64,000 nt of DNA from Botryllus schlosseri. Its lineage: Eukaryota. Position 1 is the first letter of the stretch; each line of letters opens with the position of its first letter. Where the stretch lies: contig CM119374.1 in assembly GCA_051294905.1 (NCBI GenBank), positions 20,212,001-20,276,000 on the forward strand. Direction: 5' to 3'. The translations under genes and the position numbers were made by a program. Below are positions 1-64,000 of the stretch, one piece after another. The notes under the pieces are model-generated. The model did no database searches, had not been told where the DNA came from, and worked only from the letters and a program-made list of their open reading frames with translations.

Positions 1-63
1 AGTAGAGGAAAACTACTTGAGTACTTCGAAAAAGTAGAAGTACTTCGTTACTGACCACCTCTG
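1..63. mobile_element. Right end of hAT-type MITE family A (TIR CAGWGGTGGTCAGTAAC), cut by the window edge
   Basis: Ends ...TTCGTTACTGACCACCTCTG. It matches 1473-1535 at 61/63 nt and is the reverse complement of the CAGAGGTGGTCAGTAA ends at 26666, 37562 and 45107. Confidence 0.7.
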
Positions 64-99
64 GCTATATGTGATAGGTGACAAGCATGATTCATAATC

Positions 100-482
100 T
101 AGGCTTACCATATTTTGAAAATGTAAAAAGAAGACACTTTTTCAGAAATTTGCAAGATGCAAAACCGGAGCAGAATTCTCAAAAACCGGTGAATTTTTCC
201 CACTTTGTGATCGGTTGACTAAAAAAAAAAAAAAAAGAAGAAAATGTCATCTTTTCGCTCAGAGCTAAATTCACCGTTTTTCACTCCGAAATATCCGCCG
301 GAGCGTCACTTCTGTGCTGATTTGCGGCATATCACTCGCAATTTGCTCTAAATCTGACCTAAATTTTCAAAAAAGAGGACAAAATCTCAAAAAAGAGGAC
401 AAAAGGGCGTCCTCCGAGGACACTTTCAAAAAAGTCAAAAAAGAGGACAAATCCTCTTAAAAGAGGACGTATGGTAAGCCTA
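100..482. mobile_element. Complete hAT (Blackjack-like) MITE, family B
   Basis: Perfect 13-bp TIR TAGGCTTACCATA/TATGGTAAGCCTA, perfect 8-bp TSD TCATAATC (92-99, 483-490), and subterminal GAGGAC repeats. TAGGGTKACCA-type ends with 8-bp TSDs are typical of hAT-Blackjack. Confidence 0.9.
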
Positions 483-1349
483 TCATAATCATGCATGCCA
501 GCAGGTATCCAATTTTCGATAGCGTAAGTATTCGTCCACATCGTGGGATGAAAATGATAGTATTGATATGGAAATGCGATGCTAATCCTCTGTTTTCTCG
601 AACAGCACGTTTTAGAAAATAGCATGGTATGGCGCCATTCCCCATATTATAAGGCCCGTAGCTTAGTCGAAGAGTAATACGGAGAAGTTGTATACGATAC
701 GGTGTAAACACTTTGCGCGATTAGTAAACGTCAATAAAAAATATGGTGGACCGTAAAAATGCCATATTGTATAGCTTTATTTCCAGAAATTAAAGGCATT
801 ACTACACTTTGCTTTCATACTTCAACATGTATGTTATCCAGACAGAAGAACTGGTAATAATTATAACTCAAAGTATATGATACTGGGAATTGAAAGTGAA
901 ATATAAATACTACTTCTAAAAGCAGAACATGTATTTATTGTCTTTAGTCCAGAAAGTTTCAAAGGTGGTATGCTAAAACAGCTCTAAAACTAAAAAAAAT
1001 CAGAGTCCACTTTCCAGATTTGGACACGCCATGGACATGCTAGATTACGATATGACAAGTAAATGCTAGATTGCGAAACATCAGTTTCAAGCGTTATGAT
1101 GAGCCATATATACTGTGATGAATTATTTGATATGAACGAAGGGCGACAATGTGGCGTGAACGGAACCACGCCAACCCTCTATTTAAATTATATTCGCCGA
1201 TACTTTCGTGAAATCATACTGGCGACTCCGTATCCAGCACTGCGCGCGAAGCGCGACGAAAATTCTGGGCTTTACTAAATTTTTATGAAAATTAAATGTT
1301 GATACTCCGTGAAAACAGCCCCGAAATTCCTCAGGCTATCTTCGTGATT

Positions 1350-1535
1350 GGAAGATTGAACTACTTCTACTTGACAAACTAAAAATAGCGAAAAGTAAGT
1401 AAGTAGATCACAAAATATTACGAAGTAGAAGTAGAAGTAGCGAAAATCAGATCTACTTGAGTAAGTACCAGAAGTAGAGGAAAACTACTTGAGTACTTCG
1501 AAAAAGTAGAAATACTTCGTTACTGACCACCACTG
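1350..1535. mobile_element. Family A MITE, right portion (left boundary uncertain)
   Basis: AGTAGAAGTA/TACTTC-rich subterminal repeats ending in TTACTGACCACCACTG. Nearly identical to 1-63. Confidence 0.6.
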
Positions 1536-2329
1536 GTGTATATGCATCTGGTCGTTAAATTTTTTTGAATGAATTCTGTCAATAATATTGGTTGTTCCAT
1601 ATATTACTATATATAGTTACTATACTCTCCGCCCACATGATCAGTGGTAGCGGTAGAGCTGGTGGAGGAGGAGGATGAGTTACAGGGAGCGTACATGCAG
1701 GGGGCGTAATTGTAGATTGGTAAGTCATGTTCATGTCCCACCGATAAGATTGTTTATCAGCATTATGCCGGCGCGCACCACGGAGCTTTATAAACACTGA
1801 CAAAACCATAGTGGTTTCCAACCTCATCATCATCATTGGTTTATGGTCGCGTTTATTTATGGTCGCGACTCCATCTCCATTTTGAAAATGTTCCGTGTGG
1901 CCCAGATGAAAATTCGACGAGCTGATTACTAAAAGAAGTCAGCACCTTTGCCCAGACTTACTCACGGGCTATTTTGGAAGCTGATTACGTTAAACATATT
2001 CGCGAACCCCGGAATAAAAGGCAAACCACCACCGCGTTTGGAACCACTATCTTTGAATAAAGAATTTAAGCGGTCTGAACGATCCCTAGGAATATACCGT
2101 TCTCGTGTAATTGCGATTACAATTAGCCTTATTCCAGTAATTGAAGGTTGTTTTTATTTATATTTTATTGCAGTTTTGGGGAGGGTGGTTGTCCCCATAT
2201 TAAAATCAACCAATGTGATGGTAAATCGCGCGCAGCGCGAAGAAAAATTTCATGCATCAGCACAAATATTCCCCATAATAATGTTTTTATGTTGATTTAC
2301 GAAAAATTATGAGCCTACGTCAAGTCTTC

Positions 2330-2433
2330 AAAATTCCGGACATTTGGCATATTTTAGAAATTCCTCCCGGACGCTACTTTGAACAGTAAAATTCCGGACA
2401 TGTCCGGGGAATTCCGGACGTATGGCAACCCTA
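2330..2433. mobile_element. Solo Blackjack-like hAT terminus
   Basis: Repeated TTCCGGAC motifs ending in TATGGCAACCCTA. No matching left end was found. Confidence 0.5.
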
Positions 2434-2759
2434 GTCTATAGTCCTATTCTAAGTATGTGAAATATCCATAGCATTTACATAGGCTTCTTGGTCCCCATTC
2501 CTAAGGGCTCCCGCTCAAGTGTGACGCAACTGTTTTCTCTGCTTCGAGGCTAAAAGATACGCAGCTGTCGAGTTGGAAATTCTTAGTTTGTTTATTGTGA
2601 CGGACACTTTTTCTCACTCTTTCAAACGGCAAGACCGGGTGACGTGAACAAGCCGCGCTTTCTATCACTAACATCTAGTGACGCCAAGGAGAGAGCGTGC
2701 AGAGTATTGAGGTTAAGCGGGGATCTTGTAACATCGCCCTTATAGGACGTCGAAACATC

Positions 2760-5700
2760 ATGTCGGACGCCATTACAACCACTGAAACCATCTCTGAAGA
2801 TGATGTGAAGTCCGAGAAGAAAGTTCTCGGTGAGTTAACGCTGTATGCCGTACGTAAGATGGGCATAATTGCGTGTGATTCTCGAGTATGGTTTGCTGGC
2901 TTCATGAATTGCAGCAGTTACATAACGCGTTGTGGCATTAAAATTACTCCTGCTCTCCCCTAAAATACCGTTGCTCACAATCGCAACATGGTGTACGTAC
3001 CTAGTCAAGCCCGACGTCTAATCTGAAAAGAATTGATGCAGCCTGAATTATTGATGCTCGTCGGTTTGTCGTTGAAACGCTTGCTTGCAAGTAACTTCTC
3101 GCCATTTGCGACGAGTGCTAAAGAAATGTATATTCATTGTCACAGTTGCGCAGTTGTTACATTGATGATGATGACCATGATTCCTGCTTCCGGCCTGGCC
3201 TTAACCTTGTCCAGCGCCAAAAATATATCTGTGGCAATCACGTATGGAACCATTGTCCCGTGCCCACATAATTCCCTGCAAGTACCTTACTTGAATCTAC
3301 AGAATCATTGCTACTAACTTGTTATATTAGGCTAAGCGTACCGAGATTCCAGTCGTGTCAATGTCGCGTGGGCGCGACACTTCTCGACTATGTTGAAGTT
3401 GAACTAAAGACCACTGTGGAAAAGCATAATTATACAAATACCCATAAAACATAATAAGAACTAAGGCTGATGGATAATACTTAGTTCCGACTCTGACAAT
3501 GGTAATATTATTACTGGAACTGATAAGATTAGCAGGACAACAGGTTGATCAATTATGCTTGGTGATGTAACTGATGTTTTGGTTGGTAGGTGGCAGTAAG
3601 TTATTGCTGAAAGTTGATTGGAGCTTGGGAATTATCTGTGAATTGTATAAGCTTAAGTATTAATGTTATATAGGCAGAGCAGACTTCTGCAATACAGTCT
3701 TGTAATGAGCCATAAATTTTGTGATTTGGCATATAGCTTGCATCCTACATCGTATACAGTGCAGTATCTCTTATCTGACCTTAAGCTTAATACTCCTCGC
3801 TTGTCAAAATTGCCTGTCATTGTCGTAACTGTAGCTTGGTTGTGTATTAGCGGTACAATAAGGATCGTTTGAAGATTAGTGAATCAGTGTCGAAAAATTA
3901 CGGTATGCTTCATTTGCCTTATATTGAGAGTGGCCATACCAACACCGGTCTACAAAGTTATTGTTGAAAATATGAGCGCCATGACTGTACTTTGCCTATA
4001 GCAAACTACGCTCACTGTACTGTACTTACTGTACTGTAAGTCAGGGAAGTTACCCCCGGTCAGCGCGCGATCTACTTTCTAGATACCTACAATATACGCC
4101 TGAAACAGTTGCCCTCTACGACTGTCGTAATTATGGTTGGATTGCGACGAAGTGGAGTTATATTTTGCACCGTACACAATGAATCGCTATAGATATTGTC
4201 CGTCTCACCTAAGAACTGCTCTACTTGAATCCTCTCAGGAGCGATCTGCCAGGAATGGCTGCATGGTTGACGCGATAGCCTGATGAGCGTCCATGCTTGA
4301 ATTAGTTAGCTACTATTCTGCCCCATTTAATGCATTAGTCTGGCCATAATCCCACCAAGCGGAAATTGCGTATGCAAATGGCATATTTGACACGGGCAGT
4401 TTAACACCGTCACATTTGCAGACGTCAATGAGTTTGGACAATACACGAGTTCCATGTTTTGAGCATCCACTTGCCAAGTCACCATATCTTGGTTCTTTGT
4501 CAATAATCCATAAGAATAAAGGGTACAATACCAAGTTTCCTAGCCTATTGGTTATAGCAAAACTTATTCATTATTGTTGAGAGGCCTTCCTTTATCAGTT
4601 TTATGTCTTGTGTAACACCTTTCTTTGACTTATTTATATTCTATTTATATTCCATTGTTGGACACGCGCTGTTTGAAAAGTCAAAGTCTCGCTGTATCGT
4701 GTCAGTATATCCTGTTTGTCTTTGTCAGTTCAATGCTGTTCAAACAGCGCTGGTGCCTTCTAGCCGTTTGCGTCTGACAGCGAATAACTCGTCTAATACT
4801 GCATTTATAATTCCATCAGCTAAGAGCCAATGACCGTAACTATCATGTTTGGTCTATACGAAATTTATTTTAAACCAATAGTTTGCTAATATTGACGTTT
4901 GTTTACAGCCACACACTGCACTGGTGTTGTGAAGTGGTTCAATGTCCGTAACGGCTATGGATTTATCAACCGCGATGATAACAAGGAAGACGTGTTCATC
5001 CATCAGACCGCCATAATTCGCAACAACCCGCGCAAGTACTTGCGCAGTGTTGGGGACGGCGAAATTGTCGAGTTTGACGTGGTTGAAGGCGAGAAGGTAA
5101 ATGCGCACACACTTTTATTTCCCTGCTTTTGTGCCCAACGATAGTCTTGAAAAATTGTCTCAGGGCTTACCCGAAGCTGCGAACGTAACTGGACCGGACG
5201 GTGCTCCAGTCCAGGGCAGCAAGTATGCAGCGGATCGCAGAAGATACCGGCCACAGTATCGCCGGCGTCCAAGAAATGCAATGGCGCCTGTGAGTACACC
5301 ATAGTTAGAAAACTTGGCATGGTGACTGTCTACTTCTTGGCATGACGTAACATCAAATCATTGTGCATGTAGTCTGGAAGCATTGTCACACTCGGGGTGG
5401 CGTGGTGAGGTGATTTGTTTGTAGCAGAAATGTTAAAAAGATGCCAAGTCTAATAACGGTAGCGATAAGATCTGTAGCTGGTATAGCTGGCGCTTATAGT
5501 TGTAGAAGCCTCCGTGGAATATAGATTTGTAATATGCTTAATGTCTGAACCCGTGATAATTAAGCCAAGATAAGGATAAAATCCTTCTCTGCTTATAGAT
5601 CTAGATGCCTCTGTAGAAAAAATATTGGCAATAAACTTTGTCTCAACCCGTAATTGGGTCAGAGTAATAAAATCCCCCTTCGTTTTATCAATAACTACTT

Positions 5701-8700
5701 TCCTGCTTCAATGAAGTCCATTAGTCGAATATCCCCATTACGATTTGTGTTGGAAGTATGCGCTGAAGTGTTGTTTCGTAATGTGCCGTCGATGTTGAAT
5801 CGATTGTTCAAGTGTTCTTCAATTAGGATTTTGAATGGGAATGCGAATTTATAGATGTATGGTAATTGTATCGCCAGAGGTGGTTTGGTGGACATTTTGA
5901 ATCCAAGCTTCTCCCCAGAACTTTATTCGACAATTAGTTCGTGACGGCTACTAGAGTCTGTATGTCTTCTGCGTTCAGCGACGCGACAATGCCGCTCAGG
6001 AGGGGGATTCCCGCGAGGGGGAAGAAGGGGGTGAGCAAGATCCGCAGGACCGGCCCCCTCAGAGGCGATACAACCGGAGACGTCCCCCGTGGTTCAGAAA
6101 TAGACGCAGTCACCCGAATGAGGTAAGCATTCTGGCCCCTGACGATTTCCGATATGCCCCTGATTATGGCAGATTCGAAGAGAGGTCTAGGGTTTATTGC
6201 CACGCTTTTTTGGTGCTTGCTGTAGGTGTAGGTTACTTAGCCTTCGTGTTGATAAGCATTCTGAATTTGCCGGCTGGCTCTCATGTGATGCATGATTTTC
6301 AGGTATTATGAATTCACAATGGCGTAGCATGTTCTTTTGTCTTGTCATCATGTTAATATTAAACCCTCGTCATTTTTATTCCGTCAGCAAAGGCCGCTGT
6401 TGCTTTACTAATGTCTGCCTATTAACCAGCGAGGGTAGTGCAGTCAGCATGTAGAGATATGGCACTGTGAAATTTTATGTTTCGGATTTCAAATACTTTC
6501 TAAAACATGAGTGGCAACAGGCAATGTCTGTTTCAAAGGTCTTCCAATAACCATCGTGCTTTCCCTTGTATGCCACCTTGTGTGTTTCTTTGACACTAAT
6601 TTCTTTTGCGCACCAATGCTTGAATGGATCTAAATGGCGGTGTGCCTATATAATTGGTAGGATGCTCTGTTTATTGCTTTCAAGTCCAGTCGTGGTGATT
6701 GAAATTTTGTTATGTTAGAAGGCAAGCCATGCTCAAATAACGATGAATAACTAAGTATCAGTGTTCCATTCGCTGTTTATGCATGTCGGTTACACTAACT
6801 TGACTGAAATGAGTTGGGATTTCTGTTGTGGTTGCCGGCGGCATTTGTGATCGAACCGCACAAAGGATTCCCCCTGTTACCGAGTTCTAGTCTCGTGGGT
6901 ACCTTGCAATGTTGTTCAAAGTCTTCCGTCCAGTAGTATCGTAATAGTTCTGCTGAATTATAAATAGAAGCTTAGTGATTTGCAAGATGTATTGAAACTT
7001 TTTCCAAATATAACGGTAAAGTGAGGGGCCTGAAAAGTAGTGAAGTAGGACGCTTTGAAAAGGAGGTTCGGTCGAGCCCCGTCATGTACTTTTAGTGCCG
7101 GTTCAATCGGAGATGGCTACTTTAGGCATTAAAGGATCATCTTTGCCAGCGCAATGACTAAGTAAATATTGGGCTCTTTGAAAATATACTTGGTTACCAT
7201 GACACAATGCAATTTGGGTCTGTTGTCACGATAACTTGAGACTTCCTCCTGCAAAATCCAAAGTATGAATAGCAAGTAGTTTGCATTGAAACCCGTTCTG
7301 TGAAATTGGAAATAGTTAGAAAATGCCCATTCGTTCTCCGTCCAAGTACCTATAGTGCTTTGTTGTGCCCTGCCTGCTTCTGGCAAGGATTGCGCGATCC
7401 CTTTTTGACTTGGGGGTTCCTCCTGTTCAGAACGGGGAAACCCAGGAGGGTGACGAAAAACCCGAGGGCGAGGAGAACGGCGAACAGCAGCGCCCTAGAC
7501 GTCAGAGACCTCGTCGTCCCAGAAGACCGAGACCCGCCCAAGAGGTAAGAGTCTGTGGCAATGCCGAGTTGATTGACTCTTGTTGGACTTGCCAATATTA
7601 CTGACTTTTATTTCGATGGAATCGATTGCGCCTACCTGTATGTAGCTTTGACACGGCCCTATCGGTGATCTATGTCACGATTCCGCTGCAGGTTTACTAC
7701 ATCGTTATGAAACCGGCGACCTCTAGTTTGCAAGAGCACAGATGTAACCAGCAAGCTGCTGTGACTGTTGCTCGGTTCGTAACCATTTTTTACACCATGT
7801 CCCCCTTTATGAGTTTTGAAGGAATCTCCGGCTACCTTACTTTTCAATGTTTTGAATGAATTAGGAGACTGTGTTTCAACTAATAGACTACTGCTTTGTA
7901 CCGTAACCTGGTAATTAAAATGATGGAATGATACAAATGATACAGTTATAACAACACAATTAACATGATAATGCATTACTTACTAGCCAGTCGAATGTCG
8001 TATAGCAGGCTGATTTGTAAGACGACATTTTCATTAAGCTTGGTGACGGCTTTATTTAGGTTTGCCCAAGATATGCTCAAACATTTTTCTCGAAGCTCAA
8101 TCGAGGTAGCTATCTTGCAGTTTAAATTTAAATTGATATATTTTGCTAATTGTGAAGTAGACTAGAAGATTGCAACTCAAAAGATTTTTTATGGCTTTAA
8201 AAAGAAACATGACGACCCACAGTTACAGAGCCCTTGATTTATTGATATGTTGAGAAATAAGTTTATTCTACATCACTGAAATGGTTCCCAACCTGTTTAA
8301 CCAATCGACACTGTCTGAAAGGGATGAATAGTTACGAAACCCTATCCCTTTTGAGTATGCTGTTTTGTGAGATTTGCGAAGCTGGCTTCTTGAAAAAAGG
8401 TCGTCAATTTCAGTCCAGCCCTAATTTCGATCTCGTTGCCAGTAGAGGTGTATGTTCTGTCATTGTCTTCCCAAATGCTGCTCGCGTAATTTAGGTCTGT
8501 CAGTCTATTCCTTGTTTGGTGTCCTTATGGCTCGCTTGTTTCCAGGAAGGGGAAGGTGGCGCGGGAGAAGGTGACGCCAAAGTGAATGGCGATGACGCCG
8601 GTGAAAGACCGCCGCCTCCTAGAAGACGACGCTATCGCCCACGGTATGATTTTGCGTCGACACTGCACGGTTATCAGTGAATTTTGGCACTTGGAGACCC

Positions 8701-10345
8701 ATAATCCTAACGCTATCCTATTTATACATATATAGCAAGTGCCAAGTTCCAAATTGATCAAGTGCCTTGAACCACAGTTCACGCTCATAGTTCAGTAAAA
8801 TGCCTATTTCCGAATTTTTCAATAGGCCTACAATGTTTATGCAGATATCATAACAATAACGGGACTATAAGCATAACTAAAGTCGAAACAATAACTTGAT
8901 TACATAACAGCTTTTTCGGCTGAATATCAGCAGTTGCTTACGTCAGTAATAGGGTGATTCAAATTTGAAATGTGGGACCGATTTTGCCTGTGAATTGATA
9001 ACTAAAACAAACAACTAGCAGACGGGCAAGTAACGATACATAACAAAGTTAACGAGTACATTACATTAGATTATAAATAACCGAGAACAACAACTCAGAA
9101 CACGAGATGCTCCACAATTGTTAGAGGCCTTCTTTCTGGCGACACAGAGAATACCCTTCGTAGCTTTATGGTCGTAGTTCTGTACCCCAAATGGCTTATA
9201 TGAACTAAACCACTCTTCAAAATAAATTGCAGATCGCGGACCCGTGCCCGTGCGTGTTAACAAATTTCTTGTATGATATCAACACGGTTCAGTATTAGGT
9301 TACGTTAAGAAAGTGCTAATGTAAACGTGTCTTTTTCAGGCGTGGTCCGAACCCAGACGGTGAGACGAACGAAAGCAAGGAGGGTGAGGAACAACAAGGT
9401 GAGCAGGGCGAGGGTAAGAAGCCCCCTCAGCGCAGGCGATACAGACCTCGCCGCCCGAAAGGACCCAGGACATCCAAGTCGGAGGGTGAAGGCGAAGTTA
9501 CCAAGGTATGAGAGTTTTCTCCGGCTTTACCGTCAAACACATGTTTTTGTTGCTCTTTTTAACGGTGATGGGGGCTGATTGAAATCTGCAGCCGTCTAAA
9601 ACAAGCTGCACAAACAACGCTTTCCTGGTGTTCGCACAGGAGATGATATCTTGATTAAGGGTAGATGTGTAGTCGAGTTCTTGAGTAACATTTCAAGGTC
9701 ATACCTTGATGATGACGTTTTCGGTGGCGATAATGTTGATTTTGTGGTCTTGTTTTGTAAACCACATTTAGGCATTCAACCCGGGCGTCCTCGTAGGACA
9801 TTTTTGATTTTCTGAAAAAGTAGGACATTGGTAAACATGATGTAAATTTAAAAATCGGGTACTTCAATAATACATTATGAAAATTTTATATGGGCAGGGG
9901 CAATTGTAACTATGTCATTTACGAACAACTATACAGATAAAAAGCTTTTAATGCAGAAGCACCAATATTAGACAGCTGTGATAATGTAGGAAACCAGAAA
10001 AAGAGAAGCTGTTGTGATGCTGGGCTACACCCCGTCGTTATTAAGCCTTCTGAATACAGGTGGCATTTCTGCACATTATTCACGGGCCAAGGTGTAACAG
10101 GAAACAAGACGATGCCGAAATCCCTTGCTACACTTTTTGTTGTCACACAAAGTCGAGCGAATGTGGATGTGTTTACTAAATTTATGAAGCTCCTTGGCCC
10201 TTTCCGTTTTGTATAGTCCGATTCGCTCTCTAACGATGTTTGCGTTTTGATGTTGCAGGAGGCTCCTGCTCAGAACGGTAGCGCCGAACCTCAGCCCGTC
10301 GCTGCCGCAGCGCCGCCACCACCACCCGTTGAAGCCGCCGCGTAG
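2760..10345 (+). CDS. YBX1: Y-box binding (cold-shock domain) protein, YB-1/FRGY type, 8 coding exons, 330 aa
   Basis: Exons 2760-2829, 4909-5096, 5164-5289, 5979-6122, 7431-7544, 8546-8643, 9340-9505 and 10259-10345, all GT-AG and in phase (993 nt). The CSD reads [92 protein letters not shown] and is followed by alternating acidic and Arg-rich islands. The symbol denotes the family; orthology to one vertebrate YBX paralog is not implied. Confidence 0.96.
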
Positions 10346-11804
10346 CCCTTTGACAGACAATAGCGTTTCCGTCACCTTTTCGATTAGCATTTCATATTGT
10401 CCACCGGGGTGATATTTCACGGTTGCGGGGTTATTACAGACTTTACGTTTATGCTGCTACCGCCCACACAAATCCGCTGGCTTTCTAATCGCGGGGCACC
10501 GCCACCCGCCGAATATCGATTCTGTAATGAAGACGCGAACCTCACGGGGGTTTATTACCACGTGTTGGCGAGATTCGATTTTGAAAATTTGATATTTACC
10601 ATCCCTTCAAATTCGACCTGTTCAGAACCCCAAATTACTAGTATTGAGCCGATTGCATGCCTGTAGCTTGTGTAACATCTTTGTGTTTAGGTTTAGACCA
10701 GTGTTAGCTGACACGCTTACGAAGGTGTCGTTGAATTCATGAAGCGTCATATACTCGGACTAGCTTCCGACCATTTGGCTTAGAGCGGTTGTTTGATGTT
10801 GTTCTGGACTTCTTTTGCTGAAAAAAAACGGTTCCCACGAGGGCGTGTGATGTCGCCGCGTCGCTGTTTTGCAACTCAAAACGATTTACCACGTACCAAA
10901 GTACTCCTATTTTTCAGTATTCCTCCTATTGTAAACCGAAGGGTGCTACTCCACTGTAGGCGACGTCCTGATCTATAGCGATTCTGCTTTTTCGATTTGA
11001 CAGCGTCTTGAAGCGTTTGTTCGTTCAGTTACTGTTTCTTACGTTTTTTTGTTCGAATATGCTGCTCGCGCATTCGCATCAAAGTACTCTAAGAAATTCA
11101 CTCCATATCCAGCGCGATTGATCAATACAACCTCTGGGAACTGGTGTGTCTCGTGTGTTGTTGTCTTTCTACCCTTGCGACTTTTAGTCAGTTCGATAGG
11201 CAGACGTGTGGGTGATGTAATTCGTCTCGCGACTTGTGTGCTCAGCGATCAAGGCGCGCCTGCGTAAAGTACGTATGGTGTGCTTTTGAATAATGAATTA
11301 GTCAGGGCGTGATCGCTGATGATTGGATCACACCTTGGCGTCGACCTTAGTTGTGACGACGCGCGTGAAGTCTAGGCGAGATAATCGTGGGGCACGCCTT
11401 TGCTGCTTTTCTTGGTAGTTTTGACCGTCAACACCCAACAAGCGGGTTCATCGGAGTGTTTGAGATGGCGTGTTGTTTACCAACCTTGTCAATGATCAAC
11501 TCGGCGCTTTAGGGTTGTAACCTGATCATGCGTGCGTTCTGAATTACCAAGATTTTTCCGCCGAGTTCGTAATCGCTGCTCGTGCGATATCCTGGCACTT
11601 CGCTTTGTTCCTCCAAGGTGTATAAGTTGGGGTTGTTAAAGATGTCGATTTGTTATTCTGGCCGAAGGTACCACTGCAACGTTCTCTCAGTTAGGGTTAC
11701 CATACGTCCTCCTTTTTCAGTTTTTTTGAAAATGTCCTCGAACTGTCCTCTTTTTTGAGAATTTTTGTTGAATGTAGGGCAAATTGGACTGAGATACAGT
11801 AAAT

Positions 11805-13340
11805 CAGCACTTCGTCAGCCCCCCCCCCAAAAAAAAAACTTTGGTCCTGGGCCCCCCATAGGGTCATAGACCGAACTTCTGGGGGCGTCGCCCCCAGACC
11901 CCCCTCCGGCGATACACTGTTTACCGCTATTCATCATATTCATTGGGAATTTGTCTAGTGAATCAGCTTTTGTCGCCTACGCGCGCGAAGCTCGGAAAAT
12001 TTCTAGAATTCATGATTTCATCGGTCAGTATGATCGGGAATTGCATATATTGTTATCAATTTTTATCTTCTTACTGCTCACGTAATCACATTTGTCGGTA
12101 GAGCTGAGTGAGGTGTGTTTGAAAAGGTAGGACCACTCAATAATAATTAAACATTTTCCGGCGTATACCCGTTGGCAGGAACGAAACAGCACCTCGTCAG
12201 GCCCCCAAAAACGTGGGTCTTGGGCTCCCATAGGATGATAAAACGACCCCCCCCCCCCATCACGTTGTTCGCGTTTGTCACGAAATTATTTGTACCGTAT
12301 TGTGAGCCAGCGCGAGGCGCGAAAATTTTCGATAATTTATGATAAAATCGGTCAATCAGATCGGCGATTGCATATTTATTATGCTATCAATTTATTGTCC
12401 TCTCTACTCACGTAATTAGATTACCGGTAGAGCTTGGTGAAGTGTCTTGAAAACGGGAGGGCCCGTGAATAATGATTAAACATCTTCGGGCGGGCGGACC
12501 CGTTGATATGACTTCGTTACATGATGTTATTTCGTGACTTCCAGTCTGCTATATCAAAAAATATAGAATCGCCCAAACGTAGGCTTCTAAACTAAGAGAC
12601 GCACACAATTTCAAATTGGTATTTCTTCAGTGGCATAAAAATTTTCCCAGCGGGATGGTATTTGTCTTGTGAGGTTCAGATTGCAAAGACAGGAGCATTC
12701 GGCGCCAGTCTTTAGGCGCCTATGGACAATTAAACCTATATGTATTTTGCATAGCCTATATCGTCGCAGTGGAATCAAAGTGACTTATGTCCATTTTACA
12801 CATTTTGAGAAAATTGACTTTACGTAAGGTTTTCATCTTCTCTCAGCCATATATTGACCCTGATTAACTTTGATTTAATGAAACAGTCATAACCATGGCC
12901 AAGATATGACCGAAAAAGTATGAATTTTTTTTAAAAACTTTATTATTTTCAAGTTTTAATAATGAACCTTCCAAATTTGAAAACTGGACATAGGTCACTT
13001 TGATTCCACTGCGACGATATAACGAAGTCTTCGGTCTGCATAAGGGCATAGACCTTTTCGGCCAAGCTTTTCTCGCAGCCGATCGTTCTGGCACACTTCT
13101 TGGAGTCGCATGTTATATGGCCTAAAACTTGATTGTATGTCTTGGTGGGTCGTGGCGCGGTAATGGCCCAATATCCAATAATATAGATAAATGGCTACTT
13201 TAATTCAGAAAATTTTGAAAAAATTGCATAAATTTTCAAAAAATACTCTATGATTTATGCTAATTCACGAACTAATTTTGGGCCCCCTTCGAGCTCGGGC
13301 CCCCCAATTGGGGGTTTGGGGTGCGGCAGTTACGGTGCTG
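11805..13340. mobile_element. Family C non-autonomous DNA element (CAGCAC...GTGCTG ends) nested in family B
   Basis: Ends CAGCACTTCGTCAGCC and GGCAGTTACGGTGCTG. A second, inverted copy lies at 17471-17909. The left-end region is internally duplicated (about 11805-12185 vs 12187-12500). Confidence 0.7.
12761..13017. mobile_element. MITE family D with 33-bp TIR and TA/TATA target duplication
   Basis: TCGTCGCAGTGGAATCAAAGTGACTTATGTCCA matches the reverse complement of the right end with 1 mismatch. Flanked by TATA on both sides. Confidence 0.88.
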
Positions 13341-13825
13341 ATCAGCACTGAAGTAATGCTCCAGCGGCCATTTCGGGAGCTGAGTCGGAAAGTTCACCTT
13401 TTTCTTTTAGTCAACCACCTGATAATGTGAAGGAATAACTGTATTTTGGGCACTGAGCGAGAAATTTACCTTTTTTAGTCAACCGACCACGAAGTAGTAA
13501 AATTTTACCATTTTTTCAAGATTTTCCTCCGGTATACTAAGTTTGAAAATTTTGAAAAGTGTCCTCTTCTCCCGATTCCAAAATATGGTGACCCTATCTC
13601 AGTAAACGGATTAGATCTTAACGGACACCTGAATGTGCATATTGATTTAGTAATTTCAACTACCTGGCAAGGTGTAGGCCTATTTAGAAATTATCAGCCA
13701 TATGGCAAAATGAAAGCAGGGTTTTTTCGGATCCTAAACTTGAATTCAGGGTCGGAAACAGAATACGGATTTCATTCCCGAAACTGTTGAAGCGTAGGCC
13801 TTATCGCCATGGCAGGGTATAATAA

Positions 13826-14171
13826 TAGGGTTTACTATATTTTGAAACCGGGAAAGTAGGACACTTTTTCAAAAATTTTAAACTTAGAATCCCGAAGGAA
13901 AATCTAGAAAAGAGAGTAAAATTTTTCCCACTTCGTGGTCGGTTGACTAAAATTAGGTCAGCTTTCCGTCTCAGCTTCCAAAATAGCCGCCGGAACGTTA
14001 CTTCAATGCTGGTTTACTGTATCTCAGTCGAATTTGCCCTACATTTAACAAAAATTCTCAAAAAAGAGGACAAAAAGAAGGACATTTAGGCGTTCTCGGA
14101 GGACATTTTCAAAAACCTGAAAAAGGAGGACAAATCCTCCTAAAATAGGACGTATGGTAAGTGGTAACCCT
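13826..14171. mobile_element. Family B hAT MITE
   Basis: TAGGGTTTACTATA...TGGTAACCCTG with TSD TATAATAA/TATAATAG (7/8). Body is homologous to 100-482. Confidence 0.85.
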
Positions 14172-14873
14172 GTATAATAGCGTTTTCGCGGCTCAAGAGT
14201 TTTGACTTGTTCGTCTGTAGTCACTGTAACACCAAGTTGAAAACAAAATCAACCCACTAATAGTTTTGACACCCCGTCCCAAATCATCCCAATAACTGCG
14301 CTAGGATTGCCATGTTTGAGAGTGCAAAATCTCGGACAACGAACTGATGCTATTTGATTAGCCTGTGGATGACACAATTTCGCATTCAGCTGGTCTAGAA
14401 GTAGCGAGTTCAGGGCTATGCCAAGGAAGTAGATGTAAAATATGAATGCTTTCCCTGAGTTCCCAGGTAATAGTTTGATAGAAACGGAAGCTTCAAAAGC
14501 TAGTAATGTACGAGGTGTGACGGCAACGGTAGGGGTCGCCGGTTTTTTAAACGTAAATTCCATTGAATTTGACCGAATAGAAAGGGAGACGATCCTTCTC
14601 CAACCGTATATTTGGAATACACAAAAATCCAGATTCTTCACTGCGAACGTGCATATGCAAGGCATCCACGAAAAAATAGCGGGATATTTTCCGATTCCGC
14701 GGGCAAGTCTCGAACCTCTGGTCAGCAAACCCATCGCTAAAGCCATCGAACCATGTGGTCCATTAAGCACAAGATAATACAAGTGGGACTTCGTCAGACC
14801 TAGCTTTTGCCCAGCGACCCTGTCCTGAATTCCACACTGAACTAAAAGAAAGAGAACGCGATTTTCGAAAGCG

Positions 14874-17800
14874 CTATTTTACTATCGGCGAACGTAATTT
14901 AAAATTCGTATTTTCCATACAATAAGGATGCGATAATTTCTTCGCCTTCTTGGCGTGAGGGTGCAGGCCGTCCATGTCAACCGCCGGCTGGAACGGCAAT
15001 CGGCTGCCGAAGCTGTGTACGCAGGTTCCCTTTGAGAATCCGGTGATTCTGTCTGTACTTTCGTCAACTGCGAGAGAGGCTGCGCGCGCACAGTTACAAA
15101 GGGAAGAAAATTGATTGAAATTGACACGATACGTAAGCTTTCACCAGCCTTACCTTTACCGGTAGTGTTTTGGGTAATTTTGAGCGGCTGTGATTTTGTA
15201 TTGGCCCAGTCCGTGGTAGAGCTGACGTGATTGTTGGTTGTGAATCCTGTCGATTCTTTCCTTCCGATTACCAAGGGCGTCCTTGGCAGCTTAGTAAATC
15301 GCTTTTTGGATGATGTAGGCCTAGCTCTGCTCCTAAAGATGGAAAAATAGCATGAACCCGCGTAATGAAAGAATGACGCTCATCAGTAGGCGAACCTGTG
15401 GTTATCGCTAGTTAGCTTTTTGTTGAAATCCTTGACTTTAGATGGCTTCGTTTGAATGCATGGCAGGGTTGTGTTGGCGCTGATATGTCGTGGTTTGACA
15501 GGTTCGAGGCTATACCCTGGTGTACGTTAACGGGTAAGAAGTGCGCAGGAAAGGAATCCACAATTCATAGATCTCAATGAATGCTATTTGGTTCGAGAGT
15601 AGCTCGATGTCTTCCTAAATTCGGCTACGGTGATAGGAATAAAATGGGGTTACCATATTTTGGAAATCTCAAATAAGAACACGTTTTCAACATTTTCAGA
15701 TTTACATCACAGGAGTAAAATCCGGGGAAATGGTAAATTTTCCCCAACTTGGTGGTCTGTTGACTAAAAAAGGGTCAACTTTCCTTTCCGGGCCAGCTCC
15801 CGAAATACCCGCCGGAACGTTACTACACTACTGATTTCTGTATCTCAGTTGAATTTTAACCTCGATTTAACCAAAATTCTCAAAAAAGAGGACACCTGGG
15901 CGTTCTCCGAGGACACTTTAAAAAGTAAAAAAATAGGACAAATCCTCTTAAAAGAGGACGTATGGTAACCCTAAATAAAAGGAAACCTGATCGCCGTTCA
16001 GATCTGCTCCTTACTCCAGCGTTCTTCTCCATCCCCGTTAACGTCGGCCATTCTGCGAAATGTTGCTGATAAAGGCTGTTACCTGTCGGCCTGTGAGACG
16101 AAATGTTGCGATTGAACAATTGAACATGAGAACAATGCCCGGAACATAAATTAGGCCCATATATTGCAGAGATGCTGTTATATCAAATTCGATTTTGACG
16201 AACTGTCAAATATTCTAGCTATCGCTGTAGCCCAGTGTTTCTCAACCCCGAGTCCCCGGACTCAATTGAGTCCGCGGAAGGTCCTTGGTGAGTCCGCGAA
16301 CACAGGAATTTTCAGTAACTTAATCGGCTCGGCACGCGTTTTCTTCCACTTCCGATATGATTTCGGAACATGTAATTGACAGACCTACGGGGCTCGTTCA
16401 CTTTCGGACCAAAGTCATTGCAGCCTTACGGAGAAAATAGCTTTTTGGTCCGAAAGTGAATGAGCCCCGTCCTGGTCCGGTTTCGTCAAATTCCGATTTG
16501 AGAACTAGGCCGAGTGATTTGCAAAATACCTATTTTGAAATGTTAGTAACCTTAATAGCTGTCATAAAAAATGCATAGATACCTCAAATATGTGACTGGC
16601 GGCACTCAACTTCAATAGTGCTTTCAGAACTACATTCATTGCAGTAGAATTTATTACCTCGGTGACTTTTCGGGTTTCCCTTATCAAGAATTAACGGCAC
16701 CATAAAAAGGATAAAGAGTTTGTATACAATCTTTCAATATTCCATTAATATATTCCGCTGATTGTATAATTTGATTCTCTATTATCCCTTTATTATGACT
16801 ACCGGAGTACCGGTACAGCTGACTTTGGCCAGCTACCGTTCCTTTTTATCATTGCATTGTTACGTCATATTTTGCCAATTTGGATTTTGTTTGAATCTCT
16901 TTCTATATGCTTCTTATTGTGCCGTTACCTCTTGTTGATAAGGGGCATACGAAATTCCTGCAAGTTAATAAATTATACTGCAGTGAATGTAGTTTTGAAA
17001 GCAATATTAGAGATACCTCAATAAGCGATGTTTGGCCACGTATATTTCAAATGCAAGAACGACGAAACAGCACCACTACAAATTGATCAGCATTCCAAGC
17101 ATTATTGGTTCTCCTGAGATTTTCTGTGTCTTGTGCAAACCAGTTGGTTGCATGTATCACAGGCAAAACGGGTATGCTTTGCACATCTGTCGCATCATCC
17201 TGGTATGATACCAATCACGCCAGGTATAAAACCCCTATTATCGCCAACTGGAATTTTTCAAAATGCCCTACATTTATGTTCGAGGTAGCCTATTGCTAAA
17301 ATTGTCATAAGCAATTCTATCACGGTCATAAACTCTACAATTTTGGTCGGATTGACTTGAATTTAGTACGAATGGACTCGGAATTTAATGCTGCGTGTTC
17401 ACTATTAACAATTCACATACAGAATATGCCAGGTATAAACCCCTGGGACAGCTCTTTATCCACACGTATGCGAGACCGTAACTGCCGTACACCAATCCCC
17501 CATAATTGAGGATGGACCTCGAAGGGGGGCCAAAACTATTCGTGTTTTTTGAAAATTTATGCAACTTTTTAGAAAAATTATATCATTATATCATATTCCG
17601 AAACGTCTCACTCAGCTCGACCGATAAATCTGAATGCATGAGCAGATATAGCATAAAAAATTTACAGCTATATATATATAGATGCAATCCCCGATCATGT
17701 CAATCATGAATTATGGAATATTTTCGCGCCTCGCGCGGTTTATTCGAAACAAAACGACTGAATGAACGGTACAAAAATTTCGCTGAGAGGTACCGGTAAA

Positions 17801-20800
17801 AAGGTATCGGAAGGGGGGGTCTGGGGGTAAAGCCCACCGGAAGTTAGGTTTATGGCCTATGTGGCACAAGACCAACGTTTTGTTATTGAGGGGGGCTGAC
17901 GAAGTGCTGTTAAGGTCCTGCACGTAGGCACATTGCACCGGTTTCCGGCGCGATATACGCTGAGTGCTGGTAATTGATTATGGCGACTTGTTCACTTATA
18001 GACTATTTGGAAAATTACAAATCGTAGGGACATGTGCTAATCACAGAAACAATCTATAGTTGTCTAATATAAGTGGAACTCGAGATGTGGACTGCATTAC
18101 TGAATAGTTGCTTGAATTGCAAAGCCGACAGATGTGGAAAGACAGATTTAAGAAAGCTTCCTTGACTCAATTTTAGCTTATTTTTTTTGTTGATAGCGTA
18201 TTACACTCTCCTGGATAGAATAAAAAATATTTTGCAGTAATATATAGCTTGAGTCCGCGGGTATACTGGCGAGCTTGAGATGAGTCCGCGGGTAAAAAAG
18301 GTTGAGAACCACTGGTAGCCTGACAAATGTCAGACTCGCGGCTCGATTGCAGCTATAGTTGCAAAATTATAGGTCCTGCAGCAATGTCCCCTCTAATTTT
18401 TGACGAGACTGCGCACACTCACCAACTCACTGCGCAGACCCTTGTAAAACAGTGCGTAACGACTAAAAAAGGTCATCACTTCGGATTTTGTGTGCGCAAC
18501 TTAGATTTTCTGTGCGCAGAGACCGTGAAAGAACTGCGCATTTGCGCATGTGCGCAGCAGGGAACATTGTCCTGCAGCCTTTGTGATAAAATGGCTAATT
18601 GGTCGATGGTCGTCGTGCGCACGCGGTGTCTAATGTCTATATCTCCTAATTGTCACAAATTATGCATATAATCTGTCTAAACTACAACAATTATGATTTT
18701 TTCGCTGTATGCTTTACTGCGGCAGTAATGGTACTATCACTACGCGTGCGACATTTCAGGGTGACACGACATTGAACAACGCCTTTGTATTACTTTACTG
18801 CGATCCGCAGCATCTTGCAAGCTTGGATATAGGCCGGCTCATTTCAGTTTGAGACCTCTACTATACGCGCTGGAATATTTCTTGCTCAATTTACCCGTGT
18901 GCTTATTATCGAAAATGCTTTATAGAATAGCACACCGAATGCACTGCTACAGCTTGTTGATCCGAAGAAATTCGCAGCTCCACGATATATATAGTCAATC
19001 TGATTAACATACCCACCACAATCCTAGTAACTGTCACCTTTTCATAGTTCGATCCGGGTCTTGGTCAAACGGATCTCTGTTCAGATGTAATATCGGGTCG
19101 AGTGGACAATAATGCGTGAATCCAGAAGGCTCCATGCACTTTGGCGACTTTGATACATGACAATATAGTATCATATTAGTCGGCATTTTTTAAAAACGAT
19201 TAACCCACGCAATCGCTACCTTCGAAGACTTTGGAGTTTCCGCGGCATTGGATTTGCTCTGGTAACAAGTGCCCATCTCTGATATAGGCAACGGCGTGAC
19301 GTCATCCAAATGCGGTACTTTTTTCATCTTAATCCTGACCGCCAAGATTGAAGAGATATATTGTATATTGTTGAATATTATACGTGTGAGGTAAACGACA
19401 ATGATGAGTGTGAAAGGGATGTTTGCAAGCGGACATGTCGATGTCGATGCTTTATTAACAAAATGTTACTCGAGTTTTGCCCGTGCAGATTAGGTTATCA
19501 TTCTGACCAATCTGTCTCCAATAGATACCCGATAGCAAATATCAAATGCTTTCCAAATTCAGCAAGCATTTTTTCCTATTTATCCAGAGACATATTAGGA
19601 CGTGGGGTGCCGTAATCCACACCCCAAGCTACTATAGCAAATGCGACATTAGTGAAACGAATGTTTGGATTGACGTAGTACGATCGATGTAGCATACTCC
19701 TACATTGTTGAATACTCACGCAGTTATGGGTTATAAAAGTATTTATGTTTTAGCTACTCCCATTTGAGCATCTTTAGGAGTGAAACTACTTTATACATTC
19801 TAACTTTTTCTGACATAGACAGTCATTTTTGGATCAATTTGTAGTGCGTCCGGGTGAAAGTAATTCGCAAATTTACATCTGGCAACTCCGAAAGATGTCG
19901 TCGGCTACGGCGATTGACCATAAAAAATCTGCGACGACTTGTCCTCTTTACTTCTCCGATCTACGTAGGCCCATAATTTTAGGACCTTGCGATATCAATA
20001 CTTTACGAAGTTTTGTCAAAAATCGCTAACATGGCAAGTAATCGAGTAGGCCTATAAATTTGCAGTATTACTTCTAGTTCTGGAGCAGCATGTTTGATTA
20101 CTTTGCCCACCTCTGCTAAGGAGATGTATTATCAAAATTAATAACCTTTTCAAAAGCGGTTTATATGAGCCGCCAAACATTGAACCATCTCTCGCTTGAG
20201 CCACCGTCTTTGAATCAGGCAGGGTAACGCTGTTTTTCCACGTGAACGCAGTTCCGCGATGCAAAATTCTGAGTGACATATTGCAGCGTTTCAATGCTGT
20301 ATCATTCGATAAGACACTTCCTTACCGTGAAGGCATTTCTTCGGTACCATTACACCCCATGTGGTGCTGCCTGTGGTTCTTCGCGTAAGATGTTACATAA
20401 TTATCTTTCAACTCCTCTCCAAGTTGGACGTTGTCCAAGAGGTCGAGGCGTGCGTCGTAGTAGACCTGTGGCCTTGGTTCACGAGAAAATTAAGGCCTAC
20501 TATAAGGGACTAAAAGGAGATGCACAGATTGCACACTTGCACAGCGGCAAATTGTTCAAACCCAATATAGAACTCAAGGATATATTACGAATTCGGTTAG
20601 GACTTGATTCATGTTCGATATGTTTCGGTTTAACGCTTAACCATTTTGGGATACCAAACCATACTCCTCCATCAGGGCTTCGACCTTCACGTAGGCTAAT
20701 GTATCTATTCAGATTCTCACAAGTCTGAATATGCACTCCTGCAGTAACGAGTCATAGGCTGATACCATGACGCAGAGTTGACCCGCATATATCAAGTTAC

Positions 20801-21566
20801 TATACCAGCACCAGACAACGTTAACTAATATGAACGGAACGAACGATGTTATTGTTAGGTCGGAGGCCTGCGTAACAGATTTTGAGGGTCAATGAATGCA
20901 AATTGCAAAGTCACCGAAGATAGAATAAAATTCAAAATCGGTGAAAATGAAGTGGAATGCAACGAAAGTGAGGGTGATGTGTCAGATCGAGGGCGGTTAT
21001 CTCGAGCTCTGTCATGAAGTCATTCCATACAATCTGCGCGCATTTTGACTGGAATGTGAACGACGGACATCGACAAATTAGACGTCGGACATGTCCGAAT
21101 ATTGTCGGATTATCGGCGATATCCTGTTTATCATGCGTGGCTCCACTGGCTGGTCACACTTGATAGACTATCAAAAGTAGACAAGTCAACAAATAACTTT
21201 GCAGCAGTCAGACCACATAATTGCCAGGATATCAGAACCATACCACAACCGTAACCAAGCTGTGTTTTGCCCAACCTACCCCGTATTGTGACCATCGCCG
21301 GCAGACTGTACCGAGCCTTCGATAGGGTATAGCGAACTAGGTGATGCAAGATTTTCAATAGGGCAGAGAGTACTTCAGTTACGAGATTATATTTACCTGA
21401 AATTGGCTTCATAGCCTGTTCCGCGAGGCTTTACTTCGGTGGGCGTAAAATTTTCGATTCCGTGAGTTGTCTGGTATGAAGTGGAATAGAAGTCAAATAT
21501 ATTGGCGGACGGCCCGTTACTAGCCCTGATAATATACGTGGGCGGTCCAGTCCTGTGTTTTCCCAT
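14874..21566 (-). CDS. SAXO4: SAXO4/PPP1R32-like (IIIG9) ciliary/axonemal microtubule-associated protein, 9 exons, 420 aa
   Basis: Exons (-) 21566-21397, 20472-20326, 20268-20146, 19334-19220, 19147-19038, 16090-15987, 15516-15396, 15332-15154 and 15067-14874, all GT-AG and in phase (1263 nt). Motifs are colinear with the human protein as I recall it: MGKH..FYSTSYQTTHG..GTGYEANFRPQVYY..LDLLDN, MEPSGF, GNSLYQQHF, VIGRKESTGFTTNN and LHPH..HPY. The exon-3 donor (20146) is the least certain boundary. Confidence 0.85.
15645..15973. mobile_element. Family B hAT MITE in SAXO4 intron 6
   Basis: TGGGGTTACCATA...TATGGTAACCCTA with a 7-bp flanking repeat AATAAAA. Confidence 0.85.
16387..16470. mobile_element. 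84-bp hairpin mini-MITE with 3-bp TSD (possibly Harbinger-derived)
   Basis: ACGGGGCTCGTTCACTTTCGGACCAAA pairs with TTTGGTCCGAAAGTGAATGAGCCCCGT (1 mismatch). Flanked by CCT on both sides. Confidence 0.7.
16614..17008. repeat. Foldback element with long imperfect inverted arms
   Basis: AATAGTGCTTTCAGAACTACATTCATTGCAGTAGAATTTATT..CCCTTATCAA..TAACGGCAC is mirrored by GTGCCGTTA..TTGATAAGGG..AATAAATTATACTGCAGTGAATGTAGTTTTGAAAGCAATATT. Confidence 0.75.
17102..17194 (-). pseudogene. Remnant of a piggyBac-type transposase C-terminal cysteine-rich domain
   Basis: Minus frame CDRCAKHTRFACDTCNQLVCTRHRKSQENQ* fits the CxxC-(K)T-x-F-x-CxxC-xxx-C-xx-H pattern of piggyBac CRDs. An in-frame TGA lies immediately upstream. 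Confidence 0.55.
17471..17909. mobile_element. Family C element, inverted copy
   Basis: Starts CGAGACCGTAACTGCCG and ends GGCTGACGAAGTGCTG. Reverse-complement homolog of the terminal regions of 11805-13340. Confidence 0.7.
18382..18569. mobile_element. 188-bp hAT (Tip100-like) MITE
   Basis: TIR CAATGTCCCCT/AGGGAACATTG, perfect 8-bp TSD TCCTGCAG, and TGCGCA-rich body. Confidence 0.88.
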
Positions 21567-21848
21567 CGTGAAATTGATAAAGTCTTCCAAAACGCGAAAG
21601 TTGCTTGGAATTTTCACGCAGAGAAAACTCGGAGTGATATATCTGCATTTAGCAGATTGATCAGCAGCCGGGTACTTTCTGTGACGTCACAGACGTCTGG
21701 CGAAATAGAAATTCTGCAAAATTTGCAAAATTCGCACTGCCTTGATACACGAGCAGCTGCTCATGAAAGCGTAGAAAGTATGAGGTTAAATAATGCTGAA
21801 TGTCGCCAAAATGCGACCAGTTAAGACGTTTTTAAATGATTTGCCACA
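21567..21848. promoter_or_regulatory. Putative bidirectional promoter between SAXO4 and the orphan receptor gene
   Basis: There are 282 bp between the divergent ATGs. The spacer contains a perfect 14-bp palindrome CTGTGACGTCACAG (21679-21692, CRE core TGACGTCA), a palindrome GAGCAGCTGCTC (21751-21762, E-box) and an imperfect X-box-like GTTGCTTGGAATT (21600-21612). Confidence 0.6.
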
Positions 21849-24800
21849 ATGCTATCCGTTAAGCTTGTGGCATTAGCTGTTTTTATTGCAAATGCAGTTT
21901 CGACGAAGGTGTTGAACGTCAACTGGAAATGTAACGGTAAGTTACCTGCGTACAACCGTGCCCAGTTTACTTGTCACGCAATGCATTACTTTTTTACTTC
22001 TTCTATCCGCTGTTGGATAGTTTGGATTGACGAGGTCGACAGAATGCTCTTAAAATCGTTATATATCATTATCTTTTACAACAAAATCGTTGCTTCCCGT
22101 CGCATAAATGGTGTGTTAACTTGATCGTTACGGTATTATTTTTAGACGGCGCTCCATGCTTGAATGTCGTCCGCCCTCGCGGTGGCTTTGGGGTGGTCAA
22201 TGCAGATGAAGACTCTTACAAACTGGAAGTCTCGGTCCATCGTCCAGAAGGAGCTAGAGAAAGATTGCTGAAAAAATGGAGTTCTTCGTTCGGGACTACA
22301 TGGAACGTAGACGTCAGTTGGTTCCGGTTAATGGAAGAGGGCGTGCGGCTCTCGATGCAGCAGTGCAGGTAACCTAAGCCTATATTTCTCATAATATTGG
22401 TGTATTATTGATCCGCTTCAAACAGATATAAGCTGGTGTGTGTCGTACCCCTTCTTGATGACGAAGCCATGGCTAGGAGTGACGAAACTTCTTTCGATAC
22501 TGGACTGACAAGTCACCATTTCCTGGTTTCCGTCAAGTACGAGGGTCATAAGGCTACGTCTCAACAAGAAATCATTATTGAAAGACAAAGTTCAGGTGAA
22601 CACCCTATCAATGTATTGAACTTTGCACTTCAAAATTTTGAGGTAGTCAGAAAAAATTACCTTTTCAAATACGCTCTGTTTAGTCCAGAGGTAGTCTACT
22701 TCTACACAATTTAAAGCCATGATGTAAATTTCTACTTAATTACAAGTAGAAGTAGTGATATCCAAGATATGTCAAAACTACACATACACAATTTGGAAGT
22801 ATAGCATGAAAATTTGAGAAGTCCTCAAGAAGTAATTTAATAAGTAGATTTGGTCAAGATATCACCTATTTATCAGTAGTCGGCCGATGGTGACTACTTC
22901 GTAAATTACAGGTTGTGTCTTTGCGACCATTCAAAATGGCTTATTAGACTGCAAATTCATGAAATTTGTCGAAAATACGTTCAGTTACCCATCATACGGG
23001 TGTTATTTCCAACAGGTGTTATGGCATTTTCATCATATTCATTATAGAAACATCCCCAAACTACTTTCTATTCAAAGTCTAAAAAGTATGTAGTTTATGC
23101 CTATAATACTGCCGAGTAGAAATAGGAGTAATAAAATAATGTAAACATTTGAGTATGTAGTGAAAGTAGGCAAAACTACTTCAGTACTCCAAAAAAGTAG
23201 AGGACTTGGTTCTTGACCAGCTCTACCATCTACTTGCAGTACTTACTCTCCAGTGGTTTTTCCAGATGGGCTCCACTTCTTGAGTTTTTTATTTCGATTT
23301 TGTCAAGTTGCAAGCAGTGCTTAGACTGATTTGTGTCATATCAGTGAGTGCACTGGTCATGACAGCTAGACAAAGTAAGCCCTGTATCTACTCTCAAATT
23401 GCACCTATTTGAGCGGCCATTAAACTTTGATCGCAAAGATGCAACTTCCAATTTATAAGCTGTCCCAATCTACCAATTCAAACTACTTACTAATCATAAC
23501 TCTTGTTTCATATTTCTACTTATAGGCTTACATGATTTGTCTTGAAAAGTACTACCGGTATTACCTGCAATGAGATAGCATTTTATGGCATTACTTCTAC
23601 TTGAGAACCATCAGTGAATACTTAGGAGCTATCCTATCCTAAGCTATCAAAATAGTGCATTGGATGTACAGGTATACTGTAAACTCCCTGGGTCTCCTGC
23701 TCATAACTAGCTGAATTGCCACACCATTGTCATTCTGAACAGCAATAGTATGTACTTAAAACTTGAGTAATCCTACCAGTTTGCAAAAAGAAGTTCAGCA
23801 TTTCATATAAATTTCATTCAAGCCCATAATTGCAGTAAAATTCCACTGTAGGCCTTACAGTTTGGAATTACAAACATTATATTGCCAATAACATGTAATA
23901 TGTAGTGATGCAGACTAAGCATCTGTATCAGGATATCAATGTTTAGGATTTTGCAAGTAAATTATACTGCAATTTATAGAAAAGTTAAAGGACTAAAGAT
24001 AAACTGACAATGATGCTGTTTGAAATGAGTGCATTGCACTTGCAGTTAATTATGCTATAAACAATATAATGCAGATATTAATTCATGCATTTCCACAGGT
24101 CAATACGAAGAATACCGGCCGCCTGGAAATTCCCTTGCTCCACTCCCTTCTTCACAACAAAAGCAAGGACTACAGCAAAATTCTGAAACACCCAAAAATC
24201 CTAATGCGCAGTATCCAGATCTCCAAGAATTTGTAGACAACAAAAAACAGAAAGCCACTCAAACCCTCATCAAAAGCGGACTCTATTCAGGCTCCGACGA
24301 ACCCAATATGATTCCTTCCTTGTATGAAGTGAAGGACACACCGGATATGCTGCATGAAAACTCGGACCCCTTCAATATAAATTCGCAGGATTCGATGGGC
24401 AGTGCTGCCGACGACGGGGTGGTAGTAGTTCACTCCAAAAATGAAACTGCGCACGCAGCTTCAACTGATGTCAAAGGCTTTATCGCAGGTGAGCCCAAGT
24501 TGGACTAACTTGAAAAGTTTCACTTTTTCCAGATTAGATCATAATAAGAGTTATAGCTACACAGTTTCTTCCCAATTCCAAAGCATCAATGATAAATATA
24601 TACTGCGTCCATCCTATCAAATTAGATTACAAATTCAGAATTAGAAAGAAATGTAATAAAAAACAAGTTAAGCTCATTGTGATAAGCCTGAGAATGGCAA
24701 ATGTCTCTACACTAAGCTTGGCAGTTGTTCTGTAACGTTTTCAAGAAAAACAGGAATTATATTAAAATTAAATTAGAGCATAGAAACATTCCATAAATTA

Positions 24801-27800
24801 GATTAGAACGAGATTACCTACATTTCCCTGTAATTAGTCTGCGTTAGAGGTAATAAGTCTCAAGGTAAGTTGCTTTGAACTGCTACAATACGCATTATGC
24901 ATGGCTATTGGCAGCTCCAGCAATTAATTCCAAGTGTATCGTTGCGGCGGCAATGACAGCATTTAGTGATAACAAAGCGCATTTTCACTCAAAAGCACGC
25001 AGAGCCCGAAGAGACATTTCCCCGCAGCATATTACACAATAGCAGCTGCGATGAGGCAATACTATGAATGTAATCAGCCAGCCAAGATATCTGCAAAAGA
25101 ATACGACAGCGATTCTCTCGTTTGTCAAATCGAGAGAGCGTGTACCACAGAACTCGTGAATTTATACGAGAGTGGTAGCGGTGTTTCTCCCAGCAGAGTG
25201 GCGCAGCGGAAGCGTGCTGGGCCCATAACCCAGAGGTCGATGGATCGAAACCATCCTCTGCTACATTAGCCTCGATGGCGCAGTAGGCAGCGCGTGAGTC
25301 TCATAATCTCAAGGTCGTGAGTTCGATCCTCACTCGGGGCACACTTTTTGCCTTGTTACAGTTTGAGATTATCGCGGTTTGTTGATGATTTCATCATTTC
25401 GAAACACCGATAATATGAAATGACAGGAAGGAGTCATTCAATCAAACTCCATACTTCTACACAAAATGAGCTCCTCTTAACGATTAGTCGATTTCCCGTG
25501 ACGAGTGTCAGCCGAAAATATTCGGGTTTATTTCAATATGAATAATGAATATATCATTCAATTGTATATTGAAGAATTATACCGTAAAGAGTCTTCGGCA
25601 ACAGCAGCGTTAAAAGCCGTTAAAACACCATTTTCACACACAACAGAAATATTATTTTGTGACTCTGCTGTATGAGGAAGATCACTAGGCTGTGTGTCTT
25701 GAGCTCTTGACCTCCGCCGAACCTGACTCAGTGAATTTTGGAGCTCATTTGGACCCTGATTAAGAAACACTGGCCTGGAACATGTAGATAAGCGGCTTTT
25801 ACACCGAGTTGAATGTAACAGCAGATAACTGAAAAAGAATCCGCGATGAGAACGACGTGTGTACGTCTCTATAGATGAAATAGATATGTCAGATCGTGGT
25901 CCGGTATAATCTCCGGCGCAATCTAGCATTCCTTCATGCAGTGGAATCTGCTTGCATTTCAGATCTGTTCCTGCGACTCGGGCCGACAGCGACCGTCATC
26001 ATCTTGTTGGCGATGTCAATCCTGATGGCGTGCTTGTGCGCTTGCGGTTATAACCGAGCCGTCCAAAAGTAGGCTCTCTTTTTCAATTAACATATCCGAA
26101 ATTATTTCTATTTCCATGCATTCTAGATATCACGCGTCTGGTACGAACGATTACGTCAAACTTCGGCAAGAGCAAAGCGTTAATTCCCCGCGCGAACAAG
26201 CCCGCGCGCGAACTCCGTTAAAAAGCAATCCGCCATCCGATGACAAAAAGTCAGGCGGCACCGCCACATCGTGGTTTTGGTCCAAGCGTAAACCCGACAG
26301 TAATAACACGACCCCTTCGGTCAGCGCAGGCATACAAGAAAAATTTGCCACGTACAGCAAGGCCGTCGGTAAATTTCTCAGTTCGGTGCGCGGGGGCGAC
26401 GAAGCCGAAAATCAAACGCTGTTGAGCGACAGCGATGATGATGAGGGCGGTTCTAAATTCTTGGGTATCGGGGAAAAGATCAAAAAGACAGGCAGCGGGT
26501 TTCTGGAGCAGGTTAAGAGCAACGAGAGGTTTCAGAGGTTCAAGACCAGAATACGCAAGAGTCCGTACTTTTTTGGCGGGAAAAACGAGGCGGAAACTAT
26601 GGAGGAAGGGTGAGAATTGAGCAGCGATGTTGCTAATGTGTATTTGATCGATCTGCTGTATTCTGCAGAGGTGGTCAGTAGCATGATACTTCGGCATTTT
26701 CGGAGTACTTAAATAGATCTCGTATACTTGCATTGCCTACTCAAGAGTATGATTTTAGACCTCTTTAAGAGTTTTCAGTTTTTCAGACAAAAATGCGCCT
26801 GGAATACAATAGCATGCGATGTAGGATAGAGGGTTTAGAAGGTGTAAATTAAGCTATAAAAACTAACGCTTAAGACAGACATTGAGGGGAGTGGACCAGG
26901 TGCTTGCATTCCAACGTCAATGGCGCGCACAACTCTGGATAGTGTTTCCAAGTCAGCTGGATTCTGAGGGACGACGGGTGTATTAGATTATAGGTACACG
27001 GGAATGGAGATGACACGCAGGGTATCCTCATTTACCAATCTTCACAGCTCTTCCATTTAGTTTTGCCGCTGCTTTATTTGAGGAAATCATGTATCATTGT
27101 CAGTCTTATCCATATGCCCTGGCATGTCCGCGTTAGGGTGACAATCATGATTATATATATCACCACAAGCAGACTTCCGCATCCTTCAATAGCGACTGTT
27201 TCATTTGCAGACGATACGCAATGGGCAACACGAACGTAGGCTGGTCAGAATTGATATGCGAACGACTGCTTCAATGCGTGACAGTACTCCTTTGTCCGTT
27301 CACGTACATTTACCACTACACGCGCGATTGCTACGGCGCGTGGCGTCGAGGCAAGGACGCGGAAAGGCTCGACAAGAAGAACGCTAACCCGCGAGAGTTC
27401 ATGCCCAGCAGGGGGCCGCTTACTTCGACTTCGAGCAGCGACGACAGCTCTTCCGACGAGGTCAATGTTTACAGGAAGGAGAGCGAGAGAAAAGGAAAAA
27501 GCGTTTCGTTTTCTCTTGGACATGATCGCACCAATGAAAATAAAACTAAGGTACAGAGCTCGAAAGAAGGCAAAAGTACAGGAGACAAGACCGCGACGGG
27601 ACAACAGAAAAAGGCGCGGGAACGGGTCACTCCGAAAACGGATATTAGCGGCAGGTTCAACAGCGCGCATCCAATCAAAATCTTCCGGGACTCGGGTCAA
27701 GGGAGCTCGTACGGCGGAAACAGGGATAGAGTGATATATCCGTCTTGCGGTACGTCTGCTTCCGTTCGGGACCAGAGCGGAAGTGATTTGAGTCGCCGGG

Positions 27801-30800
27801 AATCGCAAAACACCGAGCAAGACGAGCATCCACCATGCGCAGTAAGTATAATTGCCTTTTTCGGAACTGGAAGTATCATTGCAACGACGATTGCTTTGAC
27901 CATCTTTGACATAAAATTTTATATTTAGGTTCCTATGCGTCCATGCACTCCAACAAACACCAGGAATTCGAGAGAGCCACCTTCTGACGTGCATTGTCTT
28001 CCGCCACTCCCGAACCAGCGTTATAATCGACGCGGTCTTCATATCGAGTCAAGGCCAGGCGGCAAAATACCACCTCCAACACGTTCGGAATCGAGGAGCT
28101 TGGAACGACCTGCACTACCCCCTCATCTGGCCCCTAGAATGTCGCGAACACCGCCTCCTATAAGAACGCCAAGGTCTTCGTCTTCCTCAGAAGCCATCCA
28201 GCATCTGAGATTGCCCGGTAGCTCCACAAGTTCAACCGGTTCAACTACATCTTCCGATGGTTCCAGAAATTCCAGCTCTACGCAGCATGTGGGAGACGCA
28301 AGGTGAGTATGATTTTATGCATATAAATGTACAATTGAATAATGCATTCATATTGAAATAAACAGGAATATTTTGGCAGGTAGACAGGTACGAGTATAAT
28401 CGTCAGCAACTAGTAATGAATTCAAAAGACCTTTTAATATCGACAGTCTCTCAAATTCTTTACTAGTTGCTGACGATTACCCTTGAACGAGTGTAAACCA
28501 AAAATATTCTGGTTTATTTTGATATGAATATATTATTCAATTGTATTATGCAGTTCTGTACCTCCAAGGGTCTTTTCAATAACATCGATGTATGCCTTGT
28601 TTTTAATTAACAAGACTTTAAATTTTAACAGCGCTCACTCCGACAAGTCCGCTCTGGAGCGAACGAAGGAATACTTCAAGCGAGAGAACAAGCACATGAA
28701 CGACCTGCTACGAGTGTGGGAAGCCAAAACGAGACCGCGGAAAATGGTGATAGAGGAAGGCAGAGGAAGATCGCGCTCTCGGATGTGGCTCTCACATCAA
28801 AGAAGCAGGCGCCGACTGCTGTGCCTGCAGCAAGAGAACCAATTTGGGAACAGCTCGGCCTCCAACGGTGAGAGAATAACATCGTCTCTCGTAGTAGGAG
28901 AGTTTGATGGCCCCTTTCCCTTCTAATTCACAGCGAGCGCGGCTGACTTCGAATCTCACGCTTCTCAAGACAGTCCGAGGTCTGTTCTAGCGGATGTGCC
29001 GCAGCCGATTCTCACTTTAGGAAACAGGTATTAGTTATTGACGACATTACGGAAGTGTGTTTGTGTACCTAATGCGTTTCTTTGACGTTTATCGCAGGTT
29101 GCCAAGGCCAAGAGCGCACCAAGTTTCACAAGCGTCCAACGCGGGCGAGATATCCTCGCATGGAGCGTCGGTTACAAGTCAGCTGCCAAAGCCTATTCGG
29201 TAATTTCAACTTTTATGGTTTTAGAACTAGTGTGTGTGCCGTTTATCGGAGAGGTCAGGTATATTGTTATTAAGTGATTGCTAAGTTTGCGCTAAGCCGG
29301 CAGTTTTCGTTCTTCCTTCGTTGGTGAAACTGGTTTTCCCGACATTTCAGCATGTGACTTTATAGCCTGAAACTTACCCTTAAATTAACTCGAACCCTTA
29401 CGCTAATTCGGCCATCATGCTCAAGTGTCGCATGTCTCAATACCATATGCTGATATGTCTACGGCTGGTGACACTACATTACTGGTCCAGCAGGAGACCT
29501 AAACGCAAGGGCTTCGTTTCACCCTTCATTGACATCAGATTAAAGTTTTAGTCGCGCACATGATATGCAGTAGTAATTAACATCTCTCCAATCATGATAT
29601 ATATTATTTCAAGCTCAAAAAGTCGGGAACACAGGCCTCGAAGCGGCGTACCTCAAAACGCTCTCTCCGACAAAGCGAGTAAATCATTAAGCCGAGAAGA
29701 GGATGAAGCAGAAAATTACTGCATGGAATCCGACCATTCTGACGTCAGCATCTCGTCGATATCGTCACGCTCGTCCGATCACGTCGGAGATGGAAAATCA
29801 TCAGTCAGCCTTTCGCTCTCAAACAGTGTTACATCATTTGTGCAACCGCGGAATGAGGGCGCAGCCTCTCCGCCAAGTGTCGATAGCGGCTTGGTTAATC
29901 AGGTGGATACCACTGCCGAATACAAGAAAGATTTTAGACACGAAGAAAATATACAATGTCAGAAATTGAATCGCAGTAACGCGGAAAGAGACATCAAAAA
30001 AAATATCAGACCCAATTTATCCAACACCCCATCGGTTATGTCACATTCATCCGTAAATCAAGCGATTCTTCAGTCACCAGTTAGTGAAACTCACGTTAGT
30101 GATGTGCACAAAGATGTTGACACGCTTCAAAATGGTAACGCCGCACAAATCTCAACTGTTGCGGCTGACGCAAGTTTAGAGGCCATCTCTCTACAACCAA
30201 ATAGTCCAATCTCGAAAATCGACGACGTGCCGAGTTCTCCGCAATCGCCAGGCGGAAAGGAATTCGTTGGCGAGAATCCAGTCAAACGCACGCCGTCATA
30301 CTGCCCGCCAGTGCCGATACGAACTACCTCACTTCATTCGCAGTCGTCGGGAAAATATAACATAACGCCACCGCGTTCTGTAGCTATTGAGATTCCGGAT
30401 GTTATGGAGACAGTGTCAGAGATTTATGGGAATGATACAGTACGCGCGCTGGGTAGATCGACGCCTGGTGTATTAGTCGAATGCTCTTCTGATACGTCAG
30501 GGCGCGACGCTAATGTTGATTCTAACGGAGCTAAAGCCGCATCAGAATGCATTGAGAAAATAACTTCTCGAAGTAAAATCCCGAATGTGAGCAGCAGCGC
30601 CGTGATACCAGGAAAGTCCGTTGAAGCCCGGCAAGATTCAGTGCAGCAAACGGCCTCACGAAAACCAGCCAGTCGTTTCGCGGACAGCGCTCTGAGAAAG
30701 CCGAAGTCTTTTCACATAAACTCAGCGTCATCAAGGCATGCAGTCATGGTACCGTCTGGACTCACAGTCGAAAACGAATGCTCGCGGCCCAGACTAACCC

Positions 30801-31327
30801 GTGATGTAATAGTTAATCGGCAGTCACGTGACCTCGTTTATTCGGATAAAGGCGGAAAATTGAATATGACCGATGATAATAATAACCCTCCCACACGCGA
30901 CTCTTGTAAGGTTGTGTCGAAACTGAGTGAGTATGGCGATATTGCGGTTGAAAAAAATGCCGGATCTCAACTTGATCGTGAGGAATTATCAACACCCCCC
31001 AGTTCGCCGTTATCAGTGATTGTACCGCCGCTGGATTTCACTGATTCCGAGTCCAGCAACGGCGATAACGAATACTTATCGCTACCCAACTCGCCGTGTC
31101 TCCACCCGGACGAAACCGACTTGATATCGACAATGGACGATTTTAACGCGCCGGCCAGCCCGCGATTTTACACGCTGCACCCGAATACGTTTAAAAAACA
31201 TCCGCCCGATCGACCCACGCCTAGGACGGCGCTGCGGTCCGCGACGGACAAGTTTTTTTACGAGGACGACTACGAGTCGTTCTCTTCTAGCGATGACAAC
31301 GATGAATTCTGGAAGGTGAACGTGTGA
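21849..31327 (+). CDS. Uncharacterised type-I single-pass membrane protein (signal peptide, ~280-aa ectodomain, TM, ~1200-aa Ser/Pro-rich tail), 12 exons, up to 1536 aa
   Basis: Exons 21849-21936, 22146-22368, 22426-22595, 24099-24488, 25963-26068, 26127-26609, 27211-27841, 27929-28302, 28632-28867, 28934-29027, 29098-29199 and 29614-31327. All 11 introns are GT-AG and in phase (4611 nt). Signal peptide MLSVKLVALAVFIANAVST; TM TATVIILLAMSILMACLCACGY. It could instead be two genes split at 26613/27221. Confidence 0.72.
25269..25341 (+). tRNA. trnM-CAT: tRNA-Met (CAT), elongator type
   Basis: 73-nt cloverleaf with acceptor GCCTCGA/TCGGGGC+A, anticodon loop CT-CAT-AA and T arm GTGAG-TTCGATC-CTCAC, plus internal A and B boxes. 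Closely resembles eukaryotic elongator tRNA-Met. Confidence 0.96.
25345..25349 (+). terminator. RNA polymerase III terminator (T5) of tRNA-Met
   Basis: TTTTT lies 3 nt after the discriminator base. Confidence 0.75.
28330..28545. mobile_element. Foldback MITE family L in intron 8 of the orphan gene
   Basis: Inverted arms TACAATTGAATA..TTCATATTGAAATAAAC..AATCGTCAGCAACTAGTAA. Related copies at 52481-52631 and, as a half copy, about 25490-25620. Confidence 0.7.
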
Positions 31328-31472
31328 GGTTTACAATCTCGGTGTGAGCGTTGGGCTGTGCAATATTTTATTCGGTCGCTGTGATTTCTCAGGCTGAGCC
31401 TTCTTTTTTGCCTTTTACTTTTATAATAAATTTTGTCTAACAACGATAAGGGCGTTGACAGCACGTGTGTAG

Positions 31473-31961
31473 CAGTGATGAGCATCGGAGTGGATTCGGA
31501 GCGGCGTTTTGCCGATTTTGTGACAGTCGGAGCGGAGTCGGAGTTTACTACAGATATTTTTTCGGATGATTTCGGAGTATTGTAACTTTTGTCTCCGATA
31601 TCTTTGGATATAGCTCTTACCAGAATACACTATTGATTATGATTACAAACCAAAACTCAGACAGTTGACCCCCTTGTAAAGTTGTAATATGACGGGTAAC
31701 ATGCAAAAATGATTGCTAAGTGCATAAAAATCAGCCACCTGCACTGCAATTGGAGACGGGAGAGTAAACAATACGATAAGGCCAACCGTATTATCATATG
31801 TACCATGTGTACCATGTACCATGCTTGCCACTGTTTCGGATACTTGACGAGATTCATCGGAGTCTGGGATTGAGCTCTTCGGAGTCGGAGGGAGTTTTCC
31901 TCAGGCACTAAAGTTGTCGGAGGGATTCGGAGTCTCGAAAAGCACTATCCGCTCATCACTG
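31473..31961. mobile_element. hAT MITE family O
   Basis: Perfect 11-bp TIR CAGTGATGAGC/GCTCATCACTG, perfect TSD GTGTGTAG, and CGGAGT repeats. Confidence 0.9.
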
Positions 31962-32731
31962 GTGTGTAGCCGTTCGTTCGTTGATTCATCCAACTGTCAA
32001 GAGAGGATGGGTACTACCCTCCCGGTTTTACTGTATCGAGTTTATAGTCAGCGAGCAGTTCGACCGAGAGAAAATAAATATATTGATATCGATAGGCCAA
32101 ATATGTGTATAATTCGTTGGTGCAGCCGCACCGATGACTCTTGCTTATGGTGAATTCCATACTATTGGCGCCACAGACTAAATATACCTATTGAAACAAT
32201 CTGGACTTTGTACTTGATTTGTTTTTGCCGGATGGCGTGATGGGAGTTCATGCGGTATAACTTCATCATCATGTGACCTCTGTGATATGAAAGCCGACAC
32301 GCAGAAATCATACGCAGATCCTATTCGGTTTCTGTTGTATCGCTATGTTGGTAGAGTAGTTATACTAATATTTACACAGTGACACGCGTGCTCGACGTCA
32401 ATGTTCGCGACACTGCGACTACCTCTAGCCTGCCAGGCGATTTATCCGTACGATTGTCTGATATATTATATACGTTTGCACTGTAATCATCCGATGCCTG
32501 ATCACAGTGCTCAGTTTTTATTGAGGTCTACATGAATCTGTCAATATGCATTTCCGCAGTCATACGAGATTAGGATAGGCACCAGACAGGTATTTGTGAT
32601 TGAGCGGTGATAGGACTTAGGGTTATATCCACAATTGCTGTTCCACGACAGCAAAACTGTGGCATAGGAGACTACAGAATGTTCGATAAAAAGGGAGATG
32701 CAGATTCATTCATTCCGCACTGCACGTCATC

Positions 32732-35700
32732 ATGATATTCCGGGTAAAAATTGTTGTTAATGTCTCTTTCAGCCTAGGTTTGATCATGAATTTGTATTCG
32801 GGTCTGCTCTACCTAGTCTGTTTTGGTGCGGTGAGCTATATATCGGTGGAAGGAGGATTCTTCGATGTTTCATACAGGAATGTCGAACGGTTGCACGGAC
32901 TTTCAGATCACGTGTGGTTCCTGCTTTGGAACAGATTTCACTTTTGTTTCTTGACCATACCGGTTGTACTTTGTTGTCGGGGATTGTGGAAAGCTTTGCG
33001 CCAAAAGATAACGATACTGGATTTTCACTTCCTGGTTGTATTTTCGGGACTTACATTCATGGAGGTGGTCGGCACCTACCTGATATATGTCAGCTATTTT
33101 CAAAACTTACCAGAGAACGAGTTTCTTAAGAAAGTGTTGAGGATTAAAGCGTACACAGACTGGGCGACTTTGCCGATGCTGGCCTGGGTGATAGCATGGA
33201 GCAGGCATGTCAGACGAGGACGGTAAGTTATAATTTACACAATGATAAACATGATAACCACAAACCTAGTGTGAAAAGATGGTATTCCTTCCAATATGGC
33301 AGTTTTTAGAAAGAGGTAGCACCAATGCTACGCATGTATAGAGGAACTGATTTAACAATTGGCGTTGACACGAGTAGTAGAAGTAAGCGATATCCAAAAC
33401 TACTTCGAATATGAAAGGAATCATTTATTTATTCAATAATAAGATCATTTGCTTGACAAGGAGGTTAATAATAGGGATGGTGTGAACGTGAGGTTCACGT
33501 TCGCGTTCTGTGTGTGAACCTCGGAAATTTAGAGGTTCGTGTTCACAACAGAACCTTGGTAGGTTCTGCACTGTGAACCTTTTGGTAAATTGTAATTTTC
33601 ACTCCATTATAAGATCTTTGGCTCAAATTTATTGCATTTCAACTGCGGGCCACTCCATGCATGGTGCTGGCAGCATAAGAAATCAACGCTTAACGAGCAT
33701 GCACCATGCACCTCGACAACCTTAAAAGTTTTAGTTGCTTTGTTGCAAAAATTTTCTCGGAATGACCAGCTTTCCCTTTGTGAATATTTAGTGACTATCT
33801 GCTGTGAGCTTGACCCGCAATCACACAACATCACGAGCGATGTACGTAGTCAGCGAATGATGCTTATTCAACCAATCAATGACATTGATATCGGCTTCTG
33901 ATGTAAAAACTCGAACGGGCGTACGGGGTCAATCTTTACTTCATATCTTTACTGTATCATTAAAACCAAATCCGAGCGATTAAACTGCTTGCTACTGCTG
34001 CATAACTTGTTGTTGTTTGTGGTATCGGTAGCGAGTATTGATACCCGTTGTACACTCTGCTCAATATCAATGTAGCAATACTCAGACTCCGAACACATTG
34101 TCCGGTCTGGCTAAGACCGTTAAGGCGTAAACTTATATTCCTTGGTAAGTCCTCGTCGAAATTGTTGACAAAGCGACGGAATGTATTGATTTTACGCAAT
34201 TATTATATCCTTTGATTACCGCTGTTGATACATTTAGCGACGTTTAGAACGCCGATATGTACTTCAGCATTATGGCATTATGTGAACCGAGTCTTCACTA
34301 CGTATCGTGTACATTAATATAGGCTATCACCTCATTGGAAGATAGGATTGGAATTAGCAATATGACGTCACGTGACGTCACGAGGTTCACGTTCGTGTTC
34401 ACACAGAACCTTTCAAAAAGGTTCGCGTTCACACGAACCTGAACCTTCCAGAGGTTCACACCATCCCTAGTTAATAACGACACAAATGCTCTTCCATGAC
34501 TATTGAAGCTTCAACGTGTAGCCCTATAAGCAGGCCGTGTTATTTTTGGCATATGCCAAAACTGCCAAAAATAACTTATTTTTGGCATTTTTCGATTTTT
34601 ATTTTTGGCAGTTTTGGCATCGTCCTCTAAATAGATAGTTTCAGCCTCGAAGTAGTCACAAAAACGCTTTATTTGGGCTAGTTTGTCGAAAGACACCACA
34701 AAATGTGCAGCATCCACGTATAATCAGTGCCACCAAACAATAAGAAGAAAATACCTAACGATTTCATAGGTTAATATTATCAAACGAAACCACAAAATAT
34801 GCAGTATCCATCGGAATCGGTGCCAATAAGCACAAAAAGAAAGAAAAGCCTAACAAACACGCTCAACAGCTGATTGTTACAGCTGTTGAATAGACTTGAA
34901 TCGTTTCCACTGTAACAGTGCTTCCAAACTCTGGTCAGCTATAGGTTTCTCCTAAATTCATTTCTCGCCCAGCGAATCTGGGAAATATCGGCTTCAACAG
35001 TAGCCGTTGAGGGAAAGAATGTTGCCAGTCATCCACAAAAGGCTTTCAGAGCTTCGAAATCTTTGGAGGGCCGAACCGGCTTCTATGCAGATTGAAAAGA
35101 GATCACTTCGCCAGTGCCATCGATCTAATTGCGGAAAGAATTTTCTTCCCGATACTTTTCCAGGAGTTTCGTGTGTTGTCTCTCAACAAATTCTATTTAG
35201 TAGCCCGACTATCATTTTTCCTTCAGTCTACCGATATATTTTCGGAGGACTTTTGTCACTTCAGGTGGCTTTAATATTACCAACTCGCATGGAAGAGTCC
35301 TAGGAAGGTTAGCTTGTTTAAATATATTGACGCAACAAGACTGTCTGGCAAAACGAGACTATGCAGCTCAGAAATAGCCAGACAGTTTGTTGCGTCACAA
35401 TGTTCAACTCGATCACAATGCAAAAATCGTGGTTGATTTTGGGGGTTCCAGTTCCATGAGCAGAATATAATTTATATTTTAATAATCAGTACTGCGGCAG
35501 CTTCTCATTGATACCCGTTTTATCAAATTTAGCGCTCGACAAGCCGGTCAAAAATTGTCGTAAAATTGCCTTTGGACAAATGGAAAGTATGACGTAAACC
35601 AAATGCAGTCAGCCGTTCAATCTCACTGTGCCCACACCATTTAGGACACCATGCTTTCACCCCTGATGGGTGGGCTGGGCCCAGATTAAGAAACCTGCCT

Positions 35701-36585
35701 TTCACAAACGCTCTTCTCGCTTGTGACGCGGTCCTGTTAACACAACACCATGAACGAAATACACTATTTGGCAGATCGTGTTATTTTTGGCATATGCCAA
35801 AAATTGCTTATTTTTGGCATTTTCAAATTTTTATTTTTGGCAGTTTTGGCATCTGGCTGCTGAAATGCCAAAAATAACACGGCCTGCCTATAAGGTACTG
35901 CTAATGTAGTGATTTATTTGATTACGACGATTTTAGACACGAAAATGATACAAATATATTTTAAAACTGATTTTTAAGTGACAAATTTTAAGTTGAGTAG
36001 TTTGGATACAAGTTTTGATAGAGGACAACCTCCATAGCCAGTTAGTGTTAAGTGAACGCTTATAAAGGCAAACAATGAAACACACTATACCCTACAAAGG
36101 ACTTGTAAACCAAATATCACACAGTACATATATTGTGGTTTTTGCACTGAAGCTGCACGTAATTGGGTTTCCAATGGACTCGTATTTTCTCGAAGCTGCT
36201 GTCCACGATATTCAATTTTCATTGCTTTTGTTTCAGGTACCTACGAAGAAATATAATAGTCTTCGCCATCGCAGTAGCATCATTCTTCTTGACAATCATC
36301 CACTCGACTATGTACGCGTTTCTCATCACTGTTACCGGATTGTTGTCAAACATAGCCATTTACGAATTTTACAAAATTCACTACTTTCGATCGCGAGTGA
36401 GAGTAATGTTTTGGACGGCGCTACTCGCGAACATTTTGTTTTGTTCAACAAGCCTACTCGGGTCACTTGCGTCATGCGGATGGACCTTAATTTACGTGAA
36501 TACTATTTCGTTGATGATCATGAGCTCTGCGCTATCTATTATGTTCGTAAAAGTCCTCGAAGAGGTTAATCAGCATAAACTTTAG
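32732..36585 (+). CDS. TMEM187: TMEM187-like multipass membrane protein, 2 coding exons, 279 aa (start may instead be 32786)
   Basis: Exons 32732-33222 and 36237-36585 join in phase 2 (CG|G). About 7-8 hydrophobic segments. TDWATLPMLAWVIAWSRHVRRG matches the remembered human TMEM187 segment LDQWLTLPIFAWPVAWCLYLDRG, and GFFD and ASFFLTIIH also align. Confidence 0.7.
33472..34469. mobile_element. hAT non-autonomous element family E (998 bp)
   Basis: TIR TAGGGATGGTGTGAAC/GTTCACACCATCCCTA, perfect TSD GTTAATAA, GTGAAC/GTTCAC subterminal repeats, and palindrome TGACGTCACGTGACGTCA. Confidence 0.92.
34531..35886 (-). mobile_element. Internally deleted hAT element family M with transposase remnant
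   Basis: Perfect 22-bp TIR CAGGCCGTGTTATTTTTGGCAT and perfect TSD CCTATAAG. The minus-strand remnant (about 34880-35075) reads FEALKAFCG*LATFFPSTATVEADISQIRWARNEFRRNL/ADQSLEALLQW, a hAT dimerisation-domain motif. Confidence 0.88.
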
Positions 36586-37561
36586 CGGTCTAGCTAGTAC
36601 ACCGCAACTACTGTGTGAACGTAGGGTATTTGATTGAATATGATTATATGAAAGCTTAACACTTGTTCGACCATTAACGTGGTGTTGCACCTACGATCCT
36701 ACACATCTGATCATGCGAAAGTGAACTACATTACGATGTAGCATGCTATATTTTGTGGAGGTCTCAGGTTCATGAAATGGGAATGTGTACTTTTCAAGCC
36801 CAAGAATCAATCATACAAATAATGTTAACTGGGATCAAATCCTGTTTCAGAATCTGAATTCAAAATCCAGTGATTATCTGCTTTGGATTAGTTAGTCCTG
36901 TAAACTTATTTCATTCTTTTCGTTATCTATAGTTATATTTTCGCTGCTTTGATTCTGTTCATTATAAGGGGCCCTGACGCTTTGAAATGTGCACAGCCGG
37001 CCATGCTTCGATCACGGAATGGAATACAAATCGTTACAAAACAGGCAATGTTGCGCGTGAAATGTAGGCCTATATGATTTTCATGGCAGACATTGCTGTC
37101 AGCCGTCAGCTATGTGTGGTATTGTAAGAGCACTAATACTATACTACACTTTTCACTAGTGGGCCTAATAGCAAAATCCCTTTACTGTGCTTGGTAGAAA
37201 TATATGTGTATAATATTCATTTCTGTTGATAATAAAATGTCTTCTCGTGATTCGCAGGATAGATTAAGCAACCCGTAGAGCAGATCCTTAGTGACAAGAT
37301 GCAGGTAGCCAAGACATTCAATGAATAATAAATTAACGTCATCTCGAGAAAAATGCAAACATGTTTAGGACCGAATATTTCGTAGCTGCTCAGCGCATCA
37401 TCTATTAACGAATACGACTGATATATAGATATAATAACTACGAGGTTAGTATTGACTTCTGATCCGCCACATCCGCATTTTGGAATTTTAAACTCACATG
37501 ATCGATAGTCTTATCAGGGATAGGCGATAAAGTTGTATCCACATGGTCAATTGGTTATATG

Positions 37562-37660
37562 CAGAGGTGGTCAGTAACTTAGCAAGTAAAAGTAAGTATG
37601 TTTATGATAATATTTCTTATTCTATTTGAGTAGGATCGCGGACTACTTAGACCACTTCTG
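37562..37660. mobile_element. Short family A MITE
   Basis: CAGAGGTGGTCAGTAA...TTAGACCACTTCTG. TSD not preserved. Confidence 0.6.
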
Positions 37661-37814
37661 GTCTACGTACCAACAGCAACTGGTATATATCAAGTATCTC
37701 GTGATATTGAGTATTCTATCCACATATCTCTGACATAATATCAATCAGGCAATGACTTGTTATTCATAAGTCCAGGGATTCAGTCATTTCCGTCTTGCAA
37801 CCGAACAAGCGACT

Positions 37815-38286
37815 TCACGCCAGGAGTTCGTCCTGATCCTGGCCCAGTTTGTCGCGCATTGCAATTGCATTATAATCGGGGTCCGCCCTGGTGAATAAAG
37901 CGGAGCAGGTTAATATACTGGATTTCTAAGACATATCTCTGCCCTGACACAAACCTGGTTTTGGTCGTCTTTCGGAAGAAACGCGATATCCACATCTTAT
38001 CTTTATAAAATTTCTCGGCTTGCTCGAAGGTCGAAAGCAGATCAATATCGGATGTCTCGGGAAGTAGCAAGCTGAGAAAGCCACCAGCGATGCCCATGAT
38101 ACCGAATATTGTCTGCGAAATAATCGCGATAACGTCATATATATGCGAATTACGCATTGACATAAGGCCACCTTATCACATGATCTGCAGCCAAGGATGT
38201 ATCTGAATTGCGAAAACCTAAATAGACACTAATAGCCCATAATCAAAATAATCAATAATCGTGTGATTATATTTCCATCTGCCCAA

Positions 38287-38338
<52 letters not shown>

Positions 38339-41300
38339 GTACAATGCGATATACAAGTCACACAATGCCATCTAATAATTAATTACCATCTGCTATATAA
38401 CATTTCAAGCCTATTGAAATATACGCAGATAATTATAAAACAAAGGTTTCGTTTATGCATATAAATTGTAGGGTAGTGTTCGAAACGAAACCGCATTTAA
38501 AACATATATTGTAAAACGGACCATAGTGTTAAAACTGTTTATTGTTCAACATTCTACAGATTGTGTCGTGGTGTCATATCGCATAGTGCTGCGATTTCTA
38601 GTAAAATTATGGAATATGCATGTAACGATCGTTCTGCCTGTTCTCTCGAACATAATACATCTCTAATGATGTAGCGATTTTTTTCCTTTGACGTCGGATT
38701 GATGCAATTTCAGGGAAATAATATTCTTTGCTCATCAATGGCAGGGAGAGCACACAGAGTTCACATATACACAATAGTATAATCTCCGAAATGAGAGAAG
38801 GGCGCCTTCATACCTCTATAGCTATACGCTCATAACCGGCGGTGATTGCACTTGTCCATTTCGGCCCATATGTTGGCTGAATTGATATCACATGATTCAA
38901 TACACGGCGCAGGATTTGATCTTACCTGAGTCAACCATGGTACAGACAACTGCAGTTGCAGGGTAAAAGGCAATATCACGGTGCCGACTCGAGCCGCTGT
39001 GGATCCCATCGCCACGGCGTTGCCCCTATTTAGTAAACGTCACGAAAGCTTTTACAAAATGAGCTACGACATGTCTAAACGCACCTGGTCATAGTGGGAT
39101 AAAGTTCCGCGGCGTATTTGTAGGCGACTGCGAACATGGCGGTCGCAAAAAACTTCCCCGTTATCGCAAACCATTTCGCGCTTTCCATCATTCCTATATA
39201 GATGCGCAGAGTGTACCGTAGCCAAATTCTTATGCACATTGCACACGACGCAGACTATTTTATATACGAGGTTGAATCGTACGTGAATAAATGTGGGAAT
39301 TGTGCATCATGTTGATTATGACAGTGATGTATGAGAAATCAACAAATCCTTGACCTTAATCGACCTTATCCATTCCCTACCCATGGCATACCCGTGGCAT
39401 GGCACTCACGTCATTTATGCCGATTGGACCCGCGAGCCTCGGCTAACTCATGGACATGCCGCCATAAGGGCTGTTCCGAATATACCCACTGCCATTTTTT
39501 TCAGTCGATAACGAATACGTTGCTTCGTCCATAAATTTTCTGAAGTCGCAGAGCATGAAAGTTGGAGAAACTTTATTTCAAACCCTACGCATTGCAAAGT
39601 CGCTATAGACCACAGTATGCGTAGGCTATAGGAAGTAGGCCAGTATGCGTAGGCTATAGGAAGTAGCTTCGCGCGTCTTCAATGATAATTAGGATTAACT
39701 TTTTGTGCTGTGAGATGGACATGGACATTGAACAATGGACATGTGGGTACCGATAAGCTACGACTCGATGTACCAGTGTGCATCGGCTCAGCACGCAACT
39801 GGCCCGATAGTGCGACATGATCCGGGAATTCCCTATTTCAGTCGCGTCGCAAACCCAGTGTGTATATCGGAATTTATACATGGGAAATCGGAATTTTCCA
39901 GGGTTGTAACCAAGTCACATGGTTCCGAGTCACGAGTCAATCTTACTTTTGTGGTTTTGACTCGAGTCAAGTCGAGTCATTTTCAATTCATCACCGACTC
40001 GAGTCCGAGTCCAAGTCACCGTTTAAAGGGTCAAGTCCGAGTCATAGTGTTATGACTCGAGTCGAGTCCAAGTCACAGTATTGAAGTCATGTTCAGCTCA
40101 TGTTTTCAATCCTGCTTGGGTGATATCGAATTCCTAGCTTGCCAAACATGCTCATTTTGTCCCTATCAGAGTTTTGGCTACTTCTTCCGGCTACTTCTTA
40201 AAATTGTTAGATTGCCTAAAAAAGTCAAATTTGGCTCAATTCCAACCAGTAAAAAGCAATGCTATGAAAGAAAATTTTAGATTAATTACAAATAGAGATT
40301 TTCGAATTTTACCGGCTATCTCATGATATTGTTACATTGTGTAAAAATATGATTCATAGCAAATCCCAACTAGAAGAAATGAAGTTATTAGAGTAGAATA
40401 TTTTGGATATGAAAAAATAGTCGGCTTACTACTAGTATGTAATTATATTATATGAAAGAATTTCTCACTAAAAATACTTCATTTATTTTCAAATCCAAAA
40501 TTTTCTCCTATCATATCATTGATTCTACTTTTTAAAATTGAGCCAGAATAAATGTTCTTTTTATGCAACGTAACAATTTCATCAAGTAGCCACCGAGTAA
40601 AATAAAAAAGAAGTTACTTTTGAACAGTGCTATTCTACAAACATCACGCAGCATTAGCCATTCATTATTACTCACGTGCACAATGCACATACCTAACAAA
40701 ACCTCAAATTGACAGAGGGTATTATGTGTTTTCACAGACAGCAGATCACATCAATGATGATGAGTTACACTGTAAAAATACCAAAGTGGAAAGGAGATCC
40801 TCAGATATATTAGAGCGGCATGGCCTTAGAATAAATCCACATCTACTGAATACACGTTCCACTGGTGCACTATATGCAGGAATTGATAAGCATTTTTGAA
40901 CCACACTGAAGAGCATAGGATACTCATTCTTTCGAGTCGCCCAAAAATGCAAAGAATCATCGCTTTCAAATCTACACATAAGCTTATCAGTCTCTTATCA
41001 GATCCATAAGCTAATGGAAAGCAAATTTCGGATCGAACACGCATGATGTGAAGAAGATGGTTTCACCAAACGGTTTGGGATTACCGATAGGCCAATCCAA
41101 AGACTCATCAGTTGTGATCATGTTCACATTTACAAACACTCCTGCAAAACGCTTTAAAATAGAATTTTTCAATGCTTCAACTAATGCGCGCAACTAATTG
41201 ACAGTGAGGATGTGCCTAATCGCATGGTTGTTGAGTGATAGCAGGGTTGGTACGACCCTGATTGGCATTGGGACGCAACAATGCTGTCTGGTGAAACGAG

Positions 41301-44300
41301 AGAGTAGTTCAAGAGCAAATGTGCCAGGCAGCATTGTTGCGTCCCAATGCCAATCTCCATAACAATGAAAAATTCGAGGCCGATTGTGGGGGTTCCAGGG
41401 CCACGAGCGGAATAACATTTATATTTTCGTAAGCAGTGCAGAGTCAGCTTTCGATTGATACCCGTTTTACCAAATTTAATGCTCGCCAAGCCGGTCAAAA
41501 ATGACCTTCAAATTGCCTGTAGCCAAATCGAAATTGTGACGTGAATCAATTTCTGAGGCGTGAGATTTGGTTGTGTCGACACCATATAGGACACTATGGT
41601 ACCATTGTCTGTCGTTTTTGCGGCGGCATATTTGATATCAGACGAGTGCAACGAAAGCAGTGGTGACAAATAGCGATGTCGGCAGAATTCGTCAGATGTG
41701 TTGAACTAGCAATTACGATTCGCAAATTTATTCATCTTCAAGTCATATAAAATAAGCCGAGTCATTGACTTGGGTCGAGTCATGCGTAATGAATGACTCG
41801 AGTACAAGTCGAGTCAATCCAAATATTGACTCGAGTCGAGTCGAGTCATTTTCCCATTTCAGGAAAATGACTCGAGTCAAGTCGAGTCACAAAAAAAAAC
41901 GTGACTCGAGTCTGACTCGAGTCGAGTCATGACTCGAGTCATTACAACCCTGGAATTTTCCTTACCCGTGTTTCCATTTGAGAACTGAGTCAGCGACATT
42001 GTCATGAGGCAACATACACCCGATAAGAAAAAGGACGAAAAGCACGCTATTCTCATCCCTGCAAGGCGGAGGAACCCCCATAGAGCGAAATAGGACAGTA
42101 TCTCAACCGATCCGTTCAAGATGCCATTGATGTGAGGATGACCTGTGACGTAATACACGTAACACACGTAATACGTGAGTCATGTCGAGCATGACCATTA
42201 ACATTCACCTGACAATCTCCACACGTTCAGCACAAGTCCGTAAAACACCATGCTGGCTGTGAACCAGAGATAAAGTACTACCAGAGATACTATCCGCATC
42301 ATGGGAAGCCGGAATAAATCGCGCATTGTGTACCTATGTCGATCTTTCGCTTTAGCAGCCTGAGAAAAGACAGGTCCAGTTTCGTTCAACCTCAACCCTA
42401 ATCGCTAATGTGGCCTATACGCATTTTGACGTCGAAACTAAACACACTAACTTAATACCAGCAAAATCTCCAAACCAAATCTGGATAAATTATTCAATTT
42501 ATAATTTTTCAAATGGAAATCCATACGCCTATGCAATAATCAAGAAAGATCTATATTCTATATCAGGGGCGGCCAACCCGTGGCCCGCGACGTATTTACA
42601 AGATCAAGCAAATATTTAATTAGTATGACTGCGGAATTTGGGTTGTTTATGACTAAATTATCAGTTCCGACGCATTAGCGTAGCCGGGGACCAGACGCAT
42701 TTATCGTAGATCTTCATATATGACCATAAAGTAGAATTTTTCGCTGCATATTTATTTGACTTGAAATTTTTCTTAGCCCTTCGCACGATTTATGGTCACT
42801 CGATTTCCTGCCTTTAGCATTGGTACCCCCTAAAATTAGAAATACTCCGAATTTACAGAAACGAGTCCAACTTTATTCGCAATTATTAGAGAACGTGTCG
42901 TCCAACATGAAACTTTGCGTTCGCACTCACAGAAAGATTGTCGGTGATAACACCTTTGCACAAAACGACAGACGCATGTTCGCCGAAATCTTCGATTTTA
43001 ATACGAATGGCGTTTGCAATACTTGAAACACCGGATTTGTATTTGAAAGTAGACTTTCGGTGATGAAAAGATTAAAATTAATTTTTTAGACAATGTATCT
43101 TCAATCTTCACTTACAGTTACGTTTTCCTCCTCCGTCTTCACTACCAATGCCCAATGTTCGTCATTCAGCGACTTTTGGTGGCTTCTCGCGTATCTCTCA
43201 AGCACCTTACGAGCGTCAGCTGTCCTTCCTTTGCCTAGTAGCCACCTTTATAGCAAGCCATCTTGATAACATCAGTTATACTTGGTGTGCGACAAATTTG
43301 TGATTTTACACTATGTGTAAAGTCGACTGTTTCTACACCACACACGTAATTTAGGTACTGAAGGCGATGTGTTATGCCCATATCTTCATGTAAAATAAGC
43401 GATTGTTGAGTAGGGTTACCATATTTTCGAATCGCAATAGGAGCACACTTTTATCAAATCAAAAAAGTTAGTTGATCAAGACTGACAACACTCGATTTCG
43501 CTATTTTTGCTGTAGAATTTGGCGGGTTGACTAAAAAAGGTCAGCACTTTCGATTGACTTCCGATTTACATACTTTTTTACTTAAATTTAGTGGTGTTTA
43601 CTTGAAAAAAAACTCCCGCTCGAACGTCCATTTTTGCTATTTAGTAGGGATGGTGTGAACGTTAGGTTCACGTTCGCGTTCTGTGTGTGAACCTCGGAAA
43701 TTTTGAGGTTCGCGTTCACAACAGAACCTTGATAGGTTCTGCACTGTGAACCTTTTCATATATTACAATTTTCACGTCATTATAACATCTTTGGTTCAAA
43801 TTTATTGCATTTCAACTGCGGGGCACTTTATATGCATGGTGCTGGCAGCATAAACAATCAACACTAAACGAGCATGAACCTTGACAATCTCAAAAGTTTG
43901 CTCGAAATATCCAGCTTTCCGTTTGTGAATATCTATTAGTGACTATCTGCTGTGAGCTTGACCCGCAATCACATAACACGAAGAGCGAAATACACCACAT
44001 GTAGTCAGCGAATGATGCTTATTCAACCAATCAATGAGATTGATATCGTTTTCTCATGTAAAAATCTAGCAGGCGATGACATCATATGCTTACTTATCAT
44101 AAAAGTCAAATCCGTGCGATTGCCGTGCTGGCTACACCTGTATAACTTGTTAATGGGGTAATGTCGGCAGCAAGTATAGTAACCCGTTTTGCATAGTAAT
44201 CCGTTTTGCACTCTGCTCAATACCCAGAAGCCGAATACACTGTCCGGTCTGGACTATAGACAGTTAAGGCCTAAGCTTATATTCCCTGCCAAGTCCTCGT

Positions 44301-47300
44301 CGAAATTGTAGGCAAAACGACGGAAGATATTGATTTTATGGGATCATTTGATTGTCTCAGTTGATACATTTAGCGACGTTTAAAACGTCAATTTGTACTT
44401 CAGCATGGTGGAATTGATGTGACCCGATTCGTCGCTAGGTATCGTGTACAAGTACATTAATATAGGCTATCACTTCATCGAAATATAGGGTTGAAATTAT
44501 CAATATGCCGTCACGTGACGTCATGAGGTTCACGTTCGCGTTCACACAGAACCTTTCAAAAAGGTTCGCGTTCACACGAACCTGAACCTTTCAGAGGTTC
44601 ACACCATCCCTACTATTTAGCTTCATTTATGCCGATTTTCACACGAATCTGTCCATTATCTTAGCTGTAAGAGCTGTAAAGGAGGACGAAATGCCCAAAA
44701 GAAGGACATTTAGCCTTCCTCGGAGGACATTTTCAAAAAACCTGAAAAATGAGGACATATGGTAAGTGATAACCCTATTGTTGAGCGACTATAGAAAAAA
44801 AATGCGAGGAAATCACAGGAGCGTGAGTGTGTGACCATCTACCGGCGTTTGATAACGATCATAGATAACGAACATACGCCTCAGCCGCGTGCGTATATTA
44901 TATTTCTGTTTACGAAACAGCAAGAAATTACTATTCGCATCTGCTTGTCCAACCGTGCAGCCACGTGCTGCGCCTCTATCCGTACGCTGTAGGTTAGTAA
45001 TCTATAGTTTGATCGGTTTACATTTTCACGCACGATCAGGCAATTCCGCACGGAAAATGTTGGGAATATTCGACACGTTTCGAAAATGGTTGGACTTACC
45101 CGTTAACAGAGGTGGCCAGTAAAGAAGTTATTTCACTTGTCTAGCTCTTCAAGTCGATGATGATATTAGACTAGTATTTGTACGTCTAATTGCAGTTTTC
45201 AGTTTTTGGGCAAAACTAGACCAAGAATACTTACTTTTTACTCACTTGGAAATAGGTTCTTCTACGTCTACTTGAGTAGAAATTGACGGCGTTACTTCTA
45301 CTTCTACTTGAGTACCGACGGCGACTACTTTGACCACCCTTGCCCGTTAATTGGTTACGCTGAATCTATATGGGATGGCACCGTCCTAGTCCACGGACTT
45401 GACATTTATACAATGCTTCGGGATCATTCAGACATCGAAATCTTTCTCGCATATTTCGATTATCCTCAACATCTTGCGCCCCATGCAGATTATTTTGTAG
45501 ACAGTGACGAAAGCTTACCTAGGAGATTCAGGAACGAAGAAGAATGTGACGAGATAGGATCCGGGCAGAAGGCTGAGGCATATTGCTAGGTGCCTCCAAT
45601 CCCGAATGACCATGGCGAAGACCGGCAAAGTGGTGTGCGATAGTGCAGTCACTAATGTTGCAAATACCGTGGCGCCAGTTCTGCTATTTGTCGGGGTGAG
45701 TTCAATTACTGAAATTGAATTGTATGATAGTGAAAGTCATAGTTAGATAGCTATATACTAGTCCATGCTCAAGATTACTGGACCATGACTGACCGATCGA
45801 TCTCGCCATCTATGACATGCCACCTCATTTCTTGTTGCTTGCTATTTTCTATAATATATTCTTTACTTTTCATTCAGTGTGCATGCCTCGTCTTTACATC
45901 GCGTAGGACCTAGGTCAAGGTAGGTGTCTGATTCCATAAACTACTCCAAGTCGCTTCGACACCTTCTATCATTTCATTGTATTGCATTTGTGGTGTATTG
46001 AACTGATAAAATTGCTAATAAACCAATGATGATGATGATGATGATATAGGGGGCGATAGTTTGATTGTATTGGATTCTGTTACGACATCGTTTGCGTGTC
46101 GGTTAACAAAACGTGCAGTTGTGGCGAGAAAGAATGAAGTACTGACCATGAAGAAACGCTTACTTCGGACTCGATATCATTTACTTTTAACCTTTACCGA
46201 AACCAGTAGTTTCCGTTCGATATTATGACCTGTCCATCGTCAATTTGAAGGATGAACCTATAGCCTCGCGGGTAGTTTCACAGGTCAAGGCCGCTTTGCG
46301 TGTTATTCGGCAAGTCGGGGAGCACGAAACCATAACAAATATTGGATACGCATTTACGGCGACAGTTTTGTTGTCGCGGTGCTGAAACATATAATTAGAG
46401 CAAACTAAGGTGATGCATCTATACCTATATGACGCTCGGTGAAGGCGTGCCGTGATATTTCATTCGCCTGGAAACTTACCGTACGTAAAATACGCAACAT
46501 AACACGGGACCGATCCGATTCCAACTATCGTCCTCATTGCAATATAAACTTCGTAAGATGGCGAAAAGGCTACCCCAAGTCCCGCCAGGATGGTAGCGCA
46601 ACACGTAACGAGCATGCTGACCCTTCTCCCGAACCTATCGCACACGAAACGATTAACCGAACAACCACCGGCGAAAACAAGCGACAGGATCATACAACAT
46701 ACCAGTCCATCATAGGTCCTATAATCAGTGATCCGACGAGTACGCCGAGGAAGTACAAGGAGACAGCCACCGAATCCAAAGTTACTCGATTACAAACGAG
46801 ATCCCACTGAAAAGAATAGCAACACTGATGAATTACTGCGAATCCAGTTGGTTATGGCATACCTCTGATACAGTTGTCTTATCGTAGTACGTAGTATCGT
46901 AGATGTAACCATGATCACAAGGTATTGTACTGTTCGGAGATTCCGTTACGCACGATAAATTCCCGGATGCAGCGCACATGCTCATATTAACGTCATATCT
47001 TGAGCAGGAATCGTTTTTCTAGTAAATCGAACAAAATAATTTATAACATGCATCTTGCGTTCGTAGCGGGATGCATTTATTATTTTTCAAAGACAGAGTC
47101 TTTATTTTCATCCAACCAATATACATATCAAACAGACGGCAGTGATGGTGGTACAGAAAATATGCATGCCCAGTATTTGGTATTACACAGGAATGATCGA
47201 TACGATCTTGTATAGGTCGACTAGTCTGATCACACCCGCATCAAACAGGTACACTTGTCTCTATACAGTCTGACTGTAAATAAGGTTAGTTAAAAAAAGG

Positions 47301-48692
47301 AAAAGAAGTAAAAATAGACGATGGTAGCAAATGATCAATCAAGCAGTGTCTGGGCGAGGTAGGGCAACAGTGTTAATATGACGACAAGAGGTAATTATGT
47401 AGGTCTTTTTTAAATCTATTATAAGGTAGGCTAATTCACGGATATTTTGTGGTGAGGCATTCCAGATGACTGGTCCTGAGTAGTCAATAGATCTCTTAGT
47501 TAGGTTGCCATTGGGTGGGGGTAAGTCAGGGATGTAATGACTCGAGTCTGACTCGAGTCACGATTTTCGAATGACTCGACTCGACTCGAGTCATTTTCTC
47601 CAAATACGGAAATGACTCGACTCGACTCGAGTCAATCTGTGTATTGACTCGACTTGGACTCGAGTCATTGCGCATGACTCGAAGCAAGTCATTGACTCGA
47701 GATTCAGACGGCCAAGACCGACATTTCATTGTCATTTCAAAGCCAACACACACTATTGGGATTTCGTTTGTTGGTACTGGTGCTTGAAAATGCGACCAGA
47801 AACTGCTAAAAGTGAGGAAAATTGATATATTATAAATCCAAACCATTCAATATCACCAAACAGAGTTAAAAAAGTGGGTTTAGGAAAACTTTAACTGGAA
47901 ACTGAGCAGTCAACACAATGACTTGGACTCGGACTCGAGTCATAATACCATGACTCGGACTCGACCCTCTGTTCGCTGACTTGGACTCGGACTTGACTCG
48001 GTGGGAATTGAAAATGACTCGACTTGACTCGAGTCAAAAATATAAAAGTGAGATTGACTTGTGACTCGGAGCCTTGTGACTTGGTTACAACCCTGGGGTA
48101 AGTAGATATTTTCCTTCGACGAGGATCTCATGTAATGGGAGTGAACATTTTTAGCAGGTACGAAAAAGTCATCAAACCTTTACACTCATGACTGGTTGGT
48201 TATAATAATATAATATCGTTGGGTTATATTTTGGTTAGTGGTTAATCGCTCCATCGCAGGCGATGTGTCCTCGGACTATAAACGCAGCAGTAAAGGTAGT
48301 AGTTCAATGTTCATTGTTCAACGATCATCAATTATTAATAGGTAGTAGTTTGACAAGAATTATTACCGGTAGCATCAGGCGCCGTATTTCTTCATTCGCC
48401 AATTCAGGATAATGAGTAGTGTTGTCCAAAAGTGGTATGGAGCATCTACCAATAAGTTTGTACACCAAGTTCACTGATATTATTTTCTTTGCGGTGTATT
48501 GAAATACTATCAAGTCGATCGAAAATGGCATTACTAATGTCTCGTTTACCTGAACTCGGGCGCGGCGCTGAATATTGCCGCCGACTGGCCCATGAAGCTA
48601 TTCCCATATGCCAATGCAGTCACGGTAGCGATTATGCCAATCTGGTAATAACTTATCCCACCCAAGGCTTCCTGCAGCTCGTCCAGATCCAT
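37815..48692 (-). CDS. SLC22: SLC22-family organic cation/anion transporter paralog 1 (MFS), 13 exons, 574 aa
   Basis: Exons (-) 48692-48550, 48445-48367, 47018-46863, 46806-46703, 46634-46480, 45708-45519, 43245-43116, 42359-42209, 42142-41966, 39193-39085, 39025-38926, 38112-37955 and 37887-37815 (1725 nt, intact). Motifs WDLVC, FGRR, PESPRWL, ELYPT..R and LPET. An upstream in-frame ATG at 48752 could add 20 aa. Confidence 0.93.
38288..38336. repeat. (AC)n microsatellite, about 24 units
   Basis: Uninterrupted AC run. Confidence 0.97.
39899..41952 (-). mobile_element. Internally deleted hAT element, long member of family G
   Basis: TIR CAGGGTTGTAA/TTACAACCCTG, perfect TSD GAATTTTC, dense GACTCGAGTC subterminal repeats, and a transposase remnant inside. 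Confidence 0.92.
40746..41193 (-). pseudogene. hAT transposase C-terminal remnant (dimerisation domain), frameshifted
   Basis: ..TSCVFDPKF.. followed by SLHFWATRKNEYPMLFSVVQKCLSIPAYSAPVERVFSRCGFILRPCRSNISEDLLSTLVFLQCN, the canonical FW..YP.L...LSIPA.S..VER.FS motif of Ac/ZBED1-type hAT transposases. Confidence 0.9.
43411..44777. mobile_element. Family B hAT element with nested family E copy
   Basis: TAGGGTTACCATA...GATAACCCTA with perfect TSD TTGTTGAG. Confidence 0.88.
43645..44612. mobile_element. Family E element (968 bp) nested in B
   Basis: TIR TAGGGATGGTGTGAAC and perfect TSD CTATTTAG. Colinear with 33472-34469. Confidence 0.92.
45107..45342. mobile_element. Complete family A hAT MITE
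   Basis: CAGAGGTGGCCAGTAA...TTTGACCACCCTTG with perfect TSD CCCGTTAA. Confidence 0.82.
47095..48251 (-). mobile_element. L2/CR1-group LINE 3' fragment (ORF2 C-terminus plus 3'UTR), interrupted by a G MITE
   Basis: Minus frame FDDFFVPAKNVHSHYMRSSSKENIYLP/PPNGNLTKRSIDYSGPVIWNA..NRFKKDLHNYLLS matches the H.Y.TR...L..P...SF.Y.GP..WN.LP...FK..L tail of L2/Crack/Daphne ORF2. It ends in AATAAA and is homologous to 59952-60472. Confidence 0.75.
47527..48095. mobile_element. Family G hAT MITE (569 bp)
   Basis: TIR CAGGGATGTAA/TTACAACCCTG and perfect TSD GGGTAAGT. The empty site is visible in the LINE copy near 60350. GACTCGAGTC repeats. Confidence 0.92.
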
Positions 48693-49692
48693 TTTCAAAG
48701 AAATGCCACCTTTCAAAAGTTGTTGCTTAGAAAAGGCTGCATTCTCGTTCATACAATTGCCACAATGCTACCAAGTATCGCATGGTTGCGCTTGCGCGTC
48801 CTATAAAGCCATAAGCTTGTTCTATGCGATCCAATATTCGCGATTACTGGCGCATAAGAGTCGCCGAAGCGAAGGCTTCAGTGTTCTAGGGGAAAGTACG
48901 TGGCATAACGCTAATTCCGTCAACTGCATGAGCGTTTCGTGATTGCTCTTTGAATGTCAATGTCAACGAAATATAGGGTCTTGAGATGTCTCTTCTAATG
49001 ACGTCTTACAAAATTTTTCTCCACATTTGTGTTTCAAATATAAATACATGAAAAGTTGCTTCCGTTATCGCGCAAATACACATTTATGACCAACCGAGCG
49101 AGGAAAACTTAATAGCGCAAAACGCGATATGGTCATTGACTATTTCTGAAGCTCTCTCACGGTTCAATCCATTTTCGAAACATCTCGTTTGTGGTGAGTC
49201 GTCCCAAAACAGCAAAACTTACAATCACTGACTTTGCTGGCTTTGTTCAAGGCATTATTCAGTAAATTTCATGGATTCCCTCGTTCACAAACAGCAGGAA
49301 ACATGATAATGTCGTGTCAAACTGCTTTGGGAGCCTATACAGTCCGGTTCGAAATCCCGCCGTAGTAATATACAGCATTATATACATCTGAATTCATTTT
49401 GCGGGATTTGGGACTTGACGGTATAGATTCCAGTGCTTTTTAGCCTTATACTCCTCATCAGACAGCAGATATGACATTGCCTCTAGTGGTCGACTAAAGT
49501 GGCCTGTGCACTACTTTTGAATCCCTAGCTATAGCATACTTACGCCACTTCGGTCTGCTGCTCAAAATGCCGCTCAAATACCAAACTTTTCACCAGACGT
49601 AAGTATAGGCCTATGCGAAAAGTAAGTATTTCTGTGTCAGTTACGACGGAACTAGAATACAAACATACCCACTAAGTGATACAAGTAGATGT

Positions 49693-49943
49693 CAACCCAG
49701 TTTTAACGGTATATATGTTGATTATTATATTGGTAATTATGAATATCACATAGGATATAGTCAGTAGAACGTTTGTCATTTCCTGTATAACGTTTCGAGA
49801 TACTATATGTGATAACCATAATACGGCGTTACCAAAATATTTCATTTCCTGTATCATGTTTCAAAATATTCTACTGACTATATCCTATGTGTTATTTATA
49901 ATTACCAATATAATTATCAAGATATATACCGTTAAACTAGTTG
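49693..49943. repeat. Foldback MITE with ~75-bp inverted arms between the two SLC22 genes
   Basis: CAACCCAGTTTTAACGGTATATATGTTGATTATTATATTGGTAATTATGAATATCACATAGGATATAGTCAGTAGAA is mirrored at 49868-49943. Confidence 0.8.
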
Positions 49944-50263
49944 AGTATTCGGTAAAAGTAGAGATAATTCAGGGAGCGCTAAAGATATGCCGAACTTGAA
50001 TAGAAGACGATAAGTCAAAATAGTTCCGGACCCACTTCTCTAGATTTAAGCATGTCACAATGATAGACCATTTCATATAAATGTTATTTTCGCTACAACA
50101 TATATATAGACTTGAGCAGTCACCTCTACATTCACCTAGAACTCCCCGTGATGGTATATAATCTGTATGATAACAAACAAATTCGTGAGACGCTATTTCA
50201 TCGTCCTCAGCAGTTCCTCCACTTCACACATAAAGGATTTGAAATTAAAACAATATGATCCGG

Positions 50264-53200
50264 TCACAAAACGACATCGCTCCGTACTTTCCCCTCATTT
50301 TCGCTGATGGCCACTGCCGCATAACTGGAGCCGTCACTGTCAAATTGAGCAGGTGAATTTACGTGCCTTTCTTATGCGACATTTCCTATAAATGTTACAA
50401 ACCCGGGTGTGCTCGTTTTTCCTAGCAAGCGAGATATCCCCATACTATTTTTGTAGAAATCCTCCGCCTGGTCGAAAGTCGAAAGTAAATCGACGTCAGA
50501 GGTTTCCGGAAGCAGCAAACTGAAAACGCCACCGAGGATACCCATTACGCCGAATATTGTCTGCAAAATGAATTGCAGAGGTAATCATGACAAAACAATT
50601 CTTAAGTTTACAGCCAGCGGTGCAGCCATGAGGGGTGAGGCAAAAGACACGGACGCCTGCTCCCAATTTACGATTCATGTATTATGATTGGAGTTGTGGG
50701 ACAAAATAGAATACCGGATTGAAAAGCCAAGCAGTTTTATTCCGCCTACAAATCCGGCATTGCGGATTAAAAGCACATCTCAACAGAATTGGTTTGTTGG
50801 ATTCTCAAAATTACAAATGGTGTAATGAACTATAGCTGACGTATCACCCTACTTAATGGATTGTCGAAAGTACACTCGCCAAGGGAAAGCGCTGATTAAC
50901 AAATACTCGCTCCTCAGAGTACCAATCTAATTGTAAGTCCTACTGACAGACTCACGGCTCTTCAAGGATGTCATAGATTTCATTCTGTCAACGATTTCAG
51001 TCGTCTAATGCATGAACTTAACAATTATCGCGAGAATGGCGAACAAAACCATTGAGTTGAAGTCGTCATTCAAATGATACTTAGCAATAACAGATTGATT
51101 TGATACTGAATCGGGTATCACTTATTATGATGTCATATCAGTATGAATGACTTGGAAAGTTCACCTAAATGACGTTTATGCGAACACGATCAAAATAATG
51201 TCTATTGTTTGTTCTTCCAAAAGTTGTAGAATTATGACATGAATGTATAAATACTTTCGAAGAAACATGTAGTATGAGCCAATAGACGATTTTCATGACT
51301 TATACGAAATGTGTAACCCTCGTAATCGTCGTCGGTGCAACAGTTATAGCACGTAGTTATGCACATCATTGGTACGGAATGGATGTTCTTATGATGATGA
51401 CCGCCGACCGCAAAATTCCTGCATTACGATGTAGACCTGGTCAAAGATATTTTTGGTCCGTTTAAGACAGGGATCGGAAGCCTTTTTCGACAAAGGAGGC
51501 ATATTTACCCTATATTTTCAATTGTCAATGCCCTTCCACTGTGACTTCACAATTATTTGTGACGTCATGCCTGAAAACACAATAAAAACACCTTTTAAAC
51601 AAGGACCGCGTTTTAAACATGTTCGTTTTAATTTGATTTTTGTTTTAAATGCAACCCTATCGGTAACGCTTTGCGTTTATCCACGCCGTGATATTGCTGC
51701 CATGGAATCATGTAAATACGCGGATTGAGTTGGCGAACAAACTTGAAGCTATGTCGCGTGGTTGGCTTCGAGAAAAACGAGAAAACGCTCACCTGAGTCA
51801 GCCACGGCACTGATATTTGCAGCTGTAGCGTGAAAGGCAATATAATGGTGCCAATTCGGGCAGCGATAGACCCCATTGCCATGGCCGTGCCTCTGTACAT
51901 GTAAATACATAAATTCTACGACATGAAGGTGAATACTCGACGATACCCGTACCTGGCCAATGTGGGATAAAGTTCCGTAGTGTATTTGTAAATCACGGTA
52001 AACATTATCGTTGCGAATAGTTTTCCGACGAGCGCGAACCATTTCGCGCCTTCAATCATCCCTGTGCGTTACACCGTTACAGATCAAAATCGAAACTGAT
52101 CAAATTGATAAGCAAACGTGGTGGCTGTTGCCAGAATCGGACTAACATGTCATATGGCAACTTTAGGTACACTGTGAATTCAATTTCTTTCGCTTATCGC
52201 AACAGTGCGCGGAAAGGGTCGCTTAGGACTGTTGAAAATCAATCAAGTTTAGGTACGAGCAATAGTTTTAATAGCCCTGCTAGTATAATGAGGTAACTGC
52301 TAAAAGAAGATATTGAGGATTTCGAAATTGCTCTGGTAAATCTAGTCTATATTGTATGTATACCGTAGCATATATTTACACTTGCATACATATTCTCGTC
52401 AATATCCCGAGGCAGCGCTCAATGTATAACATTTGCTGAAGCAAAATTGTAGGTTTGGTTATTCTCAATATTGCTTCAGAAATTGAATAGCATATTCATA
52501 TTGAAATGAACCCAAAATTTTCGGTTGACACTCGTCAGGGGTAATCGTAAGCAACTATAGTAGAGATTACCCCTGACAAGTGTCAGGCGAAAATATTTGG
52601 GTTCATTTCAATATGAATATACTATTCAATTGTATAATGAAGTTCTGTACCTCCAAGAAGCTGCTTCAGAAATGTTGAATTTGAAAAACATTGCCCATGA
52701 ATTAGAAATAGAAGTCAAAATATATAGGCCTACATATGATCTGCTCTCTACATTGGAGAATCTAATCTGCTTTGAGAATGGAAGTTATATCAAATCCAGG
52801 TCAATTGATTTAGTACGAAACTGCAAAATAAGATAACCATCTCAAATGCTAACTGTTTTGTTAATGGCTAAATCCATACCATACGCGTGCTATATTTCCT
52901 GATATTAAGTGACCCACAGTCATAGCAAAGGCTCACCTTCGTTTCCACTTGAAAATTGAGTAAATATCATTGTTAAGAGACAGCAGAAGCCCGACATGAA
53001 ATATGTAATAGAGCACGAGATTCTCATCCCAGCATAGCGGAAAATTACCCAGAGTACGCCATACGATAGTACTTCGACCGAGCCATTCAGGATGCCGTTG
53101 ATATGAGGATGGCCTGTGACGTAACACACAGATACAGATTATATGTAATCAAAACCCGCCTCAAGTAAGCTCGTCGTAACTTACCTGACAGTCTCCACAC

Positions 53201-56200
53201 GTTCAGCACAAGTCCGTAAAACACCATGCTACACTCGCACCACAGATAAATTACTAAAAAGGAGACTGTTCGCATCCCTGGAAGTCGGAACAAATCACGC
53301 ATAGTAAATTTCTGTCCGTTGCCCCCTTGAGCTTTCTGCAAAGTGAAAAAATAAGAACATAGGCGAAACACATGGTCACAAGATTACAGGGTCACAACGG
53401 GATATCAAATATATATCCAAGTTTCAAGGCATATCTTTTACTTTTCTACGCATCAAGGACCGTACATAAGGTTGAAAATTCAGCTTTAAATCTATAGTGG
53501 TTAGAGAGGTACCGACGACTCGTCTGTCCCAATATGCACCGTACCTTGAAATTTTCAGTGACAAAGGGGTATCCAGAACAGCTTATTTCAAAATAAACTA
53601 TAGTTAATAGCGGTGATTCAAAGTCAGAATCACGATCTGAGATAAATGGGTAGCGTGTTACAGTTTCAGTTTCAAAATAGATGAATTAGTAAAAGCCGTT
53701 TGCATACATTCACGTTATCGGACTCGGTCTTCACCACCTCTTCCCAATGTTCTTCATTCAATATCTTTTCGTGACTTCGCGCGTACCTTTCAGCCACTTT
53801 GCGCGCGTCGTTTATCCTTCCTTTTCCTATGAGCCACCTTCAATAATAGATATATCCTTTTCATTTTTGGATGAGCTGGTAAATCTACAATTGTCAATGC
53901 TTTACTGGTCAACTGGGCAATTTCAGCACTACCTTTTATACATACGATTCATAGACGTACTCACACGCAAACCAAGTTCGGTATTAGTCGATCGATTCAT
54001 AAACGAGCTTAAATCGTTTATGTTATGAGAAATCACTGTGAACTTCATTTGAGCGAAAATTCTTCAAGGTAAATGTATGAAGTTGTTTAATACTATTGAT
54101 ACCTGCATATATTGCATATACAATACGAATAATAAAGTAGCGTCGTCGAGAAATTTATCGTGTTGATAAAACTTGAGCACACGGTTAAGACTAGAGATGG
54201 TGCGAACCTCTGAAAGGTTCAGGTTCGTGTGAACGCGAACGTATTTGAAAGGTTCTGTGTGAACGCGAACGTGAACCTCATGACGTCACGTGACGTCATA
54301 TTGCTAATTCCAACCCTACATTTCAGTAAAGTGATAGCCTATATCAGTGCTTTTCAACCTTTCGGAGCTCCGTTCGCACTTTTTTTGTAAAATAAATTTC
54401 ATTCGCACAAACTAATCGAAAATTGTTATGCGAAAAGAAGATGAAGTTAGGCCAATACTTAACAATATTTTGTTTAGATGTGCAATAAATTGGCTGCTAT
54501 GTAGCTTAAGCTATCAAGTGTCTCATTAAAAAGGCAACTTTTTTTCGCTCGTTTTGCTTTAAATTATTTCAATAAATCCTTCTCGGCCAAACAATGTTGT
54601 TGGGGATTTGTACAAGAACGTCTACTAGTGTTTGGATGGTCAGGTCTTAAAATCTGTTCTGCACTCCTATCCAAAATACAGCGTATTTTTCGTTAGTGAA
54701 AAATCCCTGCTGGCAGAAATCGTTTTTGAGAGCTGACACAAATATCCCGGAGGCTCCAGTTTTTCGAAAGGATGAAAAACCCATATGTTTGTCTTGAGGC
54801 TTTTGCCTTGTGTCTTTGGAACATGGGGTGCAAAACGATCAAGGAGAGTATAGGCACATTAGAGCGCGCTACCTGATGATACGTTGCTCCAACTTCTGTC
54901 TCGCAAGTTTATGAGAAGAGCAAATAACTCACGATACTGTGTGTTCTACTCTTTAGCTCCATATAACTTGAGAATTCATGACAGTTTAATAACGGTGAAG
55001 CAGCTTTTATACTACCACCAAAACCTGAGTTTTTGTGGCATCTCGCGACCCGAGCCTCACCCATGAAAATAAATTTATTTTTAATATTACAGTTGTATGC
55101 TACAATTTTACGGGTATGTATGACATACAGAACCCGCACACCACAATTTCACCAACACAGCTCTACAAAACATGTCTGACGCACGCGATTTCAAAGTAGG
55201 GCGAATTAAATTCCTCTGCGTATCGCAGTTGTACTACTGTCTACTCAGATTGCAAGAACGGGACTATTCCGTCCGACAACGGGGCATATCCAATCCATCT
55301 CGAAAGGTTTGGCCATCCAGCATAGGTCATTTTAGACCGAGGTTTTGTCGCCGCTTATGTTTTTGGCACCGCATTTTATCAGCGGTTTGTTCGCCAAAAC
55401 TTTACGTCTTCTTGCGCCCCGACGCAGAAGGAGTTGGCCACGCAATGAATGAGTCTCATAGGCCTGAACTCGCTCGTTGCACACTCCTACACTAGTTCAT
55501 CCCAACGGTCTTCGACCATGTTTTCCAGAAAAAACAGTCGGACAAATCTTATCATGAATTCTCATGATAAGCCATATTAAATGCGCGTCTCGCTTATTGG
55601 CTACAGTACCCAGCACAGTAATCTTGGATATGTAAAAACGATCGCAGGATTTTTTGCAATAAATACAACAAATATTACATACATATTAACAGGTAGTTCT
55701 GGCGCCGTGTCGACCCAAAATTATACCCTTTGCGATCCATACTTTAATAACCCTTAGGGGTAGAAATTTGCGTTACAGTAACTTGCAAATGTGAGTATGT
55801 AATGATGGTATTTACTAATATTCTCGTGCCTCGCGCTGATCGAACAGTTATTACGAAAATACTATGATTGTTTAGCGAAAGAAAGCAGCCTGTCGCAGGC
55901 TCAGACCGGCTGATATACTGTAGGTCTGCCACTATATAGATTATAGAGATCTCTATACTGCCACTACACCAGCTTCCAAACCAGGCTTTTCGTTAAGTAA
56001 TAATTATAGTGCGGGAATATTAATTCACTACGGCTTGTGAGAGCTACGATTACTGGTGCGTCGTATCAAGTTTTTACAATTGCGTCGCAACTACAAATGT
56101 TACACTGATCTTAAATTTCCTATTAGGTTTATTTGAATTATTCCACGTCAGAAAAGTAAACAATTAATCACGATTTTCATTCGCACTTGATCCGGATTTT

Positions 56201-57662
56201 CATTCGCACTATTCGCACCACCTTCGTCATTCGCACTGCAATTTTTTTCATTCGCACAAGTGCGAACCGTCACACAGGTTGAAAAGCACTGGCCTATATG
56301 AATATACACGATACCTAGCGACGACTCGGGCCACAATGCTGAAGTACATATTGACGTTTTAAACGTTGCCAAATGTATCAACTGGGGCAATCAAATGATA
56401 TAATAATCCCATAAAATCAATATCTTCCGTCGCTTTGCCAACAATTTCGACGAGGACTTGCAAGGGAATATAAGTTTACGCCTTAACGGTCTAGGCCAGA
56501 CCGAACAATGTATTCGGTGTCTGAGTATTGCTACGTTGATATTGAGCAGAGTGTAAAACCGGTTTCTATACTTGCTGCCTATATTACCCCACAAGTTATA
56601 CAGCAGCCAGTACCCCAATCGCAGTATTTGGTTTTTATGGTACAATAAACATATGAAATGAAGATTGACCCCGTACGCTTGCTAGATTTTTAACATCAGA
56701 CAACGATATCAATTTCATTGATTGGTTCAATAAGCATCATTCGCTGACTACCTACATGTATTTCGCTCTTGTTGTTGTGTGGTTGCGGGTCATGCTCACA
56801 GAAGAGAGACACTAAATATTCGAGCAAACCTTTGTAATAAACAAGTAAGATTTTTGAGATCGTCAACGTGCATGCTCGTTTAGTGTTGATTTTTTATGCT
56901 GCCAGTGCCATGTATATAGTGGCCCACAGTTGAAATGCAATATATTTCAACAAAAGATGTTATATATTGAAGTGAAAATTGTAATATATGAAAAAGGTTC
57001 ACAGTGCAGAACCTACAAAGGTTCGTTTATGAACGATGAACCTCTAAATTTCTGAGGCTCACACAAAGAACGCGAACCTCACGTTCACACCATCCCTAGT
57101 TAAGACAATATTCATGAGGCTGTCGTAGGTTGGGCTCGGTCAGATCCGTTGTTATCAATTGCTTTGTCGTTCATTTTCATTTTTCATTTCACATTGAAGT
57201 CAAGAAATCTAGTGACAAGGAATAGCGTAGAAAAATTTCAAGTTGAATAGATTGGGGAAATGGCATGGCCTCTTTCGCATCCCCTGGATACATAACGAGT
57301 ATAGCATTTGACTCATTTCGCTGTAAGGTTTGCTTGGCATCCTATCTTAGCCAGCTAAGACTGTAATGTAATCTTACCTGGGAGATTCGGGGAGGAAGAA
57401 AAATGCCGCTAGATAGGAGGCTGGTAGACAAGCGATGCATATTGCCAAGTCTCTCCAATCGCGAATCAGCATGCCAAAGACGGGCAAAATAGCGTGTGAT
57501 ATTGCGCTTACCATGTTTGCATATAACGTTGTGGCAACCCTACACTTTGTAGGCGACATTTCGATCACTAGAGAAATGAAAATACGCATCATTTATTCAG
57601 TCGATGCAGCTCACAAACAGTGAGAGCGAAGTATAATCAGCGTGTACTCAAAGTACTCACTG

Positions 57663-57704
<42 letters not shown>

Positions 57705-59554
57705 ATGGATTGTGATCTCTGAGCAGTTTCATGCTTCTTAGTATTTACTATTACTTACCATAGGTAAAGTAACAAATATAGCACGGTAGAGCTGACATCC
57801 CAACTACCACTCTCATTGCAATATAAACCTCATACGACGGAGAAAATGCTACACCAAGCCCTCCCAAAATGGTAACGAAACAGGCAACGAGCATGCTTAC
57901 CCTCCGTCCAAACCTTGAATTGAATGGAAAACATTAAAAACAACAGCCAAAACAAGTAACAAGATTTGTCAATATACCAGTCCATCATCGGCCCTATAAA
58001 CATTGATCCGATAAGAACTCCGACAAAATACAAGGAGATAGCAACAGAATCCAAAGTTACCCGATTGCAAACAAGGTCCCACTGCAAATAATTGAGCATG
58101 CCGCAAGGTATGAATGTATTTATACATTTGTTATACCTCCGACACAGTTGTCCTCTCGTAGTACGTCTTGTCGTAAATGAAGCCGTGATCGCATGGTATT
58201 GTGACGTTCGCTGATCCCGTAACACATGACAGATTTCCGTAAGCAGCGCACATGCTTAAATCATAGTCATATCTGGAGCAGGGGTCATCTTCCTATTATG
58301 CAATAGGATAACACAAAACCGATCCGGTGAGTACAGCAAAATATAAATTTCAGACAGCATAAATGAATTATAATTATAATTATTCTTGTTCAATTGTTCA
58401 TGCATGATATCCTCATATGCTCACTGCTCACATGGCATTTGAGGGGCATCATTGTGTAGTCTGTGTTAACTACACGTCACAATGAATCCGTGACGTCAAC
58501 GTGTCGTTGACAAATCCACTCCTGGTCTTACGCCTATGGATTGGATACCATTCGATTCTGACACACGCGACTTGATAGAGATACTGGCCCTGGCAATCCT
58601 AGGCGGCATAGGATGTGAGCAGTTCGCACTGTGCAGTGTGCAGTACGCTGGTGCAGTAAAGAACGTAGTTATCGGTACAAATGTGAAATCTGAAGTAGGG
58701 TTGGGTAAAATTGAGTAGGACTACCTGAGTGATTCGATTCTGAATCACGTGTTACGCTTCGAGTCGAGTCGAGTATTCGAGTATCACTCGTCATGGCGTC
58801 ACAACACAATGTACTATGTCAAAGTTCAAATATGTACCTTTTTATGCCACCAGAAAGAATATAACGTATGTTATCCGTCACATTAAAGATACTTTGGTAT
58901 TATTTCGACATTACCGATTTCATTGCACTTCTTGACAACGTTGTGTGATGATCATGACTTCAGAAATGTGTTATTTCCAGTAACGATCGTAGCTTTGTAC
59001 TATGTCTCGTATGCTGCGACACGGCTAATCAAGGCTTCAAGGCTTTCTCAGTGGAAAATAGTATCAAAGGTGTGATTCTCGTTGGTAAATTAACTTTCAG
59101 TTGCGAGGAGCGTATTATTTCAGTACTCGAAAAATTGTCTTTTGGTACTCGAATCAATATAATTATTACTCGATTCAGATTCGAGTACTCGAATCACTGT
59201 TCCCAGCCCTAATCTCAAGCAGTTAAAGACATACCGGTACCATCAGACGCGATATTTCTTCATTTGTCAACTCTGGATATAGCGTGCTGTTATCCAACAG
59301 AGGTATGAAGCATCTGTTGACAGATATTCCTTATCATCGATATTTTTCCATTCGTTTACTTTAAAGATAACCGAGGAATATATTAAAAACATAATCAACC
59401 ACTTCACCGACCTGAATTTTGGTACTGCGCTGAAGATTGCCGCGGACTGACTCATAAATGACGTCCCGAACGTTAGTGCAGTTACCGTAACAATTACCCC
59501 AATCTGGTAGTAGCTAATTCCTCCCAAGGCCTCCTGCAACCCGTCAAGATCCAT
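50264..59554 (-). CDS. SLC22: SLC22-family organic cation/anion transporter paralog 2 (MFS), 13 exons, 574 aa
   Basis: Exons (-) 59554-59412, 59313-59235, 58292-58137, 58081-57978, 57913-57759, 57567-57378, 53837-53708, 53335-53185, 53113-52937, 52061-51953, 51892-51793, 50560-50403 and 50336-50264 (1725 nt, intact). Same motifs as paralog 1. Confidence 0.93.
52481..52631. mobile_element. Foldback MITE family L
   Basis: Long inverted arms AATTGAATAG..TTCATATTGAAATGAACCCAAAA..TGACACTCGTCAGGGGTAATC and mirror image. Homologous to 28330-28545. Confidence 0.75.
54192..57098. mobile_element. Family E element (inverted) with nested element F
   Basis: TAGAGATGGTGCGAAC...GTTCACACCATCCCTA with perfect TSD GTTAAGAC. 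Confidence 0.9.
54345..56291 (-). mobile_element. Charlie/Buster-like hAT deletion derivative F nested in E
   Basis: Perfect TIR CAGTGCTTTTCAACCT and perfect TSD GCCTATAT. A degenerate minus-strand remnant VFWIGVQNRF*DL..DVLVQIP..(L)AEK at about 54570-54680 resembles the hAT dimerisation domain. Confidence 0.88.
57665..57700. repeat. (AG)18 microsatellite
   Basis: Uninterrupted AG run in intron 5 of SLC22 paralog 2. Confidence 0.97.
58696..59211. mobile_element. hAT MITE family H
   Basis: TIR TAGGGTTGGG/CCCAGCCCTA, TSD ATCTGAAG/ATCTCAAG (7/8), and GATTCGAGTACTCGAATC-type palindromic subterminal motifs. Confidence 0.8.
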
Positions 59555-59951
59555 ATCCAAAAAGACTGAGATCACTCGCGTAGTAGTAGCTTTTGACAGG
59601 CCTATATCGCGCTATGCTGATATCTGAAACGACGAAAACCTAACTGCTTAAAGCGTATGCTATTACGACTCGTCTTTCCCGCCCTAGGGTTTGTATACGT
59701 AACGCAAACCTGATAGAATGTCGCACCTCGACAATGTATTCTATTTGCAGTGTCGAGGAAAATAATGCTACATACCAAACAGAAAACAGCCAAGCTAATC
59801 TCGCTCAAGTTTAGGGATGGTTTCAAACCGATTGGTTACCGCCACGGTACGGCTACTGCCTGTTGCACGATTAAACTGCGTGGATTACGACGCAATGATA
59901 AATCGTCTTTATCGCGCTTCACAGATGCCGATTAGCACGCGCGGTTTTGTT

Positions 59952-60472
59952 GAGAGAGAGAGAGAGAGTCTTTATTTTCATCCGACCAAAATACATAACA
60001 AACGGCAGTGATGGTGGTACAGAAAATATGCATGCACAGTATTCGGTATTAGATAGGAATGATCGATAAGACCGTGAAGGTCATCTAGTCTGATCACACC
60101 AGCATCGAACAGGTACACTTAAATCTGAACAGTCTGGCTGTAAAATATGTTTAGTTAAAAAAGTAAAATAGAAGAAAAATTAAACGATGGTAGCAAATGA
60201 TCAATGAAGCAATGTCTGGGCGAGATAGGGCAGTGTTAGTATAACGACAGGAGGTGATCAAGTAGGTCTTTTTTTAATCTATTATAAGGCAATTCCAAAT
60301 GACAGGTCCTGAGTAGTCAATAGATCTCTTAGTTAGGTTGCTGTTTGGTGAGGGTAAGTAGATATTTCCCTTCGACGAGGATCTCGTGTAATGACTGTGG
60401 ACATTTTTAGCAGGTACGAAAAAGTCATTTAACCTTTGCACTCATGACTGGTTGGATAGTGGTTAATCGCTC
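59952..60472 (-). mobile_element. Second copy of the L2/CR1-group LINE 3' fragment, with (CT)n tail
   Basis: Colinear with 47095-48251 once the G insertion is removed. Ends ..GAAAATAAAGACTCTCTCTCTC on the minus strand. Confidence 0.78.
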
Positions 60473-60484
60473 ACGGATTCAATC

Positions 60485-61045
60485 ACAATTCACGGATATG
60501 CGGTGGTAATGCATTCCAGTTGATAGGAAGGAAGGACTTAGTTTATTTTTGTCCTTGATGTTTTTGCGGCATATACACCGACTCATGATACACGTTACAC
60601 ATACACACGATCTGCGCATATGCATACCATGAGTGCATGATGTGCATATGCCGCTGGACAAGGAAGTGCAGATATAGCCTTTACGGCTTTCTAAGACATG
60701 CACCACCCCTCCATGCTATCCCAGTAATGCATGAGCGCCAAGCAGGGAAGCCATGGATACCAGTGTTACTAATCAGGTCTTTGGTCTGACCCGGCCGGGA
60801 ATCGAACCCACGACCTACCGATCAAGAAGCCGGACGCTTAACCATTACGCTATCTTGTCGGTGTCGGATAGGTCCCGAGTAGTCAATAGATCTCTTAGTT
60901 AGGTTGCTATTGGGTGGTGGTAAGTAGATATTTCCCTCTGACGAGGATCTCGCGTAATGGGAATGGACATTTTTATCAGGTATGAAAAAGTCATCAAACA
61001 CATGAGGCAGACTATTGGAAAAATATTTATTTACTTTTGATACTT
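60485..61045 (-). mobile_element. Third LINE fragment (ORF2 C-terminal part) interrupted by a SINE
   Basis: Minus frame NKYFSNSLPHVFDDFFIPDKNVHSHYARSSSEGNIYLPPPNSNLTKRSIDYSGP, resuming as WNALPPHIRE after the SINE. Confidence 0.75.
60528..60866 (-). mobile_element. tRNA-derived SINE, MetaSINE-like
   Basis: A box GATAGCGTAATGG and B box GGTTCGATTCCC, followed by GGGTCAGACCAAAGAC..TGGTATCCATGGCTTCCCTGCTTGGCGCTCA. TSD CCTATC (GATAGG at 60522-60527 and 60867-60872). The Meta-domain assignment is from memory. Confidence 0.75.
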
Positions 61046-61049
61046 CGAA

Positions 61050-61341
61050 GCGATATAGTTCGACAATTCGCAAAATTCGATGCTTACGGTAGCAAGTAAA
61101 ATTTTGAGGTATGCTCGTTTGGTGTTGATTTTTTCGTGCTACCAGCGCCATGCATAGTGTGGCACGCAGTTCAAATGCAATGAATTTCATACAAAGATGC
61201 TATAATAAAGTGAAAATTGTAATAGATGAAAAAGGTTCACAGTGCAGAACCTACCAAGGTTCGTTTGTAAACGTGAACCTCTAAAATTCTGAGGTTCACC
61301 TACAGAACGCGAACGTGAACCTCACGTTCACACCATCCCTA
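61050..61341. mobile_element. Truncated family E element (one terminus)
   Basis: Ends GTTCACACCATCCCTA and is homologous to 56810-57098. Confidence 0.8.
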
Positions 61342-62200
61342 ATAATTACTTTAGTGTATGTTCTTAATTCGTGACCTCCGGTTTGTTATATAATCAAAAT
61401 ATATTGTAGTGGCTCAAACGCAGCAGACTAAAAGAAAAACTTTCGTGAGACGCAACTCAAGTTGTAAATTACTGTAGGGTCAGCGGCCACATTAACCACA
61501 ATAGGACTAGACTTTTTGGGGCACAGAACTTTAATATACATTTTAATAACATATTCATGTTACAAATATATTAAAACCTGAAGCTTTTCAAGCCAACACT
61601 CTTCAGGGGTAATCGTCGGCATTATAATTATCATTGGTCAGCACATATTTTTAGGCATACAAAGTAAGAGTGGTTTTTGGGGTTCTGAAGGGCGCTGATT
61701 CCGAATAGGCTATGTCCTTATTTTTTTCAAACTGGCTCTTGTTCTGGAGATAACCCATGAGGCTATTTTGAATAAAATCTCATATTTTCGCTGTATGGGC
61801 TGGATAAAAAATCGGCTAAATCGTACTGTAAAGTTCAGAAATTCAACCTACTGGTTAATTTGACACGCTGAAGACTGCTTTAAATCCAAATACATCAACA
61901 TAATTATATTTCGGGGTATTAGATTTATCATAGTTGGAGACTTTCACGGATATCATGTACATAAATAAACCCCAATCATGTATATAAGTATTTACCTAGA
62001 TACTCAAATAACGCAGGGACATCTAGAATAGATATCCAGATATCCCTGAAATAACGTTATATTAATTGAATTAGTTTTATGTCAATCACATTTTTAAAAT
62101 TCAAAATAATCCGTTGGAATATAATATTAATAACTTATCTTAAAGCAAAATTGTTTCTTGTACTATTTTCGCTTGCAAGCAATATAGTGCAGTTTTTCGA

Positions 62201-62980
62201 AATGTTCCAGCAATAGTCTGTCATAATATGTTCGTCGCATCTGCACTGATGTCTTTCTTTTGTTGTTTTGATGTATTGATCGAACCTTTCCCATTTCTAT
62301 TCGCTCTAATCAACAATATCATCAGAAGATATAGCATGATGACTGAACAGGAAGATAAATTTAATGCTCATATTTTCTCCAAGGTTTCCATATGCAGATA
62401 CAAATTCTCGCACCGACTGGATATAGTTGAGTGCTTTGTTATCTTCCAAAAAGTTTCATTTACTACACCCTAGAAGGGATTCCATGCAGTGAGCACCTTT
62501 CTTAATGTGAAATTGGAATCCTTCTACTAGTTCTTTCCATTCCTTGTGAGTGCTTTCTTGCGTCGGGTCTTCTACATGGATTTTTGTCGCCGTAAGAACG
62601 GCAACGGCGGGGGAAGCGGAGCCCAGATAAACCTCCGACGGGAATCGAACTCGATCCGTCAGATTGGTGGGCGCTTATCGTAACCACTACAATATCTCCT
62701 CCGTATCCGAATCTGAGGTCCATTAAAGATTCCAGATTTAAGCTTCTCTTTTGATATGGATACTAGGTATACCAACTTTGTTGGCTAAGCGGAAAATTAT
62801 CCATTTACAAGTCAGAAGAGATGAGACTTATATGAGGATTTTAGTTAAGCTTTTCAGGGACAAATTTTATAGCTTTATACTTCTCTTTCATCTTGGTAGG
62901 ATGACCAATTGATACAGGAGAAAATATATTTCCATTGTGCAAAAGTACAATTGTTAGGCTTGACAAACTTCTTTTGAAAG
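62201..62980 (-). pseudogene. Chapaev transposase pseudogene (stops, frameshifts, SINE insertion)
   Basis: Motifs are colinear with the remembered Chapaev3 consensus LLHNGN...GIF.GPQIR...NFLG...LGCNMS.K.HFLHSH...GERFHQDI...ADYCW. Confidence 0.8.
62531..62703 (-). mobile_element. Second tRNA-derived SINE (different family) inserted in the Chapaev transposase
   Basis: A-box-like TGTAGTGGTT and B box GAGTTCGATTCCC. It interrupts the transposase between GPQIR and KDSNF. Boundaries are approximate. Confidence 0.55.
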
Positions 62981-64000
62981 AAAGTTCTCGCATCAGGTCA
63001 TGTTAATATTGATGGAGTAACTGAAAACGACACGAGTGTGCATCATAGTCAATTATCTATATATGCGCAGTATAAAAGTTAAAAATCTAAGATTTACTTC
63101 CTACGAAGTGAAATATTCAAGGGTAAATACAGTGATTTCAAGCTTTTTTAGGGGTATAAATATCTTCTTTTCTAGAGCCAATCAGGCAAAACTATAATGT
63201 GTTATTTGTAATCAGCAACTTGAAAATCCCAGAAACGGCTCCTAGATATTCTACCAAAAGGATTTTTTCATTTTGTTGACCAGTGTTATAGGCCTACTAT
63301 AGATTGCTGTTGCATGAAATGATCTGTGCATCAACGGCATGTTAAATGAACAAAACCTTTAAAATATATTTTTTCACACTAAACGAAAAAATAATAATTG
63401 ATAGTTATAGCAAATCAGTGTGACTTTCTGTTGTCCCATTCAGATAACAATTCCGAAATGCGAGGTTTCACCTTGAAAAGTGCTTGAAAAGTGTTCGGTC
63501 GAAACGCAAGAGCGTGATACAAATGAGCTTATAAATATTGGAGACGAGGAGAGAGGGGTTACTTCTACTTCCGATCGAGTAGCAATACTGACTATATTTT
63601 GACCAAATCTACATACACAGATAAAAACATGGCAGTGCTGCGCTGAGTACGACATTTTAACGATGACGTACGGGTCCATTGTGAATCAGCGAGCACGTAT
63701 GTTGCCACAATGACCAAATTAACAGTCACTCAATTTTCCTGGCGCGCCTGACTTTTCCGGACTTTTTTCTTGGCCTCGGTAGGTTTGAAATGTATGGTAG
63801 ACAGCGGGCAGCTCAGCTGCATGGGAGACACTTCTAGCCGCCTTCTTGCCCTACCCGGTCCATTACAGGAACAGAGCCATCATCTGAAACTATCCTTTCT
63901 TTCTTTCGATGAAGAGCTGATGTGGTTGTCATGCATCACTTAGTTTTCTTTGTCGTCACATTCCCTATTTACTCAAGTGATCAAGTTTTCAAACTACTTC

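What the first reader, a model, noticed from the sequence alone, without database searches (positions are those of the whole stretch)
21849..31327. Orphan single-pass receptor-like gene with a tiny ectodomain and a ~1200-aa disordered cytoplasmic tail
Twelve exons splice in phase into 1536 aa. The protein has a signal peptide, a ~140-aa beta-rich domain with four Cys (WKCNDGAPCL...QQCRYKLVCV), a ~130-aa low-complexity stalk, a TM helix ending in a Cys cluster (ACLCACG, possible palmitoylation), and a very long Ser/Pro/Arg-rich tail with no recognisable catalytic domain. I recognise no family. The architecture suggests an adaptor-type receptor or membrane scaffold and is the strongest candidate for an undescribed system in this window (inference).
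Basis: partly seen in the sequence, partly recalled or inferred. Interest (0 to 1): 0.75.

Follow-up and report, generated by a model that had tools for sequence, protein, structure and literature searches.

The report
Uncharacterised sea-squirt membrane scaffold gene
This looks like a real, single-copy sea-squirt gene for a membrane protein with a small outer domain and a very long floppy inner tail carrying a few strongly conserved short motifs. It fits no named protein family, and I could not get RNA evidence that the outer part and the tail belong to one transcript.

Summary
The 12-exon, all GT-AG, in-phase model is reproducible.

The architecture is as described:
- a signal peptide
- a roughly 145-aa ectodomain with four Cys
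- a roughly 145-aa polar acidic linker
- one strong TM helix ending in CLCAC
- a roughly 1,210-aa Ser-rich tail that composition predicts to be disordered
- an AATAAA 98 nt after the stop

Pfam, PDB sequences, protein-language-model look-alikes and a phmmer search of 1.84 billion proteins name no family. The gene is single-copy.

It is neither a strict orphan nor featureless. Exon 7 has two relatives in a public assembly, at 83% and 42% identity. Two motif islands (FMPSRGP...SSSDEVNVY and PKTDISGRFNS..P.KIFRDSG) are 83-88% identical in the distant relative, against 17-23% in the flanks. A Cys-bearing 45-residue helix precedes them.

The exon 6 to exon 7 link, which joins ectodomain to tail, is therefore unproven. 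A two-gene reading keeps about 20%. The ectodomain could only be tested exon by exon.

Best reading: a tunicate-restricted type I membrane scaffold. Interest is modest.

The parts
21849..21936 (+). Exon 1: start codon (A at -3) and signal peptide, residues 1-16, plus the first ectodomain Cys (C28). Donor is GTAAGT.
22146..22368 (+). Exon 2: first half of the ectodomain (residues 30-103, C34 and C103).
   Evidence: Single copy in the genome. No Pfam, PDB or Atlas family.
22426..22595 (+). Exon 3: second half of the ectodomain (residues 104-160, C109). It follows a 57-nt intron.
   Evidence: Single copy. No PDB hit.
24075..24488 (+). Exon 4: polar, acidic linker (residues 161-298). It holds one N-x-T sequon at N283 and is predicted disordered.
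25963..26068 (+). Exon 5: transmembrane helix (residues 306-327 = 25983-26048) ending in the Cys cluster CLCAC (26031-26045).
26127..26609 (+). Exon 6: basic, Ser/Lys-rich juxtamembrane region (residues 334-494). A TGA overlaps the donor (GG|GTGA), so an unspliced message would stop here at 495 aa.
   Evidence: No homologue found.
27211..27841 (+). Exon 7 (alternative acceptor at 27193). It holds a predicted helix at 506-551 (27242-27379), conserved island 1 at 558-582 (27398-27472) and conserved island 2 at 636-659 (27632-27703).
27929..28302 (+). Exon 8: the Ser/Pro/Arg-rich segment (S 19%, P 17%, R 13%). The donor AAG|GTGAGT matches the consensus at 9 of 9 positions.
28632..28867 (+). Exon 9 (provisional). 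The frame is fixed by exon 8's strong donor, but the codon score does not separate two frames.
28934..29027 (+). Exon 10 (provisional; alternative donor after 28979).
29098..29199 (+). Exon 11 (provisional; several in-phase alternatives exist).
29614..31327 (+). Exon 12: 571 codons of Ser-rich tail. It ends in an acidic Ser cluster followed by DEFWKVNV and the stop codon. The acceptor is a weak AAG.
   Evidence: Single copy. No relative in 1.84 billion proteins.
31425..31430 (+). AATAAA polyadenylation signal, 98 nt after the stop codon.

Best explanation
One protein-coding gene, restricted to sea squirts or a subgroup of them, encodes a type I single-pass membrane protein of about 1,540 residues.

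Parts, in order:
- A cleaved signal peptide.
- A small folded ectodomain with two probable disulfides (C28/C34 and C103/C109).
- A flexible acidic linker holding that domain about 145 residues from the membrane.
- A TM helix whose cytoplasmic end carries three Cys, likely palmitoylation sites.
- A cytoplasmic tail of about 1,210 residues that is mostly disordered.

Proposed mechanism: the tail acts as a membrane-anchored docking platform. A conserved Cys-bearing helix probably lies on or near the membrane. Two invariant motif islands, and perhaps the C-terminal acidic-aromatic end (DEFWKVNV), recruit cytosolic partners, probably under control of Ser phosphorylation.

Shown: the exon structure, the sequence features and the block-wise conservation.
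Inferred: the splice joining exon 6 to exon 7, the topology, lipid modification, partner binding and any signalling role.
For: - All 11 introns are GT-AG and in phase.
- The codon score favours the model's frame and is negative in the six introns tested.
- The ORF lengths are far beyond chance.
- A strong signal peptide and one strong TM helix are present, with slightly more positive charge on the C-terminal flank.
- Exon 7 is under selection. The helix plus the two islands are 93/95 identical in the close relative, against 69/99 in the flanks. In the distant relative the islands are 21/24 and 19/23 identical, against 9/53 and 7/31 in the flanks.
- Similarity to the distant relative begins at window 27206, at the predicted acceptor.
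- Residue 498, the only candidate internal start Met, is Asn in the distant relative. On that relative's contig a 170-aa same-strand ORF abuts the exon-7 ORF.
- There is no AATAAA or ATTAAA between 26613 and 27210.
- Transcriptome-sized assemblies from several studies hold parts of both halves: X1-X5 hold 0.11-0.20 of 21849-24488 and 0.22-0.38 of 26000-31400. Genome-sized runs hold 0.80-0.94.
Against: - No read or cDNA shows any junction.
- The run shares cannot be assigned to exons, and those runs are not on record as RNA.
- Exons 9-11 and the exon 12 acceptor have in-phase alternatives.
- The 5' 52 codons of exon 7 carry no codon signal of their own.
- Exon 6 and exon 2 found no relatives, so conservation is shown for exon 7 only.
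- The function rests on architecture and short motifs alone.
- The tail has only four YxxPhi motifs, no NPxY or PPxY motif and no enrichment of RS dipeptides, so no specific pathway is indicated.
Confidence: 0.5

Rival explanations
1. Two transcription units, or two isoforms, rather than one giant protein. The first is a 495-aa type I membrane protein from exons 1-6, ending at the TGA that overlaps the exon 6 donor. The second is a separate protein of about 1,047 aa starting at the ATG at 27221 (M-G-N-T...). It would have no signal peptide and would be held at membranes, if at all, by the Cys-bearing helix or by lipid modification.
For: - The stop codon lies directly at the exon 6 donor.
- An ATG sits 10 nt after a strong acceptor at 27211, a layout that would also suit a trans-spliced downstream gene in a tunicate (the trans-splicing point is my own knowledge).
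- The close relative's ORF also starts at M-G-N-T.
- In-phase joining of one junction has a 1-in-3 chance.
- There is no RNA evidence.
Against: - That Met is Asn in the 42% relative, and the residues before it there read like a translated pyrimidine tract.
- A 170-aa same-strand ORF abuts the exon-7 ORF on that relative's contig, leaving no room for a terminator and a promoter.
- No canonical polyadenylation signal lies in the 600-nt gap.
- The frame is open for 25 codons upstream of the acceptor only, as expected for an internal exon.
Confidence: 0.2
2. A fast-evolving member of an already named family of single-pass proteins, for example a Shisa-like, FAM171-like or lectin/Ig-like receptor. 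Its ectodomain escaped detection because it could only be searched as two exon pieces of 73 and 56 aa.
For: - The domain is split by an intron, and every search used pieces.
- The search for homologous proteins cannot see proteins longer than 1.75 times the query, so full-length relatives were out of reach.
- The only length-free search used the tail, not the ectodomain.
Against: - No Pfam family reached E <= 1 on either ectodomain piece, apart from a chance bacterial enzyme match at E 0.1.
- There was no PDB sequence match better than E 0.1.
- The language-model recognition score was 1668, below the 2300 that 91 in 100 proteins of known families reach.
- The C-x5-C ... C-x5-C spacing is not that of Sushi, EGF, Shisa or C-type lectin domains (my own knowledge).
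Confidence: 0.15
3. The second hydrophobic segment (510-528) is a true membrane span. The protein would then cross the membrane twice, and the roughly 1,000 residues after it would be extracellular, as a mucin-like Ser/Pro-rich ectodomain, not cytoplasmic.
For: - There is a hydropathy peak of 1.43 at 510-528.
- AlphaFold predicts one continuous helix at 506-551 with pLDDT 73-87, as it often does for membrane helices.
Against: - The peak is below the usual 1.6 threshold, and the segment contains Glu, Arg, Gln and Pro.
- Net charge is +3 on the C-terminal flank and 0 on the N-terminal flank. That is the wrong way round for a span leaving the cytosol.
- In the distant relative, the most hydrophobic 19-residue window (which falls in the equivalent segment) holds three charged residues.
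- N-glycosylation sequons after it are not enriched: 10 observed against 11.2 expected.
- The conserved islands look like phosphorylation or docking motifs.
Confidence: 0.08

Closest known systems
Transmembrane adaptor proteins (LAT, PAG1/Cbp, LIME, NTAL, PRR7); comparison from my own knowledge
   Same: - One TM helix followed at once by Cys residues that are palmitoylated in those proteins.
- No catalytic domain.
- A disordered cytoplasmic tail that works through short docking motifs.
- PAG1 and PRR7 end in a PDZ ligand. This protein ends in V-N-V, which fits the class II pattern.
   Different: - Those proteins have no signal peptide, ectodomains under about 20 residues, tails of 100-400 residues and many Tyr-based SH2 motifs.
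- This protein has a signal peptide and about 290 extracellular residues with a folded four-Cys domain.
- Its tail has about 1,210 residues with only four YxxPhi motifs.
- There is no sequence similarity to any of them.
Shisa / CKAMP44 family; comparison from my own knowledge
   Same: - A signal peptide and a small Cys-containing ectodomain.
- One TM helix.
- A long Pro/Ser-rich disordered tail with a C-terminal PDZ-type ending.
   Different: - The Shisa ectodomain is a Cys-knot with 6-8 Cys in a fixed pattern and has a Pfam model.
- Here there are four Cys spaced C-x5-C ... C-x5-C about 68 residues apart, and no Pfam match.
- Shisa proteins have 200-550 residues.
FAM171 (astroprincin) family; comparison from my own knowledge
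   Same: Type I topology, a modest ectodomain of a few hundred residues, one TM helix and a cytoplasmic tail of several hundred disordered residues of unknown function.
   Different: The FAM171 ectodomain has its own Pfam family, which none of the exon pieces matched. The tail here is about twice as long. No similarity was detected.

Membership tests
Transmembrane adaptor proteins (LAT/PAG1 type) | Very short extracellular part (under about 20 residues) and no cleaved signal peptide | tested here: not met
   Signal peptide 1-16 and about 290 extracellular residues
Transmembrane adaptor proteins (LAT/PAG1 type) | Juxtamembrane Cys motif at the cytoplasmic end of the TM helix | tested here: met
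   C322, C324 and C326 (CLCAC) at the end of the 306-327 helix. Palmitoylation itself is not testable here.
Transmembrane adaptor proteins (LAT/PAG1 type) | Several conserved Tyr-based SH2-docking motifs in the tail | tested here: not met
   Four YxxPhi motifs in 1,211 residues. None lies in the exon-7 segments shown to be conserved between species (helix 506-551 and the two islands); the other three lie in exon 12, for which no relatives are available.
Shisa / CKAMP44 | N-terminal Shisa Cys-rich domain recognised by its Pfam model | tested here: not met
   No Pfam family at E <= 1 on ectodomain exons 2 and 3, searched as separate pieces, so sensitivity was reduced
FAM171 | FAM171 ectodomain recognised by its Pfam model | tested here: not met
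   No Pfam match on exons 2, 3 or 4, with the same caveat that the search was piecewise
Any Pfam or PDB family, for the ectodomain as a whole | Profile or fold match of the complete spliced domain (residues 17-160) | not testable with these tools
   The spliced domain has no reference, and I did not type it. Exon 2 alone folded at pLDDT 48.6, which is unusable for a fold search.
Type I single-pass membrane protein (architecture class) | Cleavable signal peptide plus exactly one TM helix with the C-terminus inside | tested here: inconclusive
   The signal peptide and one strong helix (2.63) are clear. A second, weaker hydrophobic helix (1.43) is probably not a span. The topology has not been tested experimentally.

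The most novel reading that the evidence does not exclude
A tunicate-specific receptor family, in which an ectodomain of a fold not yet described is coupled to a giant phospho-regulated scaffold. The invariant islands (FMPSRGP...SSSDEVNVY and PKTDISGRFNS..P.KIFRDSG) would be docking sites for a conserved cytosolic machine. This would be a new signalling or adhesion module, possibly used in a lineage-specific process such as self/non-self or gamete recognition.
Probability: 0.1. Interest if true: 0.6.

Novelty: new variant of a known kind. Interest (0 to 1): 0.3.

Why it matters
If the single-gene model holds, this is an undescribed tunicate protein family. It would pair a small, unclassified extracellular domain with one of the longest disordered cytoplasmic tails known for a single-pass protein.

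The two invariant motif islands give concrete handles for pull-down or mutation experiments.

On present evidence it is one more lineage-restricted membrane protein of unknown function. That is common in animal genomes. It neither surprises a specialist nor opens a long-standing question.

Tried and rejected
- **phmmer of the last exon** against 1.84 billion representatives: only P0001, a bacterial repeat protein at E 1e-4, which I judge spurious. With hindsight the ectodomain would have been the better query for this single job.
- **The search for homologous proteins** with exon 6 and exon 2: blank. This is uninformative for longer relatives because of the length filter.
- **The search for related loci** in metagenome contigs with exon 12 and exon 2: nothing.
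- **The look-up of encoding contigs** for the exon 12 ORF: not on record. The contigs of P0002 and P0003 were listed without DNA, so dN/dS and neighbouring exons could not be read.
- **Weak Pfam hit to DUF7564** on exon 7: rejected. In the control genomes that family rings in Haloferax volcanii and Lactococcus lactis, over its cut-off in one of them (so it looks prokaryotic), and it has no match over its cut-off in this genome.
- **AlphaFold on exon 2 alone:** pLDDT 48.6, so I did not use it for a fold search.
- **Atlas look-alikes** for exons 2, 6 and 7: nothing usable.
- **RS-domain idea:** RS/SR dipeptides are not enriched, 34 observed against 30 expected.
- **Apparent discordance between runs** holding the 5' and 3' halves: rejected as evidence. 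The first listing seems cut off at a share of 0.20.
- **Left out:** folding or profile-searching the spliced ectodomain. The spliced sequence has no reference, and I did not type it.
Full report
**Setting.** Earlier notes on this genome describe it as a sea squirt. I did not verify that. The assembly has 495.5 Mb in 219 contigs, and the window is contig 4, 20,212,001-20,276,000.

I rebuilt the model junction by junction and obtained 12 exons:
- 21849-21936
- 22146-22368
- 22426-22595
- 24075-24488
- 25963-26068
- 26127-26609
- 27211-27841
- 27929-28302
- 28632-28867
- 28934-29027
- 29098-29199
- 29614-31327

All 11 introns are GT-AG. The phases match, and the frame is open for 4,635 nt, or 1,544 aa. 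These are an exon 7 acceptor at 27193 or 27211, an exon 10 donor after 28979 or 29027, and several options for exon 11.

Independent support from the sequence:
- A leave-one-out codon score is positive in the model's frame for 10 of 12 exons and is highest in that frame for 10 of 12; 9 exons meet both. The exceptions are exon 1 (about zero but still the best frame), the hydrophobic TM exon (negative) and exon 9 (positive but narrowly beaten by another frame). It is negative in the best frame of each of the six introns tested, those longer than 150 nt.
- A 587-codon open frame is expected 5e-9 times by chance in this window, and a 263-codon one 0.02 times.
- An AATAAA lies 98 nt after the stop.
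- No tandem repeats inflate the frame.

**Protein features**.
- Residues 1-16 form a signal peptide with A-N-A before the cut.
- Residues 17-160 have ordinary globular composition, with Cys at 28, 34, 103 and 109. That is two C-x5-C pairs 68 residues apart.
- Residues 161-305 are polar and acidic: D+E 14%, K+R 7%, Ser+Thr 17%, one sequon. The segment is predicted disordered, but its entropy of 4.02 bits is not low complexity.
- Residues 306-327 are the only strong hydrophobic helix (2.63), ending in CLCAC and followed by basic residues.
- The remaining 1,211 residues are 15% Ser, 8% Arg and 7% Pro. Every exon falls on the disordered side of the charge-hydropathy boundary.
- Exon 8 is the truly Ser/Pro/Arg-rich part.
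- The C-terminus is an acidic Ser cluster followed by DEFWKVNV. This fits both an LC3-interaction-type pattern and a class II PDZ ending. Those are pattern matches only.

Exon 7 opens with a hydrophobic, Cys-bearing segment, with a hydropathy peak of 1.43 at 510-528. AlphaFold on exon 7 alone predicts a single helix at 506-551 with pLDDT 73-87, and nothing ordered after it. I think it is not a second membrane span, for three reasons:
- The peak is sub-threshold and contains Glu, Arg, Gln and Pro.
- The flank charges (0 before, +3 after) point the wrong way.
- In the distant relative, the most hydrophobic 19-residue window, which falls in the equivalent segment, contains three charged residues.

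**Homology.**
- Pfam found nothing credible on seven exon pieces, nor on the relatives. A weak DUF7564 hit is spurious.
- PDB sequences gave nothing for six pieces or for the exon 7 profile.
- Language-model look-alikes gave nothing, with recognition scores of 1049-1668.
- phmmer of the last exon against 1.84 billion representatives found only a bacterial repeat protein.
- Exons 2, 3, 6, 7 and 12 are single-copy in the genome.
- Exon 7 does have relatives: P0002 (83% identity, 218 aa) and P0003 (42%, 234 aa). Both come from contigs of one public sample. P0003 matches only this locus in the genome, so the locus is its sole counterpart.

Conservation in exon 7 is block-wise:

| Segment | vs P0002 (identical/aligned) | vs P0003 (identical/aligned) |
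|---|---|---|
| Helix 506-551 | 46/46 | 15/46 |
| Island 1, 558-582 (FMPSRGP...SSSDEVNVY) | 24/25 | 21/24 |
| Spacer 583-635 | 37/53 | 9/53 |
| Island 2, 636-659 (PKTDISGRFNS..P.KIFRDSG) | 23/24 | 19/23 |
| Remainder 660-705 | 32/46 | 7/31 |

This is the signature of short functional motifs embedded in a fast-evolving disordered region. It shows that this exon is translated and under selection. Island 2 contains R-F-N-S-x-x-P, which fits a 14-3-3-type phospho-motif by pattern (inference).

**The weak point: is it one gene?** The tail joins the membrane part through a single splice, 26609 to 27211.

Points against one gene:
- A TGA overlaps the exon 6 donor.
- An ATG lies 10 nt inside exon 7.

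Points for one gene:
- The splice is in phase.
- No AATAAA or ATTAAA lies in the 600-nt gap.
- Similarity to P0003 starts at 27206, right at the acceptor.
- The candidate start Met is Asn in P0003.
- On P0003's contig a 170-aa same-strand ORF abuts the exon-7 ORF, overlapping it by 11 nt. That is the layout expected for an exon 6 equivalent separated by a very short intron. I could not read that ORF, and exon 6 found no relatives.

RNA evidence failed. Indirectly, genome-sized runs hold 0.80-0.94 of the sampled words of 21849-24488. Transcriptome-sized assemblies from several studies hold up to 0.35, and fully exonic words make up 0.30 of that stretch. Runs X1-X5 also hold 0.22-0.38 of 26000-31400. 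This suggests that both halves are transcribed, but it cannot show a junction.

My odds are about 0.9 that the gene is real, about 0.7 that it is one transcript, and about 0.5 for the overall scaffold reading.

**Verdict.** It belongs to no named family, but it has relatives in other organisms. Its tail carries conserved motifs and a conserved helix. The link between ectodomain and tail, the fold of the ectodomain and the function all remain untested. It is best filed as an undescribed, lineage-restricted type I membrane scaffold of modest interest.

Noticed in passing
window 25269-25342 (+), inside intron 4: A tRNA-Met (anticodon CAT) gene, or tRNA-derived element, scores 63 bits against Rfam tRNA. 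I left those places alone.
   Followed up: partly
window about 22719-23225, inside intron 3: An interspersed repeat. The genome search raised 778 candidates and scored 40, and the copies on many contigs are 66-93% identical.
   Followed up: partly
window 46463-46789 (-) and 57833-58255 (-): Two minus-strand exons both match the same part (positions about 46-116) of the Pfam Sugar_tr/MFS transporter profile. Two tandem MFS (SLC22-like) transporter genes therefore probably lie downstream.
   Followed up: partly
P0002 and P0003 (contigs of sample SRR25569784): Both relatives of exon 7, at 83% and 42% identity, come from one public sample, while this genome has a single copy. Either the sample is a mixture of species, or a relative keeps a paralogue that was lost here.
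   Followed up: partly
window 26608-26613: The exon 6 donor overlaps a stop codon (GG|GTGA). Retention of intron 6 would therefore give a 495-aa membrane protein lacking the long tail, which is a possible short isoform.
   Followed up: no
window 27245-28042 (-): A 265-aa open frame runs antisense to exons 7-8. The cross-species matches are in the + frame, so this is probably a by-product of composition.
   Followed up: no
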